Positions 1 to 64,000 of a stretch of DNA of 64,000 nucleotides are shown here, piece after piece. Position 1 is the stretch's first letter; each line of letters starts with the position of its first letter. The position numbers and the translations under genes were made by a program. Under the pieces are notes generated by a model. The model made no database searches and was not told where the DNA came from. It saw only the letters and a program-made list of their open reading frames with translations. Source of the stretch: a virus (Duplodnaviria; Caudoviricetes). The stretch is from the IMG/VR virus record IMGVR_UViG_3300010163_000001, positions 190,593 through 254,592 of that record; one strand, given 5' to 3'.

Positions 1-720
1 ATTTTCAAAATCCTCTAATTCTAAGTTCATGCGTCTTCGTAAATCTAAGAAAGAATATTTCGTTCGACATGAACCATTTTCACATATGAATCCAGTGTAG
101 TTACTGTTACACACAAGCTGTCCTCTGCATTTTGGACAACTCATAATGTGTTCATTTCCTTTTATTGGATAAACATACCCAATATCAAGAATTACAATAT
201 CCCCATTAGATCGATATCCATAATTTTCATAATTCTTTAAATCAAAACCTATATCCTCAAAGATATAATTCTTTGATAAATCCTTAAGTATGGTTTTGAT
301 CCCATTTTCATTTAGAAGAAATTCCTGTTTATCCATAAGTGTAACATACTCTTCTACAAGAATTAACATATTACACTCATATGCCTTTATAGCATATTCA
401 GGAATTTCCAAACTCCTTTTATATTCCGTGAAATTATCAACAAATCCACGGCGATCTAATGCGATTATATAAATTAATCCAGCACCTCCTTTAAATTCCC
501 TTTCTGAAGATGGATTGTACAGGAACGACATCCGATTCGTTCCTGTGCCAATTTCTTCAAACTCTGGTCCGAGTAATTCTGGTACCATCTCTGCTTTATC
601 ATTGTTATCTTCAATATCTACTCGACATGCATGGTAATATAACATTTTCAACAAATCTTTTGAAAATATCTGATTAATCAATGATCCAGTTTCTCGATGT
701 TCTCTTGTCTGGAAAAACAT
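1..720 (-). CDS. Protein kinase-like protein with C-terminal Zn ribbon (partial, runs off window start)
   Basis: Not in the ORF track; hand-translated from ATG at 720 with RBS AGGAG. Motifs: EIGTGTNR (Gly loop), LIYIIALDRRGFVDNFTE, EDIGFDLKNYENYG (catalytic D..N), IVILDIGY (DFG-like), then CPKC...CENGSC. Confidence 0.6.
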   Translation of the reverse strand, partial: MFFQTREHRETGSLINQIFSKDLLKMLYYHACRVDIEDNNDKAEMVPELLGPEFEEIGTGTNRMSFLYNPSSEREFKGGAGLIYIIALDRRGFVDNFTEYKRSLEIPEYAIKAYECNMLILVEEYVTLMDKQEFLLNENGIKTILKDLSKNYIFEDIGFDLKNYENYGYRSNGDIVILDIGYVYPIKGNEHIMSCPKCRGQLVCNSNYTGFICENGSCRTKYSFLDLRRRMNLELEDFEN

Positions 721-745
721 TTAATTGAAATTCTCCTTTCCTAAA

Positions 746-1057
746 TTAGTATTGATAAAAGCTATCAGGCAATTCTAACTTTAGTATATCTAAGGCTGGC
801 ATATATTTAGGAGTCCAAATATACACATTAATGCCTTCTGAAAGTTTTTCCGGTATCAGAGGAGATTTAAATATTCCTCGATTTTCCAAATTTTCTCTGA
901 AATCTTTAGATGTGTTTACTATAATATTTTTTCCCTTATATTTTGGATCTTCTGAAAACTGTTTGATGAGTGCTTCTTTTACTTCATCTGCCTGCTCGTC
1001 ACTCATACATATAATATTCATATCTAATGAATATTCTTTATAATCTTTAAGACTCAT
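746..1057 (-). CDS. Hypothetical protein
   Basis: 103-aa ORF, GGAAGG RBS, co-oriented with neighbours. Confidence 0.7.
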   Translation of the reverse strand: MSLKDYKEYSLDMNIICMSDEQADEVKEALIKQFSEDPKYKGKNIIVNTSKDFRENLENRGIFKSPLIPEKLSEGINVYIWTPKYMPALDILKLELPDSFYQY

Positions 1058-1071
1058 GTTAACACCTTCCT

Positions 1072-2166
1072 CTAATCCCTATAAATATCCTTTAATCGGA
1101 AACTTAGAGAGTTTTTATCCCTATCCAAATTTATTTTGTTTCCTAATAAAGTTTTTTCTAAAAGTGCATCATTATCCCTCCTTCGTTCTATTCGTTCTCT
1201 TTCTTTTCTAGAACGTTTTCTAACCTTCTTTAATTCCTTCTTTGTCATTGGTTCAGTTGCTCCTATTTGAGAGCGTATCATTTTAACAGATTTCTTATCC
1301 ATAGAACGATTTAACGTACCAATGATATCATAACCGCTTCTCCATAATTCTTTGTAAACTTCCATCTGAACTCTATCTTTCTTTCTAACCAGACGATTAT
1401 TTACAATTTCAGATTTCTCACCATCCAGCATTTCAAGAAGTTCTGGTCTCATGCTTTCAAATGTCTCATCTTCTTCCATAATGTCACTAATGGACATATT
1501 ATCGTACTTAGAAGTACGATTTCCAGAAGAATCGTAAATACCACGTTTTGTTTGATTTAAATATTCCACAATAAAATCTGTACCCGCATTCGAACCAATG
1601 GAACGATACATGTTGTCTCGCCTAGTTTTTCCAGCAATTTTAGCGAGCATGATATTAATTCGTTTTTGCACGTCTTTCGGGAATTTCTTATCTGAATCAC
1701 CTTCTTTGATATTTTCACCAAATTGTCCAGGAAGTTCCCCTCTTATTAACTCTAACATATCCTCCTTTGTAAGAGGTACTGCCATACATGGTTTTGTAGG
1801 AATAACCCCCGATCGTAGAAATTGTCTATTTCTACGATTATTCTTTAATTTAGGTTTTGCTGGAACAGGATCTTCCATGACGTCTGTTTTTAATGCGTTT
1901 TTAATCACTCTCATGGAACCATACTTCTCTACCAACATATCCATATACTGATGGTACATTTCCATGGCTTCAACCCAATCGAAATAATCATTATACCGCC
2001 TACGCAACTTCTTTACAATAAGAGTCATCTCGTCATCTACAAATGATTTTGCATAATAGTCATCTCCAAAATCATTAAATAATGGATTAAATAAGAAATC
2101 TGGAAATATTTTATCATCCGCCTCTCTTACAAAATCCAATGAATCATAATATGATTCATGTTCCAT
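1072..2166 (-). CDS. Hypothetical protein (charged, helical)
   Basis: 364-aa ORF with AGGAGG RBS and an upstream early-type promoter motif. Confidence 0.8.
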   Translation of the reverse strand: MEHESYYDSLDFVREADDKIFPDFLFNPLFNDFGDDYYAKSFVDDEMTLIVKKLRRRYNDYFDWVEAMEMYHQYMDMLVEKYGSMRVIKNALKTDVMEDPVPAKPKLKNNRRNRQFLRSGVIPTKPCMAVPLTKEDMLELIRGELPGQFGENIKEGDSDKKFPKDVQKRINIMLAKIAGKTRRDNMYRSIGSNAGTDFIVEYLNQTKRGIYDSSGNRTSKYDNMSISDIMEEDETFESMRPELLEMLDGEKSEIVNNRLVRKKDRVQMEVYKELWRSGYDIIGTLNRSMDKKSVKMIRSQIGATEPMTKKELKKVRKRSRKERERIERRRDNDALLEKTLLGNKINLDRDKNSLSFRLKDIYRD

Positions 2167-2204
2167 TTTGTTATCCTCCTTTCCTAAATATTTTCATTCA
2201 CAAT

Positions 2205-2216
2205 AAAATAATATAT
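2205..2216 (-). promoter_or_regulatory. Putative early promoter ATATATTATTTT
   Basis: Same motif recurs upstream of minus-strand non-structural genes at 22376, 25194, 36422, 47025 and 63471; resembles the phiKZ early consensus TATATTAC. Confidence 0.5.
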
Positions 2217-2237
2217 TAGTCAAAAATTAAACAAAAA

Positions 2238-2272
2238 AAGACGGGTGAAACATTTTTTATTTCACCCGTCTT
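2238..2272 (-). terminator. Intrinsic terminator hairpin
   Basis: AAGACGGGTGAAA...TTTCACCCGTCTT followed by a T-tract on the minus strand. Confidence 0.7.
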
Positions 2273-2293
2273 CACGCTGCCCGTCACATGGTA

Positions 2294-2722
2294 TCAGCCA
2301 AACAACGTAAGCAATGCTTTCAGACGTTCGACAGAATCAACGATGTCACTGATTTCTTCGTCCTTATCGGCCTCTTTTTCTTTGCCGCTGAAAATATCAT
2401 GGTACTTTTTCATTATATCACTCATATCCATGAATTCAATGGACGCGCCGATAACGTTGATCTCATTATACAACTTTGCCACACCAAGCCGTTTTTCTGC
2501 CTCATCAATGTCTTTCCCTTCCGCAAAGTTTTTGTACAGCTTCTTAATCGCGGGCTGAGAATCAATTGCATTTTGTAATACGCAGCGGCGAAAATCATCG
2601 CGTTCTTGCAATGTTTCAAAACGCGCATCGAGAAACTTATCGAACTTGCTTCCCATTTCAGGGAGATATGTTCCCAACATGTCCCTTAAAGATTCTCCAC
2701 TCATAATAATAATTTTAGCCAT
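2294..2722 (-). CDS. Hypothetical protein
   Basis: Track ORF 2294..2770; the GAGGAGG RBS favours the MAKII start at 2722. Confidence 0.7.
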   Translation of the reverse strand: MAKIIIMSGESLRDMLGTYLPEMGSKFDKFLDARFETLQERDDFRRCVLQNAIDSQPAIKKLYKNFAEGKDIDEAEKRLGVAKLYNEINVIGASIEFMDMSDIMKKYHDIFSGKEKEADKDEEISDIVDSVERLKALLTLFG

Positions 2723-2805
2723 AACTTGTTCCTCCTCTTTGTATGTTTTATGTTTTATCTTATGACACATAAAAAATATATGATCATAATATGACGCAAT
2801 GCGAC

Positions 2806-2845
2806 ATTAACATGGTAGATAACTACAGTTATCTACCATGTTAAT
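2806..2845. terminator. Perfect 19-bp-arm hairpin, probable terminator
   Basis: ATTAACATGGTAGATAACT-ac-AGTTATCTACCATGTTAAT just after the stop of 2853..3353. Confidence 0.65.
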
Positions 2846-2852
2846 ATGTTAA

Positions 2853-3353
2853 TTAACTTCTAAATCGTTTATATAATTCTTCGAATTCTTCTTCATCAAA
2901 TTCAGATTCCATTTCATATATATCATAAATATATTTCGCATAAAATTCACGAAACTTAGCTATTGTATCTTTAAATTCCACAATAATATACTTTGTGATA
3001 CCATCTAAGATATGTTTGATTTTCTCATCATCTGTAATAGAATCTTCCTGTACCGTGATGACAATGTAATTTTTAGAGATAACCTCTACACTTGTATCAT
3101 CACCGGTTACGATAAGGAGTAAACCAGATAATGGGTAAAGCAGTTCCGTCTTACAAAGCACTCCTATAGCATGATTTCCACTTTTGATAGCATTTCGAAT
3201 TCTGCTGTTTTGAGGAAATGTTTTATTCACATTCCTAAGAATATCTGCTAAAGATAAATCTGTAATATCCATATCTATCTGAGCAAAATTAATATCTTTT
3301 ATTGAATCTGGAAGGAATGTCTTTATAAAGTCTTCTTTTGAAGTCGTTAACAC
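2853..3353 (-). CDS. Hypothetical protein
   Basis: 166-aa ORF directly downstream of the giant gene, GGAGGTG RBS. Confidence 0.75.
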   Translation of the reverse strand: MLTTSKEDFIKTFLPDSIKDINFAQIDMDITDLSLADILRNVNKTFPQNSRIRNAIKSGNHAIGVLCKTELLYPLSGLLLIVTGDDTSVEVISKNYIVITVQEDSITDDEKIKHILDGITKYIIVEFKDTIAKFREFYAKYIYDIYEMESEFDEEEFEELYKRFRS

Positions 3354-3359
3354 ATCTAA

Positions 3360-6300
3360 TCACCTCCTATTTTCAGTCTTTCCAATTATTATATTCGTAT
3401 CTTGTTTAAGTTTATCATCTATTTGACCAAGAACTTCTATATTTGTTCTTCTTGGTCCATCTAATTCTTTAAGGATATGTGTTGTTTCAGTACTGTATAA
3501 GTCTTCCAATGTAGCTTTCTTATATTTACTTGATTTCTTTTGCTCTATTGAAGTTTCTATATTAACAAGCCTCCTCATTGGCGTGTCTAATAATTTTAAT
3601 GATGGTGGGACATAAATACCTTTCATGCTCCCAAGTTTTAAGGTTTTATCAGCACTCTTAGCTTTTGCACATTTTATTCTACAATAGGTTTTATTCTTTT
3701 TGACGAATGAAAAATCTGCATTTTTGCATCCAATACGATAATTCTTATTTTTCTTTTCTTTCTTAACTTCACCAGTTGGTAATGTTTTTGTAATTGTAAC
3801 TTTCTTAGTTCTTTTTTTCTTAAAGAACTTTTGTAAATTCTTTCGTAAAATTGATTTTGCTGTCTTCTTAACTTTCTTATCCGTACGAAGTGTTCCAGGG
3901 AATAATGCTTGACCCCATCCTATAATGGTTCCGCCTTTCCTGGCAATTTCATACTTCTTACACTTTTTACATCTTGACACTGATTTTTTGTACTTTTTAA
4001 TCCATTTTTCTAGCTGTTTTTCATATTGTTTATATTTCTTAGTTGTTTTACCTTTTTTAGATGCTTTGAATCCTCTATCAAGCCTAACTCCTTTTATTGT
4101 AATAGACTTAAAGTATATCTTCTTAGCGTCTCCTTTTGCTTCAATACTTGGAAATTTTGAACCCATCGTTGCAATTCTAAATGACCAAGAATAAGGTTTT
4201 CCAGTAGTTACATAATTATCACAGTGAAATTGTACATGATTATCACTAGTACCTGATTCGGGTGTGTATTTTACAATTTCACATTCTTTACATTTTGTAG
4301 TTTTCTTTACAATCTTCTTGTAATAAGTTTTTGCTAATTTCTTTATGAATACTTTAATGAGTTTCTTATCAGGAAATTCATATTTTTCTAATTGCGCTCT
4401 TATTTTAGTAGTAGAGAAGAATTTTTTCTTTCTACACTTCTTACATTTTTCATATTGCTCTGATTGAGCTTTATTAAGTTTCCTCATCTTTTTAATTCTT
4501 TTATATGCTCCGTCATATGTCTTATATACTTTCGATTTCTTTACTCCATCATGTTTCTCTATTATAATCCAACAATTCTTATCTTTAGACGCTTTTCCAA
4601 TCTTATTGTATATAATTCCTTTAAAGTCAACTTTTTTCGCTTTAATGACTCGTCTACCGCCATAATTAAACGAGAACTTCCAACTTCCAGGGTTGACTTT
4701 CTTATTTGCTTTTAATGTATAAGTGATCTTCTTTTTTGAAACCTTTGGTTTTGCTTTGAAATTGGATTTCGCATTTTTTACAGAGCCTTTACTCATAACA
4801 AGACCAAGTTTCTTTAGCAATCCAGACCATTTCTTTACCTTCAAAGCTTTTCCAATTTGTGATTTCTTTAATAGCGCATCTGTTTTAATAGCACTTGATG
4901 GCTTAATTTCTACAGTCATTTTCTTTTTCTTTACAGTAACTTTCTTAATTTCTCCAATACGGGTTAATATGGTCTTACTTACTGTAAAAGTTGTCCAGTT
5001 TTTAGAATCCTTTAATGGAATACTATCCAGTAATGCTTTATCTTTAAAGTGGAATGTAAATCTATACTTTCCTTTCGGAAGACATCTCATTGTTTTCATT
5101 GGTATATTAATGCCTTTTACTTTAGGTTCCTCTGGATCTAACACATCTGGATCTAAGAACCATGTTACTTTTGATGTTGCTGTTCTGAAGCAATCAGAAT
5201 AATCAATATCCTTTCCTTTGACAATCTTCTTTACTGTCAAAGAAAATCCTTTACAAGAACTAAGTGCTGGATAAGTACCTTTAAATCTAACTTGTAAAAA
5301 TGGTGCCTTCGTAGTATCTTTTGTATTTAACTTTACCGTTAAGTTATTTGGATGCTTCGTAGTTAGCCATGGAGTTTTAAATTTCTTTTTCATGATAACT
5401 TCTTCTATCTCTTCATTATCAGGATTCGATCCCATATCAGAATCAGGTTTATCTCCTGTTAATGTAAACATATAAGTTCCGCTACGTAATTCTTCTAAGA
5501 ACATACTACTCTTAGACAAAGGTAGCCATATCTCAGTAAGTGACAAATTATTATTCAGATCTTCTTTATTTGCTTCTTCAATTGTATCAAACGATCCAGA
5601 CCAATCTTCATCAATTGCCACACCTTTTTCATCTTTATGTTGTCTTATGATATCATATATGCATGATCTTAAGAAAGTTGACAATTGTGGTCTCTCGAAT
5701 CGTATGATTAATCCGGCTGCTTGTTTTGTATCTTTTATAGAAGTATTTATTTTGATAATTTCATCTATATTTCCATAACTATGAACATATGGATTTAGTG
5801 AAAATCCATCAAATGTTAATGTTTTATAAATGGATGATGATATAAATTTAATGGCAATGCTTGCATTTTTTGCTCCTAAAAAATCTTTTGTTTCATCTAA
5901 TGGAATATATATCTTTGTGATAAATTTTATCTCGTTTGATATAATAGTATTTACACCCCATGTATCATGATCCATGATTACAAAATCTTTTAATGATGTT
6001 CGTGTAGTTGTTGACTCATTTACTATAGTTACTTCGTCTAATTCAAATCCATTTTCTTTGTTAATATGCGTATTAAAGAATGTTGTATAGCAAGGCATCT
6101 CGTCAAATACAACTGCAACATACGGTCTTTTAATAGCTTTTTTCCATTTATATTCTTTATTTATTTTATCAAATGAAAAATAATACGTATCTAATGTATC
6201 CTGGTCAGTATATTTATCTCCGACATGTTTCTTTAAAGTTTCTTCTCCAGAAATTTCCCAATTTGAAGTTAAACTAGTCATACTTGACAGTACAGTTGGA

Positions 6301-9300
6301 TCACCATAATCACTATATGTCTCAGTTCCTCCTCCATTTACAATTGGATTCACAGTTGGAGCATACATCTCTGACTTAACAGAATATATTGTTGGTAATG
6401 AATTTATTGAACGTATTTCTTGTGCAAAACTTGTTTTCTTTGTGAAAAATAGTAAATTTGTTGGATGTTGAAAACTTGTATTTGGGTTGTATACCTTAAT
6501 AATATAATTTCCAGGTGGAAGAATATTCTCTTCCTTAATATCAAGATTAAATTGATTATATAATCCTTCTGTTGGAGTAAGTTTTGAAAAGTCTGTACTT
6601 TCTAAGACCGACTTAAAGTAATCTGCATAATTAAATGTGTTAACCTCATCTTCACTCTTAGGTAACTGATATATCGTAATAGTTGTTTTTGGATCTTCAA
6701 AGAATGATATCGGCAATCCTTCTTTTAATGTAAACGTTATTTTTCCTGGATTTGTGCTATATGTGCTAATATATGAAATCATAGATTCCATACCAGTAAT
6801 GTGTAAAGGAAGTTTTATGGAATCAGAAGCTAAAGCCATCCATTTCCAAGAGAATAAACATTCCCCTTCATTTCTTGTTGATAGTGGTAGGTATCCTTCT
6901 TTTATTGGTATTCTAATTCCACTAATATTATACTGACTATCATACATAATCGTTGCTTCTTTTGAAGATCTGAATACGAAATATGGTGGAACATAAGAGT
7001 TATAACTCTCAAGTGCATAAGAAGAGAAATATAATACATTCTCATTTACATCTTTCATAGATACTTCTATAAATGGAACACTGACCATAGGATCATCAAT
7101 TCCATCTGGTGGTAGTATTTGTACACCTGTTATACTTCCCGGATTATCTATCATATATGGAAGGTCTACAGGATCTTTAGTTGTATATAACAGCATATAG
7201 TCGTTATCTGTTTCAAGATGAATTTGACCATAATAACTTCCTGTTTTCGGGACATCTGCAGATAAGCATTCTTTCCATACGAATGTTGAATATGTGGAAA
7301 CATCCTCTCCTTCACCTTCGGTGATAATTTCTTTCACGAATTGATAAGTGCCAACTAACTGTATTGCTCCGTTTACACATTCATATTTGTAATAGATATC
7401 ATACAAATGATCTTCTTTTTCACTATCGGTATCCCATCTAACAAATAAGGGATTTTCCATATTAGCTTCTTCTGATCCCCTATAAAAATCAACAGGTCCT
7501 AATTCACATCCATCTCGTAATTCTACGTAGAAGTAATCTCCTTTTGTACCTCCATATTGACTTGGTACATAGGTGATTGACCGGAATGTGAGATCTTCAA
7601 CATATGAATTTAGTGTCCATTGTGTTCCCGATACAGAAGTTAACCAACTTCCATTAGAACCACATGCAATAAATCTATTATCTGTAAATATTACATCTCT
7701 TAATGGGTATGTGACTCCACTATTTATTAAGTTAAACTCATATTCACCATCCTCTGGAGTAACACGACCAATTGTTCCACCATCACCCACTGCAATAATG
7801 GAATCATCATGATAACATACTCCGTAGAATGATTTTGTAATTTCAGTATTTATTTTTGTAAATGAAGGATTTTCAATATCCTTAGAGACTAAAATAAGTC
7901 CTCTTGTTCCCACTAAAATAATTGCTGAATTGTCAATTACTTCTTCAATTACCGGTTCTGGTTCTGGAGCACCAATAGTTTCTCCATCTTCATCATCTTC
8001 GGTGTTATCCGGTTCTGCCGTAATTATAGTTTCATTTTTAAAGTAGGTTACACTGTTAATATTTACATCACATCCAGTTTCCAATGCTGTCCACGTATTA
8101 CCACTATCTTTCGTCATGATAGCTGTACCGTCATATCCTACTGCAATATATTGGGTTGGAGTGATTTCTGTAATAGCTGTTAATGTTTTTGTGGTTGCAT
8201 TTGTTTCAACTATATTTGCAGTGATTCTACCATTCTCAATGACACCTTTTAAAATAATACCATCTGCTCCTACGATAATGATGTTATTATCTATGATTAA
8301 GCAATCATTTAATGCTTTTGAAGTCCCAAGACTAAATACTTGTGCTTTTTCATAACTAGAGAAGTCTTTTATTCTTAATATTTTACCACTTCCACATAAT
8401 GCGAAGTAGTTATTGGAATTATCTATAAATACTTTCTTAATTGAAATATCTTGCTGTGTATCATATTTTTTCCATGTATTTCCGTCATAACTATATAAAA
8501 TGTATCTTTGATCTGTTGGAAGTAAGAATATTCCAAAGAAATTTGATTCGTTTATATCTTTAAATATATCCTCATATAATGTCTCATTTAGATCTGCTTC
8601 TAATAAGGAAAAATGATATTTTTTTATTAGACTTACATCTACAGGGTGTTCTAAAGATACCTTTAATTTGTTTATTGCCTGTACAGTAATAGATGAAATT
8701 GAATTCTGTATCTCGTGTACCATATATGGCAAAGTAATAGAACGAGACCATAATGTATACTCGTCTGAATTATCCTCATCTACTTCTTCATTATCTTCTG
8801 TCTCGTCTTCATTTTCATCTTCCTCACTATCATCATCTTCTCCTACGCCAATTTCAATGAAGAATTCAAATGTATAATTACCAGGATTCAATGATGCTCC
8901 TGATTCAAGTGCTAATCGAATAGTGTAACTATTTTCAAATTCACTAATGAAATTGAAATCTTCTAGATTATTTATAATAGAAATATCCTCAAATTCAGAT
9001 GAGAAATCTTCTCCATCCTCATTTAAAACACGTAATCCTACAATTTCAAATAATTCAGTTGGTAGATCTTCTGTGAATGTTACATCTATATAGTATAATC
9101 CGCTTGCTTCAATTCTTTCTATATAGCCAATATTATTTGACAAGAACGGAAGCTCTCCCGTATATGCAAATGGAGTTATTTCTACAGCATCTTCCATATC
9201 TTTTTCATTCTGATAGCATAATCTTAAGTCATACGTACCTGGAATAACTGTAGTACCTGTTTCTAATTCAAGGATTATTTCATCCGTCGTATTAACTGTT

Positions 9301-12300
9301 TTCAGAATCATTTCAGGCGTTCCTAATAAGAGCACCGTATTATCGTCTACATCTGTGATATTATATGTTACATCAATCATATCATGTAATTCTACAAAAT
9401 CATCTGTGTAAAGTCTAAATGTTCTATAAGATTCTTCATCATCAAAATTATTAGAATCTTTAATTGTATCAAACATGTCAGTTATAACTTCACCATTTGG
9501 TCTAGTAATTTCGATATTGTATTGTGATAAATCTTCGCCAGTAACAAATTGTGTTAACGTAAATACTAAATAATATATAACATCTCTCTCATAGAAAGTA
9601 CTTACATTACAAGGATTTATAAAGTAATCAGAAACATCCATTCCATCCGAGTTCACTAAATATACAGATAAAGCATTCAATAAGGAATCTTCGATCTCAT
9701 CATCTAGTTTTATCGTTAATTGATCAATACGTGGCTTCTGATATAATTTTACCATTTGACCTAAATATTCTGGTAATGTATCTTTATCTAAAATATCTTT
9801 GTCTTCAATAGTTTCAGAATTTAATAATCTAACCTGATATCCATAGAGATCTTTTGCATTATCATTTGTGATTTTAGTTGCAATAAATCTTTCTGTGCTT
9901 AAATTATCAACTCTTTCAATATCCGGAAATTGATAAGCTAAGTACGTAATATTCATCGAGAAGATAAATGCTGTTGTTTCAACATCTTCATCATCTCCAT
10001 CTTCAGTTTCTTCTGTATATTCTTCATTCAATGTAAACGTATATAAAGATGGTCCAACAATTTCTTCTTCATCCACCTGTATATAATAAGTATCGGTTTT
10101 TGATGTTTCTTCAATCTTCATATCAATATTTCCATCTCTCCATGTTTTAAATAACATAGAAACATCTTCACCGTCTTCATTCACAACATTAAGTTCCATT
10201 GCAAGCATATAGCTTGCTGCTAATTCTTGCTCAAATTGAATTTCTATTGTATCATGTGAGTAAGTTCTTATACGTTTAATCCCACCAGCAACTGCATTTA
10301 ATCCATATATAAATGTAGAAACTGGATATAAAGAATCTTTAGACCATGTCCATTTTAATAAGTAATTTCCACTTGGTAATGTGACATTTGGTAGAATTGG
10401 AATGTTAATTTCTTCAACAAGCGTAATCCCTTCTTCTACTTCATTCTTAAATATCTCAGAATTTGCAATCGCACCAAAACTATCTTTAAATGATTTTCCA
10501 ATAATTGTTCCATCTTTTCGTACTCCACGATATGTCATAATATCAAAAGTAGACCCCAATAATGCATCAATATCAGGTAATTCTGAAAATTGAATATTAA
10601 GGGTATCCTTATCTTTAATAGTCATACTCTGAATGACTGGACACGAACCAGACATAAATGGAAGATATTTTGTATTCTTAAAATATTCTTTTCCGTTATA
10701 TAAAAATCCCATTTCATATGTGTTCCTAGGAAACATCATGTGTTCTTCTAATTTAGATAAAACAGAATCAATAGTTTCTACACTAAAATGGAATTTACTA
10801 ATTACAATATCTTTCTTAGTTTTTCCAAAATACGTATCTACAACAATCTCGTCATCATTTCCCTGTCTTTCATACGTATTTGCTGCAAGCATACTCATAA
10901 ATACTGAACTATAATCTCTTTTTGTCGTTGTATTTCTTAGGAAGAAATCACTGTTATTTAATAACGTGAGTAATTGATCTTTTGTAAATTTAAATTCGAG
11001 CGTATTATAAAGAGTTCTTTCAACTGTTGTGTCACAGTTAATCACTTCCGTATTTATCATGAAATCAATGTCAATATTTCCTGAGAAAGCATATTGCAAT
11101 TCTAATCCTTCGCCACCCCATGTTGACTTTTGATCTGTAGAGATGATAAAACGATAATTTCTCCCCGGAAGAATATCTTGTGCCTTCTCTTCATAATCTT
11201 CATTGGAACCCATTTTAACAATGACACTATCATACATCTTGTCATCTAAAAATTCATTTGTTTTTTGTAATTTCTGGAATTGAGTAATGAAAGATACATC
11301 AGATATAACCTCTCCATCTTCATTTTCAGATTCATAAATTGTAGTCACGTCAACTTTTCCAGATTTTAATAAAGAACCAGAAAGTCTCTCTAAGAACGTT
11401 ATCTTTACAGAATCCAAATCATTCTGTATAATCTCTTTAATTGGGAAGAGAATATAATCTAACCGAACAATTCTTGTTATTTCCTTCATATAATTGGCAA
11501 CTCTTTCAGACCAATTAAATGCTACAATATATGTGTCCTTCTGTATTGTTACAGGATGATCTATCCCATCTTTATCTGTATACTTTTCTAACATTGGTAA
11601 CGTTACATATTCAACATATTCAATACCATTCTCGTCAGTTTCTTTTTCATATACTACTTTATGGATATCCTGGAATTTGTCTGGTGCGATATTTGCCTCA
11701 GCATTACCCTCTGTCCGGAAGATAAAGTTAGAATTTTCAAATAGCTTTACTTCTAAACCAGGAGATCTAAACATAATAATGATTGCATCTTTTCCATCTA
11801 AACGATTTCCTACTTTAGCAGCAGAAACTTCTTGAATCATAGGATATTGATTTGACAAAAATGGGAGTGTGATACCTTTTGTCAAAGGATATTCTGTATC
11901 AACACCAGTAAATTCTTTATAAAAGTAGATTTTATATTCTCCTGCTGGAATAGGTTTTAAAATATTTAAAGTGAAATCTTTGAATTCATCTGCCGGTATA
12001 CGTTTCATAGCAGATGATAGTGATTCAAATCTATCAGATACATCTTCTCCATCTGAATTTAAAACTTTGATAGAGAGAGTCGCAAATAATAACCTAGATT
12101 CTAAAGAGCTTAGTTCAATACTGATTTGAGATAAAGTCACAGGTTTAATAAGATCTATTTCTCCATTTATACCTTCCATATGTTCGTTTTCGAAATAAAA
12201 GAAATCTAATCGCATTGGATTGTCTTCCGGCTTTCTTGGATCTCCATTATACATTTCGAATAAACAGATTCCTTGTAAAATCTTATAACCAGGCTTTAAT

Positions 12301-15203
12301 ATGAGAGTAAATGAATCAACTTCCTCTAAGTTTTCATCCCAATCTCTCTGATTAGAATCGTTAATCGTTTCAAATTCATCTTCTATTCGATTATCTTTAC
12401 TATCTTCGACGATAAAATGATAAGATTCCAAAATGTGCTTAGGAATTGGATTCTGTAATTGTACTTTAAGTTTATTAATAGCAGACGGCTCTACCAATGT
12501 TATAATGGGATATACAGCCGCATTGATATTTAATACTCCAATATAATCTGATTCTCTAATATTATCTTCGTTGATATGATATATAATAATCTGATATGCT
12601 CCGAAGGAAAGATTTCTCAGATCTAAAATATTTAAGTTTGCATCATTTGTTGGTTTAGAAATTATATTGGATCCAGGAATTGTTCCGAAGAATGATGTGT
12701 GGTCGTCACCATCTTCATTAAGTACTTCTACCATTGCTTCTTCAAAGAATGATACTTGTAATTCTTCTGGAAATTTCATATAAATTCTTCCAGTATTTGA
12801 TTTTGCATTTACTGCTGTAACTCTTGCATCTACCATTCTGGGTAACACATAACCACTAAATGCTTTCTTAGATAAATCTTTCATATATGGAACGATTCCA
12901 TCCCATGAAAATGTTATTGTATATAAGTCTTTTTCAATTTTAACATCTTTATCAAAAACCTGAATATTTATAGTCCTATAGAAAATTAATCCATCTTTAG
13001 ATACAGTAGTCGTAATCCATTTTTCTTTCTCCTTAAGTTGTTCTGACAGATCACAGCCGTTGTCTCCGACAATAGTAATGACCGCATCTTCAAATAACCG
13101 CTTCTCCAAATATGGATTAAAAATTACTTGAAATTCTGTTAATCCATTTTCTGCCTTCTGTACGGTAATGCTATTTATCTCCGGTATATTTTTTGTCATG
13201 TGACCAAGATCTACATCACATTTATAAATCTCTGTAAATTCTTTTTCATTTTTATTTATATAAGATACAAAAGAAAACCTATATTTCCCACTTGGTATAG
13301 AATCTCCTTCATCCATTGGAATAATTAAAGTTTCTATTGTAGGATGATCGTTTGTCAATACATTTTTCCAGTTTTCAAATCGTTCTGTATAACTTTGACC
13401 TGTTCTTACATTTTTTACAACCAAGTCAAGATTTAAAAGAAATCCCCTGCTTTGAGCTTCTGAAAAATACACTTTCACTGAATCAATACTTATTTGATCA
13501 ATATTTGTGATATAACCCTTTGCTCGCTCAATATAACTCATTTCCAAATCATGCTTTTCTAAGTTCATACCACGGAACTCTAAGAAAGCATCAAATTGTC
13601 CGCTGGTGATTGTTGATGTTTCGTTGATATATACATCGAACATATTGGTATTTGTTTGTCCGGGTTCCCATATATTGGAATCCTCAATTGATGAGAAAGA
13701 ATCGTAATAATCTTTATGAATACCGTATTTATCTTGAATATGCAATATACATGAATTGATAATATTAATTGGAATCTTCTTAGTAAGTTCCACTTTAATT
13801 GTCTGAATATCATAATGGTAGATTTTTTCGATACGAGGAGTTACTTCTGCTATGATATCTATATTGGCAATGTAATCATAGACACGTTCTCCTGATTCAT
13901 CGTCTATATGATATAAAATGAAAGTATAAGTTCCATTAGAGATATTATCTCTATTTGTAATTTGAACACTTACTAAATCATGTGCAGATAAATCCTCTAC
14001 TTCTCCAGTAAGTTCCCTTGTAAATACTAATTTTGAATCGAAAATATTCTTATTTGTGTCTCCCGTTATATCTTTCCCATCTAACTCTACAAGATAAGAT
14101 TCTTTATTTAACCAGTCTTTCAATTCTGAGTCTGGTAAATCTAAAACAATGTGTTTCAAGTCATTATTGTAAAGACTTACTCTCTCAATACCCGGAACAA
14201 CCCAATTTACTATCATTGAGTATAAGATGTTGTTATAATAATCTTGCTTCCACTCAAATGTTACTTTATAGGAACCTTTTTCTAATTGGTAGTATTCTGT
14301 ATACATTCTAATGTCAACTCTAGTAATATAGTCAACATTTGAAGATGTAAAATACGTTGCAGATATTGTAGTTGGATCGAAGTAATAAGTGATATCTTTT
14401 CCTTTATTTGTATAGACTTTCAAATCGCCACGTTCCAACATGGTCCTCTCAATATAATCACTAAATATAATAGTTAAATAAGTTCCACTTGTTCTTGTAG
14501 TAATCATAGAACTCCCGATTTTTGGTGGAGTGGTAGTCATATAGTCTATATGTGTTAATTCACTTTCTACAATGGAAAACGTCCTACTTTTATACGGACA
14601 AGTAAGACGAATAGTAAATCTGCCTTCATGGACAGATTCTTTTTCTTTTAATTTGATATAAAATTCTGTAATATAATCTTCATCAATCTTGTCAATTACT
14701 TTTGATAAAGTTTCAAAATTGCTACTAAAATGCTTATTATTCACATCAATAATAGAAAATGACATTTTGGACATCATTTTCTTAGTTTGATATAACGTAT
14801 CTTCCGTAAGGGGTTTCATTACAACATGAAGTGTATCTATAGAAGATAATTCAATTTTATCAAAAGTTACACGAATATCTTCCATATAATTTGTCTTAAA
14901 TGAATCTTCATAACAAATTTCATCTTTCACTAATAAAGTAAATTTATACGTCCCTTCATCTATTGAAGTATTTTTCTTCAAAACCAAATCGAAAGATTCA
15001 ATATTACTACCTTTTTTGTAATCGTTTGAATCTTCTATGGATTTAAATTTATCTGTTAAATCTGCCGTCTCATCTAATGTAGAAATTCTGAATGATAATT
15101 TACCGAATGTAGTGAAATCAATCTTATTTGAAAGACTTATTCGTAATTTATCAAGTGTATACTGTTGTACAGAACTAACAACAACATTATCCATTAAAAT
15201 CAT
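3360..15203 (-). CDS. Giant 3947-aa protein, probably virion-associated: tandem Ig-like beta-sandwich repeats, a beta-propeller and a Lys-rich C-terminus with CxxC motifs
   Basis: Recurring ~115-aa units ending in G.Y.F.F/W; propeller-type repeats (IIAVGDGGTI, YIAVGYDGTAIMTKDSGNTW); basic tail with CKKC/CKEC; late-type promoter at 15230-15241. Confidence 0.65.
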   Translation of the reverse strand: MILMDNVVVSSVQQYTLDKLRISLSNKIDFTTFGKLSFRISTLDETADLTDKFKSIEDSNDYKKGSNIESFDLVLKKNTSIDEGTYKFTLLVKDEICYEDSFKTNYMEDIRVTFDKIELSSIDTLHVVMKPLTEDTLYQTKKMMSKMSFSIIDVNNKHFSSNFETLSKVIDKIDEDYITEFYIKLKEKESVHEGRFTIRLTCPYKSRTFSIVESELTHIDYMTTTPPKIGSSMITTRTSGTYLTIIFSDYIERTMLERGDLKVYTNKGKDITYYFDPTTISATYFTSSNVDYITRVDIRMYTEYYQLEKGSYKVTFEWKQDYYNNILYSMIVNWVVPGIERVSLYNNDLKHIVLDLPDSELKDWLNKESYLVELDGKDITGDTNKNIFDSKLVFTRELTGEVEDLSAHDLVSVQITNRDNISNGTYTFILYHIDDESGERVYDYIANIDIIAEVTPRIEKIYHYDIQTIKVELTKKIPINIINSCILHIQDKYGIHKDYYDSFSSIEDSNIWEPGQTNTNMFDVYINETSTITSGQFDAFLEFRGMNLEKHDLEMSYIERAKGYITNIDQISIDSVKVYFSEAQSRGFLLNLDLVVKNVRTGQSYTERFENWKNVLTNDHPTIETLIIPMDEGDSIPSGKYRFSFVSYINKNEKEFTEIYKCDVDLGHMTKNIPEINSITVQKAENGLTEFQVIFNPYLEKRLFEDAVITIVGDNGCDLSEQLKEKEKWITTTVSKDGLIFYRTINIQVFDKDVKIEKDLYTITFSWDGIVPYMKDLSKKAFSGYVLPRMVDARVTAVNAKSNTGRIYMKFPEELQVSFFEEAMVEVLNEDGDDHTSFFGTIPGSNIISKPTNDANLNILDLRNLSFGAYQIIIYHINEDNIRESDYIGVLNINAAVYPIITLVEPSAINKLKVQLQNPIPKHILESYHFIVEDSKDNRIEDEFETINDSNQRDWDENLEEVDSFTLILKPGYKILQGICLFEMYNGDPRKPEDNPMRLDFFYFENEHMEGINGEIDLIKPVTLSQISIELSSLESRLLFATLSIKVLNSDGEDVSDRFESLSSAMKRIPADEFKDFTLNILKPIPAGEYKIYFYKEFTGVDTEYPLTKGITLPFLSNQYPMIQEVSAAKVGNRLDGKDAIIIMFRSPGLEVKLFENSNFIFRTEGNAEANIAPDKFQDIHKVVYEKETDENGIEYVEYVTLPMLEKYTDKDGIDHPVTIQKDTYIVAFNWSERVANYMKEITRIVRLDYILFPIKEIIQNDLDSVKITFLERLSGSLLKSGKVDVTTIYESENEDGEVISDVSFITQFQKLQKTNEFLDDKMYDSVIVKMGSNEDYEEKAQDILPGRNYRFIISTDQKSTWGGEGLELQYAFSGNIDIDFMINTEVINCDTTVERTLYNTLEFKFTKDQLLTLLNNSDFFLRNTTTKRDYSSVFMSMLAANTYERQGNDDEIVVDTYFGKTKKDIVISKFHFSVETIDSVLSKLEEHMMFPRNTYEMGFLYNGKEYFKNTKYLPFMSGSCPVIQSMTIKDKDTLNIQFSELPDIDALLGSTFDIMTYRGVRKDGTIIGKSFKDSFGAIANSEIFKNEVEEGITLVEEINIPILPNVTLPSGNYLLKWTWSKDSLYPVSTFIYGLNAVAGGIKRIRTYSHDTIEIQFEQELAASYMLAMELNVVNEDGEDVSMLFKTWRDGNIDMKIEETSKTDTYYIQVDEEEIVGPSLYTFTLNEEYTEETEDGDDEDVETTAFIFSMNITYLAYQFPDIERVDNLSTERFIATKITNDNAKDLYGYQVRLLNSETIEDKDILDKDTLPEYLGQMVKLYQKPRIDQLTIKLDDEIEDSLLNALSVYLVNSDGMDVSDYFINPCNVSTFYERDVIYYLVFTLTQFVTGEDLSQYNIEITRPNGEVITDMFDTIKDSNNFDDEESYRTFRLYTDDFVELHDMIDVTYNITDVDDNTVLLLGTPEMILKTVNTTDEIILELETGTTVIPGTYDLRLCYQNEKDMEDAVEITPFAYTGELPFLSNNIGYIERIEASGLYYIDVTFTEDLPTELFEIVGLRVLNEDGEDFSSEFEDISIINNLEDFNFISEFENSYTIRLALESGASLNPGNYTFEFFIEIGVGEDDDSEEDENEDETEDNEEVDEDNSDEYTLWSRSITLPYMVHEIQNSISSITVQAINKLKVSLEHPVDVSLIKKYHFSLLEADLNETLYEDIFKDINESNFFGIFLLPTDQRYILYSYDGNTWKKYDTQQDISIKKVFIDNSNNYFALCGSGKILRIKDFSSYEKAQVFSLGTSKALNDCLIIDNNIIIVGADGIILKGVIENGRITANIVETNATTKTLTAITEITPTQYIAVGYDGTAIMTKDSGNTWTALETGCDVNINSVTYFKNETIITAEPDNTEDDEDGETIGAPEPEPVIEEVIDNSAIILVGTRGLILVSKDIENPSFTKINTEITKSFYGVCYHDDSIIAVGDGGTIGRVTPEDGEYEFNLINSGVTYPLRDVIFTDNRFIACGSNGSWLTSVSGTQWTLNSYVEDLTFRSITYVPSQYGGTKGDYFYVELRDGCELGPVDFYRGSEEANMENPLFVRWDTDSEKEDHLYDIYYKYECVNGAIQLVGTYQFVKEIITEGEGEDVSTYSTFVWKECLSADVPKTGSYYGQIHLETDNDYMLLYTTKDPVDLPYMIDNPGSITGVQILPPDGIDDPMVSVPFIEVSMKDVNENVLYFSSYALESYNSYVPPYFVFRSSKEATIMYDSQYNISGIRIPIKEGYLPLSTRNEGECLFSWKWMALASDSIKLPLHITGMESMISYISTYSTNPGKITFTLKEGLPISFFEDPKTTITIYQLPKSEDEVNTFNYADYFKSVLESTDFSKLTPTEGLYNQFNLDIKEENILPPGNYIIKVYNPNTSFQHPTNLLFFTKKTSFAQEIRSINSLPTIYSVKSEMYAPTVNPIVNGGGTETYSDYGDPTVLSSMTSLTSNWEISGEETLKKHVGDKYTDQDTLDTYYFSFDKINKEYKWKKAIKRPYVAVVFDEMPCYTTFFNTHINKENGFELDEVTIVNESTTTRTSLKDFVIMDHDTWGVNTIISNEIKFITKIYIPLDETKDFLGAKNASIAIKFISSSIYKTLTFDGFSLNPYVHSYGNIDEIIKINTSIKDTKQAAGLIIRFERPQLSTFLRSCIYDIIRQHKDEKGVAIDEDWSGSFDTIEEANKEDLNNNLSLTEIWLPLSKSSMFLEELRSGTYMFTLTGDKPDSDMGSNPDNEEIEEVIMKKKFKTPWLTTKHPNNLTVKLNTKDTTKAPFLQVRFKGTYPALSSCKGFSLTVKKIVKGKDIDYSDCFRTATSKVTWFLDPDVLDPEEPKVKGINIPMKTMRCLPKGKYRFTFHFKDKALLDSIPLKDSKNWTTFTVSKTILTRIGEIKKVTVKKKKMTVEIKPSSAIKTDALLKKSQIGKALKVKKWSGLLKKLGLVMSKGSVKNAKSNFKAKPKVSKKKITYTLKANKKVNPGSWKFSFNYGGRRVIKAKKVDFKGIIYNKIGKASKDKNCWIIIEKHDGVKKSKVYKTYDGAYKRIKKMRKLNKAQSEQYEKCKKCRKKKFFSTTKIRAQLEKYEFPDKKLIKVFIKKLAKTYYKKIVKKTTKCKECEIVKYTPESGTSDNHVQFHCDNYVTTGKPYSWSFRIATMGSKFPSIEAKGDAKKIYFKSITIKGVRLDRGFKASKKGKTTKKYKQYEKQLEKWIKKYKKSVSRCKKCKKYEIARKGGTIIGWGQALFPGTLRTDKKVKKTAKSILRKNLQKFFKKKRTKKVTITKTLPTGEVKKEKKNKNYRIGCKNADFSFVKKNKTYCRIKCAKAKSADKTLKLGSMKGIYVPPSLKLLDTPMRRLVNIETSIEQKKSSKYKKATLEDLYSTETTHILKELDGPRRTNIEVLGQIDDKLKQDTNIIIGKTENRR

Positions 15204-15353
15204 TCTCCTTTCTTAATATTTCATAAATTTATCTTTAAGTTGTATCAATATTTCTAATATTTTTATTAAACCTCGAATAAGTATATAATACTTTTGTAAA
15301 GAAAGTATTTGGTACTTTTTCCCTTTTTTAAATATTTATAAGCATTAAGAGTG

Positions 15354-15385
15354 GATGCACCAAGGAAATTTTTCCTTGGTGCATC
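15354..15385 (-). terminator. Hairpin terminator
   Basis: GATGCACCAAGGAAA-tt-TTTCCTTGGTGCATC after the stop of 15387..15650. Confidence 0.65.
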
Positions 15386-15386
15386 A

Positions 15387-15650
15387 CTACTTTTTTATTT
15401 TATACTTCTCATCATCTCCTAATTCAAAAATCCCATAATTCATTGACAATCTTAATGTATTATCCATATTAGCTTCATCAAAAAGCGATTTAAATTCAGG
15501 AGGATTTTCAATTCGTTTAGAAAATTCATCTGAATCTATGTTAAGATACGCTGCCAATAGAACTATAGCATCTCTTAAATCTCCATTAAAATTATCAGGT
15601 AGAATGAATACTAAATCTTGAATTTTCAAGATGTTTTTTGGACGATTCAT
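15387..15650 (-). CDS. Hypothetical protein
   Basis: 87-aa ORF with RBS, in operon. Confidence 0.7.
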   Translation of the reverse strand: MNRPKNILKIQDLVFILPDNFNGDLRDAIVLLAAYLNIDSDEFSKRIENPPEFKSLFDEANMDNTLRLSMNYGIFELGDDEKYKIKK

Positions 15651-15677
15651 GTTTACATCCCTTCTCCCATCTGATTT

Positions 15678-16394
15678 TTATTTATTCATTGTATTCTCCA
15701 TAGAAACACTGTCAAGTGCTTTCTTCCATTCTTCTGGTACTTCCGGTATATCAAAACCATCAATATTGATATACGTAAATTCTGGGTCTAATACATCAGA
15801 AACAATTTTATCACATTTCTGGCTCATTTGTATAATCATTTCGATTTTTGATTTCAGATTATCATCCATGTAATCTTCATATTCTTCTACAAAAAGATCA
15901 TATCTTTGGTAAATCCATTGTAATGGAATGAACACTCTTCCATTTTCTGTAAGTTCATGCGCAGTAACAGAAAGATTAATTAATCCAACTTTTCCATCGT
16001 AATGTAATTCTAGTACTTCTTCTGTAGTACGGTATGGGTTTATAGATTCTCCTAATGCTTGCCTTTTTGTAAGCACTACATTTATGATCTCCATTAAAGT
16101 AAATGGAGTATGATGTAATTCAATCGAATATTTCTTTCGAGGTTCATCTGTTGGTAATTTATTAAACACAACACACTTATCCATGTGCATATGTTTCTTT
16201 AGAAAAGAAGTGTAAATTCTATATTCCGGAACTCTTCGAACCATATTCTTAACCATTGTACAATATTTATATCGTTCCTTATTATTTTTAAAGGTATATA
16301 CTGGTCGTTCCGGTTTTTCATCTATTGTAATATCTTTCATTTTAATTGGTCTTTGCTGATATTTCTTCTTATTTAAATCTTTATAAAGAATCAT
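15678..16394 (-). CDS. Hypothetical protein, possible HNH-like fold
   Basis: KCVVF...SIELHHTPF...LINLSVTAHE resembles a degenerate HNH pattern. Confidence 0.45.
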   Translation of the reverse strand: MILYKDLNKKKYQQRPIKMKDITIDEKPERPVYTFKNNKERYKYCTMVKNMVRRVPEYRIYTSFLKKHMHMDKCVVFNKLPTDEPRKKYSIELHHTPFTLMEIINVVLTKRQALGESINPYRTTEEVLELHYDGKVGLINLSVTAHELTENGRVFIPLQWIYQRYDLFVEEYEDYMDDNLKSKIEMIIQMSQKCDKIVSDVLDPEFTYINIDGFDIPEVPEEWKKALDSVSMENTMNK

Positions 16395-17103
16395 TTGAAC
16401 TTCCCCCCTTACTCATATCATTTCCAATTGAAATATCGCATATACTCTCTGGCACAGAATATTTCATAAAATCATAAAATTCATCTACAGAAGTAAATGA
16501 ATTAGGAATAAATTTATTCCGATAATTATTATTTTTCAAAATAGCTTTCTGATATGTTAGTCCTCCATAAATAGGGGTAGTTGCAGCAACATGAATCAAA
16601 TCGTATTCATGATTATAATATAATTCTGACATCTTAGGTTCAGATAAATGTAATGTAAAATAATTTACCACATCGGGAGTTCTTGCAACTATATCATATA
16701 TCTCATCTACTTCTGAATTTTTTATATATGAAATAGAATAATGAGAATCAAAATGATTTATATAATTATCTTTTACATCTTGCATACTCCAGAATGAGAA
16801 ATTTTCTGCTTTATCTGGGAATACCCATTGTGTTGAAACTAATTGGCTTACCGTTTTACATAGGTTATATATATCAGAAATAAAATCGATCTGTATAGAT
16901 GGAGTAAATATCTTTACAGATCGTGGACTAAAGTACTTAATTGCTCTATAAGCGTGTAAATATGTGCCAGGAGTAAGTAAAATGACATCTAATTCATACT
17001 TATGATAATCAAACATTACAAAAATAGTAGGATTATCAGTATCTGGATATTGTAAAGGTTGTTGCATTCTTCCAATATATCCACATTGATTAGAAATTTT
17101 CAT
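16381..17103 (-). CDS. Hypothetical protein
   Basis: 240-aa ORF, AGGAGG RBS, late-type promoter at 17126-17137. Confidence 0.7.
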   Translation of the reverse strand: MKISNQCGYIGRMQQPLQYPDTDNPTIFVMFDYHKYELDVILLTPGTYLHAYRAIKYFSPRSVKIFTPSIQIDFISDIYNLCKTVSQLVSTQWVFPDKAENFSFWSMQDVKDNYINHFDSHYSISYIKNSEVDEIYDIVARTPDVVNYFTLHLSEPKMSELYYNHEYDLIHVAATTPIYGGLTYQKAILKNNNYRNKFIPNSFTSVDEFYDFMKYSVPESICDISIGNDMSKGGSSNDSL

Positions 17104-17221
17104 TCAAATCCCTCCTTTCCAACTTTATAATAGTGTTTCAATATATATTTAAACGTTTATTTTTCAGAGAACAAGCCACTTAAATAAAATTTTAATATAG
17201 AAAGGGGTTGAAAAATAAGCA

Positions 17222-20200
17222 ATGGCTAAGTATTCATCCGATACTTTTTTTGAAGAATTATTAAGAATTTCTTCAAATATTATATGGAAAAATCCGGAAA
17301 AAGCATTAAAAGGGGAAGTGGATGTTTCTCCCATAGATGTTGAACAGTATAACTTAGCAGTCAGAGGAACCCTTACCTTTGATTTAATACACAAATTTGA
17401 AAAAGATGTTTTATTGAAATTTGGTTTTGATGAAGAAATGGCTGAAAGTTGTATTTATGATCCTTATCGAATACCAGAAGCTATGAGGGATTCTATTACA
17501 AAAGCTCATATAGAATACATCAAAGAAAATTATGAAGAAAAGAATAATTACTATAGAATGTTAAATGGTTTACCTGATATTGAAGATACTGATTTTGTAT
17601 ATAATACAAAATATCCAGATATATCAAGTCCCAATATACCAATCCATTTGTTAGATATAAATGCAATCAATCAATTAGATCGAGAAGGTTACCTTGATGA
17701 GTTAATTCAAAAGTATCCTGAAAAAGAGTATTTGAATCATTTATCTGATAAAAAGATATCTATCTATAATTCTAGAAATATTGCAGATTTTGGAATATTA
17801 TGGATCATAAATTCTGAATATGATAATCTTTTACGTGATTTTAAAGATACCTATTCGGAATGTAGAAATATGGTTACAACGGTTTATTATCAAAAAGAAA
17901 TGTACCAGACAAATTCAGAATATACTGGATTTATTGGTTTAATTATTTTATTTTCTACGATTATGCAAATGTATCGCAAATGCTTAGATACTGATATAAC
18001 AAGAGATTTTTATGATAATGAATCTCTTCAGTATGTATATGAAAGCTATGGCGTTCCATATTATGACTCTCTTCCAATGGAATATCACAAAAAGATTATA
18101 AAAAATATAAATCTTTTGATTGGATGTAAAGGAAGTCCTGAGGTATTCTTTAAAATATTTGATCTATTTGGTTTTGGAAGCACGAGTCTTTATGCTTATT
18201 TCATTTTAAAAACTCACAGATTTGTAAATGGGAAACCCATATTTCCAAAAGATGAGAACGGAAATTTAAACTTAAGAGAAATGTATGACATTAAGTTTTC
18301 TAAGGTAAAATTATGGGATTCTCCATCATTAGAAGTAAGAGATCCAAAGAATTATTCATCATATGATGATATGACAAGAGATGATCCATATTGGATTAAT
18401 GATGAAAATCTTCTTAATAAGATCTATGAAGAGGAATACAATTATAGAGAAACAAAATACTTTGGAATACAGACAACATTTAATCTTATGAAGATTATAT
18501 ACGAATCCACTTATTATTTTAAAATGATTCTAGATAATAGAGAACTATTGCCATATACAAAGATTTATAATAGCACGTTACAACAGGAAGTAACTCTTTT
18601 TGATATGATTATATACTTATGTGCTATTATAATAAGAAAATATGGCTATATGGGGAATATACCAGATGAGCCTCATGCAATTGGAAGATTTATGGGATTT
18701 AACTTTCAAGAAGATTTAACTATATTGAAAGAAAATATAACAAGTAATGATTATTTGAAGAATGATGCTGAGTTATTAGATTATTTAACACTGATGCCGG
18801 TGTCATCATTAGATGCTATTCGAATCGTATATGGAAAGATGGTAAATTTACGAAGGTATCTTGCAAATAAGATGTTCGAAACAGACGATCCAGATATATA
18901 TCATGCATATTATGAATTATATCAAACACTCATGTATTCTGAATATACAAAAGAAACATTTACAAAGTCAGATGGCACACAAGCAAACACATTTGAAGAA
19001 TTATTATCAGACAGTAATCCAACTTTATATGCTAGATATTTAAATGAAGATATTGACTTTGATATGGAAATTACAAGTACCCTATTCTTTTTAGAAAACT
19101 CTTGTGACTTACTTAATCAATTACAGTTTTTAAGTTTGCCAAATAGCAACTTTTTATTAGAAAACATTTTTAAGTTACTTGAATATTTTAAATCTGCAAA
19201 AACAGATTTAACAGGATATAATATTATTTACTCTTTGGTAAGTGATGTTGATAACTATTTTAAATTAATGAATATAATCTCGTATATATATGATGATTAT
19301 TCAGAGCAACCATTAGAATCTATTATTGATTATTTAAATGATATAATTGCATATATTAAGGAAAGACAATATTTATATGCAAAATACTTTTTGAAAGATG
19401 ATATTTCACTTGATGAGACAGTATATCTCCCACCAGTAGCTTTATATTTAAGAGATTACATTGCTAATATGATAGAAATTGTATTTGGAATTACAGAAGA
19501 TTTATTTTATAAGGAAGAAGTAAAAATAGAAGAGATTTTTATTCTTCCAAATGATCAATTTCCTTTTAGTGATGACTTATCTTTGATATATGATGAAGTA
19601 ATGGAAAAGCTAATTGAATACGTCGAAGAATTATTCCCTATATATACAAATATAAAGGAAATGGCTGAAAGATTTCTGCCTGTAGAAAGTCAAAATTTAT
19701 TTATTTCAAGATTGATGTGTTTAGAATTAATTAAAATCAAGCACACTACTTACTATTTAAAGGATCAGGATCCTAAAATAAAGGATGTTACAAATCAAGA
19801 ATTCAAATATATGTTAGATTTCATCTTTCATAGTTGTATGGACAATAGTAAATTGACAGAAAATATACTTACAGGTGATTTAATTGCTAAGTACTTTGAG
19901 GAGCATGGACTTTCTGATTCTTATCGATTAAAAATGTCAGAGCCAAAAATCCATGATAGTGAAACTTTTAAATCAGAATTTATGATAATTAATATTATTA
20001 ATATTTATATAGAAAAACTTCATCTAAAAGATGAGATATTTACAGAAGATTTAATTTCTCGATATTTAGAGAAGATAAATAATCATGCATCATTTACTCT
20101 TATAGATGACTATAAAGATAAGCTTATTTATGAGATTATAATAGATATGGAAGAAAACCCTATTTATTATTTAGATCATCTAATAGATAAACTTTCCATT

Positions 20201-20389
20201 TATTTTATCGAAGTAATAAATAATTTTGTTGACGAAATCGTTTCTATCAATGATAAACATAATCCAGTATCTGAAGAATTCTCATTGGTTACACAAGTAA
20301 TATCAAAATTGAAAACTTCATATATAACATCTTCTACGAAATTGGAAGATGACATAATTCTTGTGTTCGAGTATAAAGAGGAAGAATAA
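17222..20389 (+). CDS. Putative baseplate wedge / virion structural protein
   Basis: 1055 aa; YEEKNNYYRMLNGLP and IIKNINLLIGCKGSPEVFFKIFDLFG resemble jumbo-phage baseplate wedge proteins; sits next to a baseplate-like gene. Confidence 0.55.
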   Translation: MAKYSSDTFFEELLRISSNIIWKNPEKALKGEVDVSPIDVEQYNLAVRGTLTFDLIHKFEKDVLLKFGFDEEMAESCIYDPYRIPEAMRDSITKAHIEYIKENYEEKNNYYRMLNGLPDIEDTDFVYNTKYPDISSPNIPIHLLDINAINQLDREGYLDELIQKYPEKEYLNHLSDKKISIYNSRNIADFGILWIINSEYDNLLRDFKDTYSECRNMVTTVYYQKEMYQTNSEYTGFIGLIILFSTIMQMYRKCLDTDITRDFYDNESLQYVYESYGVPYYDSLPMEYHKKIIKNINLLIGCKGSPEVFFKIFDLFGFGSTSLYAYFILKTHRFVNGKPIFPKDENGNLNLREMYDIKFSKVKLWDSPSLEVRDPKNYSSYDDMTRDDPYWINDENLLNKIYEEEYNYRETKYFGIQTTFNLMKIIYESTYYFKMILDNRELLPYTKIYNSTLQQEVTLFDMIIYLCAIIIRKYGYMGNIPDEPHAIGRFMGFNFQEDLTILKENITSNDYLKNDAELLDYLTLMPVSSLDAIRIVYGKMVNLRRYLANKMFETDDPDIYHAYYELYQTLMYSEYTKETFTKSDGTQANTFEELLSDSNPTLYARYLNEDIDFDMEITSTLFFLENSCDLLNQLQFLSLPNSNFLLENIFKLLEYFKSAKTDLTGYNIIYSLVSDVDNYFKLMNIISYIYDDYSEQPLESIIDYLNDIIAYIKERQYLYAKYFLKDDISLDETVYLPPVALYLRDYIANMIEIVFGITEDLFYKEEVKIEEIFILPNDQFPFSDDLSLIYDEVMEKLIEYVEELFPIYTNIKEMAERFLPVESQNLFISRLMCLELIKIKHTTYYLKDQDPKIKDVTNQEFKYMLDFIFHSCMDNSKLTENILTGDLIAKYFEEHGLSDSYRLKMSEPKIHDSETFKSEFMIINIINIYIEKLHLKDEIFTEDLISRYLEKINNHASFTLIDDYKDKLIYEIIIDMEENPIYYLDHLIDKLSIYFIEVINNFVDEIVSINDKHNPVSEEFSLVTQVISKLKTSYITSSTKLEDDIILVFEYKEEE

Positions 20390-20398
20390 ACCAAATGA

Positions 20399-20410
20399 AA
20401 CATTACAATA
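20399..20410 (+). promoter_or_regulatory. Putative late promoter AACA-N6-TA
   Basis: AACAttacaaTA upstream of a structural gene; matches the AR9 non-virion RNAP consensus and recurs upstream of about 11 other genes. Confidence 0.6.
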
Positions 20411-20441
20411 ATTGAAAACAGAAAAGGAGGATCATATTAAT

Positions 20442-21296
20442 ATGAAACCAATAATTTTAACTGATCAGATGGCATTAGCCGACATGTTTTCCAGAGGAAA
20501 AGACATATATAAAAAAAATCAAGGAATGCCTGTAATGGCAGGGTTTTTATATGAAAAGATGGGTGATGATGGATTTGGAAATCCACTCCTCAAAAAAGTA
20601 GGAGAAAATACAGTTGTAGTTGGGGGAGCTATTACATCATTGGAACATCTTTGCAATGTTGATGCAAATTGGAAACCTAAAACTTTGAATGAAATTATGA
20701 ATATTAACGCAAGTGAGACTGGAGATCTTGGTAAAGATTTTATTGCACTATTCGGAATTGGTATTGGTGGTTCAGGATTGCAGTTTGGCTCTGTGGCAGA
20801 AAAAGATATTAAGCGTAGAGATGTCCCAGATATAATTCCTTTAAGAAGAAATACCATTATTACAGGTGATGACGCTAATAAATATTGGTTCAAGAAGGAT
20901 AATGGAGATGGTACATTTGATTGGTATCTTAAGGAGTTTGCTCAGGATATCATCATTAAGACATGGTGGAAAGATGGGGCAGATGATGAAGCTGATGGTA
21001 CAGAAATCACTGCAGAAATCCATGATTCTACAAGGACAGAAAAGATACAGTCGTTTGCCGAACTTGTTTTAGACTTTAATACAGATGATGTTCGGGAATA
21101 TTATGAATCAACCGGAAGTCTGGATTCAGCAAGATATAATTCCATTGGTATTTATACTGGACAAAAGAAAACTCTTGCAAATGGAGAAACTGATTATGTA
21201 AACGTCCGGCTGTTCTCATACTTAAATATTGATAACAAATCTGTAAAGATCAAAACAGCTTCTCAATATGTTTATAGGATATTATCACTTGTTTAA
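20442..21296 (+). CDS. Putative baseplate / tail-fibre attachment structural protein
   Basis: AGGAGG RBS favours ATG at 20442; LFGIGIGG and ARYNSIGIYTG...VRLFSYLNI resemble jumbo-phage baseplate proteins. Confidence 0.5.
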   Translation: MKPIILTDQMALADMFSRGKDIYKKNQGMPVMAGFLYEKMGDDGFGNPLLKKVGENTVVVGGAITSLEHLCNVDANWKPKTLNEIMNINASETGDLGKDFIALFGIGIGGSGLQFGSVAEKDIKRRDVPDIIPLRRNTIITGDDANKYWFKKDNGDGTFDWYLKEFAQDIIIKTWWKDGADDEADGTEITAEIHDSTRTEKIQSFAELVLDFNTDDVREYYESTGSLDSARYNSIGIYTGQKKTLANGETDYVNVRLFSYLNIDNKSVKIKTASQYVYRILSLV

Positions 21297-21297
21297 A

Positions 21298-21334
21298 AAA
21301 TAAGGTGTGAATCGAAATGATTCACACCTTATTT
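21298..21334. terminator. Bidirectional terminator
   Basis: AAATAAGGTGTGAATC-gaaat-GATTCACACCTTATTT between convergent units. Confidence 0.75.
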
Positions 21335-21340
21335 AGTTTA

Positions 21341-21861
21341 CGCTACATGATTAAGCAACGCATCACACATCCACTACAAATCCAAGCAAGCCATTTCCTT
21401 TACTCAACCACACGCCACCATGCGTCGCCTTTCCGTAACACCACTTCACACAACCTCACCTTTCCTATACCTTACTAGACACATCAATTCATAACGATAC
21501 ATCTCCATAGCATTACAATACTTTACCAGTCCAGTCTATTCCATTACTTAACCTATCTTGACACAGCTTTTCCGATGCATCATATTACAATACTTGGCTC
21601 TTCCATTACTCCACGACTCAACACTTCACTTTTCCTTAACTAGACTAAGTTGTGTGCCGCCTAACGCTTTATAGTACATTACTAAAATTAACTACTCATA
21701 ACCGTGACTCTACCACTCCATTCTATGCATAGCAGATCCATTACATCACTAAACCCAACCTCACCATTCCATTACTTAACTCTACCATTCCACTCCTTTG
21801 CACCACTCAACTTTACATATCGTCGCTATACTGAACACTACCTTTACTTTACATTACTAAA
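21341..21861. repeat. Pentamer-periodic array 1: runs of CNNNN separated by an extra C
   Basis: Parses as cgcta catga ttaag caacg catca cacat c cacta caaat ccaag caagc cattt c cttta ctcaa ccaca cgcca ccatg cgtcg ccttt c ... for about 100 units. Confidence 0.9.
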
Positions 21862-21900
21862 TGGGCAGAGAATTATTTTATCTCCGCTTTAGTGTACTTT

Positions 21901-22341
21901 TTACCAGTGTGTATCTCCATCATCGTCCATAAAATCAGATAATGATTTAGATCTTCTGGGTCTGTTATAATCTCCACCAGAAGAACTATAACTTCTCGTA
22001 GAAGATTTTTTAGAGCCAATTGCCCCGGGAATAATTACGTCCGTCTGTGATTCATAATCTCCATCATCACTAGAGCTTGATACTTGATTCCGGTACAGAC
22101 TGTAATATGCTTTGCGGGCATCTTCTCCAACTTCGGCAAACTCAAATGTAATATCGGTTGAGGTTTCTGTTAATAATAGCTGCTTGACCGTACCAATTCC
22201 AAGACACCCTTTTCCAGCATATATAACAGGAACAGGTACTTCGGGTTTGATATAAACTTCTCCTGATACTGTGAATGTCACGCGATTCCAATCATCTGGA
22301 TGGATTTTCTCATTCACAACAATAAAGTTCATAAATTTCAT
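21901..22341 (-). CDS. Hypothetical early protein with acidic/Ser-rich tail
   Basis: 146 aa, AGGAGG RBS, early promoter motif at 22376-22387. Confidence 0.75.
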   Translation of the reverse strand: MKFMNFIVVNEKIHPDDWNRVTFTVSGEVYIKPEVPVPVIYAGKGCLGIGTVKQLLLTETSTDITFEFAEVGEDARKAYYSLYRNQVSSSSDDGDYESQTDVIIPGAIGSKKSSTRSYSSSGGDYNRPRRSKSLSDFMDDDGDTHW

Positions 22342-22394
22342 TTTTATTGTCCTCCTTTTTCTTTATATTCGCATAAAAATAATATATTGTCGTA

Positions 22395-22435
22395 ATATCT
22401 GAGCACTATATTGGTCATATATAGTGCTCAGATAT
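22395..22435 (-). terminator. Hairpin terminator
   Basis: ATATCTGAGCACTATAT...ATATAGTGCTCAGATAT after the stop of 22440..23480. Confidence 0.65.
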
Positions 22436-22439
22436 GTTT

Positions 22440-23480
22440 TTATTTCTTTTTCTTTTTAAATTTTTCAATCATCGGAGATATAGCATCCCGTATTGTGATA
22501 AGTTTTTCATTGTATGCATCAACACCGGATTCTAAATCATAATTATCCGTTGCGATATCCATAATATTCATGATGAGCATCTCAACCCATTTGAACTTAC
22601 CGTAATATGATTTATATTCTTTTTCCCTTTTATATATTAAATATAATACATATTGTACAAAGAATGCATCGGTATCATCTTCATATAAGTCCGTAAGATA
22701 CTTTTCAAACATTGTTAACTGATTAACACTAAAGACGCTCCCGAAAGCGTGTGTTACGGATTTCTGTACACCCTTAAGCACAAAACCCTTCTTGTCCTTT
22801 AATAGGTCATTAACAATTCTGCGCACAAGAAATTCATTATTTGGAATTTTAGACAGGATAAAGTCAACGGAATCTCGGTTAGAGAATATTTCCTCCTGAT
22901 TCTTGTAAAATTGCATTACTCTCTTTTTTTGTGATTGATTTTTAATTTCTTCTGCTTTCTTTTCATTTTTAGCAATAATTTCAAGCATCATGGAAGACAT
23001 ATAAGATGTTGTTTTAGGAATATCATCAAACTCTTTAAGCCTTTCTTCAATCTCTTTGGATATGATGTCAAGCTTTTCCATTGAATCATCATAATAACTC
23101 AGAAATTCCCTGATATCATCAGTCATATTGTCCTCTTCATTTGATGTAGCAATATCTTTTGCTAACTCAGAAGAATATTTTCCATCTTTAAAGTCTTTAT
23201 TAATCTTTAGGATACTCTTAGCAGCTTCATTGGCACTTTTGAGTCCCTCTTTTTCGGTTTCTAATTCTCTTCGTAGACCTCCTAACTCAATATAATTGAA
23301 AGTCTTAATATTTTCCCGGTAACGTTCCATATCCTTATTAGTGATTCGCATAGTAGATTTTTTTTCTGGGATATCTTCAGAAATAGAATCCTCATCAGAT
23401 ACCATTTTCTTTAAGTCATCTACTGATTCCATGTTTAATCCTTTTTCTTTCTGATTTCCATTTGAAACGATTGCTTCCAT
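22440..23480 (-). CDS. Hypothetical coiled-coil protein
   Basis: 346-aa ORF, translationally coupled to the upstream gene. Confidence 0.75.
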   Translation of the reverse strand: MEAIVSNGNQKEKGLNMESVDDLKKMVSDEDSISEDIPEKKSTMRITNKDMERYRENIKTFNYIELGGLRRELETEKEGLKSANEAAKSILKINKDFKDGKYSSELAKDIATSNEEDNMTDDIREFLSYYDDSMEKLDIISKEIEERLKEFDDIPKTTSYMSSMMLEIIAKNEKKAEEIKNQSQKKRVMQFYKNQEEIFSNRDSVDFILSKIPNNEFLVRRIVNDLLKDKKGFVLKGVQKSVTHAFGSVFSVNQLTMFEKYLTDLYEDDTDAFFVQYVLYLIYKREKEYKSYYGKFKWVEMLIMNIMDIATDNYDLESGVDAYNEKLITIRDAISPMIEKFKKKKK

Positions 23481-23481
23481 T

Positions 23482-24219
23482 TTAGTTACCTCCTTCTTTT
23501 AATAAAGCTAATAATTCAAAACACACATTGCATTTTAAATCAACATTTGTTGCATACATATCATTTATTTCCGTCATAAATTCTCCAGTCATTTTTCCAT
23601 CTTCCAATAACGTTGAAATAACGTTCAGTGGAGCATAATCTGAATTAATATAAGAAATAAATGATTCTTCTGATAAAGTTGACAGAATCCATGTTGTAAT
23701 ATCGTAGATATTTGAAGAAATAACAACCATTTCCGGAGTCATAAATCTCTTATTTACCATCGTGGACGCATCTTTCTTGTTTTTCTTATATTCAAACATT
23801 TCGTAGATATCCTTCTCGTGCTTACGAATATAATTTAAACATACTTCTTGTAAGTTGGATGGTAAATCTAAAACAAAAAAAGAATATAATGCCATGACTA
23901 AACCTGGAAGAGTATCGACATTATCTTCTTTCCATTCTTCATCTACAATGAGATGGAATTTTTTTGTAATTAAATCAATCATAATGTTGCAAATTTCTTC
24001 AAATCGCTTCTTTGTTTCTTCTATTATTTCTCCAGAATTTTCTTCTGTATCAATAATACACCGATATTTATAATATAACGGTTTAAAATGATCAACTGGG
24101 TGTGTTGAACGGATCTCTTCGTTATTTCCTGCTATTTGACTATGAAGTAGGGTTGTGATCTCGTCCAGATTGAAAGTATCCAAGATATCGGCTACACTTT
24201 CAATAACAGTAGGTTTCAT
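23482..24219 (-). CDS. Hypothetical protein
   Basis: 245-aa ORF with RBS. Confidence 0.75.
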   Translation of the reverse strand: MKPTVIESVADILDTFNLDEITTLLHSQIAGNNEEIRSTHPVDHFKPLYYKYRCIIDTEENSGEIIEETKKRFEEICNIMIDLITKKFHLIVDEEWKEDNVDTLPGLVMALYSFFVLDLPSNLQEVCLNYIRKHEKDIYEMFEYKKNKKDASTMVNKRFMTPEMVVISSNIYDITTWILSTLSEESFISYINSDYAPLNVISTLLEDGKMTGEFMTEINDMYATNVDLKCNVCFELLALLKEGGN

Positions 24220-24310
24220 TTTATATCATTCCTTTCTCTTTCTATTCTTTTTTATTTTTCTATCTATATAAAGTTTACTTTAAATGTCGAGATATGAATT
24301 AAAAAATAAA

Positions 24311-24336
24311 AAAAGAAGGTTGTTAAACCTTCTTTT
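24311..24336 (-). terminator. Intrinsic terminator closing pentamer array 2
   Basis: AAAAGAAGGTT-gtta-AACCTTCTTTT plus a minus-strand T-tract. Confidence 0.7.
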
Positions 24337-24353
24337 CATAACCGTAGATTTTA

Positions 24354-24803
24354 CTACTACTAAACATTACTCTACCAGACTTTACCATTCCTTTTCAATA
24401 CTTTTCGGAACTATTCCAGCACAACACTTAACTTTTCGACACCATTCCCATACGTCACATTACTTATCAACGCTTTTCATTTCAATACAGTGAGAATATT
24501 TTACTAAACTAGTCCAAAGCCAAAAACCTTTTCTCCACATTACTGAACCATTCCATCACCTGACAACGCTTTACTTCTCCAATACGAGCCAATTCCACTC
24601 TGCACCATTCCAATACACATCCGCACTTTACCCTACCATGCACAACCTTTACAAAACTAAACAAAACATCACGACGCTTTTCGTATCCATTACATTTCAA
24701 CACGTTTCCTTGCTATTGCATCACATAACAATTCAGATCAGCACCTCACCATTCCATTACTTAACTCTACCATTCCACTCCTTTACATCACTAAACTTAA
24801 CAC
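24354..24803. repeat. Pentamer-periodic array 2
   Basis: ctaaa catta ctcta ccaga cttta ccatt c ctttt caata ctttt cggaa ctatt c cagca caaca cttaa ctttt cgaca ccatt c ...; shares a 42-bp identical block with array 1. Confidence 0.9.
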
Positions 24804-24815
24804 TTGTAATATTGA

Positions 24816-25172
24816 TTATGCTTTATACATCGTGTTATGCATCAGTATTTGTTCATCAATGTCGGATTTGAAATGATCCAGGACTTCTGATAATATGCCG
24901 TCTAACATATCATCGGGCATATCGTCATACGAGTCTTTTATTACAAGCTTTGCATTATCAGTTGGAGCATTAATTATGCCACAGGATATTTTAAATAATC
25001 CTCTGACTAAGTACATCCCTTCTTTATACTTTTTTGCTTCATATAATGCTTTCAACGCATTATATATGTCTGTCATGTCAGAAATGCACTCCTCTGTGAA
25101 TGCCCTTGTTGTTAGATTTGATCCTATCGTCTTTACAACATAACCAACAGTGTCTTTTGTTTCTTTATTCAT
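24816..25172 (-). CDS. Hypothetical early protein
   Basis: AGGAGGTG RBS before MNKETK at 25172; the track start at 25298 is likely over-extended. Early motif at 25194-25205. Confidence 0.7.
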   Translation of the reverse strand: MNKETKDTVGYVVKTIGSNLTTRAFTEECISDMTDIYNALKALYEAKKYKEGMYLVRGLFKISCGIINAPTDNAKLVIKDSYDDMPDDMLDGILSEVLDHFKSDIDEQILMHNTMYKA

Positions 25173-25231
25173 TCTTTTCACCTCCTTCCAAGAAAAAGAA
25201 TATATGAATATAATAACGGGTAAAAATGAGG

Positions 25232-25283
25232 GTATCTTAGATACTATGATACTAGCTGGAAGAGTTGGATTTCTATGAGTATG
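25232..25283 (+). repeat. Shufflon recombination site A (52-bp repeat)
   Basis: GTATCTTAGATACTATGATACTAGCTGGAAGAGTTGGATTTCTATGAGTATG; inverted copy with 1 mismatch at 32939-32990; 22-bp copy at 30821. Confidence 0.85.
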
Positions 25284-27770
25284 GATGGACATACTCATGC
25301 CCGACTTGCTAGTGGGTTTTCGACGTCCAGCGGGAATTTAGATTCATATAAATCTCCTAGCTTGGTTCAAATTACATCTAAAAGTATAACAAATGGTCCT
25401 CTTACTACTTACCCATTAGAATATGTTTGGCTTTTGGTAATCGGATGGGTAGAAGATGCACAACAAATTCTATTCACAGGATCTGCTGATGAGACATATT
25501 GCAGATATTGTATAGATAAAACATGGTCGGAATGGGAAAAATTTGGTGGAACTCCCATCACAGTGGATGATATTGATTTAAGTAATTATGCTTTAAAGAA
25601 TCATAATCATAATGAGTATGCCAAAAATGGAATCATATATCCAGGTACTCAAGGATTTGATAATACTAGTTCCTTAGGTTCTACCGGTATATATAGTCTG
25701 ATTTCAAATACAAGTGACGCAATCCCAAATTCTCCATATAATAATTTGAATCATCGTTATTTGCTCATAAACTCTAAAACCGAAAACTCTCCTGATGCAG
25801 ATAGAATACAAATAGCAGTGTCGTACGACGATTTGTCTGTACATGTTAGGTCATTAGAAGGAACTTCAGGTAAGTGGTCTGGATGGGTTAAAGTATCTTC
25901 TGATGATTTTTTCTCTAAAACATTTATTGACGGATCAAATAAAACTATAGACTTTAATAACTATCTTACTGAAGGAATGTATAAAATAATACTAAATAAT
26001 ACTACTACAGTATTAAATGCTCATCCAATACTTGAACGTGAGAGTGAAGCGGCCATTGAAATAATTATTATAGTACAAAAAATACGTCATTATGTTTATC
26101 AAGACGTTTTTATAAAAAACATGGATAATGATCATTTAAAACGCTTCATTTATTTAATCAATGGCACAGATCCAAAATTCGGAATATGGAATACTACTGA
26201 AATAGGAAAATATCAAAATTTGAATACCAGTATTAAAGATATGAACGATTTTAAATTTTTTGATTATCATGAATTGTTTTTTGACACGATCCCTGTTAAA
26301 GATGTAAAAAACATCCCAGACCAATTTACTGAAAATGATTATGCCTTATTGATACATGCAAGCGATTTGCTTGCAAATTATAATTATTCATATGCTCATC
26401 AAATAATGATTCAATCAGAAACTACTAATATATTTATTAGAGCACTATTATCAAATGATAAATGGACTGATTGGAAAAGAATTTGTACGGATGATGAAAA
26501 TGTAGCTAAATTCCCAGCTACTGGTAATATTGCACCTACAACTGAAGAAACATTAGACTTAAATACAATTATTAAAACTGGTTTGTATACAATTGACCCT
26601 AACAATGAAAAAATATTGAATGTACCAAAACTTTGGTATCATGAATCAAATGCCCCATATAATCCATTACATATGGCTTATTTAACAGTGATTAGTAATG
26701 GTTCTAATATCATGCAGACGATTGAGGCTGGAATGACTAATTGTATATTTAGTTTTTATTCTAGAAGAAGTAGTAATGATGGTGGAAACACCTGGAATAC
26801 ATGGTCAAATAATTATTTAAACGGGAAAATATCTGGTGTAACAATAAATTCTTGGAAAAGATATATTTCAAAAGGAACAGAATCGGTATCTACGTATGAT
26901 ATTAATAAAGATTTAATTACCAAAAATATGTTAAGTTCACTCAATGTTTCTAAAAACTTTGCAGGGACTATCAAAAATTCGCCATTCGATAAAGGCAATA
27001 CTAAATTTTGTATCCAAAATATACACAACAACTGGTGGTTTGATGTTGAAGATGATGGTACAGTAAAGAAAGGCTCCGATGATAATGGGTATATTCATCA
27101 AACAGTATGGGATCTTCCCATGGATAATATTTATACTCGTTATGTTTTAGGAATGAGCAGGGATAATTATACTGATAACTTTACTCCATGGAAGAGAAAA
27201 AGATTTTTAGAAGACGACCAATTCACATGGCAATTAATATGGAATGGGGAACATGTGGCTCCATCATCTATGGCAGATTATCATCCTATAAAAATAAGTA
27301 ACGTCACATTAAATGTTTTAATGAAAAAAGATGATGTGTGCGTAATGTGTTATGCACCATTAAAAATAATTACAAAACGCTATTGTGGTGCAGGTGTATA
27401 TAGAACCAATGTTATTGATACTATGTTAATGTGGCAAATAACTTATAGTGAAGGTATGAGTAAGGATACTGCCATGATATGTGGTGCTTATTATCATTTT
27501 ACACGTATAGGTAATGAATTTAATAATGGCTACGTAAATTCAGATGGAAAATTTACGGATAATTATGGGTCAGTATACACCTTAGAGTCAGGCGAGTGGT
27601 ATCCAGGTTATATTATAGATAGAGATAATGGTGTTAAATCTTATAATGATACATTTAATATAGAAAATGGTCCAAAAGTTCAAAAATTTGGTCCTCTCAC
27701 TATATGTATTGAATTAGGATCAGACTTTTCAGTTGGGTCAAATTTAGTAGCAGTTTATACACTACAATAA
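25233..27770 (+). CDS. Silent tail-fibre C-terminal cassette A
   Basis: Frame opens after TGA (25227) at YLRYYDTSWKSW with no RBS; repeated fibre domains (GxY...Q...R...W..W); tip motif EDDQFTWQLIWNG. Confidence 0.75.
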   Translation, partial: YLRYYDTSWKSWISMSMDGHTHARLASGFSTSSGNLDSYKSPSLVQITSKSITNGPLTTYPLEYVWLLVIGWVEDAQQILFTGSADETYCRYCIDKTWSEWEKFGGTPITVDDIDLSNYALKNHNHNEYAKNGIIYPGTQGFDNTSSLGSTGIYSLISNTSDAIPNSPYNNLNHRYLLINSKTENSPDADRIQIAVSYDDLSVHVRSLEGTSGKWSGWVKVSSDDFFSKTFIDGSNKTIDFNNYLTEGMYKIILNNTTTVLNAHPILERESEAAIEIIIIVQKIRHYVYQDVFIKNMDNDHLKRFIYLINGTDPKFGIWNTTEIGKYQNLNTSIKDMNDFKFFDYHELFFDTIPVKDVKNIPDQFTENDYALLIHASDLLANYNYSYAHQIMIQSETTNIFIRALLSNDKWTDWKRICTDDENVAKFPATGNIAPTTEETLDLNTIIKTGLYTIDPNNEKILNVPKLWYHESNAPYNPLHMAYLTVISNGSNIMQTIEAGMTNCIFSFYSRRSSNDGGNTWNTWSNNYLNGKISGVTINSWKRYISKGTESVSTYDINKDLITKNMLSSLNVSKNFAGTIKNSPFDKGNTKFCIQNIHNNWWFDVEDDGTVKKGSDDNGYIHQTVWDLPMDNIYTRYVLGMSRDNYTDNFTPWKRKRFLEDDQFTWQLIWNGEHVAPSSMADYHPIKISNVTLNVLMKKDDVCVMCYAPLKIITKRYCGAGVYRTNVIDTMLMWQITYSEGMSKDTAMICGAYYHFTRIGNEFNNGYVNSDGKFTDNYGSVYTLESGEWYPGYIIDRDNGVKSYNDTFNIENGPKVQKFGPLTICIELGSDFSVGSNLVAVYTLQ

Positions 27771-27776
27771 ATTTTT

Positions 27777-27810
27777 ATTAGGTACTGGGATTAATTTCCC
27801 AGTACCTAAT
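27777..27810. terminator. Bidirectional terminator
   Basis: ATTAGGTACTGGGA-ttaatt-TCCCAGTACCTAAT between convergent genes. Confidence 0.75.
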
Positions 27811-27817
27811 ATCATTT

Positions 27818-29113
27818 TTACATATCATCTACGAAATCCTCTGAAGGAACGCCGCCATTATTCTTGTTTTCTTCAGATTCTTCCCATTCTCTCTTTGGAC
27901 AGTATTCTTGTACAAGTTCCTTCCCAGTATCTAAATATTTCATATCTGGATTTATTTCAAAGAATTCCGAATACTTCCTTAAGAAAGTGGGATGACAACT
28001 TCCTCTTTTAATCTTACGAAGCCATTCTTCATAAGATCTTGTATAGTAATGATTTAACTGCATGAATTCTGTTGTAATTTCCGGATGATCATCGTAATCT
28101 GCGGTTTCAGCATCTAATCGAACTAATGGTGTATAACTTGTAAACCCGCGAATACGATTTGTCTGAGCAAATGTTTTTCCACCGTGTTTTTCATCATACC
28201 AAGTAGTTTCCTTTGGAAAACGAATCATATCAGGTTCTGCTGTTTGTGTTTCTTGTCCATTTGCAGTATAATGTTTCCATTGACATTTGATTTTTGCATA
28301 TTGTGTGTTTTCCTTAAGGAAATCAATTAAAGATTTTGAATCATCTTTTAATTTGATATATTCATCCGGATCCATACCAATGAACCATTTTGTTTCATTT
28401 TTATAGTTATTTAAGAAATCTGTATGTGCATCTTGCTGTGAAAATCTTGTTGTTGGAAATCTCTTGATGGTACAATGATCAAGATACTTAAAATTAACGC
28501 TTTCCAAGTATTCTTGCGCTGGAATTTCTGATTCGTTATCATAGAGATAGAAATGATCAACTCCCATCTCTTCAATATGATATCGAATCCACTCTTCCAA
28601 ATAATCATTTTCATCTCGAATAATTGCAATTACAGATAAAAAGTATTTGTAATCTATTTTTGCCTCTTCACTTTCAAAAAGTCGAAGTTTACCAGCAACT
28701 TCCTCTTTCTTTAATTCTGCAGTCAATTCGTCTCTTTGTTTTTCCAAAGTGGCTAATTTTTCACGATTATTCTTCGCAATGTTTTTTGCTTCTTCCATAC
28801 TCATTCCATTAATGATGTTATCCATAAATGTTTTGTATTCATTTTCACCGGATGCCTGTTTACTAATTTCGTTTATTTCGCTCATAACATTATGCAAACT
28901 AATAGATGCTTCACTCTCTTGTGGAATTTCGTCATCCTTTAATTCAGTTACTTTTCCATCAATATAGAATAAATTATTATTTATTCCGGATGATAACACC
29001 TTTTTCTCTTCATCACCTTCTACAAAAATAGAATCTGAATTGGAAGTATTATGAATAATCGTATTATATCCCACAATTTTCATATTTTTGTAATCAACAT
29101 ATATTTCGATCAT
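27818..29113 (-). CDS. Glycosyltransferase (GT-A fold, GT2/GT92-like) with extra N-terminal coiled-coil domain
   Basis: LSVIAIIRDENDYLEEWIRYH..GVDHFYLYDNES, DxD motif in WFIGMDPDEY, QLNHYYTRSYEEW. Confidence 0.8.
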   Translation of the reverse strand: MIEIYVDYKNMKIVGYNTIIHNTSNSDSIFVEGDEEKKVLSSGINNNLFYIDGKVTELKDDEIPQESEASISLHNVMSEINEISKQASGENEYKTFMDNIINGMSMEEAKNIAKNNREKLATLEKQRDELTAELKKEEVAGKLRLFESEEAKIDYKYFLSVIAIIRDENDYLEEWIRYHIEEMGVDHFYLYDNESEIPAQEYLESVNFKYLDHCTIKRFPTTRFSQQDAHTDFLNNYKNETKWFIGMDPDEYIKLKDDSKSLIDFLKENTQYAKIKCQWKHYTANGQETQTAEPDMIRFPKETTWYDEKHGGKTFAQTNRIRGFTSYTPLVRLDAETADYDDHPEITTEFMQLNHYYTRSYEEWLRKIKRGSCHPTFLRKYSEFFEINPDMKYLDTGKELVQEYCPKREWEESEENKNNGGVPSEDFVDDM

Positions 29114-29209
29114 TTTTTATATGCACCTCCATTATTTTAAATAAATATATTTATTTAAAATGTACGGTAGGGAAATTAATAATATATTTCATTCATGCAG
29201 TATCTCATA

Positions 29210-30727
29210 TTAAATTTTTAGTATAGATATCTTTGTAATAACGTCACCACCATTAATATATAATTCAATTGAAGTATCATCTGCTATATTTACACCAATA
29301 CCAGATTTTAAAGTAATCATCTGTTTACCTAATGAGCACAGATTACCGCAAAGGCTTTGAAAATCGCTAATTGCAGACCAATAACAATCAGTATGGCAGT
29401 TAAAGTTTGAATTATATACTGATAAATAAACAGACGAACATGAATTATCAATAGGAATAGGACTATTATGATATAAATTATAATTACACGTATATGCGCA
29501 ATTTGTAGATTCAATTTCTTTAGTTAAAATGAAAGTTTGTTCAAAAAACTCGTTATAATTACTACATTTATATCCTCTTATTTTTATGATTACTCCTACT
29601 ATTAAAGTGGGATGACCGGAAATCCCAATTGGGTCATATGAAAATATACCGTATTTATATGGATCTGATATAGGAAATTTCTTATTATAGGATATCTCTC
29701 CATCAAATATAGTATTCCAACATTCCGTATTATCTTCCAATGCAACATTATACCAAGTAGTATTAGAATATCCGTTACCATTGCGAATAAGTAACGCAGG
29801 TGCAGTACCAATTCTTCCAACAACTGATAATTGTGGTAGAGAACATTCCACACTTCTAGTAGCTATATAATCTTTATCATCAGCTAGACCATTGTCTAGC
29901 AGATCACTTTTATTAGAACAGTCTGTTATATTTGCTACAAATTCTAGAATATTACATCCATTATAGTTATAATATTCAGAGTATGTTTTTATTACATTCA
30001 TAAAACGTAAAATGCTCCAATCTGACCATGTACTACCCGTAGAATATGTTCTTTGTCTAGTATATATTTCAGACATATTGGTAAGATACGCAGTATTTGA
30101 ATTTTCTTTTATAGCTAATTGCTGTATCTTACTATTGGTAGATTTCATTACAATTAGTGAAAAGTTTCCTGCTGCTGGAGCATTTAATGCGGTGGTTGCA
30201 TTTGTCATTGTATAAATACCTGGAGTTGTCATGTTATTAAAATTCGTAGCATTCTTTGTTGACACTGCAGCAAAATCAGATGCATGTTTGTTGTCTACTG
30301 TATCTGCATTACCTCCATTTGCGGGTAATGATGATGGTACGGTAGGTATATTTACTGTTTTTGCTGTGCTACCATCATATGAGCCAGTAACGCTTCCTGT
30401 AAACGTCAGAGCATTTGGATTTTTCATAGTCGTAGGCATATCTGTAATTTCTGATTTCGTATGTTTATGTTCCTTTGGAGCAAATCTATTATCAGATGTT
30501 GATTTATCATATGCGTTAACATCAGTTGCTGTTGTACCATGAGGGTTTGTATCTTTTGTAATCGCATGGTCATATGCTGTTTTCCCTCTATCTCCACGAT
30601 AGGCTGTATCGCTGGTCTCGCCTAATGTAAGAGCACTTTTTATTTGCTGATATCTACCTTCCGTAAATGTAAGAATTGTCTTTATCAGACTTTTTAAAAC
30701 ATTTTTATTTGTAGATTTTCTTGCCAT
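29210..30727 (-). CDS. Tail fibre protein: constant N-terminus (aa 1-~215) currently fused to cassette D
   Basis: Fibre motifs LGETSDTAYRGDRG, HKHTKSEITDMP, SYDGSTAKTVNIP, ANGGNADTVDNKHASDFA; AGGAG RBS; late promoter at 30767-30778; in-frame GTATCTTA at 30082-30089. Confidence 0.85.
   Translation of the reverse strand: MARKSTNKNVLKSLIKTILTFTEGRYQQIKSALTLGETSDTAYRGDRGKTAYDHAITKDTNPHGTTATDVNAYDKSTSDNRFAPKEHKHTKSEITDMPTTMKNPNALTFTGSVTGSYDGSTAKTVNIPTVPSSLPANGGNADTVDNKHASDFAAVSTKNATNFNNMTTPGIYTMTNATTALNAPAAGNFSLIVMKSTNSKIQQLAIKENSNTAYLTNMSEIYTRQRTYSTGSTWSDWSILRFMNVIKTYSEYYNYNGCNILEFVANITDCSNKSDLLDNGLADDKDYIATRSVECSLPQLSVVGRIGTAPALLIRNGNGYSNTTWYNVALEDNTECWNTIFDGEISYNKKFPISDPYKYGIFSYDPIGISGHPTLIVGVIIKIRGYKCSNYNEFFEQTFILTKEIESTNCAYTCNYNLYHNSPIPIDNSCSSVYLSVYNSNFNCHTDCYWSAISDFQSLCGNLCSLGKQMITLKSGIGVNIADDTSIELYINGGDVITKISILKI
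30082..30089 (-). repeat. Putative shufflon crossover core in the expressed fibre gene
   Basis: GTATCTTA in the same frame (TAT CTT = Y-L) as the three silent cassettes; only 8-9 bp match, so the support is contextual. Confidence 0.6.
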
Positions 30728-30766
30728 TTTTATATTCTCCTTTCTTATATTAATAATATTCGTTTT

Positions 30767-30778
30767 TATTTAAGTGTA
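30767..30778 (-). promoter_or_regulatory. Putative late promoter TACA-N6-TA of the tail fibre gene
   Basis: TACActtaaaTA; lies inside the segment bounded by the 30082 and 30821 sites. Confidence 0.5.
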
Positions 30779-30820
30779 CTAAATTCAGTGTTTAGATTTC
30801 CATTTATCAAATTCCTTTAC

Positions 30821-30842
30821 GTATCTTAGATACTATGATACT
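30821..30842 (+). repeat. Shufflon recombination site B
   Basis: GTATCTTAGATACTATGATACT, identical to sites A and C over 22 bp. Confidence 0.85.
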
Positions 30843-31697
30843 GCTAGCTGGAGCACATGGTATATAAATGAATTACAAAATGCTGCAACTTATAAGTACA
30901 ATTCTGTATATCAAGAACCTATAGCTTACAATTCACCAACCCCGGGAGTATATGAGAATCGTAACTTTTGCAAAGATTATAGATATAACGATGTTGATTT
31001 AAACACCGGAAGTTGTATTGGTATTAATATGCATTATAGTCATTTATATATGGGTTGTGATATGTCGATGGTCTTAGTAGATACCCTTGATATACCAAGT
31101 ATTTTATTTAAGGGAAATAATCATGATAAGTTTTACAAAGTTGCTATGGAAGATAGAATAATTAAACCATTAGTAATATACAATGGAAGCTATACAGGTA
31201 CCCAGTTAACTTTAAATGTACCATTAGAATATTTAGAACACAATATAATTTTTAGGAATAATATTTTATATTTATTTTCTTGCTTAAAAGTGACTATAAT
31301 ATATAAAGAAAATATTAACAATAAATGTAGTTGGCTTGAACAATCTGAAAATATTGTACAATATACATTTGAAGATGCCTATTATTTAAAATCAACTAGC
31401 TGTAACATTTATTATGAAAGTCCTATGACATCATCATTCGGTATAAATTGTAATTATAATGGAAGTATGAAAATGTGCATATATGGGAAACAATTTGGGT
31501 ATGATCCTGATTGTTCTAATTGCATGTGGATCAATAATAATTGTCCACATGCGGTTCCAAATTATATTGATGACATACATTGTAGTTTATTATATTGGAA
31601 TTATGGAAGCCCTCAATTAGGTCCTATATTTAAATTGAATATAAATAATCATAATCTTGATATAAAAAAAGTTATAATTGAGCGATTACCATCTTAA
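30822..31697 (+). CDS. Silent tail-fibre C-terminal cassette B
   Basis: Open frame from YLRYYDTASWSTW runs into track ORF 31029..31697; no upstream ATG or RBS; tip motif VAMEDRIIKPLVIYNG. Confidence 0.75.
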   Translation, partial: YLRYYDTASWSTWYINELQNAATYKYNSVYQEPIAYNSPTPGVYENRNFCKDYRYNDVDLNTGSCIGINMHYSHLYMGCDMSMVLVDTLDIPSILFKGNNHDKFYKVAMEDRIIKPLVIYNGSYTGTQLTLNVPLEYLEHNIIFRNNILYLFSCLKVTIIYKENINNKCSWLEQSENIVQYTFEDAYYLKSTSCNIYYESPMTSSFGINCNYNGSMKMCIYGKQFGYDPDCSNCMWINNNCPHAVPNYIDDIHCSLLYWNYGSPQLGPIFKLNINNHNLDIKKVIIERLPS

Positions 31698-31711
31698 TTT
31701 TTATTTGATTA

Positions 31712-32989
31712 TTAATTTAAAAAATAAATAGCGAGTAATCGTAACTTAGATTCAGCATCAAATCCGAAGTTAATATTAAAGTTCATATATATTACTCTAG
31801 AGTAACCATCGTTAAGAGTTTCTTCTCCAGGAAGATTATCTATATAAGCTGAATTTACTGAAGAAAGGGGGTGATTATAATCCACATTACCACCAGTTAA
31901 AGAGATAAACGGTTTTGTTGCCGCTCCTTCAATATCAAATTCTGCGTCATATAATAAATAAGATTGATATGTGCAATTACAACTGTCACTACGAATAATC
32001 CAACCTAAAGTAGCTTCTGCAGATCCTAGTTTATAATTAGTTGAACTTGTATAAAACATATAATCTATACGTACTGGTAATATACACAGATTTAATGGGC
32101 CACCATAAATACCACACAAGTAATTACATCCGTTACCTGAGAATTTACCCATTCTAGTAATTCTAACATTTCCCATAAGATTATATATAGTTTTTATTAA
32201 GTCACCAGAACCAGATGATTTTAATGAACCACTCCATACCCTTTCCCAAACAAAATGATCGTCTTCAGAAAGTAATTTATATCTCTTCCATTCAGACCAC
32301 TCATTAACACCTTCCCTATATTTTAAATAACGAGAATAAAAATCAGTCATTTGGGTATTAATAGACAATTGGAATTTTCCCTTTTTGTAATTTCCATTAT
32401 TATCAGTACTTTCTGATGCATTATATTCTATCTGAAGTACAAATGTGTTATTATAACCATAATGTCGTGCAGGATATTCGTCTGAAGAATATTTAAAGTA
32501 TTCTGGAGGAGTATTGTCAATTGTATAAGAATAATAATCACCTGGGAGTGCAATAACTCCTGAGAAGCCATCAAAATTATATGACATGTCAGTTTCAGAT
32601 GGCAATTTTTTTACATTAGAAATAGATTCCCATTCAGACCATCTAAAACTATATGAAGTATCAGAAACTTCGGTTAAATAATAATTACGTATAAATATAT
32701 TATTATCGCCGACACCAGAGACAATCTGGTGAATACATGGCGGGGAATAATAGCCACTTACAAATACAATTAATCCAACTTCTGGGACTTTAAAATTAGT
32801 ATCTAGAAGCTGATATGGGATGCCTACTGAGTTTCTAGGTATGGTATAAAAACCAGGTGTAAATAGTTCATTAACATTTACTGATATACTTGAACCTAAA
32901 TTTTTCCAATTAATAGCATTATTATGTGCATGATCGCTCATACTCATAGAAATCCAACTTTTCCAGCTAGTATCATAGTATCTAAGATA
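31712..32989 (-). CDS. Silent tail-fibre C-terminal cassette C
   Basis: Begins YLRYYDTSWKSWISMSM directly after a terminator, no RBS; tip motif EDDHFVWERVWSG. Confidence 0.75.
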   Translation of the reverse strand, partial: YLRYYDTSWKSWISMSMSDHAHNNAINWKNLGSSISVNVNELFTPGFYTIPRNSVGIPYQLLDTNFKVPEVGLIVFVSGYYSPPCIHQIVSGVGDNNIFIRNYYLTEVSDTSYSFRWSEWESISNVKKLPSETDMSYNFDGFSGVIALPGDYYSYTIDNTPPEYFKYSSDEYPARHYGYNNTFVLQIEYNASESTDNNGNYKKGKFQLSINTQMTDFYSRYLKYREGVNEWSEWKRYKLLSEDDHFVWERVWSGSLKSSGSGDLIKTIYNLMGNVRITRMGKFSGNGCNYLCGIYGGPLNLCILPVRIDYMFYTSSTNYKLGSAEATLGWIIRSDSCNCTYQSYLLYDAEFDIEGAATKPFISLTGGNVDYNHPLSSVNSAYIDNLPGEETLNDGYSRVIYMNFNINFGFDAESKLRLLAIYFLN

Positions 32990-32990
32990 C
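32939..32990 (-). repeat. Shufflon recombination site C
   Basis: 51/52 identity to site A, inverted. Confidence 0.85.
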
Positions 32991-32997
32991 AAAGTTT

Positions 32998-33035
32998 GAT
33001 TAGAACGGATAGAATATATTCTATCCGTTCTAATC
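32998..33035 (-). terminator. Hairpin terminator insulating cassette C
   Basis: GATTAGAACGGATAGAAT-at-ATTCTATCCGTTCTAATC. Confidence 0.7.
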
Positions 33036-33046
33036 TATTCGTTTAT

Positions 33047-34399
33047 TTATTCATCAAAATCATCATCTAATAAGGACTCCTCAAGAAATTCTAATTCATC
33101 CTGTAAAATGGCTGCTTCTGCAGCAGGATCTTTTGCTGTAGAATCTCTCTGTCCAACAGATCCATCTGTTCCGTTAATGGGATCGAAATCATCTAAAACC
33201 CCATCTGCAAAGTTTTTATCGAAAGATGCTTTTGAATCTCTCTGTCCTTCTGAGCCATCATTTGTTTTTACTGGGTCATCTGTATTTCGATCACCGTCCG
33301 TATAGTTGTCTTCAAATGTTGCTACAGAATTTTGCTGACCAATTGAACCATTAGATGTTGCTTCAGGATCTTCTAATCCCAATACATCAGATTCATATGC
33401 GATAATCATATCGATACATTCGTTGATATATGCTTCTGTTGCAGGTTCTTTTCCCTTTGCCTTATTTCTTAAGTCTGCAGTAGCTTTTCTTCTTGCTTTT
33501 GTAGCAGACATGCCAGAAGACTGATACTTATCAATCAACTCTTTTCTGGATATATTTACTGCAAGTGTATTGTTGGATTTAATAATTCCATTCAATGTGC
33601 TAATTGTAGGCTTTGAATCTGGTTTGCCAATCAGTTTTGCTTTTGCAGTTTCTACTTTATGTCCAAAACTTTGGACAATACTGAGAGCCTTTTTATAATT
33701 ACCAGAATTCATAGCGTTTTCAACTTCTGCATTATTGATATCAGTAACTCCTACAGAATTAAGTGCTGCAGATCTCTTTGCATTTTTCTTTGCTCCCATT
33801 TTATCCTTTATTTTACCTTCTGTTGCAATATCATACCTTCCCATAAGGGACCCAATATTGAATTCAGATTCCATAGAGGGGTCTTTTGCTACAGAGTCTC
33901 TCTGACCAATAGATCCTCTTCCAGTAATGATTGGATCTCCAAGGTTATCAAAGGTATCAGAATAATTCTTTTCATAATTTGCAACACTATCTGCTCCTAT
34001 TGAACCAGGTTTTGTTGTAATTGGATCTCCAGAATTCATAAAATCAGTAGAGAAATTACTATTCCAACTAGCTGCACTAGACTGGTATCCTATTGAACCA
34101 GGTTTTGTTGTAATTGGGTCATTCGTATTTAGATTTAAAGAACTGAAAAAATCACTTCCAGTTAAAGCAGCGGCTTCTGTAGCATTTAGTACATCACATT
34201 CTTCTCCAATACCATCAAAGTCGTCATCCACCATTTCATCTACTTCTTCATCAATGATAGGATGTTTTCCAGTTACCATGGTATCGATTAATTCATCTGC
34301 TTCCATGGCAAGTTCTTCATTAAATGCAATTTCTTCATTTGCCGCTTCCATAACAATTTCATCGTTTAGCATATTATTCATTCCGCTTAATAAACTCAT
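33047..34399 (-). CDS. Putative processed internal head protein with six DPxxxxxGSxG repeats
   Basis: Acidic N-terminus with multiple AME/ATE/SME/AAE motifs; two triplets of ~30-aa repeats around a basic domain; start MSLLSG after AGGAAGG. Confidence 0.6.
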   Translation of the reverse strand: MSLLSGMNNMLNDEIVMEAANEEIAFNEELAMEADELIDTMVTGKHPIIDEEVDEMVDDDFDGIGEECDVLNATEAAALTGSDFFSSLNLNTNDPITTKPGSIGYQSSAASWNSNFSTDFMNSGDPITTKPGSIGADSVANYEKNYSDTFDNLGDPIITGRGSIGQRDSVAKDPSMESEFNIGSLMGRYDIATEGKIKDKMGAKKNAKRSAALNSVGVTDINNAEVENAMNSGNYKKALSIVQSFGHKVETAKAKLIGKPDSKPTISTLNGIIKSNNTLAVNISRKELIDKYQSSGMSATKARRKATADLRNKAKGKEPATEAYINECIDMIIAYESDVLGLEDPEATSNGSIGQQNSVATFEDNYTDGDRNTDDPVKTNDGSEGQRDSKASFDKNFADGVLDDFDPINGTDGSVGQRDSTAKDPAAEAAILQDELEFLEESLLDDDFDE

Positions 34400-34418
34400 A
34401 ATATATAAACCTTCCTTT

Positions 34419-35819
34419 CTATAAAAAGTCATTTTGCTTTGATTTAAAATAACTCTCGTAATATTGTGTAATAATATAAATAATTATAGGCATCATCCGA
34501 TACGTATAATTATCTACTCTTAAAGTATATGGAATCAGTAATTCCTTGTTGATATCTGACATTCTTCCAGTTAAATATTCAATAACAATTTTCTCTGGAT
34601 ACGTAAGACAAACTTTTTCTATCTTTGGTTTATAATACACAGGACAGTTTTCTGTACCTGCATCTGGATTGCCTACATATTCCTTGTAATAGTCTTGATC
34701 TCCTTCAAAAATAATAATTTGACAACCATCTGGATCTTCCTGCTTTAAATGATCTGGATGTTTAATCAAATCAATCATTTTATGTGAAAAATATTCCATT
34801 GTATCTCCATTATCTAATGCATCGGAATGACCTTTTTGAAGTTTCTTCCTGGTTATTAAAAGGTTTACACCTTTACAATTTATGTCATTAATGACAAATG
34901 GTGATGCACTCTTCTGAATACCCACCTGATATTCATATGGATAAGGTGCTAGATAACTAGCATCCCTATTCAATACTGCATAGTATAGGGTTTCCATATA
35001 AAGTCTGTTCATATCTTGTTCAATATCAGCACAAGATAAAACTATAGATTCTTCTATATTATCTCTATAGTATATTTGAGATTCCATAATGAACTTTTCA
35101 ACATATTTATCATATAACCAAGCATCTTCATGATCAATTGTATTATTTTTACACACGAACGTACCAGTGAAAGAATCAAAAAAATTCTCATAATAGTGTC
35201 TTAAAAGCTCGTTAATTAACTTCCCTGCATTTTGTATCTTCGAAACATCTTTTTTCTGGATAAAACATTTATCCTCTGTTCCAATATTTTCAAATATTGT
35301 TTCCCATTCTTCTACAATTTGACCTTTAAATCGATTTATTAAATCTTTTCCGGTAAATCGTAAGTCTGCAGAAAACATATAGAAATCATTTGATTGAATT
35401 GTGTTATAAGAGAAAGCATTTATTCGGAAGCATAATTCAATCATATTTGGAAGACTAATTATGATATGATCCCCAACTCTTGGTTTTACTGTATTTGGTA
35501 ATAAAGTAATGTCGGAAAGATCTAATTCGATATCATATCCATTTTCCGAATAATCTAAGTCAGGCTTTAATTCTGGGACATTACATATCGGTAAACCATT
35601 AATCTGATCATATCTTACTGGAGAATTGGGTCCTATATCAGATTCCACAGAACCCAATCCAACATCACTTCTTGATTCTGCTTCGTTTGTGTGTAAATAA
35701 GTGATAAAAATAAAGTTTTTATCCAAAAATTTACTATATTGACCAACTCTATTCTCAGCAAAGGTTTTGATGAGGCTATCTGTGTATTGTGATTTTTCAA
35801 CGTTTATAATTCTTGCCAC
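34419..35819 (-). CDS. Putative virion structural protein (neck/head-closure-like)
   Basis: 466 aa; LLPNTVKPRVGDHIII...FRINAFSYNTIQSNDFY beta-rich segment; late promoter at 35860-35871. Confidence 0.5.
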   Translation of the reverse strand: MARIINVEKSQYTDSLIKTFAENRVGQYSKFLDKNFIFITYLHTNEAESRSDVGLGSVESDIGPNSPVRYDQINGLPICNVPELKPDLDYSENGYDIELDLSDITLLPNTVKPRVGDHIIISLPNMIELCFRINAFSYNTIQSNDFYMFSADLRFTGKDLINRFKGQIVEEWETIFENIGTEDKCFIQKKDVSKIQNAGKLINELLRHYYENFFDSFTGTFVCKNNTIDHEDAWLYDKYVEKFIMESQIYYRDNIEESIVLSCADIEQDMNRLYMETLYYAVLNRDASYLAPYPYEYQVGIQKSASPFVINDINCKGVNLLITRKKLQKGHSDALDNGDTMEYFSHKMIDLIKHPDHLKQEDPDGCQIIIFEGDQDYYKEYVGNPDAGTENCPVYYKPKIEKVCLTYPEKIVIEYLTGRMSDINKELLIPYTLRVDNYTYRMMPIIIYIITQYYESYFKSKQNDFL

Positions 35820-35977
35820 TTTTATTATTCACCTTCTTTCTATAAAGGGTTTCCATTTTTAATAAAATGTTTAAAAAGGTGGTTTAAACAAAAAAAGAGA
35901 TTATATATGTATTTTATATTCAAATAAATAAACATATATAATCTCTTTGATGATCTTTTTAGATTAAATAGATGTGA

Positions 35978-36394
35978 TTAATGTTTTAATTCGATAATAT
36001 TAAAATCGTTTACAGTATTTTTTAAAATCCTTTCAACTAACTCAACGTCCTTACGTGTCATAGTTTCACACGTTGCCCTCTTTAAGGGTTTATTGTTTTC
36101 ATCTGTTCCATATTGTACTTGAATGACATATGGCTTCCTTTCTGTTTCATCCCGTCGATCTTTTACCAAAATTAAGCAATTAAAATTCTTTGATTTCTTT
36201 ACAAAGAATCGCTCTTTTGGGTTTGGACCAACAATTGAATTTACGAAATAACGAAAGTACATATCAACCACCAAGTCTCTCCAGAACGGACTCATGTTAT
36301 CTTCCCTAGAGTTCATAATTTTAGAACTCCAACGTTTAATTTCCTCTGGATAATAGGACTCATCTGAATTAATTTCAATTCCTCTCTTGTTCAT
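35978..36394 (-). CDS. Hypothetical early protein
   Basis: AGGAGG RBS; early motif at 36422-36433. Confidence 0.7.
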   Translation of the reverse strand: MNKRGIEINSDESYYPEEIKRWSSKIMNSREDNMSPFWRDLVVDMYFRYFVNSIVGPNPKERFFVKKSKNFNCLILVKDRRDETERKPYVIQVQYGTDENNKPLKRATCETMTRKDVELVERILKNTVNDFNIIELKH

Positions 36395-36466
36395 GTTAAT
36401 TAACCTCCTTAGTATTCTACAATAAGAATATATGAGATTTAGATATAAATAATACAGTAAATATAA

Positions 36467-36497
36467 AATAGGATGACGCTTTATACGTCATCCTATT
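36467..36497 (-). terminator. Hairpin terminator after the chaperonin gene
   Basis: AATAGGATGACG...CGTCATCCTATT. Confidence 0.65.
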
Positions 36498-36503
36498 CAT
36501 AAA

Positions 36504-38537
36504 TTATTTCATTTCTTTTTGTTTTTTCTTTATTCCCCTGAGAAATCGTGCAATTTTATTATCATTTCCGCATTTATCCAATTCTTCAATCACCCGATTT
36601 ACAATAGCTGCAGCTTCTTCTGCCTTTGTATTAACAAGCATTTCTGTCTTCTGTCTCTGACCAACCTGTCGATCATAATTTCGATTGATAGATAAGAATT
36701 GATTGCTTGTTAATATAGTAGACAGCACACTTACCATATTATATAGAATTTCAATATCTGTGGATACCGGATTTACGATGTAACAATCTTTGTCTGGAAT
36801 AAGAGTGTCCGTAACCAAATCATATCCATAATGATTCTCCACAGCCCAGAGAATAATGCCAATTTTTGTAAATTTTTCATCTTTTATTTCATGGGTTTCC
36901 GTATCTTCTCGATGTACAAGAATAACATCGTCATTCTGATATTTGTTGTTCAATACAAAAATAGAAAGATCCTGGAATACTCTAAAAAAGATATTTGTTA
37001 AATCTACATATAACTGATTTGGAGCAGTTAAATATTCTTTCCGTACCTCATATTCTTTCCGTACCTCATCAATTGTCTCTAGCATGACAAGATTTAATCC
37101 TCGGATATATCCATCTTCATATGCAGATCTGCAAGCAAGTACCGCATCATCAACAGAATCCTTCAAACATTGTTTTTCTAATTCAGATTTTCCACCAACA
37201 TAAATAACACCAAGTTTTCCGGAAAGTTTTGTGTAATGCTGATATGCATTCATATAGTCGTTTCTTAGATTTCCGTTTGTTTGCTTTTCTGCTTTTTCTT
37301 TAATAACTTCAAATTCGTGTTTTGCATCCTCTAATTTATTCTTAAATACAGTCTGATTTACAATTGTTTCGTAATCTTTAAGTAATACATATCTTTCCGC
37401 AACCGTGATATTCCGAGCGCGACCAACACATAATTTAATGATATCTGAAGGTTCATTAAATTTATATTGATCTGTATTGAGTAAAGCATCTTCTATGATG
37501 TCTTCTGGCTTTGCTGTTTGATTATGAACCATTACATTGAATGCTCGCACCTTTCCATAATCAAACACTTGTGCATTTGTAAGAAGAACAAGATCAGACA
37601 TGTATTTTCTATGAATCTCCATAGACGTTGGAACCTGAATCAACATAACATTTGGAACTTGCCCCTGCTGAAGTAAACTTTCTGTGGATGTTTTGATGAT
37701 ATTTAATAAGATATCATCAAAATAAGGAGCAAAAATAAATAATGAGGCGTTATGTGCAGTTGCATAGCGAGATAATCCTGTGATAATCTTATCATGTTCA
37801 TTATAATTTACATTGTGATCGAAAATAGCTACAAAGGAATTTTCTTTCAATACATACGTTCCTTCATCTGTATTTCGATACACACTTTGATTGATCGGTT
37901 TACAATCAAGTTTATATCCAGTTTGAATCTCATATCGTAAGCATTTTCCAGAATCAAGTGTAACGTATATATTTGGGTTATTTGTTAATTGATAAATCTC
38001 TTTGATAATAGAAGATAGTTCGTCATTTCCATTTGAAGAGACATTTGCAATCTGTTCAATATCAGAATAATCCCACCCCTCATGGGTCTTAATATGTCTT
38101 ACATATTTACTCTCAGAAAGAGTCGTTGCGATTTTATTTGATACTGCTTCGATCGCACTTACAATATCTGCCTGACGATAATTTTTCTGAGATAATAAAT
38201 TCAAAATTTCATGTAGGAATATGGAAGCACCGACGAATGAAGTTGTTGTCCCATCTCCAACTGTGTGTGCCAAACCAAAACTTGTCAGTTTTAAGATTCC
38301 ATATAATGTATTATAGACTGGATCGTTAAATCTCAACCTCTTCAATACATTCCATCCATCTTTCGTAGGATATGTCATAACCCCATCATCAATAATTGTT
38401 GTCTTACCATATGGACCTAGTGTTTTTACCACCATCTCAGATGCAACATCAGCGATTGTCATGATGGTCTCTAAATATTCTTCCTCCGGTATGATATTCG
38501 TTCCATACTTAATATCTTCTCGTAATTGTAAATTCAT
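36504..38537 (-). CDS. groEL: Phage GroEL-like chaperonin
   Basis: KTLGPYG, TKDGWNVL, VGDGTTTS, VIYVGGKSELE...KDSVDDAVLACRSA motifs. Confidence 0.92.
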   Translation of the reverse strand: MNLQLREDIKYGTNIIPEEEYLETIMTIADVASEMVVKTLGPYGKTTIIDDGVMTYPTKDGWNVLKRLRFNDPVYNTLYGILKLTSFGLAHTVGDGTTTSFVGASIFLHEILNLLSQKNYRQADIVSAIEAVSNKIATTLSESKYVRHIKTHEGWDYSDIEQIANVSSNGNDELSSIIKEIYQLTNNPNIYVTLDSGKCLRYEIQTGYKLDCKPINQSVYRNTDEGTYVLKENSFVAIFDHNVNYNEHDKIITGLSRYATAHNASLFIFAPYFDDILLNIIKTSTESLLQQGQVPNVMLIQVPTSMEIHRKYMSDLVLLTNAQVFDYGKVRAFNVMVHNQTAKPEDIIEDALLNTDQYKFNEPSDIIKLCVGRARNITVAERYVLLKDYETIVNQTVFKNKLEDAKHEFEVIKEKAEKQTNGNLRNDYMNAYQHYTKLSGKLGVIYVGGKSELEKQCLKDSVDDAVLACRSAYEDGYIRGLNLVMLETIDEVRKEYEVRKEYLTAPNQLYVDLTNIFFRVFQDLSIFVLNNKYQNDDVILVHREDTETHEIKDEKFTKIGIILWAVENHYGYDLVTDTLIPDKDCYIVNPVSTDIEILYNMVSVLSTILTSNQFLSINRNYDRQVGQRQKTEMLVNTKAEEAAAIVNRVIEELDKCGNDNKIARFLRGIKKKQKEMK

Positions 38538-38597
38538 ATTTTTTCTTCCTTTCTTTTTTATTTAGATTTATGATAAAGTTATTTTTAGGATAGATTA

Positions 38598-39398
38598 TTA
38601 ATTTTCTTCATCATCCATAGAAAATGCAAATAAAGGATCTCCTTTTTTCTGTTCATCATCATCAATTTGGAAATTATAAGTAGGATAAATAGTGTAAGGA
38701 TTCTCTGCATTACTACTCTTTACTTTCTCGTAAAATTCCTCATCATAAAAAAAGCTATTTACTTCTTCAAAATAAGTCATATTCTGGCAGGTATTTAAAA
38801 GAATAAATACCTGTCCACTTTTCTTTTCTTCTTTGACATTATTTTGTACATAATCAAAAATAAATCCCATATCCCTTGTATAAATAGTAGTGGCATCTAT
38901 CTTGTCATATAATTGATCAATTGGGCATCCACTTTCCAATTCTATTTTACCTATTACATCTTCGTACTTTTCAGATAGATATAGGATTTCGTTATCAAAA
39001 AAAGAATTTTCTTTGTAAATATAGCATTTCTTTACAAATTTTTGGCGTAATAGTTGATATAGAGCAAATTCAAATGATGTCATGAGAGAATCTGTTAATT
39101 TTACATTCGATAAAATTAAATTCATATCATATTCCATTTGCTCTTCTGTTAAATTTCCTTCCGATAAAGATTTAAGTAACTCCATTGGTGAAAATAACAT
39201 GGTATTTTCATATATCTCACTTCCGTTCATTCCATTGAACATAGAGAGTCCTGGATACTTTTCAATCCAGTCATCCTCGTATTTCAACATAAATCGAATC
39301 AGCCCTTCCGAGGGGTTCTTAATGAACCCTTCGAAATAAACTATAAACGTTTCATCCCTAGAAGGGATGTCGCGTATTGGTGTGTTTAAATCAATCAC
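38598..39398 (-). CDS. Hypothetical protein
   Basis: 266 aa, GTG start with AGGAG RBS. Confidence 0.75.
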   Translation of the reverse strand: MIDLNTPIRDIPSRDETFIVYFEGFIKNPSEGLIRFMLKYEDDWIEKYPGLSMFNGMNGSEIYENTMLFSPMELLKSLSEGNLTEEQMEYDMNLILSNVKLTDSLMTSFEFALYQLLRQKFVKKCYIYKENSFFDNEILYLSEKYEDVIGKIELESGCPIDQLYDKIDATTIYTRDMGFIFDYVQNNVKEEKKSGQVFILLNTCQNMTYFEEVNSFFYDEEFYEKVKSSNAENPYTIYPTYNFQIDDDEQKKGDPLFAFSMDDEEN

Positions 39399-39413
39399 TT
39401 TTACTCATCTCCT

Positions 39414-40040
39414 TTAATCTGAGGTAATATACCTACAGTCATATAAAACTGAATCGTATATAAACACATCACTATCACTAGAAAGTTTATCTTGAATAAT
39501 CTTTTTAATTTCTTCTATATCGACAATAGACATATTAGAAGTACCGAAATTTGTAGGTTCCATGAAAACTGCTGCAAATATTTGTTTATTTTTTAATGTA
39601 AAAAGGAAAAATCTATCTTTCCGTATGCGTGAAATATTAATGTTGTCTGGGATATCATCCATAATAAATGATCTATTTTTAGTTAGTGCACCATTCATAT
39701 CTATTTTTCCGATTATCGGAATAACTTCATATAATATGTTTGTATCTTCGGGATACTTGATTATTTCCAATATCGAGTTTCTATTTTCATAACGAACTAG
39801 AAAATCTTCATCGATTCCTTCATAGAAAGTAGATGGATCGATAATTTCAGTTGTTTCAAAGTCTAAATTTTCTATACTATGAAGATTTTTACTTCTCTTA
39901 TTAATTATTTTTACTAAGAGATAATATATCTTCTCATGGGAGAGTCTCTTTATATATTCAAACCAAAGGGGGTTCATTAAGAACCCCTCGAAATCATCCC
40001 TAGAAGGGATGTTGCGTATCTGTGTGTTTAAATCAATCAT
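39414..40040 (-). CDS. Chimeric hypothetical protein from a local tandem duplication
   Basis: N-terminus copies the start of 38598..39398; C-terminus copies the end of 40056..42461. Confidence 0.75.
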   Translation of the reverse strand: MIDLNTQIRNIPSRDDFEGFLMNPLWFEYIKRLSHEKIYYLLVKIINKRSKNLHSIENLDFETTEIIDPSTFYEGIDEDFLVRYENRNSILEIIKYPEDTNILYEVIPIIGKIDMNGALTKNRSFIMDDIPDNINISRIRKDRFFLFTLKNKQIFAAVFMEPTNFGTSNMSIVDIEEIKKIIQDKLSSDSDVFIYDSVLYDCRYITSD

Positions 40041-40055
40041 TTTTGATCATCTCCT

Positions 40056-42461
40056 TCAAATTTGGGTCACAGCGTCTGACATAATATTGAAATTATAAAT
40101 ATATGCATCAATATCTTGTGGACCATAAAATTCAGAAATTTTGCGTTGCATAAGTTTTTTGATTTCCAATGTATCATGAAGGGATGATATTTCCATATCA
40201 ATATCATAATTTGTAGGTTCCATGAAAACTGCTGCAAATATTTGTTTATTTTTTAATACACAAAGGAAAAATTTATCTGTTCGTATTTTTAAAACATTTG
40301 TATCATCTGGGATATCACGTATGATGAATGTTCTTCCTTTTTTATCCATCGGTATACTCATCTCTATTCTTCCGATTATTGGAATAGTCACATACGTTAA
40401 GGCGCCTGAAGATCCCGGTATCTCTAATATTGAATTTTCGTGTTCATGCCGGATTAAAAAGTCTGAAGCAAGTCCTTTAAAAGCAGTTTCTGGATCAACA
40501 ATTACAATTGTTGAAAAACTTAAATTCCCTATATTACAGATGTTATCTATGGTCTTATTAACCACACTTGTTAATAGGAAGAACGTTTTCTTTTGCGGTG
40601 TTATGTCAATAAGTTTTCCTTTTTCCAACTTAGTTGCATCCCAAACGCAAATACGTGACTTCGTTTCTGTGTTGCACATATAAATATATTTAATATTTGG
40701 CATATTTTTCTTTGACCATTCACTTCGAATAATATAAACCATTCCTGCTCTAAACCTTTCATCAGTAACACGATCTTTATCCGTGGAAAGTAATCCGGTA
40801 TATAAAATTGCATATGGAATATCTGATGGTTCTGTATATATAAGAATGAATAAATTTAACGGTTCTGCACAGTCATAATGTTTACATATATTTGTTAAAT
40901 TTAAGTCCAACAAACGTTCATTAAATATTCCGGCAACTGGAATTGGAGCAAATGATGAGATAGTTGGAGCAGATGACGAAATATTAGTAAATTGTGTTTT
41001 TAAATTAATTAAGGTATTTTTATATTCAATAGTTAATAACCCATCACATAATACTTTTTGTGTTATTAACCCTTTTAAATAATCTGACTCATGAATTAGA
41101 TTATTTTCTATCAGTAAATTATTCGGGTCGAGTAGATGAGTTGTATCGTTCGTGTCTTTCACTTGTATTAAGAGCGTTTTTGAAAAATCATTATTTTTAT
41201 TTTTAATTTTATCTTTAACAGAAGCTTCTTCCGGCTTAGTTATATATCTCATACTTCTAAAAGTATTTGCACCCTGTAAACCAGTAGCGTAATTTTCGGT
41301 TACACAAATATCACTAGCGATTTCATATTTATCATCACCAATGCATACATCAATATTGTGTATTAATATACGTGGAACTAAAAGAGCGTCATCACACTTC
41401 TTATCACATTTCTTGTTTATTCTGCTATTTATTAAAAACTGCCATATTAATACGGAAAGTTGAAGGTTTGTTTTCTTGTCAAAGTGACCTGTTATCATCT
41501 TATTTGCTAAATCTATACCGACAACAATTCCTAACTCCGGTAAATTCATGATAGAAGTATAAGATATTACAGGATATCTATAATAATGGGATTTTACCAC
41601 AAGGATCCCATAAGAACCTTTGTTTTTCTGTAAGTTTCTTAGTGATTCATAGTTAGTAAGCTCAGTCGGAAAACCAAGACCTCCGATGATTGGAACTTCA
41701 TTTCCAGTGAATTCTTCTGACGGAATAATATCACCATTTTTTGTAAATATATAGGGTTCTACACCTGATTGTAATGGATACATACACATGAAATTTGAAA
41801 GATGTAAAGAATTATCAGACGTACCAGTATTAATCGCTGTTTTTTGAGTACATTCATAAACTCCAGTATCCGCCATTTCTCCAATACATGTAGTTACTTC
41901 AATTATGTTATTACCCCATTTACTATTTTTCAATAGTCCGATACAATGTGTTTGTAAATATTTAACATAATTTAATATAGCATCTTCTTTATTTGTTGCC
42001 TTCACCATCTTAATTTCTATGAAAAGCCCATCTTCAGGCTTTATTGCGCATACATAAATTTTTTCTACTTCTTTCTTATTAACTTCTTCCCCTTCCTTTA
42101 ATGTTTTCGCTTCAGCATAACGTTTTTTGTTATTTATCATCTGTACCTTATTATGGATAAATTCTTTTTTAACACTATCCATTGTAGTGTGAATTACCGA
42201 TTTTCTTTTCAGGATTTCACACTTAACGACATTTTCTTCATTAACAGGAAATTCCGCAATTATCTCTGCAAATGATGCGACTTCTAAAATAGCTTCAAGT
42301 GTCTTGACTGGAACCTGTGTCAAATCGTCCATAAGGAAACCACGATATGCATCCATGGCAAGTTCTTCAGATTCTGCCTGTATCACTCTTGTCATAGAGA
42401 AAAATCCAGAATCTCCATTTCTCGTTCCAATTACGTAATTCTTCATTTTTGTTTTTTCCAT
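40056..42461 (-). CDS. Large hypothetical protein
   Basis: AGGAGG RBS before MEKTK at 42461; no recognised motifs. Confidence 0.75.
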   Translation of the reverse strand: MEKTKMKNYVIGTRNGDSGFFSMTRVIQAESEELAMDAYRGFLMDDLTQVPVKTLEAILEVASFAEIIAEFPVNEENVVKCEILKRKSVIHTTMDSVKKEFIHNKVQMINNKKRYAEAKTLKEGEEVNKKEVEKIYVCAIKPEDGLFIEIKMVKATNKEDAILNYVKYLQTHCIGLLKNSKWGNNIIEVTTCIGEMADTGVYECTQKTAINTGTSDNSLHLSNFMCMYPLQSGVEPYIFTKNGDIIPSEEFTGNEVPIIGGLGFPTELTNYESLRNLQKNKGSYGILVVKSHYYRYPVISYTSIMNLPELGIVVGIDLANKMITGHFDKKTNLQLSVLIWQFLINSRINKKCDKKCDDALLVPRILIHNIDVCIGDDKYEIASDICVTENYATGLQGANTFRSMRYITKPEEASVKDKIKNKNNDFSKTLLIQVKDTNDTTHLLDPNNLLIENNLIHESDYLKGLITQKVLCDGLLTIEYKNTLINLKTQFTNISSSAPTISSFAPIPVAGIFNERLLDLNLTNICKHYDCAEPLNLFILIYTEPSDIPYAILYTGLLSTDKDRVTDERFRAGMVYIIRSEWSKKNMPNIKYIYMCNTETKSRICVWDATKLEKGKLIDITPQKKTFFLLTSVVNKTIDNICNIGNLSFSTIVIVDPETAFKGLASDFLIRHEHENSILEIPGSSGALTYVTIPIIGRIEMSIPMDKKGRTFIIRDIPDDTNVLKIRTDKFFLCVLKNKQIFAAVFMEPTNYDIDMEISSLHDTLEIKKLMQRKISEFYGPQDIDAYIYNFNIMSDAVTQI

Positions 42462-42496
42462 TTCTTTTTCCTCCTTAAAATAAAAAATAAAGTGAA

Positions 42497-42537
42497 AAAG
42501 TGGTTGTATAATCAAAGAACTATTATACAACCACTTT
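42497..42537 (-). terminator. Hairpin terminator
   Basis: AAAGTGGTTGTATAAT...ATTATACAACCACTTT. Confidence 0.65.
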
Positions 42538-42569
42538 ACTTATATTAAATTAATATGTCTTTCTAATTG

Positions 42570-43337
42570 TTAGGACAAAATATTCTCAAGAGAGCTTTCT
42601 TCCGGTACCATGCCCTCACTGAAAGGGAGTTCATCTCCAGCATTATCTGGAACATTCATAAATCCAGAGTTTGAACGATTGTTATTGTTTGGAGTATACG
42701 TTTTTCCAGAATCTACAGTTACTCCAAGTTTTGCGGCAATACCTTTTAAGTAATCAAAGATTTTTCCTGTAGTGTAATAATTTCCTTTACGGAAGGAATG
42801 TACAGAGCTGTTGTGTAAATCAAATGCTCCTGCTTCAATATACTTACAAAATACTGCAAACTGCCCTTCTACATTATTTTGTTCAAAGGACGTTCCATCC
42901 GGATTATAATTTTCTATAATGGAAGTTCTTTGGAATTTAAATACGATTGTTTCTTTTGCTCTTCGATCTTCTCCGATATCTTTATAGTATACTGCATAAA
43001 TATCACCTTGCTGAACACGGATTTCAAAGATTGCATCCTTCCTCTTATTTAAGAATATTCCACCATCGTAATCTTCTCCGGCTTCCAAACTTGAAAGAAC
43101 TTTTGGAATGATTTCATTATGAAGAGCTTCTGCTCTTTCAATTGTAATGATGAATGGTTTTCTGGATTCTTGTGGATATGTTCTCTTCCCATTGTCCGCA
43201 ATTGTTGGTTCACATATCATCAATGAAAGAGAATCATCCAGATACCCAAGCTTGAGCCATGTTCCTTTATCATCAAAAAGTGGGATACCAGATGTTGTTA
43301 CCTGATCTCTAAAATTATTATTTGTATTATCAGCCAT
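42570..43337 (-). CDS. Putative ssDNA-binding protein
   Basis: Beta-rich core, Asn-rich linker and SSB-tail-like GFMNVPDNAGDELPF; close to the DNA polymerase gene. Confidence 0.5.
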   Translation of the reverse strand: MADNTNNNFRDQVTTSGIPLFDDKGTWLKLGYLDDSLSLMICEPTIADNGKRTYPQESRKPFIITIERAEALHNEIIPKVLSSLEAGEDYDGGIFLNKRKDAIFEIRVQQGDIYAVYYKDIGEDRRAKETIVFKFQRTSIIENYNPDGTSFEQNNVEGQFAVFCKYIEAGAFDLHNSSVHSFRKGNYYTTGKIFDYLKGIAAKLGVTVDSGKTYTPNNNNRSNSGFMNVPDNAGDELPFSEGMVPEESSLENILS

Positions 43338-43401
43338 AGTTTAAAAATCCTCCTTTTAATAATCTACTTTTATTTCATATTCTTGTATTAAGGAATAGTT
43401 T

Positions 43402-43830
43402 TTATGGTAGTTGAAAATTATACGTATTACAGATTAATTCAGTAAGTTTCCTTCTAAATAACATTTGATTTCCTTTTCCATATTCTACAGGTATTTGTGT
43501 AAGAGCGATGATTTCTTTTCCATAAATCCTTGCGCAGCAATATTCAATCAGACAACCATTTGCATCTATAAATCGATGAGTACCAGTATCTGCAGCAACT
43601 AAAATATCTGCTTGATCTAATAATGAAATAGAATCTCCTAGATACCACAGAGAGCCAGCGTTCTCCGGTGGATCATTTTTAGTAAATGTATCAATCAAAT
43701 CAACCTCCTCATCTAATAGTTTTTCTACTTTCTCTTTAATATTTTTCCTTTCCTCTAAGACAAACCCGTCATTTATCCCTCTCATTGGTTGACTAATAAA
43801 AATTTTCTTCTTTCTTAATAATTCTGACAT
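43402..43830 (-). CDS. Nucleoside 2-deoxyribosyltransferase-like / DUF4406-like protein
   Basis: KIFISQPMRG...LGDSISLLDQAD...ANGCLIE. Confidence 0.65.
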   Translation of the reverse strand: MSELLRKKKIFISQPMRGINDGFVLEERKNIKEKVEKLLDEEVDLIDTFTKNDPPENAGSLWYLGDSISLLDQADILVAADTGTHRFIDANGCLIEYCCARIYGKEIIALTQIPVEYGKGNQMLFRRKLTELICNTYNFQLP

Positions 43831-44018
43831 AATATCTTTATCCTCCTTATTTTTTATAAATGTTATTATTTCATTTTCTTTCTTAATTTTTTATGCTCTT
43901 TCTGAACTGATTTCTTTTTTATTTTTTTGGCTTTCTTGATCAGTTCATCAAATGGTGTAAATTCATCATCTTTCATGATAACCTCCTTTATATTATTCTA
44001 TATAATTAATATAGAATA

Positions 44019-46061
44019 TTATAAACTTATAATATTACTAATATACTCTGTAGATGCATTCGTCTTTAAGGATGTTAATCCTAATGACTTTAATATCGGT
44101 GAAATAAGATTCATTGCATCTAAAACGACCTTATCCGAATCCATGATATAAAAGAACCATTCCGGCATTTCAATTTCATTATTTCTCGGCTTTGCAATAG
44201 AAGTAAGAGTCATCTTTCGGATTAAGTCATTTTGATTTCCATATATATTTGATTCTAATTTATGATATACATCTGGAAATCTTTCTTTAAAATCTAATAC
44301 AAGTTTTTCATTTTTCCAAACCATTTTTCCTTTTTTGTTATCATATTGAGGTCCTGTTAAATCTATAATCGGAACGATATCACAATCTACTGGTAATTCC
44401 ATGGAATATTGTGGATTTAATGTATTCCATAATAATACTGCAGTGACTCCTTGTGTAGAATATGGTTCTTTATAATGTTCTATTAACTGAACACTTGATT
44501 GTTTAAAGAAGGTGCTTTCATTATTCTCTAAACTCTCTTCAATTTCTTTCCGAACTTTTAACACTTTTTTATAGATGTTTTCCACATCAATATAATCCGC
44601 ACAAAGAATGTCCTCCTCGCAAATCTTTGTATAAATTTCTCTTAAATAAGTTTTTGTTGTAGCTTTCTTAAAATCAAATCCTGTAATTTTTGGATCTCCT
44701 TTTCCACCATTTAATAATTGTCCTTCTTGTAATACTGCGTTAGAAACATATCGCTTCTTTGCATCAGTGAATATAATTCTTGATAAGTAAAATTCGTTCT
44801 TCATTACTAGTCGATCTGCATGTTTCTTCTTTGTATTCATATTTCTGCATAATGTGTGCAATGCCATATCAATGACAGATGATAAGAACATGGCTAACAA
44901 ATTAACTGAAATAAATTCAATTTCTTCAACTGGCTTGTTAAACTGGTTCTCCAAAACTTCTTCTTTTACAAAAGTAACCCATTCGTTTAATCCTAAGAAG
45001 TTTGAGTCAGTATCTACATATAATACATTATTTCTATCAGTATACATAGCTTTTCGAACTCTATCAAAAATTGGATAATCATAAACTACAAATACTTTAT
45101 AGAACTCTGTAATTTCATCTATATATTGAAGAATTTGATCATCATTAATTTTATCTCGTTCTGGCGCTTTTAATTCTTTCAAGTTATTTATAATATATCG
45201 TACTTTTTCCATTATAAATGGTAATCTGGTAAATTCATATAAATTATTCTTATAATATAAAAGAACCTTCTCTCCATATTCCATATTTTCCACCATCTGT
45301 GTTACATTATATACAAATATATCAGTGTGTTGAAACGCACATATGTTAAGTAATCTTTCCACTACTTTCTCATTAATGTTATCAATATGAAAAACAGAGA
45401 AATCCATATTTTCTTTGTATTCGTTGCATACATTTGTAATATGTTGATAGAGTTCTTCTTCTGTATTGTAACGAACTCCTCCTGCTAAGAAGTTTTCAAA
45501 TGCCATAACTGCTGTTGTAATAATCTGCCTACCAATATTTGTAGTTGCCTCTGCAATGAATCGATTGTATAATACAAATCTTTCATATCCGTGAACTCCA
45601 TATAATGAGTTAATAATAACTTTCATAGCGTTTTGTAATACGTCATAGTAAATCCACTGATCTGATCCATCTGGACACTTCTTTCGTAACTTTTTATAAT
45701 TCCCTCTTAATTCCTGTCTTGATGTAATATAGTCATACATTAAATTTGGTCTACCTGGAGTATCGTGTTGGACATATAATGTTCCTCCACCTCCAATAAT
45801 CCATTGCTGTTCATGTATTGTATCAATTAGTGATAATAAGTCGGTCGATACATATTTATTCATGTAATTATTAACAACTTTTACTTGTGGATTCACCATG
45901 TTTTCATGAACTATTTTATCTAGGTACTTATCAATTTTCTTTTCACTTAAAGGTCTCCCTTTAAATCGCAACTTTATACGTCGTCTCATCTCATCTTTCC
46001 ACTGGGATATAAAAATAGCCTCTTTACCTGGAATTTTCACTATATCACCCTTTCCTGTCAC
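44019..46061 (-). CDS. Family B DNA polymerase, split subunit
   Basis: QNAMKVIINSLYG (motif B), YVDTDS (motif C), KKRY, GFDFKK; no exonuclease motifs or motif A seen. Confidence 0.9.
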   Translation of the reverse strand: MTGKGDIVKIPGKEAIFISQWKDEMRRRIKLRFKGRPLSEKKIDKYLDKIVHENMVNPQVKVVNNYMNKYVSTDLLSLIDTIHEQQWIIGGGGTLYVQHDTPGRPNLMYDYITSRQELRGNYKKLRKKCPDGSDQWIYYDVLQNAMKVIINSLYGVHGYERFVLYNRFIAEATTNIGRQIITTAVMAFENFLAGGVRYNTEEELYQHITNVCNEYKENMDFSVFHIDNINEKVVERLLNICAFQHTDIFVYNVTQMVENMEYGEKVLLYYKNNLYEFTRLPFIMEKVRYIINNLKELKAPERDKINDDQILQYIDEITEFYKVFVVYDYPIFDRVRKAMYTDRNNVLYVDTDSNFLGLNEWVTFVKEEVLENQFNKPVEEIEFISVNLLAMFLSSVIDMALHTLCRNMNTKKKHADRLVMKNEFYLSRIIFTDAKKRYVSNAVLQEGQLLNGGKGDPKITGFDFKKATTKTYLREIYTKICEEDILCADYIDVENIYKKVLKVRKEIEESLENNESTFFKQSSVQLIEHYKEPYSTQGVTAVLLWNTLNPQYSMELPVDCDIVPIIDLTGPQYDNKKGKMVWKNEKLVLDFKERFPDVYHKLESNIYGNQNDLIRKMTLTSIAKPRNNEIEMPEWFFYIMDSDKVVLDAMNLISPILKSLGLTSLKTNASTEYISNIISL

Positions 46062-46125
46062 ATTTTAAATTATCGTTTCATTTAATATTACTTAATAAAA
46101 AATATAGCATCATAGAAAAAAGAAA

Positions 46126-46153
46126 AAAAGATGAGACCGAAATCTCACCTTTT
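46126..46153 (-). terminator. Intrinsic terminator closing pentamer array 3
   Basis: AAAAGATGAGA-ccgaaa-TCTCACCTTTT with a long minus-strand T-tract. Confidence 0.6.
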
Positions 46154-46154
46154 A

Positions 46155-46268
46155 CAACACATATTCAATGCATTACTGAACACTGCTAAACTCTTCCATT
46201 ACAGTACTAATCAACACCATTCCATAACTTTACTTAACCCATCGCTACCCTACCTTTTCAATACAGTA
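46155..46268. repeat. Pentamer-periodic array 3
   Basis: caatg catta ctgaa cactg ctaaa ctctt c catta cagta ctaat caaca ccatt c cataa cttta cttaa cccat cgcta cccta c ctttt caata cagta. Confidence 0.85.
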
Positions 46269-46985
46269 TTACTCAAAGGTATACACCTTATCATACACCT
46301 TGATCTGAGATATATTCCCTTCAAGTTCGGGGGATACATAACTAATATCTCCCATCTGACGCACTGTTTGAGATAATGCGTCTTTTTCTACCAGGAATTC
46401 ACCAACACTTCCATCACTAGAGTGCCAACGATGTGTTGGATCAGTATGCTCATCTGCTTTTTGATCTGCCATGATACATTTAATCGTTGCTCCGTTTTCC
46501 ATAATTAGGTCTATGTAGGCACCAATGGGTGCGTTATAATAAGACCCAACTGCAACGCACAACCTTCCATCTATTTCTCTGATTCCAGATGGTGCTGTAT
46601 ATGCAGCCCAGTTTTGCAATTTCCATTGCATACTGGACCTCGATGTAATACATCTCCAGCTCATAAAACTTTTAAATGAGCCTCCTGGAGAGTCGTAAAT
46701 TGTATAGCTGCCTAATTCTTTTTCTTGAGATTCTGGCTCCGGCGTCTCACAACATTCAGCATCATTCATCTCTTCTTTCATTTTTTTTTCTTCTGCTATT
46801 CTTGCTTCACGTAATGCATCAGAAAATGTTTTTGAAACTCCAGCAGTGCCTGTATTGTCATTTAGGCAGCGGGCTAATGTTGCGGAAATACCTGCGTATG
46901 GTCTCGCTTCCACTTGGATTGGCGCCTGTGCACCACTTAATACACCTACAATAATTGCAATTAATAATAATTTTTTCATTTTCAT
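46269..46985 (-). CDS. Secreted protein, putative 3D/double-psi-barrel cell-wall enzyme
   Basis: Signal peptide MKMKKLLLIAIIVGVL...VEA; GRLCVAVGSYY..IGAYIDLIMENG..CIMADQKAD domain. Confidence 0.55.
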   Translation of the reverse strand: MKMKKLLLIAIIVGVLSGAQAPIQVEARPYAGISATLARCLNDNTGTAGVSKTFSDALREARIAEEKKMKEEMNDAECCETPEPESQEKELGSYTIYDSPGGSFKSFMSWRCITSRSSMQWKLQNWAAYTAPSGIREIDGRLCVAVGSYYNAPIGAYIDLIMENGATIKCIMADQKADEHTDPTHRWHSSDGSVGEFLVEKDALSQTVRQMGDISYVSPELEGNISQIKVYDKVYTFE

Positions 46986-47170
46986 TTTTTATTTCCTCCT
47001 TTGTTATTTATTATCATTGCTATATAAATAATATAGTACTAAAAAATGTAAAATAACTGAAAGATTAAAATGTTGTTGAATAGGGATTGTATTTGAATAT
47101 TTATAACATTAGAATAATTCGGAATTAAAAAGGAAAACTTCTAAATAAAAATAAATAAAGAAAGGATGAC

Positions 47171-47701
47171 ATGATTATGGATAATGATGTTTTTGGATTC
47201 TTAAATGAAATTCCTGTAGATGAGGTAACTCTTTCTCCGGCAGATGAAAGTGCAATCTTTTTAGCTGCTCTCCAGGATATGTGTACTCCGGAAGAGTATA
47301 ATGAATTAGTCATGGAAAATGCAACTGAGCTTGAATTATACGGTCTGATTGATAATGCTTCTATTGTAACAGAAGCAAAAAAGATTGTCTATAAACAGAC
47401 AAAACAGATGAATCTTAACCGTGAACAGGCTAAGGCTGCAATTCAGATGTCTAAGAATGCAAATGATCCATTGTACAAGAAGTACCACAAGGGTCGTTCT
47501 ATGATGGTAGAAGCTCGCGATGATATCTACAAGAAATATCAGGCAAAGGCTCGGAGTGAAGCAAAACGGATTGTTTCTAATTCCAAGAGAAAAGCTGCAT
47601 CCATGAATTCTGCAGTAGGCTCACGTATTGAGCAGAAGATGGAAAAGAAGATTTCTGATGTTAGATCTGGAAAGAAAATTGGAGCAGGTGTTGCTGCATA
47701 A
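47171..47701 (+). CDS. Putative internal head protein (acidic propeptide, basic mature part)
   Basis: Late promoter AACAttagaaTA at 47105-47116; ATE and VTE motifs precede a Lys-rich half. Confidence 0.55.
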   Translation: MIMDNDVFGFLNEIPVDEVTLSPADESAIFLAALQDMCTPEEYNELVMENATELELYGLIDNASIVTEAKKIVYKQTKQMNLNREQAKAAIQMSKNANDPLYKKYHKGRSMMVEARDDIYKKYQAKARSEAKRIVSNSKRKAASMNSAVGSRIEQKMEKKISDVRSGKKIGAGVAA

Positions 47702-47708
47702 AAAGTTG

Positions 47709-47741
47709 AAAGCAGGTTGCGAAATGCTCGCAACCTGCTTT
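47709..47741 (+). terminator. Intrinsic terminator
   Basis: AAAGCAGGTTGCGA-aatgc-TCGCAACCTGCTTT with T-tract. Confidence 0.75.
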
Positions 47742-47765
47742 TATTAACTTAGGAGGTGAAAATTT

Positions 47766-48503
47766 ATGGGATTATATAATTTATCAGAATTCTTTACTAC
47801 AGTAAAAGAAGAGGTTGGTATTGCAGATCTCCCACTTCCAGTTTCCGATGAAAAGTTATTGGATCATTTTAAAAGAACTACCCTCGTAGATTTTTCAATT
47901 GCATACCCGAGAATAGAATCTTGTTATGTTTCCGATGATGATTTAGTAAACAGAGTACAAAATTCTTATAACTCTTTTTATGAATATAAAATTCCAAAAT
48001 GGGTATATGATGGAACATGCATTTTATCTATTTCAAATTTTGAAGTTACTAGACCAAATGGTTATTCAGATTTCTTTATTCCAAATGCGAATTGGGCTTC
48101 TCCTGATGCAGTTATAGCAGCTATGGCAGATGTACGAATGGCCGCTGGAGTTGCTTCTGCCATGTCGAAAGCACCAACTGCAGATTTTCATAAGCCAGAT
48201 AAGATTCGTGTTTTTAATGGATGGGCTGGTGGAATATATGAAGTAGAATTACTATTAAAACATGATGACAGTTTAGTTACTGTTCCGGAAGGGTCTTTTT
48301 ATTCATTAAGGGAATTAGCTACATTAGATATGCAAGCGTATTTGTATAAAAAGTTAAAAAGAAAAAATAACCAAGATCTTGGTGTCGGTAGCAGTGATTT
48401 GAAAATAGATGACTGGGCTAATGCAGAATCAGACAGAAAAGAATTGGTTAAGGAATGGATGAGTGAAGCAAACTTAGAGTACGCACATATAAAAAGATGG
48501 TAA
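47766..48503 (+). CDS. Putative neck / head-tail connector protein
   Basis: 245 aa; LRELATLDMQAYLY...LKIDDWANAESDRKELVKEW resembles gp13-like neck proteins. Confidence 0.45.
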   Translation: MGLYNLSEFFTTVKEEVGIADLPLPVSDEKLLDHFKRTTLVDFSIAYPRIESCYVSDDDLVNRVQNSYNSFYEYKIPKWVYDGTCILSISNFEVTRPNGYSDFFIPNANWASPDAVIAAMADVRMAAGVASAMSKAPTADFHKPDKIRVFNGWAGGIYEVELLLKHDDSLVTVPEGSFYSLRELATLDMQAYLYKKLKRKNNQDLGVGSSDLKIDDWANAESDRKELVKEWMSEANLEYAHIKRW

Positions 48504-48538
48504 AAAAAGAGCACCTGCTAGAAACGGGTGCTCTTTTT
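48504..48538. terminator. Bidirectional terminator
   Basis: AAAAAGAGCACC...GGTGCTCTTTTT between convergent genes. Confidence 0.7.
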
Positions 48539-48544
48539 ATGTTT

Positions 48545-48793
48545 TTAAAATGGAAGCATATACATTTTATCATTTATGCAGTTAATCGATACAATTTCAT
48601 CTTCCGTCCAGCCAGAACCTGGCTTTGTGATTTCATCTAAAAAAGTTTCTTTTTCTCGTGTTGTATTAAATCTTCCGGCAACACGAAGTTCTCCGTCATC
48701 TGAAGATACGAATGTTACTGTCCAACCTTTATCTGGTTTATCTTCCAATTCTACTGTCGATGTCCAGAGTTTTATTTTATCGTCTTTACTCAC
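48545..48793 (-). CDS. Hypothetical protein
   Basis: 82 aa, GTG start with GGAGGG RBS. Confidence 0.65.
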   Translation of the reverse strand: MSKDDKIKLWTSTVELEDKPDKGWTVTFVSSDDGELRVAGRFNTTREKETFLDEITKPGSGWTEDEIVSINCINDKMYMLPF

Positions 48794-48936
48794 TATTCTT
48801 CTCCCTCCTGACCTTCCTTTTTACTCATAGTTTTCACAATTACTAGCAATAAAAGTATTCCAAAAATCACTGTTAATGATATTCCAGCACACACTCCACA
48901 TATGAATCCAATAATAAATTTTGTACTAAATGCCAT
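48793..48936 (-). CDS. Small single-pass membrane protein (47 aa)
   Basis: Below track cutoff; MAFSTKFIIGFICGVCAGISLTVIFGILLLLVIVKTMSKKEGQEGEE; fills the operon gap with a GGAGG RBS. Confidence 0.6.
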   Translation of the reverse strand: MAFSTKFIIGFICGVCAGISLTVIFGILLLLVIVKTMSKKEGQEGEE

Positions 48937-48938
48937 TT

Positions 48939-49736
48939 TTAAACCCTCCAATCATTCATTTTACTATAGTTGTTATATGCTGTATCAAATGCTTCTAAAT
49001 TTTTACCTCCCGGTATTGCAAAAATGACTCGTTTAAATGAACCATAAAATCGATTAAATAACGCACTAAAAAATAGTGTTGCCGTTAAGTCAGGCGAGTT
49101 ACCGAATGCGCCACAACCGAATGCTCCAAGTATAAGATTATCCACTTCATTTAATCGAGCAATTTTTAATATTTTCTTAATGCGTGCATTCATAACATCT
49201 GTTAAGTAACCAAATTTAATGGAACCGAACTTCTTAATAGCAACCTTTGCATTAGGAGCTGCACATACAATAACATTGCACTCTGATACCACATCATATT
49301 CATTTCGGAAGTATACATCTGGAATGTACATACAATTATCTGTATATAGTCCGTTATTTTTAAGCTTCTTATTATTTTTATAAAATTCCGGCTTCCTTTT
49401 TAAAATGCTGTATAAATTACTTCTCATACATAACATTTCCTCTTGACTATTTGCGCCTGTTAGAAATCCTCCTCCAGGTTTTAAATAAGACGCAAAATCT
49501 AATACACAAAGATTTTCCTCTGGATAACAATCATGATACCATGTAATTGCTGTGGCTGCATCAATATCTTTAATTTTAATAATTGTAGATTCATACCGGG
49601 GAGGTAAACATTCGATATTTTCATCATATGGATATATTATGGTGTTATCGACACTATGCCACGTTCGAAATGTTTGTTCTGATTCCATTTCTAAATGCCA
49701 TTCATTTCGATTTTTTTGTTTTTCTTTTGTTGTCAT
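48939..49736 (-). CDS. Bacterial-type PARG / TIGR02452-family macrodomain ADP-ribose glycohydrolase
   Basis: LDFASYLKPGGGFLTGANSQEEMLC, VIVCAAPN, LILGAFGCGAFGN. Confidence 0.88.
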   Translation of the reverse strand: MTTKEKQKNRNEWHLEMESEQTFRTWHSVDNTIIYPYDENIECLPPRYESTIIKIKDIDAATAITWYHDCYPEENLCVLDFASYLKPGGGFLTGANSQEEMLCMRSNLYSILKRKPEFYKNNKKLKNNGLYTDNCMYIPDVYFRNEYDVVSECNVIVCAAPNAKVAIKKFGSIKFGYLTDVMNARIKKILKIARLNEVDNLILGAFGCGAFGNSPDLTATLFFSALFNRFYGSFKRVIFAIPGGKNLEAFDTAYNNYSKMNDWRV

Positions 49737-49748
49737 ATAAACTCCTTT

Positions 49749-50120
49749 CTAATATAACCAGTTACCTAGTGCAGGTTCGTGATCTTTTTCTGTAAGACAT
49801 GCCATTACAAATTTCACTCCTCCTTGTTCATGGATACAATTTGAGGAAGACAATTTTATCTTTTTGAAACCTGGCATGTCTAAAACATATTCATATGAAT
49901 CATTAATTGATTCTTCTGTATGTTTATCAGAGATATGACATACGTTTGCAGAAAAAACCTGCCTCTTAAGTTGTGTTATCACAACAATTTCATTTGGGTT
50001 TCCTTTTATTTCCCCATATAAGGGAATATGCGGACCGGAATTTTCAACAACGTCATCCGGTAAGAAGCCTTCAATCTTGATAAGTGTAATCTCAGTTTTT
50101 TCATTCTTGGTATTTTCCAT
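49749..50120 (-). CDS. Hypothetical protein
   Basis: 123 aa with RBS. Confidence 0.7.
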   Translation of the reverse strand: MENTKNEKTEITLIKIEGFLPDDVVENSGPHIPLYGEIKGNPNEIVVITQLKRQVFSANVCHISDKHTEESINDSYEYVLDMPGFKKIKLSSSNCIHEQGGVKFVMACLTEKDHEPALGNWLY

Positions 50121-50185
50121 AAGTTCTTCTCCTCTCTATTATTTATATAAAATAAATATGTGAAAGTAAAATTATGGTGTGGTAT

Positions 50186-50908
50186 TTAATCCACACCATA
50201 ATTTTTAAATAAAATGGAATATTTTCCAAGAATCGATTTTCTCTTAGCTGTATATTCATCTCTGGCTTTCATTGCGTTTAATAAGTTCAACTTAAATTGC
50301 TCAATTGTGAATTCTACATTATCTTTATCTTCAGAAGACAATGTTTCTTTAAAGTCATTTAATTTACCAATTAATGATTGATATAATTCTATTACTTCTT
50401 GGTAGCAATTTACTTTAAGTAGTTCTGCACATGCAAAATCAATACTTTTATAAAGTTCTCCACCAGCACCAATTGTCGCAGTAAATAACTTTTCACCTTG
50501 TACGATTTGATTTTCTCTATGAACAGTCATAAGATATTGCTCTGGATCATCCATAAAAGTCGAAATATCCGATAAAGATTCTTTCGCAAAGAAATCATCA
50601 ATCATATCATCCACAATAAGACTGTATTCATTTCTCATATACCCAAGATACCAATTTTTGAAATCCTCATGATCATATGGATTGTTATCCATCCGATATC
50701 CCAGTTCATATCGATATTCTCTGGCATCTTTTATTTTCTTTTTCTTTATTAAATCTCTTTCTGTTGTAATAAGATGAAGACATTCACGACATACATCGAC
50801 TGGAATAAAATGATTATTTAAAATTTTGTGATATTCTTCTTTAAATTCTCTTTCTTTTCCACAACATGCACATCTTTCTCGTTTTCGAAATACACGACTT
50901 TCAAACAT
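50186..50908 (-). CDS. Hypothetical protein with N-terminal Zn finger
   Basis: CACCG...VCREC followed by a helical domain. Confidence 0.7.
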   Translation of the reverse strand: MFESRVFRKRERCACCGKEREFKEEYHKILNNHFIPVDVCRECLHLITTERDLIKKKKIKDAREYRYELGYRMDNNPYDHEDFKNWYLGYMRNEYSLIVDDMIDDFFAKESLSDISTFMDDPEQYLMTVHRENQIVQGEKLFTATIGAGGELYKSIDFACAELLKVNCYQEVIELYQSLIGKLNDFKETLSSEDKDNVEFTIEQFKLNLLNAMKARDEYTAKRKSILGKYSILFKNYGVD

Positions 50909-50928
50909 AAGGATTTAATACCTCCTTA

Positions 50929-51786
50929 TCAAAGATTCCGCATAATATCAGAAAGTTCCCTACGATATTTATTTTCAGGATAAATTCCTACAATTCCTTC
51001 TCGTGTTCTCATAGAAATCATTCCGTTTTTATTCATAGTTGCAGTTTCCAGTGCAGGATCCATACCATCAATAATTCGATTTACTTTTTCTGATTTTGCC
51101 ACCGTATAGCTTATGAAACTTTCCATAACATTTTCAAATTTGGATTTCTGGCAAATATTACGAACCGGTATGCTTTTATCAATATAAGCTTCTTTGTGAC
51201 TTGGTACATATACCCTATCACTTGTTACATATCTACCAGGCCCAATCTGATCAACTGTTCCATCCGGATTTTTTCTTTGAGGAATAACACTTCTTGTTGA
51301 GAAAGAGACAGGAAGACCTTGAATGATATTCCGTTTAAATTTTTCTCCAGGACCATTTACATCATCCACTGTTTCAACTTCTCCATCTAATCGATTGTCC
51401 GATATCCAATTGAATGATTTGATTACATGAGATACATTATTTGGATCAATCGTAAGGATTCTTTCCATAGTGATTTCTCCAGTTGCTGGAACCGGATGTC
51501 CAGATTCTCCGGGAACTCCGCCTTCTCGGAGTAATTCTTTAATTTCTGGAACTTCCAACATGATACGCATCCATTTAGAAAGCCAAAGTCTTCGATTTCG
51601 ATTTCTACTTCCAAATGTTTGTAAACATGTCTTAAATCTCAGAAAAGATACTCCGTCGCCATTTTTTCCTTCTTTTATAATCTCAAATCCAGCATTGGGT
51701 TCTGTAGCTGACTCGATAACGATGGAATAATCAAGATAATTATCTAATAACATTGAATTCATATTTTTTCCACCTTTCTTATTCAT
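50929..51786 (-). CDS. Prohead (head maturation) protease
   Basis: LQTFGSRNRNRRLW, GESGHP, VSHVI, SFSTRS, TSDRVYVPSH; self-cleavage-type motifs ATE/VME/ALE; true start may be MNSMLL (51762). Confidence 0.85.
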   Translation of the reverse strand: MNKKGGKNMNSMLLDNYLDYSIVIESATEPNAGFEIIKEGKNGDGVSFLRFKTCLQTFGSRNRNRRLWLSKWMRIMLEVPEIKELLREGGVPGESGHPVPATGEITMERILTIDPNNVSHVIKSFNWISDNRLDGEVETVDDVNGPGEKFKRNIIQGLPVSFSTRSVIPQRKNPDGTVDQIGPGRYVTSDRVYVPSHKEAYIDKSIPVRNICQKSKFENVMESFISYTVAKSEKVNRIIDGMDPALETATMNKNGMISMRTREGIVGIYPENKYRRELSDIMRNL

Positions 51787-51877
51787 AATTATTAATAAGT
51801 TTGGTTATGTTCTTTCTTTTTCCCTACTAATTTCGGTACATTTTGATAATTGGAATAAAAATGAAAGGAGATATGAA

Positions 51878-53041
51878 ATGAATAATACCGTATATGAATC
51901 TTTTCATCTATTCGATACATGGGCTGGAAATTCAATGTCTGAAGATGATGCTGATAAAGTAATTATTGGTATAAAGAATACGAAAATGCCAAGACCGACT
52001 AATGTTCCTATTATTAGAGCAGCGGCTACTATTGGATTACCAGAAAATGATTTTGTCAAGTTATCTTCAAGAATTAATGATATTACGAATAAAAACTCGG
52101 TATTGAAAGATACTAATGGACGAATTAAATCATCAGATGATTTATTAAAATGGAACGATCTGAAGTTAAAAACAATTCAGACAGATGAAAATGGAAATTC
52201 TATTCTTTTTTCTGAAAAGACAGGAATGTTTTATGAATATAATAATATGCATAAAAGACCGTTTGGTGAAATGATAAAAGATGGTGTTCCCTATTCTGAT
52301 TTTATGCATAACGTAAAAAGAAAAATAACAAAAGAATTTTATAATCCTGATGATATTGCAACAGAAAAGATTACTACAAATATATTGGAGCCTGGATTAG
52401 GACCAACTATTACTCTCTTTCATGGTTCCGACATAAAATTTGATGTAGTAAAAGCAAACTCTGTAAATATGGGAAATCGACTAGAAAGAAAACAGTTATC
52501 TTCTTTCTGGACAAATAATTTCGAATATGCCGCAATACATTCCGTTGATTGGATTTTTGAAGAGCATGGTGTATTCTATGGACATAGAATCGCAGATGCA
52601 AAAATTATAATTCCCGATGTAGAATATAGTGAAGGGAAAGCCTTTAGAAAAGGAGAATCTAATGGTGGAACTCAAAGTTTGGATTTTATTAGAAAAATCC
52701 TTAAAGGTAAAACCACTTATGTATATGAAGCATCTATTCCTGTTAAGTATGTAGGAAGAGGGCAAGTTCCCATTGATGAATACAGTGTAGATGTGGATGT
52801 TGTCCCGAGTAAAATCCATGAGATAACATACGATTATATAAAAGCAAGAATAGAAATGATGTCATATGAAGATTTCTTAATTGCTAAGAAGAAGGGAATG
52901 TATTCGAAAGATCATATAAATCTTAGAGAAAGAATTATATTTAGAAATCCCAGAAAGACATTATCAAAGCGCGCTAGAAATTATTCAGCGTATCAAAAGA
53001 TGTTGGAAAAGAGGAAATCCTCAGAAGTTCTTCAAGGATAA
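51878..53041 (+). CDS. Putative virion-packaged protein: SUKH/SMI1-like N domain plus ADP-ribosyltransferase-like C domain
   Basis: Late promoter at 51837-51848; IATE site before TLFHGS...SSFWT...YVYEA...DEY. Confidence 0.5.
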   Translation: MNNTVYESFHLFDTWAGNSMSEDDADKVIIGIKNTKMPRPTNVPIIRAAATIGLPENDFVKLSSRINDITNKNSVLKDTNGRIKSSDDLLKWNDLKLKTIQTDENGNSILFSEKTGMFYEYNNMHKRPFGEMIKDGVPYSDFMHNVKRKITKEFYNPDDIATEKITTNILEPGLGPTITLFHGSDIKFDVVKANSVNMGNRLERKQLSSFWTNNFEYAAIHSVDWIFEEHGVFYGHRIADAKIIIPDVEYSEGKAFRKGESNGGTQSLDFIRKILKGKTTYVYEASIPVKYVGRGQVPIDEYSVDVDVVPSKIHEITYDYIKARIEMMSYEDFLIAKKKGMYSKDHINLRERIIFRNPRKTLSKRARNYSAYQKMLEKRKSSEVLQG

Positions 53042-53057
53042 AAAAGGAGGGTAAATA

Positions 53058-54665
53058 ATGACCATAAATAAAATAGAAGAATATATTAAAAAATCGGAAC
53101 CATCTGAATTAGTAGAGTTTTTAAAAGAAAATCCTAATTTAGTATATAAAATGTCGAATATCTTATTTTCAAAATTTTCAACTTTAGAATTAGTACATGA
53201 TGGATGTAATGGCTTTACAGTACAAAATTTAATTGAACTATTGGAATGCTTTTTTAAGAATCGGCCAGATGTCGGGGTGACAGAGTTTAACCTTTTAGAA
53301 GAGTTAGTCCGTCCAATTCCATCTAATACAGAAAAACATGTCATTCTAAATCCAGATGTTTTTAATAAGAATCCAATATTATCTTTGGTTTTATTATTAA
53401 TAGATATGAATGATATTGTAAACGATAAAATTATTCATTGTAATGGATTGGAAAATACAGCAGCTTGCCAATTATATCAGTACATTGTAGATGTATACAT
53501 TCCCACATTAAATCCAGATTTGTTAATTGCTACATTTTGGAGGAATTATAAATTCACAGATGTTATAAAGAATGCCAGTAACACAAACTGGTTTATGAAA
53601 ATATATCAGGAAAATGATTTATCAAAAGAAGTAGATATGAAAGATTTATTATTATTATTTAAATATATTTCTGATATTTATTCTAATCGGGAGATGAAGC
53701 TAGAATTTTTCAAAGAACTTCATTTCAAATTTAAAAAATCTTATAATCCTAGTGAGATTATGTATACAATAGCGAATAGATTTCGTTTCTACTTTAAAGA
53801 AGATACCGAATACATGATTATTGATTTATTGAGGATTGGATTAATTGAAGATATGAATGAATTACAAGATGAATTGGAAGGGTTTCTTGGTAGATTTTTC
53901 CGATATAATTCAAGAGCAAATACTAAAGTTATTGAATGTTTTGTAAGGGATTCTCTCGCATTCTGTATTACAAAATATGGAAAGGCAAAATTTGCAAATC
54001 ATATTTTAAATTTTATAACTGAAAATTGGAATAATCCAAAATACGATGTTGAAATGATTGAATGTGATGATGAAATTTTATTTGCTGATGATAAACCCAT
54101 TACTTATTTGGAAGGTTTGACTTCTTATATTGCAACAGAAGCTGTTCATAAAGATAGTTCTATAATAAATAAAGGAGAACGAAAGATCTATAAGGCATAT
54201 AAAACTTATAAAGATGCAGAAGAAAAAGTAGACAGTCAGATATCAAAAGCACTTAATGGTATGAAAAATGTCATTACTGGAGATACAACATCAGAAATAA
54301 TTGAAGGAAAGAAATTTTCTGCAATTGGGTTATTAAAGAAATTACTTACAACCGTAGCGATTTTCTCTTATAGTAAAATCGCAGGAGTAATTGCATTAGT
54401 TGTACGTTATGCTTTGAAGAAAAAAACTAAAGATGCAGAACGAAGTAAGATCTTAATGGAATTAGAAACTGAGATTGAAATGATAACAGAAAAAATCGAA
54501 GATGCAAAAGGAGACGATAATCGAGAAGCAAAATATTCTATGATGCGAACGAAAAAAGAATTAGAAACTGCATATAAGAGAATATCACTTGGATTGGATG
54601 CAGATAAGAAGAGTAAAGATAAGGCGTTAGCTACAATAAACGCTTCCCGTAAAGGAAAATTATAA
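53058..54665 (+). CDS. Putative processed internal head protein
   Basis: YIATE site followed by a basic helical domain with a hydrophobic hairpin. Confidence 0.55.
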   Translation: MTINKIEEYIKKSEPSELVEFLKENPNLVYKMSNILFSKFSTLELVHDGCNGFTVQNLIELLECFFKNRPDVGVTEFNLLEELVRPIPSNTEKHVILNPDVFNKNPILSLVLLLIDMNDIVNDKIIHCNGLENTAACQLYQYIVDVYIPTLNPDLLIATFWRNYKFTDVIKNASNTNWFMKIYQENDLSKEVDMKDLLLLFKYISDIYSNREMKLEFFKELHFKFKKSYNPSEIMYTIANRFRFYFKEDTEYMIIDLLRIGLIEDMNELQDELEGFLGRFFRYNSRANTKVIECFVRDSLAFCITKYGKAKFANHILNFITENWNNPKYDVEMIECDDEILFADDKPITYLEGLTSYIATEAVHKDSSIINKGERKIYKAYKTYKDAEEKVDSQISKALNGMKNVITGDTTSEIIEGKKFSAIGLLKKLLTTVAIFSYSKIAGVIALVVRYALKKKTKDAERSKILMELETEIEMITEKIEDAKGDDNREAKYSMMRTKKELETAYKRISLGLDADKKSKDKALATINASRKGKL

Positions 54666-54680
54666 AGGCGGTGAATAAAA

Positions 54681-55427
54681 ATGAATGAGTTTGCAAAAAA
54701 TGGAGATTATGTTGTATTAAATGCTCCATATGCAGAAGCATATATTCCTCAAAGTATAGTTGGAGATCCCCAGAAAGGAAAACCAGTTGCATATAATTAT
54801 GGAGATGGGTTTCACACAACTGGTTTATTTAATATTAAATTCTTTAAATCGGATGATGACCCAAGAGACTCTGCGAAATTAAGAGTTTTCAATTATCCAA
54901 ATGCTTTAACAATGTATCCTACATCAAAAGAACTTGTTACATTGAAATTAAGTGAAGATATGGATGAAGACAAATATGTTGTTCTTAAATTTTATAAGGG
55001 TGACATTATAATGAATAAAAAGATTCAAAAAGGAAGTAGGAATTGCGAAGATTTCATGGACCTTTTAATTAAAGGAAAGCTTCCAAAGGGTTTAGATTAT
55101 GAATCTTTATACTATGCATGGGTAAAGAACTTGGAAATAAATGCAGTGGATCCAGGTGTTCCTCTTGTTACTTTACAATTAGTTATATCAGAGAATTGTA
55201 GATCAATTGATGATCCGATGAAACAATTCCGAAAAGTAATAAACGATGATGGGGTTGCTTCTACAGATTATAAGGTTCATAATATGGTAGATATTTGTAG
55301 CAATAACTCTGTTATGAATGCATTGACATTTGAAAGATTTGGAGAAATGTTGACAAGTTCCTTAAATATGTCAAAATCAGGAGTAAAGCAATCTACTTCT
55401 CCATTAGAGGTTGTATTAAGTATTTAA
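54681..55427 (+). CDS. Probable split RNA polymerase beta-prime C-terminal fragment
   Basis: LQLVISENCR...NSVMNALTFERFGEMLTSSL...SPLE resembles the beta-prime C-terminal region (aS F E/Q motif). Confidence 0.5.
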   Translation: MNEFAKNGDYVVLNAPYAEAYIPQSIVGDPQKGKPVAYNYGDGFHTTGLFNIKFFKSDDDPRDSAKLRVFNYPNALTMYPTSKELVTLKLSEDMDEDKYVVLKFYKGDIIMNKKIQKGSRNCEDFMDLLIKGKLPKGLDYESLYYAWVKNLEINAVDPGVPLVTLQLVISENCRSIDDPMKQFRKVINDDGVASTDYKVHNMVDICSNNSVMNALTFERFGEMLTSSLNMSKSGVKQSTSPLEVVLSI

Positions 55428-55502
55428 TATATTATGACATATGGATAAGGTAACTCATATTTCAAAACGGAATTTGAAATACTTTACCCTCCTACATTAT
55501 TA

Positions 55503-55545
55503 AAAATATTACCCCATGTGAATTTATCACATGGGGTAATATTTT
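55503..55545. terminator. Bidirectional terminator
   Basis: AAAATATTACCCCATGTGA-attta-TCACATGGGGTAATATTTT. Confidence 0.75.
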
Positions 55546-56011
55546 ATTTATTTTTGTTCTGATTGTTGTTTTGATTAGATTGTTGCTGCTTGTACTGATT
55601 TTTCAAATCTTTCTTTCTCTGCTTATCGGATTTATTGTTAGAATTATTCTGGTTGGTCTGACCAGTATTTGTCACACCATTAAAAACAACCTGCTGTACA
55701 TCATTATTCGGCACATTATTATTTACTGCAGGTGCTGGGTCAATCTCCGGTTCCTGATGAGAGAACTCCTCTTTTTTAGGTTCATTAACAATCTCCGGTT
55801 TTCTAAAAACGTTTTGAATCGTTAATTTTGTAACTTCCTTTGTTACAGGATCGACTTCAAATACGTCAATTCCGGAAACAATCATAGAATATGCAACATC
55901 TCTTGATATTTTAATTGGATTCGGAATTGGACCTTGCATTCCGAGCTGTGAAATGTAACCAGCTTTAATCACCCTAACCCAAACCATATCACTTTTATTA
56001 TTTTTTGCCAT
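55544..56011 (-). CDS. Hypothetical protein with N/Q-rich tail
   Basis: GAGG RBS before MAKNNK at 56011. Confidence 0.7.
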   Translation of the reverse strand: MAKNNKSDMVWVRVIKAGYISQLGMQGPIPNPIKISRDVAYSMIVSGIDVFEVDPVTKEVTKLTIQNVFRKPEIVNEPKKEEFSHQEPEIDPAPAVNNNVPNNDVQQVVFNGVTNTGQTNQNNSNNKSDKQRKKDLKNQYKQQQSNQNNNQNKNK

Positions 56012-56030
56012 TTTTGATTCCTCCTTTAAT

Positions 56031-57368
56031 TTATCCTTCATAACCAGCCGGGTATTTAACAAATACTCGATACTGTTTATCAAAATTTCTTTTTGCTAAC
56101 ACTGCTTGTCTCATGCTTTCTAGTTCTTTTAACATAGATTGCATCTTTCCATAATATTTATCCTTTAACTCATTATTATATTCACAGAGTTCTAAGAAGT
56201 GTTCAATCTTTTCCTCTTGAGTATAAATTAAATCCAATACATATCTTCTATCTGCATGATTTTGGATACGATCCACTTCTACAAAGATTGTATCTACATC
56301 TAACTGAGAAGGAATTTCATCTTTCTTTTTCTTTCCGAATGCTTCTGTTGCAATGGCTCGTTGTGCACAATCTCTTAAAGAATGCCAATTCCTTTCCATG
56401 TTACTGAATTTCTTCATATCATAGTATAATCTATACGTGTCTAAAAACTCATTATCACTAAAGTCAATTGTTAAGGATGATTCCAATACTACATTTCCTG
56501 TATACTTTTCAATCTTTCTAATCTCAAGTTTGTTCATGATATCCTGAATCATTTCTTTGATATAAATACTATACGTATGTTTTCCAGTTGAATATAGTTC
56601 ATCTTTCAATTTTTCTTTTCTACGAGCAAGATCTTTTACATTTAAATTACACCAATCCATAGATGTCTCCAACTCATTTTCCATATGAGTTTCGGTTTGA
56701 TATCCATTACTTCCACATGTTTTTATAATTTTGGAATAAGCAGAAATAAGATGTTCTCCATATCCGAGCTTCTGTACAGATTGATCTGCAAACATTTCTT
56801 CTCGTAAATCGATAGATGTAACTTTCCACTCTCTCATCCCGCATAAAAGGGTTAATGGAATAAGATAAAGTGTATATACTGCTTTTGCCCCTTCCTTATC
56901 TGCAGATGATAATCGCAATCTACAATCACGGTAGACTCTACAGAACATTTCAATCTTTTTGTCAGAATAAACTGTATGCCCTATTTCATGAAGTAACATT
57001 GCAGTCATTTCCTGCGGATTGAAATTGATCATATTTCTGTCAAAGATACGAGAATCTATTTCAATATCCCAATCGGTTATATTCTTCCATCTATCACACA
57101 AATTCTTCAATGATTTAATTTCGTCTGATGATCTGGTGATAGAACTTATATAACTCATAATAGCACTTCTTCTAGGAAAAATTCTCATTCCGAAAAATGG
57201 TTCCTGTCCATAATTTCGTATATATATGATATTGATTTTGAATAGTTTTCCATTTGATAAAGATCCTAAAATAGATCCAACATTTTTACAAAATCTGGTT
57301 TCATCTAAAGTCTCCATGTAATTAGCAAATTCGTCATCTAATAAGGATACTTTTTTACTTACATCCAC
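56031..57368 (-). CDS. Virion protein with zincin metallopeptidase motif
   Basis: MLLHEIGH plus EEMFAD; VLE and ATE cleavage-type motifs; late promoter at 57402-57413. Confidence 0.65.
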   Translation of the reverse strand: MDVSKKVSLLDDEFANYMETLDETRFCKNVGSILGSLSNGKLFKINIIYIRNYGQEPFFGMRIFPRRSAIMSYISSITRSSDEIKSLKNLCDRWKNITDWDIEIDSRIFDRNMINFNPQEMTAMLLHEIGHTVYSDKKIEMFCRVYRDCRLRLSSADKEGAKAVYTLYLIPLTLLCGMREWKVTSIDLREEMFADQSVQKLGYGEHLISAYSKIIKTCGSNGYQTETHMENELETSMDWCNLNVKDLARRKEKLKDELYSTGKHTYSIYIKEMIQDIMNKLEIRKIEKYTGNVVLESSLTIDFSDNEFLDTYRLYYDMKKFSNMERNWHSLRDCAQRAIATEAFGKKKKDEIPSQLDVDTIFVEVDRIQNHADRRYVLDLIYTQEEKIEHFLELCEYNNELKDKYYGKMQSMLKELESMRQAVLAKRNFDKQYRVFVKYPAGYEG

Positions 57369-57462
57369 GCGAAATTCACCTCCATTAAATTTATTTAAAT
57401 TTATACGTTTGTTTTACAGGATAGCTAAATTACATAAAAAAAGATGGGGTTGATCCAGTAGA

Positions 57463-57738
57463 TCAACTCCATCCTCTCTCCGATATATTGCTCAAATATA
57501 GTCTTGATAAAGCCCGTTGCATAAGCGGTAGAGTAATAGCGTATACTAACAAAGCTATTAACATAACAATAGTAATCAATATAATATATTTCCTTAATTG
57601 AGTAATGACATTTGTAGCCATTAGGGCAGCATAAAATATTGCCCAACATACAAAGGAGATGGTATGCAAGGTTTTGAAAATTACATACTGTCTCTCAAGT
57701 TTTTTAATTTTATTCTGTTTCTTTTTGTTTTCTTTCAT
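57463..57738 (-). CDS. Small two-TM membrane protein
   Basis: Two hydrophobic stretches. Confidence 0.65.
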   Translation of the reverse strand: MKENKKKQNKIKKLERQYVIFKTLHTISFVCWAIFYAALMATNVITQLRKYIILITIVMLIALLVYAITLPLMQRALSRLYLSNISERGWS

Positions 57739-58250
57739 CTTTTTTTTACCTTTTCTCCATACGGATCTTTTATTAATTCAGTGATAATATCAAAAATAAT
57801 ATTTTTAAACTCAGGCATAAATCCAATAAGTAATTCTTTATCTTTTGTCACTCTAACATATGCTATTCCGGGTTCTTTTCCGACAGTTCCTTCAAAGCTG
57901 GATTTTATGATATTAATTTCGTCATTTTTTATATAAAGCTTAATTATAAATTCCTGAGTAAAATTTATTGATTCTTGATCATCAGAGAATTTCTTTATAC
58001 TCGCTTTGTCATAAAATCTAATGCTTACAATATAGATTTTCTTTTCATTTTCTACATATGAAGAAATGAAAGCTCCGGATAATGCGTTAAATGGCTCTGC
58101 ATCATCATTAAGAATAAAAGCGTGTGTCATTTTTAACCCATACACATACCTATCTTCAATATATATATGATCAGGGTCAACGTTATAACATTTGGCAAGC
58201 TCTTTTTTTATTTTCTTCATTGGATCAGAAGTTACTGTATTTCCACTCAT
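57735..58250 (-). CDS. Hypothetical protein, paralog of 58269..58793
   Basis: Shared GAFI, FTQ.FI..LY and GTVGKE.GIAY motifs. Confidence 0.75.
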   Translation of the reverse strand: MSGNTVTSDPMKKIKKELAKCYNVDPDHIYIEDRYVYGLKMTHAFILNDDAEPFNALSGAFISSYVENEKKIYIVSIRFYDKASIKKFSDDQESINFTQEFIIKLYIKNDEINIIKSSFEGTVGKEPGIAYVRVTKDKELLIGFMPEFKNIIFDIITELIKDPYGEKVKKR

Positions 58251-58268
58251 TTTATTTTTTCATCCTTT

Positions 58269-58793
58269 TTACGTATTCCTTATCAATTCTGTAATAAGAT
58301 CCGAAAAAGCATCTAAATATTTTGGAATAATTCCAACCGAGACATCTGCTGATTCGGACACCTGAATATATGCTATTCCAAGTTCTTTTCCGACAGTTCC
58401 CGCAAAATAACTTTTATCAAGTTGAAGTTCTCCCTGCCGCACATATAATTCCAATATGAACTTCTGTGTAAAGTCTCTTTCACCATCTTTACTATGGAAA
58501 AATTCTTCTATTTCAGAAGTACATACACAACCTATCATAACAACATATTTCATTTCTCCTTCAGGATCATCTTTTCCTTTGGAATCATCGGGAAATGAAT
58601 CTATAAATGCTCCTGTAAAGACCATGTGTGGAAATTCTGATTCATCACTGTCCTCGTATACGAGGACAGTGATTGTTTTTTTATTTAAAATCTCGTTTAT
58701 TTTACATATTATTTGAGTATTATCAACACCCAAACAACTGGCAAATGAATTTTTAATTTTTATCGTTGGATCAAATTCTTTAATGTCCATCAT
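58269..58793 (-). CDS. Hypothetical protein, paralog of 57735..58250
   Basis: Shared GAFI, FTQ.FI..LY and GTVGKE.GIAY motifs. Confidence 0.75.
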   Translation of the reverse strand: MMDIKEFDPTIKIKNSFASCLGVDNTQIICKINEILNKKTITVLVYEDSDESEFPHMVFTGAFIDSFPDDSKGKDDPEGEMKYVVMIGCVCTSEIEEFFHSKDGERDFTQKFILELYVRQGELQLDKSYFAGTVGKELGIAYIQVSESADVSVGIIPKYLDAFSDLITELIRNT

Positions 58794-59542
58794 TTTCCTC
58801 CTTCTATCATTCCATATGGTGTGTATTCTATTATTTTATGCCCCCTTCTTCGTACATAATCAAACCATCCACTGTAATACTGTTTATTATCCACCTTCTC
58901 CCAGTGTAATGATTTATCATACATCCTTTTAGCTAACTCCAGATCATTCTTTCCTATTAAGTTATAGAATGTACATATTCCAGTCATCAAGGAATTTATT
59001 TCACATGTGCAGTCTACCAAATCACCAACTTTAAGATTCTCCATTCCTTTTCCATAATGGTATAAGCAACAATCAGCGACATCAGTGAAATCTTTAGGTT
59101 TTTCCAAAAGAATTGTATGAATTTTAATTAAATTTGGATTCCATAAACTATACACCAAATCCGATGTGATATGTGTTACCACTAATGTCCCGCCTCCAGC
59201 TCCATCAACATGACCACAAGAATAATCTTCTGGTACCTCCTCTCTAGTAATTTCTTCTATTATAATATTAACACGTTCTTCTTTTGGACAACAGTTATAT
59301 CCATGCCGGTATATATGATTCCAAAATGCAGTTAAACAATCAGAAACACTATTTCCAAGATAATAATATTTATCATGAAAACATACTTCTCCTTTCCGCC
59401 ACCATGGCATATGGGTTTCCTCATTTATTGAATTACAGTCATATCTGTATTCTGTTCTGAAATTAACTGTAAATTTGGTTCTCATTTTAATAACATTCGT
59501 CGTCGTCTTCATAGTCTTCATAATATTCACGTTCCCTTTCAC
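58790..59542 (-). CDS. Hypothetical protein
   Basis: 250-aa ORF in operon; exact start uncertain. Confidence 0.7.
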   Translation of the reverse strand: MKGNVNIMKTMKTTTNVIKMRTKFTVNFRTEYRYDCNSINEETHMPWWRKGEVCFHDKYYYLGNSVSDCLTAFWNHIYRHGYNCCPKEERVNIIIEEITREEVPEDYSCGHVDGAGGGTLVVTHITSDLVYSLWNPNLIKIHTILLEKPKDFTDVADCCLYHYGKGMENLKVGDLVDCTCEINSLMTGICTFYNLIGKNDLELAKRMYDKSLHWEKVDNKQYYSGWFDYVRRRGHKIIEYTPYGMIEGGK

Positions 59543-60131
59543 TTTGATAAAATTCCTCTTCTAACCGCTCTTCTTCTTCAGCACGATCAATCATCAACTG
59601 TTCAATATCAAAAATCTTGTGAAATTTATTTGGAAAAAATGCATGTTTATATACAGAATATGAAGAATGTGATGAATACGTATACCAATTATCTGTATAT
59701 ATAATGAATCCACCAAACGGCAAAAATCGGATTTGATCTCCCACATTTATAATTAATGATTTGTCAATACCCGTGTTTAAACCAATTACTGGCTTCATGC
59801 TAAGCCAATTTTCGAATGGATTGTTATTATTTCCACTCTCATAGTCAGTTAAAATCCGATGTTTCTTTACGCCGATCGCTTGTTCATTTACAAATAACTT
59901 ATGCTTTCTTTTATAATTACGATCACCATCCGCATCAACAAATGGCACGGCATATGATCGTATTTGAATCATACTCTGTATGCATTCAGATTTCCAGTCA
60001 TCTTTATCAGAGCAGCATGAATACCTCTCTATCATATAATAATGATCAGTAGATTTTTTAATCTGCTCCATGATTTCTTCATAATTCTTCAATGTAACAA
60101 TAACTTTCTTAAATAAATTCATTTTCTTCAT
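59487..60131 (-). CDS. Hypothetical protein
   Basis: 214 aa with AGGAG RBS and acidic tail. Confidence 0.7.
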   Translation of the reverse strand: MKKMNLFKKVIVTLKNYEEIMEQIKKSTDHYYMIERYSCCSDKDDWKSECIQSMIQIRSYAVPFVDADGDRNYKRKHKLFVNEQAIGVKKHRILTDYESGNNNNPFENWLSMKPVIGLNTGIDKSLIINVGDQIRFLPFGGFIIYTDNWYTYSSHSSYSVYKHAFFPNKFHKIFDIEQLMIDRAEEEERLEEEFYQSEREREYYEDYEDDDECY

Positions 60132-60158
60132 AATAGTATTTTCTCCTTTTTTATAATA

Positions 60159-60896
60159 TTATAATAATAAAAATTCTTCCTCTGCCCACCATAAAATGTA
60201 TATTCTAAGGGCTGTCATAATGTTTATCACAATTAAAATTAAAGATATCCACATAGATAATGACAAACCATCAGAATTTGAGCTGTTTAACCAAGTGATA
60301 AAATGACGTACTAATAACATACTAATTGTAAAAAGTACATCAATAGATACGCAATGTTGGATTTTTCGATTTAACCAGTCATTCTTTCTGTCTTTCAATC
60401 TTTTATTTAACATACGACAGATAATATATTCACTGATTGATAAAATTATTAGATCAGAGAATTCATTACATAAATCACTTTCATTTGGAAAGGGACGTAT
60501 TACAATATTCCCTTCATCCTTAAAGACGTTGTGACATTCTCCAATACATTTAAACATAGATGGCGTTATATCCATCAGTGTCACAATTTCTTTTCGACCT
60601 GTTGTTTCGTCGAAATGACTCGAAAGTATTTCCCCTGTTTCTAACATAAATATTTTCTGATCTATGACAAGAGACTTTTTATTATTCCAATAAATTTGTG
60701 TAAAGCCAATAATAAACGTATCATCTCGTATCATGACATCTGTTTGAAAAAGACTGTTATTTTTGAGTCCTTCATTTACGTATGAGACATTATATTCATT
60801 AATGTCATATATTTTCGTTTCACCTCCTATTATTTTAGATATTCTTTTAAGGATATAATTATTATTACCCCAAGTTAATAAATCGTCATCATACAT
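60159..60896 (-). CDS. Membrane protein with two C-terminal TM helices
   Basis: Hydrophobic C-terminal segments. Confidence 0.7.
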   Translation of the reverse strand: MYDDDLLTWGNNNYILKRISKIIGGETKIYDINEYNVSYVNEGLKNNSLFQTDVMIRDDTFIIGFTQIYWNNKKSLVIDQKIFMLETGEILSSHFDETTGRKEIVTLMDITPSMFKCIGECHNVFKDEGNIVIRPFPNESDLCNEFSDLIILSISEYIICRMLNKRLKDRKNDWLNRKIQHCVSIDVLFTISMLLVRHFITWLNSSNSDGLSLSMWISLILIVINIMTALRIYILWWAEEEFLLL

Positions 60897-60910
60897 CTTA
60901 AATCCTTTCT

Positions 60911-61939
60911 TTATTTTAGTTTACTTTTCACATCTATAATATTGCTTAATGGTACACCATAATCCTTTTCATCATTATATTGATTTCTATGAATATAAAA
61001 ATGATCTACCCATTCCTGTAGATGTGGCTGTTTCTTTAACCAGATATTCCTTTGAAGCCAATCTGATTTATCTGCATCTGCGTAAATATGTAAGCGCAGA
61101 CCGGTATTAACACCTGTATGAATAAGGTGCTTCAATATGACTGTTCCACCAAACCCACATATCGCATAATAAAAATTATTTTCCTTTTCCTTCACAACAT
61201 TTTCCTTGATGGAAAGAATGTCAAAAGGTCCTTCTGCGATATGAATGTTCACATTATTTGTATATATGAGTGAAATTTTTGATGGTAATGAGAAAAATGA
61301 TGCACTATTCAAATTCCTCTCATTAATAATCACTTTGTAGTAACGATACTTGTTATTTCCTGTAATATCACGAAAAATGATTCGATTATTGTTACAGGAA
61401 AGAAATCCAATATAATCTTTGTTTAAGAGATATAACATCTCAGGAGTAACCCCTTCTAATATTTTATCCTTTCCGGGGGTTAATTCATTTCTGACAATAA
61501 AGTCAGAAAAACTAAGGATTATCTTATAATCAACTGCTTCTTGTATTGTTAATTGAAGCCCAAGTCTTTGATTTAGATAATCCAATTTCCGGTTAATCGT
61601 TTCACTTTCATTTGGTACTGATACGATAAATCTTTCATAATTATCATCAGAAATCTTTCGAAGTCTCATTGACTTCTTATTATAAGCTTTTAGCTTACTC
61701 ATCATGTCCCTATCTAAGAAGATATCAAGTTCTGACAAAACTGTCTCATCTACTAGTCCAGACACATTACACTTTAGACACCGATAAAGAATAATATCAT
61801 CTGATTCGGTGTCTATTTTTATAGATAAATGTGCATGATTAAGATTTCTTGAATCTCCACAATAGGGACATCTGGTGTAGTGTTGCTTACCATTCACACT
61901 AACATGGTAAGTTCCACGTTGTTTTAACTTCTCAATCAA
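60911..61939 (-). CDS. DNA primase (Zn finger plus TOPRIM)
   Basis: RCPYCGDS...H...CLKC, IAEGPFDILS, YADAD, KDYG. Confidence 0.88.
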   Translation of the reverse strand: MIEKLKQRGTYHVSVNGKQHYTRCPYCGDSRNLNHAHLSIKIDTESDDIILYRCLKCNVSGLVDETVLSELDIFLDRDMMSKLKAYNKKSMRLRKISDDNYERFIVSVPNESETINRKLDYLNQRLGLQLTIQEAVDYKIILSFSDFIVRNELTPGKDKILEGVTPEMLYLLNKDYIGFLSCNNNRIIFRDITGNNKYRYYKVIINERNLNSASFFSLPSKISLIYTNNVNIHIAEGPFDILSIKENVVKEKENNFYYAICGFGGTVILKHLIHTGVNTGLRLHIYADADKSDWLQRNIWLKKQPHLQEWVDHFYIHRNQYNDEKDYGVPLSNIIDVKSKLK

Positions 61940-61965
61940 TTCAAATTTAATATCCTGCTCTAATA

Positions 61966-62271
61966 TTATTTATCATCTCCTTTCTTTTCGAAATAAACAC
62001 AACTTAAAATATAACATGAACAGTTTTTATTACATTCAGGACAATCTGGATCGTCATAATTCAAACATCCCTTCGGAACTTGAGTTTCCGGTAGTCCTTT
62101 GTATTTGCAGTCACAACATATGCATCTTCTTGGTTTTATTTTCATACATGCGTCTTCATAAAATTCTTTTAAATCTTGAATATAATTGGTATAAGTTTCT
62201 GCATCTTGCTCACTTATTTCTTTATTTTTGACTGCATCAGCAAGGAAATTAATCTGGCCTTTCCTATTCAT
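61966..62271 (-). CDS. Cys-rich hypothetical protein
   Basis: CICCDC...CPECNKNCSC. Confidence 0.7.
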   Translation of the reverse strand: MNRKGQINFLADAVKNKEISEQDAETYTNYIQDLKEFYEDACMKIKPRRCICCDCKYKGLPETQVPKGCLNYDDPDCPECNKNCSCYILSCVYFEKKGDDK

Positions 62272-62887
62272 CTTGAGTCTCCCTTCTGTGTACTTTAAAT
62301 TTTCCGTCGTTATCTACTGTTATATCCATCATCCCAAACTTTATCGGTTCAGGAACAGTTTTTTCTTCATTTTGAACCCTTTCTGCATACTTTTTATTTA
62401 TACGGTTTTTTAACTCATCTGCTGTTAACTCTATCGTTGCAAACTTTACTGTTTCTGGGAGTTTAACAGGCACAGTTCCTTCATAAAGATCAAGTGTTGA
62501 ATCTTTATATTTCAGCACTTTTGATATTACTTCATCTCCTCCTGAAATTCTTTGCAGAAATTTGAATACATTTTCGTAATGTCCTTTTCGAATCTCCCCT
62601 TTCGCGCTTCGATACTGTTCCGTTGTAATGATGCCCCATATCAGCAGATCTGTTACAAGTTTTCGACAGAAAAATACATTTACTTCTTTCTGATTCGGCG
62701 GTCTTTTGACGTGTTTTAAACTCGGTATGAATGAATCGGTATAAGTAACAGGTTTATTTTCACTTTCTCTAAAATCATATATGAACTTTTGACATTCTTC
62801 TGAGACTTTTTTAGCTAATTCCAAAAGAATACTATCATTTAATAAATTACTATCCTTTTGCTTATTTGGTTCTTCTACATACGACAC
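62264..62887 (-). CDS. Hypothetical protein
   Basis: 207 aa, GTG start with GGAGG RBS. Confidence 0.7.
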   Translation of the reverse strand: MSYVEEPNKQKDSNLLNDSILLELAKKVSEECQKFIYDFRESENKPVTYTDSFIPSLKHVKRPPNQKEVNVFFCRKLVTDLLIWGIITTEQYRSAKGEIRKGHYENVFKFLQRISGGDEVISKVLKYKDSTLDLYEGTVPVKLPETVKFATIELTADELKNRINKKYAERVQNEEKTVPEPIKFGMMDITVDNDGKFKVHRRETQDE

Positions 62888-62900
62888 TTATCATTCCTCC

Positions 62901-63413
62901 TTATAAATAATTCATGCAATATCTACAACCTATTGTCCGACATAATTCACACGGAGCATCAATACGTTTTTCATCCTTTACATAATTATCAGGAAGTGAT
63001 GCCATCTTAAACCCGCAGATATTCTGATATGGATGAACTAAATGCTTACAATGATATTTATCCTTCTTATTACATTTCCAGCAATTCATGTCACAAGGCG
63101 GAATAAATACTACTTCTATTGAAAATGATGAATATTTCGGGATGGACATTGCGGCATGTTTAGCTATCCCTTTATGCCGGAGATCAGCAATGAAAGCATA
63201 TGCTTCCTTTTCCGTTTTAAAATGTGTCGGGTGTTCCGCTGAATGATTTGGTAAATTTAACATATAAGTATCTCGATCTGTTAAAAAATAACTGGATAAT
63301 ATATCCTCATTTCCATCAAAATCATCAGTCCTTTGGTATGCCAGATATCTCTTTTTTCCTCTTTCATTATAGATTACTAATGCAACAGCTCTTTGTTTCT
63401 TACTGCTTTCCAT
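62901..63413 (-). CDS. Hypothetical protein with Cys-rich C-terminus
   Basis: CDMNCWKC...PCELCRTIGCRYC; first gene after the early motif at 63471-63482. Confidence 0.7.
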   Translation of the reverse strand: MESSKKQRAVALVIYNERGKKRYLAYQRTDDFDGNEDILSSYFLTDRDTYMLNLPNHSAEHPTHFKTEKEAYAFIADLRHKGIAKHAAMSIPKYSSFSIEVVFIPPCDMNCWKCNKKDKYHCKHLVHPYQNICGFKMASLPDNYVKDEKRIDAPCELCRTIGCRYCMNYL

Positions 63414-63613
63414 AGCACTTTCTCCTTTCTTTTACATAAGAGTTATTTTTATAGTATCATTTTACTCATAAAAATAATATATCTTTAAAATCTGAATAAA
63501 AATAAACTACAAGTTATTAATATTCATCATTTACCGGAAATACAAGTAAGTGATGAATTAAGATTGATAACTATAATATAAAAAATGATTAGAATAAAAA
63601 GGAGGAAGTCGAA

Positions 63614-64000
63614 ATGGCATATTATAATGACATTGATTATGCTTTAGAACAGCAGAGTCGTGCATTAGACACAATGATGAATGAATATAGTTCATCTGAT
63701 GTTACAGATGCACTTGGAAAAGTACAGGAAACAGCATCTAGTATCTATGATCCGGATGTATGCGATCATCTGCTTGAAAAGCTTTCTATGGAGGAAGCTC
63801 GCTATAATTCTGCATTGGAACAGATGCGTGATGCAGCAGAAGCTTTCCAGTATACTGGAGATCGTGATGATATGGTAGCAGCAATGTATCCCGCTCAGGA
63901 GTCTATGAAGGAAATGTATCGGAATATCTGTGGATATAAGCCACAGGGAAATATTGATGATGGTACTGTAAGTACTGTAAGGGATTTCTTAGTAGGAAGT
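63614..64000 (+). CDS. Putative head protein (partial, runs off window end)
   Basis: Hand-translated MAYYNDIDYALEQQ...LSMEE...SALEQ; AGGAGG RBS; late promoter AACTataataTA at 63569-63580. Confidence 0.6.
   Translation, partial: MAYYNDIDYALEQQSRALDTMMNEYSSSDVTDALGKVQETASSIYDPDVCDHLLEKLSMEEARYNSALEQMRDAAEAFQYTGDRDDMVAAMYPAQESMKEMYRNICGYKPQGNIDDGTVSTVRDFLVGS

What the first reader, a model, noticed from the sequence alone, without database searches (positions are those of the whole stretch)
25232..32990. Four-cassette tail-fibre shufflon in which the promoter and constant 5' half form the central invertible unit
Seen: three start-less fibre frames (A 25233+, B 30822+, C 32989-) each begin at GTATCTTAGATACTATGATACT, encoding YLRYYDT. 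The only complete fibre gene (30727-) has GTATCTTA in the same frame at ...ENSNTAYL; joining gives QQLAIKENSNTAYLRYYDTSWKSW, a natural fibre-domain end. All four C-termini share an ED...W/I..G motif before different tip domains. Geometry: inverting 25240-30081 swaps D for A; inverting 30090-30820 flips the promoter and N-terminus onto B; inverting between the B and C sites exchanges B and C. Established: Mu Gin, P1 Cin and R64 Rci switch receptor-binding ends this way. A multi-cassette, bidirectional version in an AR9-like jumbo phage is unusual to my knowledge.
Basis: partly seen in the sequence, partly recalled or inferred. Interest (0 to 1): 0.92.

Follow-up and report, generated by a model that had tools for sequence, protein, structure and literature searches.

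The report
Tail-fibre cassette switch, jumbo phage
An uncultured 255-kb phage has one complete tail-fibre gene surrounded by three promoter-less, start-less alternative fibre ends laid out so that DNA flips would swap the host-binding tip, but no flipping enzyme was found and no flipping has been shown.

Summary
An exact 22-bp site occurs three times in the 254,592-bp genome and nowhere else. Each copy heads a long open frame (845, 291 and 425 codons) that has no usable start, Shine-Dalgarno sequence or late-promoter motif. The one complete fibre gene (505 aa) shares only the first 8 bp of the site, in the same frame.

In-silico inversions at that 8-mer give in-frame fibres of 1058, 504 and 638 aa. 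Each fusion restores, without a gap, a canonical pyocin-knob-type domain end. The gene as it stands has an 8-residue insertion exactly at the junction.

The four sites alternate + - + -. The only constant half and the only late-promoter motif lie on the 731-bp middle segment.

I read this as a shufflon-type inversion locus, a new variant of a known kind (Gin/Cin, Min, Rin, Rci). Three things weaken it:
- Nine recombinase or transposase Pfam families gave no hit anywhere in the genome.
- The expressed junction lacks the 14-bp conserved arm, so this genome may be locked.
- No reads or related genomes could be examined.

Other first-reader notes cover this same DNA. They are not independent evidence.

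The parts
25232..25253 (+). Site A: exact 22-bp repeat, made of the 13-bp perfect palindrome GTATCT-T-AGATAC plus TATGATACT
25233..27770 (+). Silent cassette A: 845 codons from the site. The frame is closed by TGA one codon upstream. It contains several internal knob-like repeats and a tip domain.
   Evidence: orphan in the 5.8-billion-protein search; internal ATGs have a weak SD of -3.9 kcal/mol
27776..27811 (.). 15-bp-stem hairpin, a bidirectional terminator-like site between cassette A and the glycosyltransferase gene
   Evidence: (I21)
27818..29113 (-). Glycosyltransferase gene (GT2/GT92) directly downstream of the D half on the same strand. It has a strong SD and no late-promoter motif of its own, so it would be co-switched with D.
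29210..30081 (-). D-specific 3' half of the expressed fibre gene (residues 216-505), with a Cys-rich tip
30082..30089 (-). 8-bp core GTATCTTA in the expressed gene (codons A213-Y214-L215). It is the only part of the site present here; the 14-bp right arm is absent.
30081..30132 (.). Inverted repeat of 12 bp with one bulge that includes the core (arms 30081-30092 and 30120-30132); significance unknown
   Evidence: DNA fold z = -3.0
30090..30727 (-). Constant 5' half: residues 1-213, holding the fibre N-terminus and the first strands of a knob domain. It is the only copy in the genome.
30728..30820 (-). Leader and promoter of the expressed gene: SD AAGGAG and the late-type motif TACACTTAAATAAA at 30765-30778. 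Together with the constant half it forms the 731-bp middle segment, 30090-30820.
30821..30842 (+). Site B: exact 22-bp repeat
30822..31697 (+). Silent cassette B: 291 codons from the site. There is no ATG, GTG or TTG in frame for the first 82 codons of the open frame. The tip is Cys-rich.
31712..32989 (-). Silent cassette C: 425 codons from the site. Its first 67 nt are 88% identical to cassette A.
   Evidence: (I1)
32969..32990 (-). Site C: exact 22-bp repeat
32998..33035. Hairpin (perfect 38-bp palindrome, scored as a 17-pair stem) between the upstream late gene and site C. It probably insulates cassette C from read-through.
   Evidence: (I4)

Best explanation
The locus is built for switching the receptor-binding end of a tail fibre by DNA inversion (shufflon type).

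Layout:
- There is one late promoter, one ribosome-binding site and one constant 5' half of 213 codons. This half ends inside a pyocin-knob-type beta-sandwich domain.
- Four alternative 3' halves (A, D, B, C) each supply the last strands of that domain plus a different shaft and tip.
- The three silent halves start at an exact 22-bp site.

Proposed mechanism:
- Strand exchange within the first 8 bp (GTATCTTA), the only part shared with the expressed gene, between sites of opposite orientation joins the constant half in frame to another cassette.
- The sites alternate + - + -, so three adjacent segments are invertible: A..D (4.8 kb, which carries the glycosyltransferase gene with D), the 731-bp promoter-plus-constant segment, and B..C (2.2 kb).

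Shown: the sites, the frames, the geometry, the domain logic, and the lack of starts and promoters.
Inferred: that recombination happens, that the crossover lies in the 8-mer, and which enzyme does it (unknown).

The junction now expressed (constant half joined to D) is a hybrid half-site with an 8-residue insertion. This genome therefore looks like the product of a secondary-site event and may switch rarely or be locked. I put about 0.35-0.4 on switching still occurring in this phage, within 0.6 for the locus being an inversion system at all.
For: 1. Three exact 22-mers against 0.01 expected by chance, unique in the genome.
2. Homology begins at the same nucleotide in all three copies and the left flanks are unrelated.
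3. The site uses the minor codons CTT (19%), TAC (16%) and ACT (30%). The chance of identical codon choice in three copies is about 4e-4, so the constraint acts on the DNA and not only on the peptide.
4. The cassettes start mid-domain. In an alignment with 13 outside homologues and 3 internal repeats, constant half + A, B or C is gap-free, with the canonical 'Q, 10 residues, [YF]xR...WxxW' layout. The actual D gene carries an 8-residue insertion at the junction.
5. In an AF2 model with a 17-sequence MSA (pLDDT 78), the junction falls in a low-confidence loop between two strands. The closest folds are phage baseplate and fibre proteins and R1/R2 pyocin fibres, 6cl5 and 6cl6.
6. No second copy of the constant half exists in the genome.
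7. Shine-Dalgarno strength: D -8.7 and GT -10.6 kcal/mol against a genome median of -8.7. The candidate starts in A, B and C score -3.9, -2.8 and -3.5, near background. B has no start codon for 82 codons.
8. The only late-promoter-type motif in the locus lies on the middle segment in front of D. None precedes A, B, C or GT.
9. Simulated inversions give intact in-frame fibres of 1058, 504 and 638 aa.
10. Frames of 291-845 codons stay open in a 31% GC genome. Hairpins insulate cassettes A and C.
Against: - No hit anywhere in the 254.6-kb genome to Resolvase, Phage_integrase, Integrase_1, Recombinase, DEDD_Tnp_IS110, Y1_Tnp, rve or Topoisom_I. Integrase_2 also gave nothing, but its control genomes were silent too, so that search says nothing.
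- Pfam scans of 50 proteins found only an HNH-HTH endonuclease and RusA. The phage is very divergent, so a remote or new enzyme could escape these searches.
- The expressed site shares 8 of 22 bp and lacks the conserved arm. That 8-mer could be left-over coding homology rather than a working site.
- No alternative fusion protein appears among 5.8 billion database proteins, and no other contig carries the site in this phage's context.
- No related genome is close enough to compare.
- Reads could not be examined.
Confidence: 0.6

Rival explanations
1. Independent genes. A and C are translated from the ATGs 14-16 codons inside the frame (as the gene callers assumed) and B from ATG 31029. The 22-mer is only the conserved start of duplicated fibre modules.
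For: - In-frame ATGs exist at 25275/25281 and 32947/32941.
- The database gene calls are 829, 411 and 215 aa.
- A GGAAGAG/GGAAAAG stretch lies upstream of the A and C ATGs.
Against: - SD strength is near background and there is no late-promoter motif.
- The W..W strand upstream of these ATGs is conserved as protein in B although its DNA has diverged.
- The products would begin with a severed domain strand and would lack any fibre attachment part.
- B would lose 69 conserved-frame codons.
- The alternating orientation around the single constant half is left unexplained.
Confidence: 0.1
2. Recombinase-free cassette library. The silent halves are exchanged with the expressed gene by the phage's general homologous recombination acting on the short shared sequence (22-67 bp between cassette-type junctions). 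Inversion is then a by-product of inverted homology, as in the recA-dependent nested inversions of the Campylobacter fetus sap locus (from my own knowledge, not checked here).
For: - No site-specific recombinase was found.
- The phage encodes RusA, a Holliday-junction resolvase.
- A and C share 67 nt at 88% identity.
- Earlier notes on this genome report other long inverted repeat modules.
Against: - Homology with the present expressed junction is only 8 bp, too short for homologous recombination. 22 bp is also marginal.
- The homology boundary is sharp to the nucleotide.
- The 13-bp perfect palindrome inside the site looks like a protein-binding site.
Confidence: 0.12
3. Dead relics. The cassettes are left-overs of past fibre replacements or of a shufflon that has lost its enzyme. 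They are no longer used and have not yet decayed.
For: - The expressed site is degenerate and has an 8-residue scar.
- No recombinase was found.
- Only a single arrangement appears in the one assembly.
Against: - 4.7 kb in three frames of 291-845 codons has no stop in a 31% GC genome. The chance for B alone is about 1e-11 by my own estimate from base composition.
- The 22-mers are still exact at minor codons.
- Phage genomes shed useless DNA quickly.
- Simple replacement relics would lie downstream in the same orientation, not alternate around the promoter.
Confidence: 0.15

Closest known systems
Mu Gin/G segment, P1 Cin/C segment and the p15B Min multiple-inversion system (serine invertases)
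   Same: - A constant 5' fibre part is joined in frame to alternative promoter-less 3' parts by inversion between short inverted sites.
- Min has several cassettes and six crossover sites.
- An accessory gene travels with a cassette (U/U' there, the glycosyltransferase with D here).
   Different: - No serine recombinase is present in the whole genome.
- The site is a 13-bp odd-centred palindrome with a one-sided extension, not a 26-bp gix-type site with a 2-bp centre.
- The constant part lies between cassettes rather than outside the invertible DNA.
- The host is a 255-kb phage whose lifestyle is unknown, not a temperate phage or plasmid prophage.
R64 shufflon (Rci tyrosine recombinase, sfx sites)
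   Same: - The sites are asymmetric: a short core plus one conserved arm on the cassette side and a non-conserved arm on the other (from my own knowledge of sfx).
- Several segments could invert singly or in groups.
- Only the 3' end of the gene changes.
   Different: - No tyrosine recombinase was found.
- The expressed site here lacks the conserved arm.
- The target is a phage fibre, not the pilV adhesin.
Rin shufflon of Bifidobacterium prophages, and the second bifidophage inversion at an 8-bp sequence with no flanking recombinase (PMC6109161)
   Same: - A phage receptor-binding protein with a constant N-terminal gene and several variable C-terminal cassettes.
- Each cassette is headed by a short asymmetric repeat (11-bp rix).
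- The paper also describes an inversion at an 8-bp sequence with no adjacent recombinase.
   Different: - Rin has an adjacent tyrosine invertase and its inversions were seen between genomes.
- Here no enzyme and no second arrangement are known.
Campylobacter fetus sap locus (promoter on an invertible segment between opposed cassettes; my own knowledge, papers not held in the library)
   Same: A single promoter sits on a central invertible segment that can face cassettes on either side, with nested inversions.
   Different: - There the segment carries only the promoter and the cassettes are complete genes with a long conserved 5' region.
- Recombination there is recA-dependent.
- Here the mobile unit would also carry the constant coding half, and the shared sequence is only 8-22 bp.

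Membership tests
Gene-altering programmed inversion (shufflon in the broad sense) | Short repeats in inverted orientation bracket the exchangeable segments | tested here: met
   The sites lie at 25232 (+), 30082-30089 (-), 30821 (+) and 32990 (-) and alternate in orientation.
Gene-altering programmed inversion (shufflon in the broad sense) | One promoter and one constant 5' part; alternative 3' parts without promoter or start, joined in frame by the inversion | tested here: met
Gene-altering programmed inversion (shufflon in the broad sense) | Isomers coexist in a population, or differ between close relatives | not testable with these tools
No close relatives or alternative contigs were found.
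Gene-altering programmed inversion (shufflon in the broad sense) | A dedicated site-specific recombinase | tested here: not met
   None of eight informative Pfam recombinase or transposase families is present in the genome; a ninth search (Integrase_2) had silent controls. None appeared among 50 scanned proteins. A divergent or new enzyme is not excluded.
Serine-invertase fibre switches (Gin/Cin/Min) | Resolvase-family invertase gene next to the invertible DNA | tested here: not met
   PF00239 gave no candidate in 254,592 bp, while the control rang in 12 of 14 genomes.
Serine-invertase fibre switches (Gin/Cin/Min) | Crossover sites of about 26 bp, with two 12-bp inverted half-sites around a 2-bp centre | tested here: not met
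   The site is a 6+1+6 palindrome followed by TATGATACT, and only 8 bp of it is present at the expressed junction.
Rci/sfx or Rin-type tyrosine shufflons | Tyrosine recombinase | tested here: not met
   PF00589, PF12835 and PF13009 gave no match. The PF13009 control was silent, so that search is uninformative.
Rci/sfx or Rin-type tyrosine shufflons | Asymmetric sites with a core plus one conserved arm at every junction | tested here: inconclusive
   This holds for the three silent sites. The expressed junction has the 8-bp core only.
Pyocin-knob-type tail-fibre protein | Knob beta-sandwich domain with the conserved N.P ... Q ... R ... W..W pattern and a fibre-type N-terminal part | tested here: met
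   - 1219 homologues, many carrying PF12789 or named as pyocin knob proteins.
- PHROG minor tail protein match over residues 122-243.
- Invariant P, Q, R, W, W columns.
- The model is closest to phi812 baseplate proteins and R1/R2 pyocin fibres, but with weak E-values of 0.0085-0.03.

The most novel reading that the evidence does not exclude
A working fibre shufflon in a lytic jumbo phage that runs on an enzyme of no known recombinase family (or on the phage's own general recombination). Its mobile unit is the promoter plus the constant half of the gene, flipping between cassette banks on both sides. New cassettes, such as D with its glycosyltransferase, would be captured through 8-bp secondary sites.
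Probability: 0.2. Interest if true: 0.85.

Novelty: new variant of a known kind. Interest (0 to 1): 0.62.

Why it matters
- Programmed fibre switching is known mainly from temperate phages and plasmids that carry an adjacent invertase.
- A four-cassette version in a 255-kb phage would mean that jumbo phages can also hedge host range within one genome.
- The lack of any recognisable recombinase points either to an undescribed DNA invertase or to a recombinase-free way of switching. Either could be tested directly with two cloned 22-bp sites.
- The locus also gives a clean natural map of where a knob-type fibre domain can be cut and re-joined.
- It warns annotators that the three 'genes' called here (829, 215 and 411 aa) are probably not free-standing genes.

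Tried and rejected
- Relatives:
  - Relatives of the D protein are generic fibre N-termini only.
  - Cassettes A, B and C are orphans.
  - The only kin locus found (L004, 32% identity in a neighbouring virion protein) has no such repeats and no fibre homologue.
- Exact 21-mer scans: viral and metagenome contigs returned 11 loci. All belong to one unrelated 51% GC marine phage lineage, where the string sits after a TTGACA in a promoter-like spot, so it is a coincidence. Genome contigs gave none.
- Complex prediction of the constant knob part with the start of cassette A gave no verdict (score 0.04). It counts neither for nor against.
- A single-sequence AF2 model of D residues 120-300 was unusable (pLDDT 34).
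- Pfam and PHROGs found nothing in the cassettes.
- A link to the neighbouring pentamer (VIPR-type) arrays was rejected: only chance 9-mers are shared with the sites.
- Read-through of cassette C from the upstream gene was rejected. The two share a frame, but two stop codons and a strong hairpin lie between them.
- Splicing or ribosome hopping was rejected. The cassettes lie on both strands and kilobases away, and the shared 8-mer would be duplicated.
- The neighbouring proteins (346, 245 and 118 aa) are acidic and helical and show no recombinase features.
Full report
**What the window is.** The window is the last 64 kb of a 254,592-bp virus record with 31% GC. The region of the finding lies among late and virion genes:
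- a virion structural protein at 34419-35819;
- a chaperonin-like gene at 36504-38537;
- a family B DNA polymerase further on.

**The repeat.** GTATCTTAGATACTATGATACT occurs exactly three times, at 25232 (+), 30821 (+) and 32990 (-). Shuffles expect 0.01. It occurs nowhere else in the genome, even with five mismatches.
- Its first 13 bases are a perfect palindrome, GTATCT-T-AGATAC.
- The left flanks of the three copies are unrelated. Identity starts at the same nucleotide in each.
- To the right, A and C stay 88% identical for 67 nt. B keeps about 30 nt and then diverges completely.

**The frames.** From each site a long frame is open: A 845, B 291 and C 425 codons. All begin YLRYYDT(A)SW..W.
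- The frames open only 1, 13 and 14 codons upstream of the site.
- B has no ATG, GTG or TTG for the first 82 codons of its open frame.
- A and C have ATGs 14-16 codons in, but their Shine-Dalgarno pairing is -3.9 and -3.5 kcal/mol, and B's first ATG scores -2.8. The median of 177 long genes of this phage is -8.7, and 9-23% of random positions do as well as these three.
- The expressed fibre gene and the glycosyltransferase gene score -8.7 and -10.6.
None precedes A, B, C or the glycosyltransferase gene.
- Strong hairpins sit after A (27776-27811) and just before C (32998-33035).

**The complete gene.** 29210-30727 (-) encodes 505 aa. Its N-terminal 250 residues match many tail-fibre proteins, several annotated as pyocin knob proteins, and a PHROG 'minor tail protein' over residues 122-243.
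- The 8-mer GTATCTTA lies at 30082-30089 (-) over codons A213-Y214-L215, in the same phase as in the cassettes.
- The 14 bases that follow are unrelated to the cassette arm.
- The 8-mer alone is common, with 22 copies in the genome. Its weight comes from where it lies.

**The domain argument (the main new evidence).** Knob-type repeats inside A and C, and the knob domains of 13 fibre proteins from unrelated phages, all end the same way: 'Q, ten residues, [YF]xR, a short turn, WxxW'.
- In a MAFFT alignment, the constant half (to residue 213) joined to the start of A, B or C fits this pattern without a gap.
- The gene as it stands has an 8-residue insertion (TNMSEIYT) exactly at the junction.
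- BLAST independently aligns the first 12 cassette residues with those internal domain ends.
- An AF2 model of residues 140-250 with a 17-sequence alignment (pLDDT 78, pTM 0.70) puts residues 208-220 in a low-confidence loop between the strands QQLAIKE and YTRQRTY.
- Its nearest solved folds are phage baseplate and fibre proteins and the R1/R2 pyocin fibres (6cl5 and 6cl6, rmsd 2.4 Å over 89 columns), although the E-values are weak.
- The cassettes therefore begin with the last strands of a beta-sandwich whose first strands are encoded only by the constant half. tblastn finds no second copy of that half in the genome.

**DNA-level constraint.** The seven codons of the site include the minor codons CTT (19% of Leu), TAC (16% of Tyr) and ACT (30% of Thr). 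Identical choice in three copies has a probability of about 4e-4 if synonymous positions were free. This argues for a DNA site, or for ongoing homogenisation, rather than peptide conservation alone.

**Geometry.** The sites alternate + - + -. Simulated inversions gave these products:

| Inverted segment | Product |
|---|---|
| 25240-30081 | constant half + A, 1058 aa |
| 30090-30820 | constant half + B, 504 aa |
| 30090-30820, then 30829-32982 | constant half + C, 638 aa |

All are in frame and run to the natural stops. The middle segment of 731 bp carries the promoter motif, the ribosome-binding site and the constant half. The glycosyltransferase gene (GT2/GT92) lies downstream of D on the same strand with no promoter motif of its own. 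It would therefore be expressed with D only, much as the U/U' genes travel with the Mu cassettes (my own knowledge). The four tips are of similar length after a shared ED...W/I..G motif and align weakly.

**What speaks against an active switch.**
- First, the enzyme. Six-frame HMM searches of the whole genome found no Resolvase, Phage_integrase, Integrase_1, Recombinase, IS110-type DEDD, HUH Y1, rve or topoisomerase IB. An Integrase_2 search also found nothing, but its control genomes were silent, so it is uninformative. The TnpB zinc-ribbon model gave only weak zinc-ribbon hits.
- Pfam scans of 50 proteins, including 20 chosen for basic pI, found only an HNH-HTH endonuclease and RusA. Most proteins of this phage match nothing, so a remote or new enzyme is not excluded.
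- Second, the expressed junction has only the 8-bp core. If the conserved arm is what the enzyme binds, as with Rci on sfx (my own knowledge), this junction is a poor substrate. The 8-residue scar suggests D was joined through a secondary site. The genome as assembled may be locked or strongly biased to D.
- Third, nothing shows heterogeneity. No alternative fusion protein exists among 5.8 billion proteins. No other contig carries the site in this context. All three silent cassettes are orphans and the only distant kin locus is uninformative.

**Weighing.**
- Independent genes do not explain the severed domain, the missing start in B, or the orientation pattern.
- Simple relics do not explain 4.7 kb of open frames, exact sites at minor codons, or cassettes on both sides of the promoter.
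- General homologous recombination cannot use 8 bp, although it could shuffle cassette-type junctions (22-67 bp).
- I therefore give 0.6 to an inversion-type cassette system. Within that, I give about 0.35-0.4 to present-day activity.

**Comparison with known systems.**
- Multi-cassette fibre shufflons are known. The Min system of p15B is one. Another is Rin of bifidophages, with 11-bp rix sites and a tyrosine invertase. The same paper reports a further inversion at an 8-bp sequence with no adjacent recombinase (PMC6109161).
- Fibre genes are among the enriched targets of programmed inversions in bacteria (PMC9881135).
- A library search for jumbo phage, tail fibre and invertase gave nothing relevant.

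**Earlier notes.** Other first-reader notes on the same DNA (e1-5524919, e1-5524937, e1-5524920) say much the same. They are repeats, not independent support.

Noticed in passing
window 30081-30132: The 8-bp core in the expressed gene is one arm of an inverted repeat of 12 bp with one bulge (GTAAGATAC-a-GCA ... TGC-GTATCTTAC, 27-nt spacer). A second GTATCTTAC therefore lies on the opposite strand at 30124. The DNA fold has z = -3.0. It could be part of the site or a chance feature.
   Followed up: partly
window 27818-29113 (-): A GT2/GT92 glycosyltransferase gene sits inside the A..D segment directly downstream of the D half. It has a strong SD, and its leader resembles the D leader (78% over 27 nt), but it has no late-promoter motif. 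Its expression may be tied to the D state.
   Followed up: partly
L001 and L005-L014 (viral and marine metagenome contigs): 21 of the 22 site bases occur exactly in one unrelated 51% GC marine phage lineage, just after a TTGACA, in a promoter-like context. The flanks are unrelated to this phage, so I took it as coincidence.
   Followed up: partly
G000 ends (window end 64000 = genome 254592): The two ends of the 254,592-bp record are an exact 115-bp inverted repeat. This could be a real terminal feature or an assembly artefact at an internal inverted repeat.
   Followed up: no
window 33047-34432 (-): A 461-aa very acidic protein with 31-residue repeats (DPI(T/V)T.PGSIG..., 93-nt period) lies directly upstream of cassette C. 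It is in the same reading frame as C but separated from it by two stops and a strong hairpin.
   Followed up: partly
G000:C1:14079-15083 (-) and 54062-54748 (-): An HNH_3 endonuclease with a C-terminal HTH, and a RusA Holliday-junction resolvase. These are the only DNA-cutting enzymes seen in the screen for a recombinase.
   Followed up: no
window 24338-24805 and 21337-21861: Pentamer-phased arrays, read as VIPR guide arrays in earlier notes, lie next to the left end of the locus. They share no more than chance 9-mers with the four sites.
   Followed up: partly
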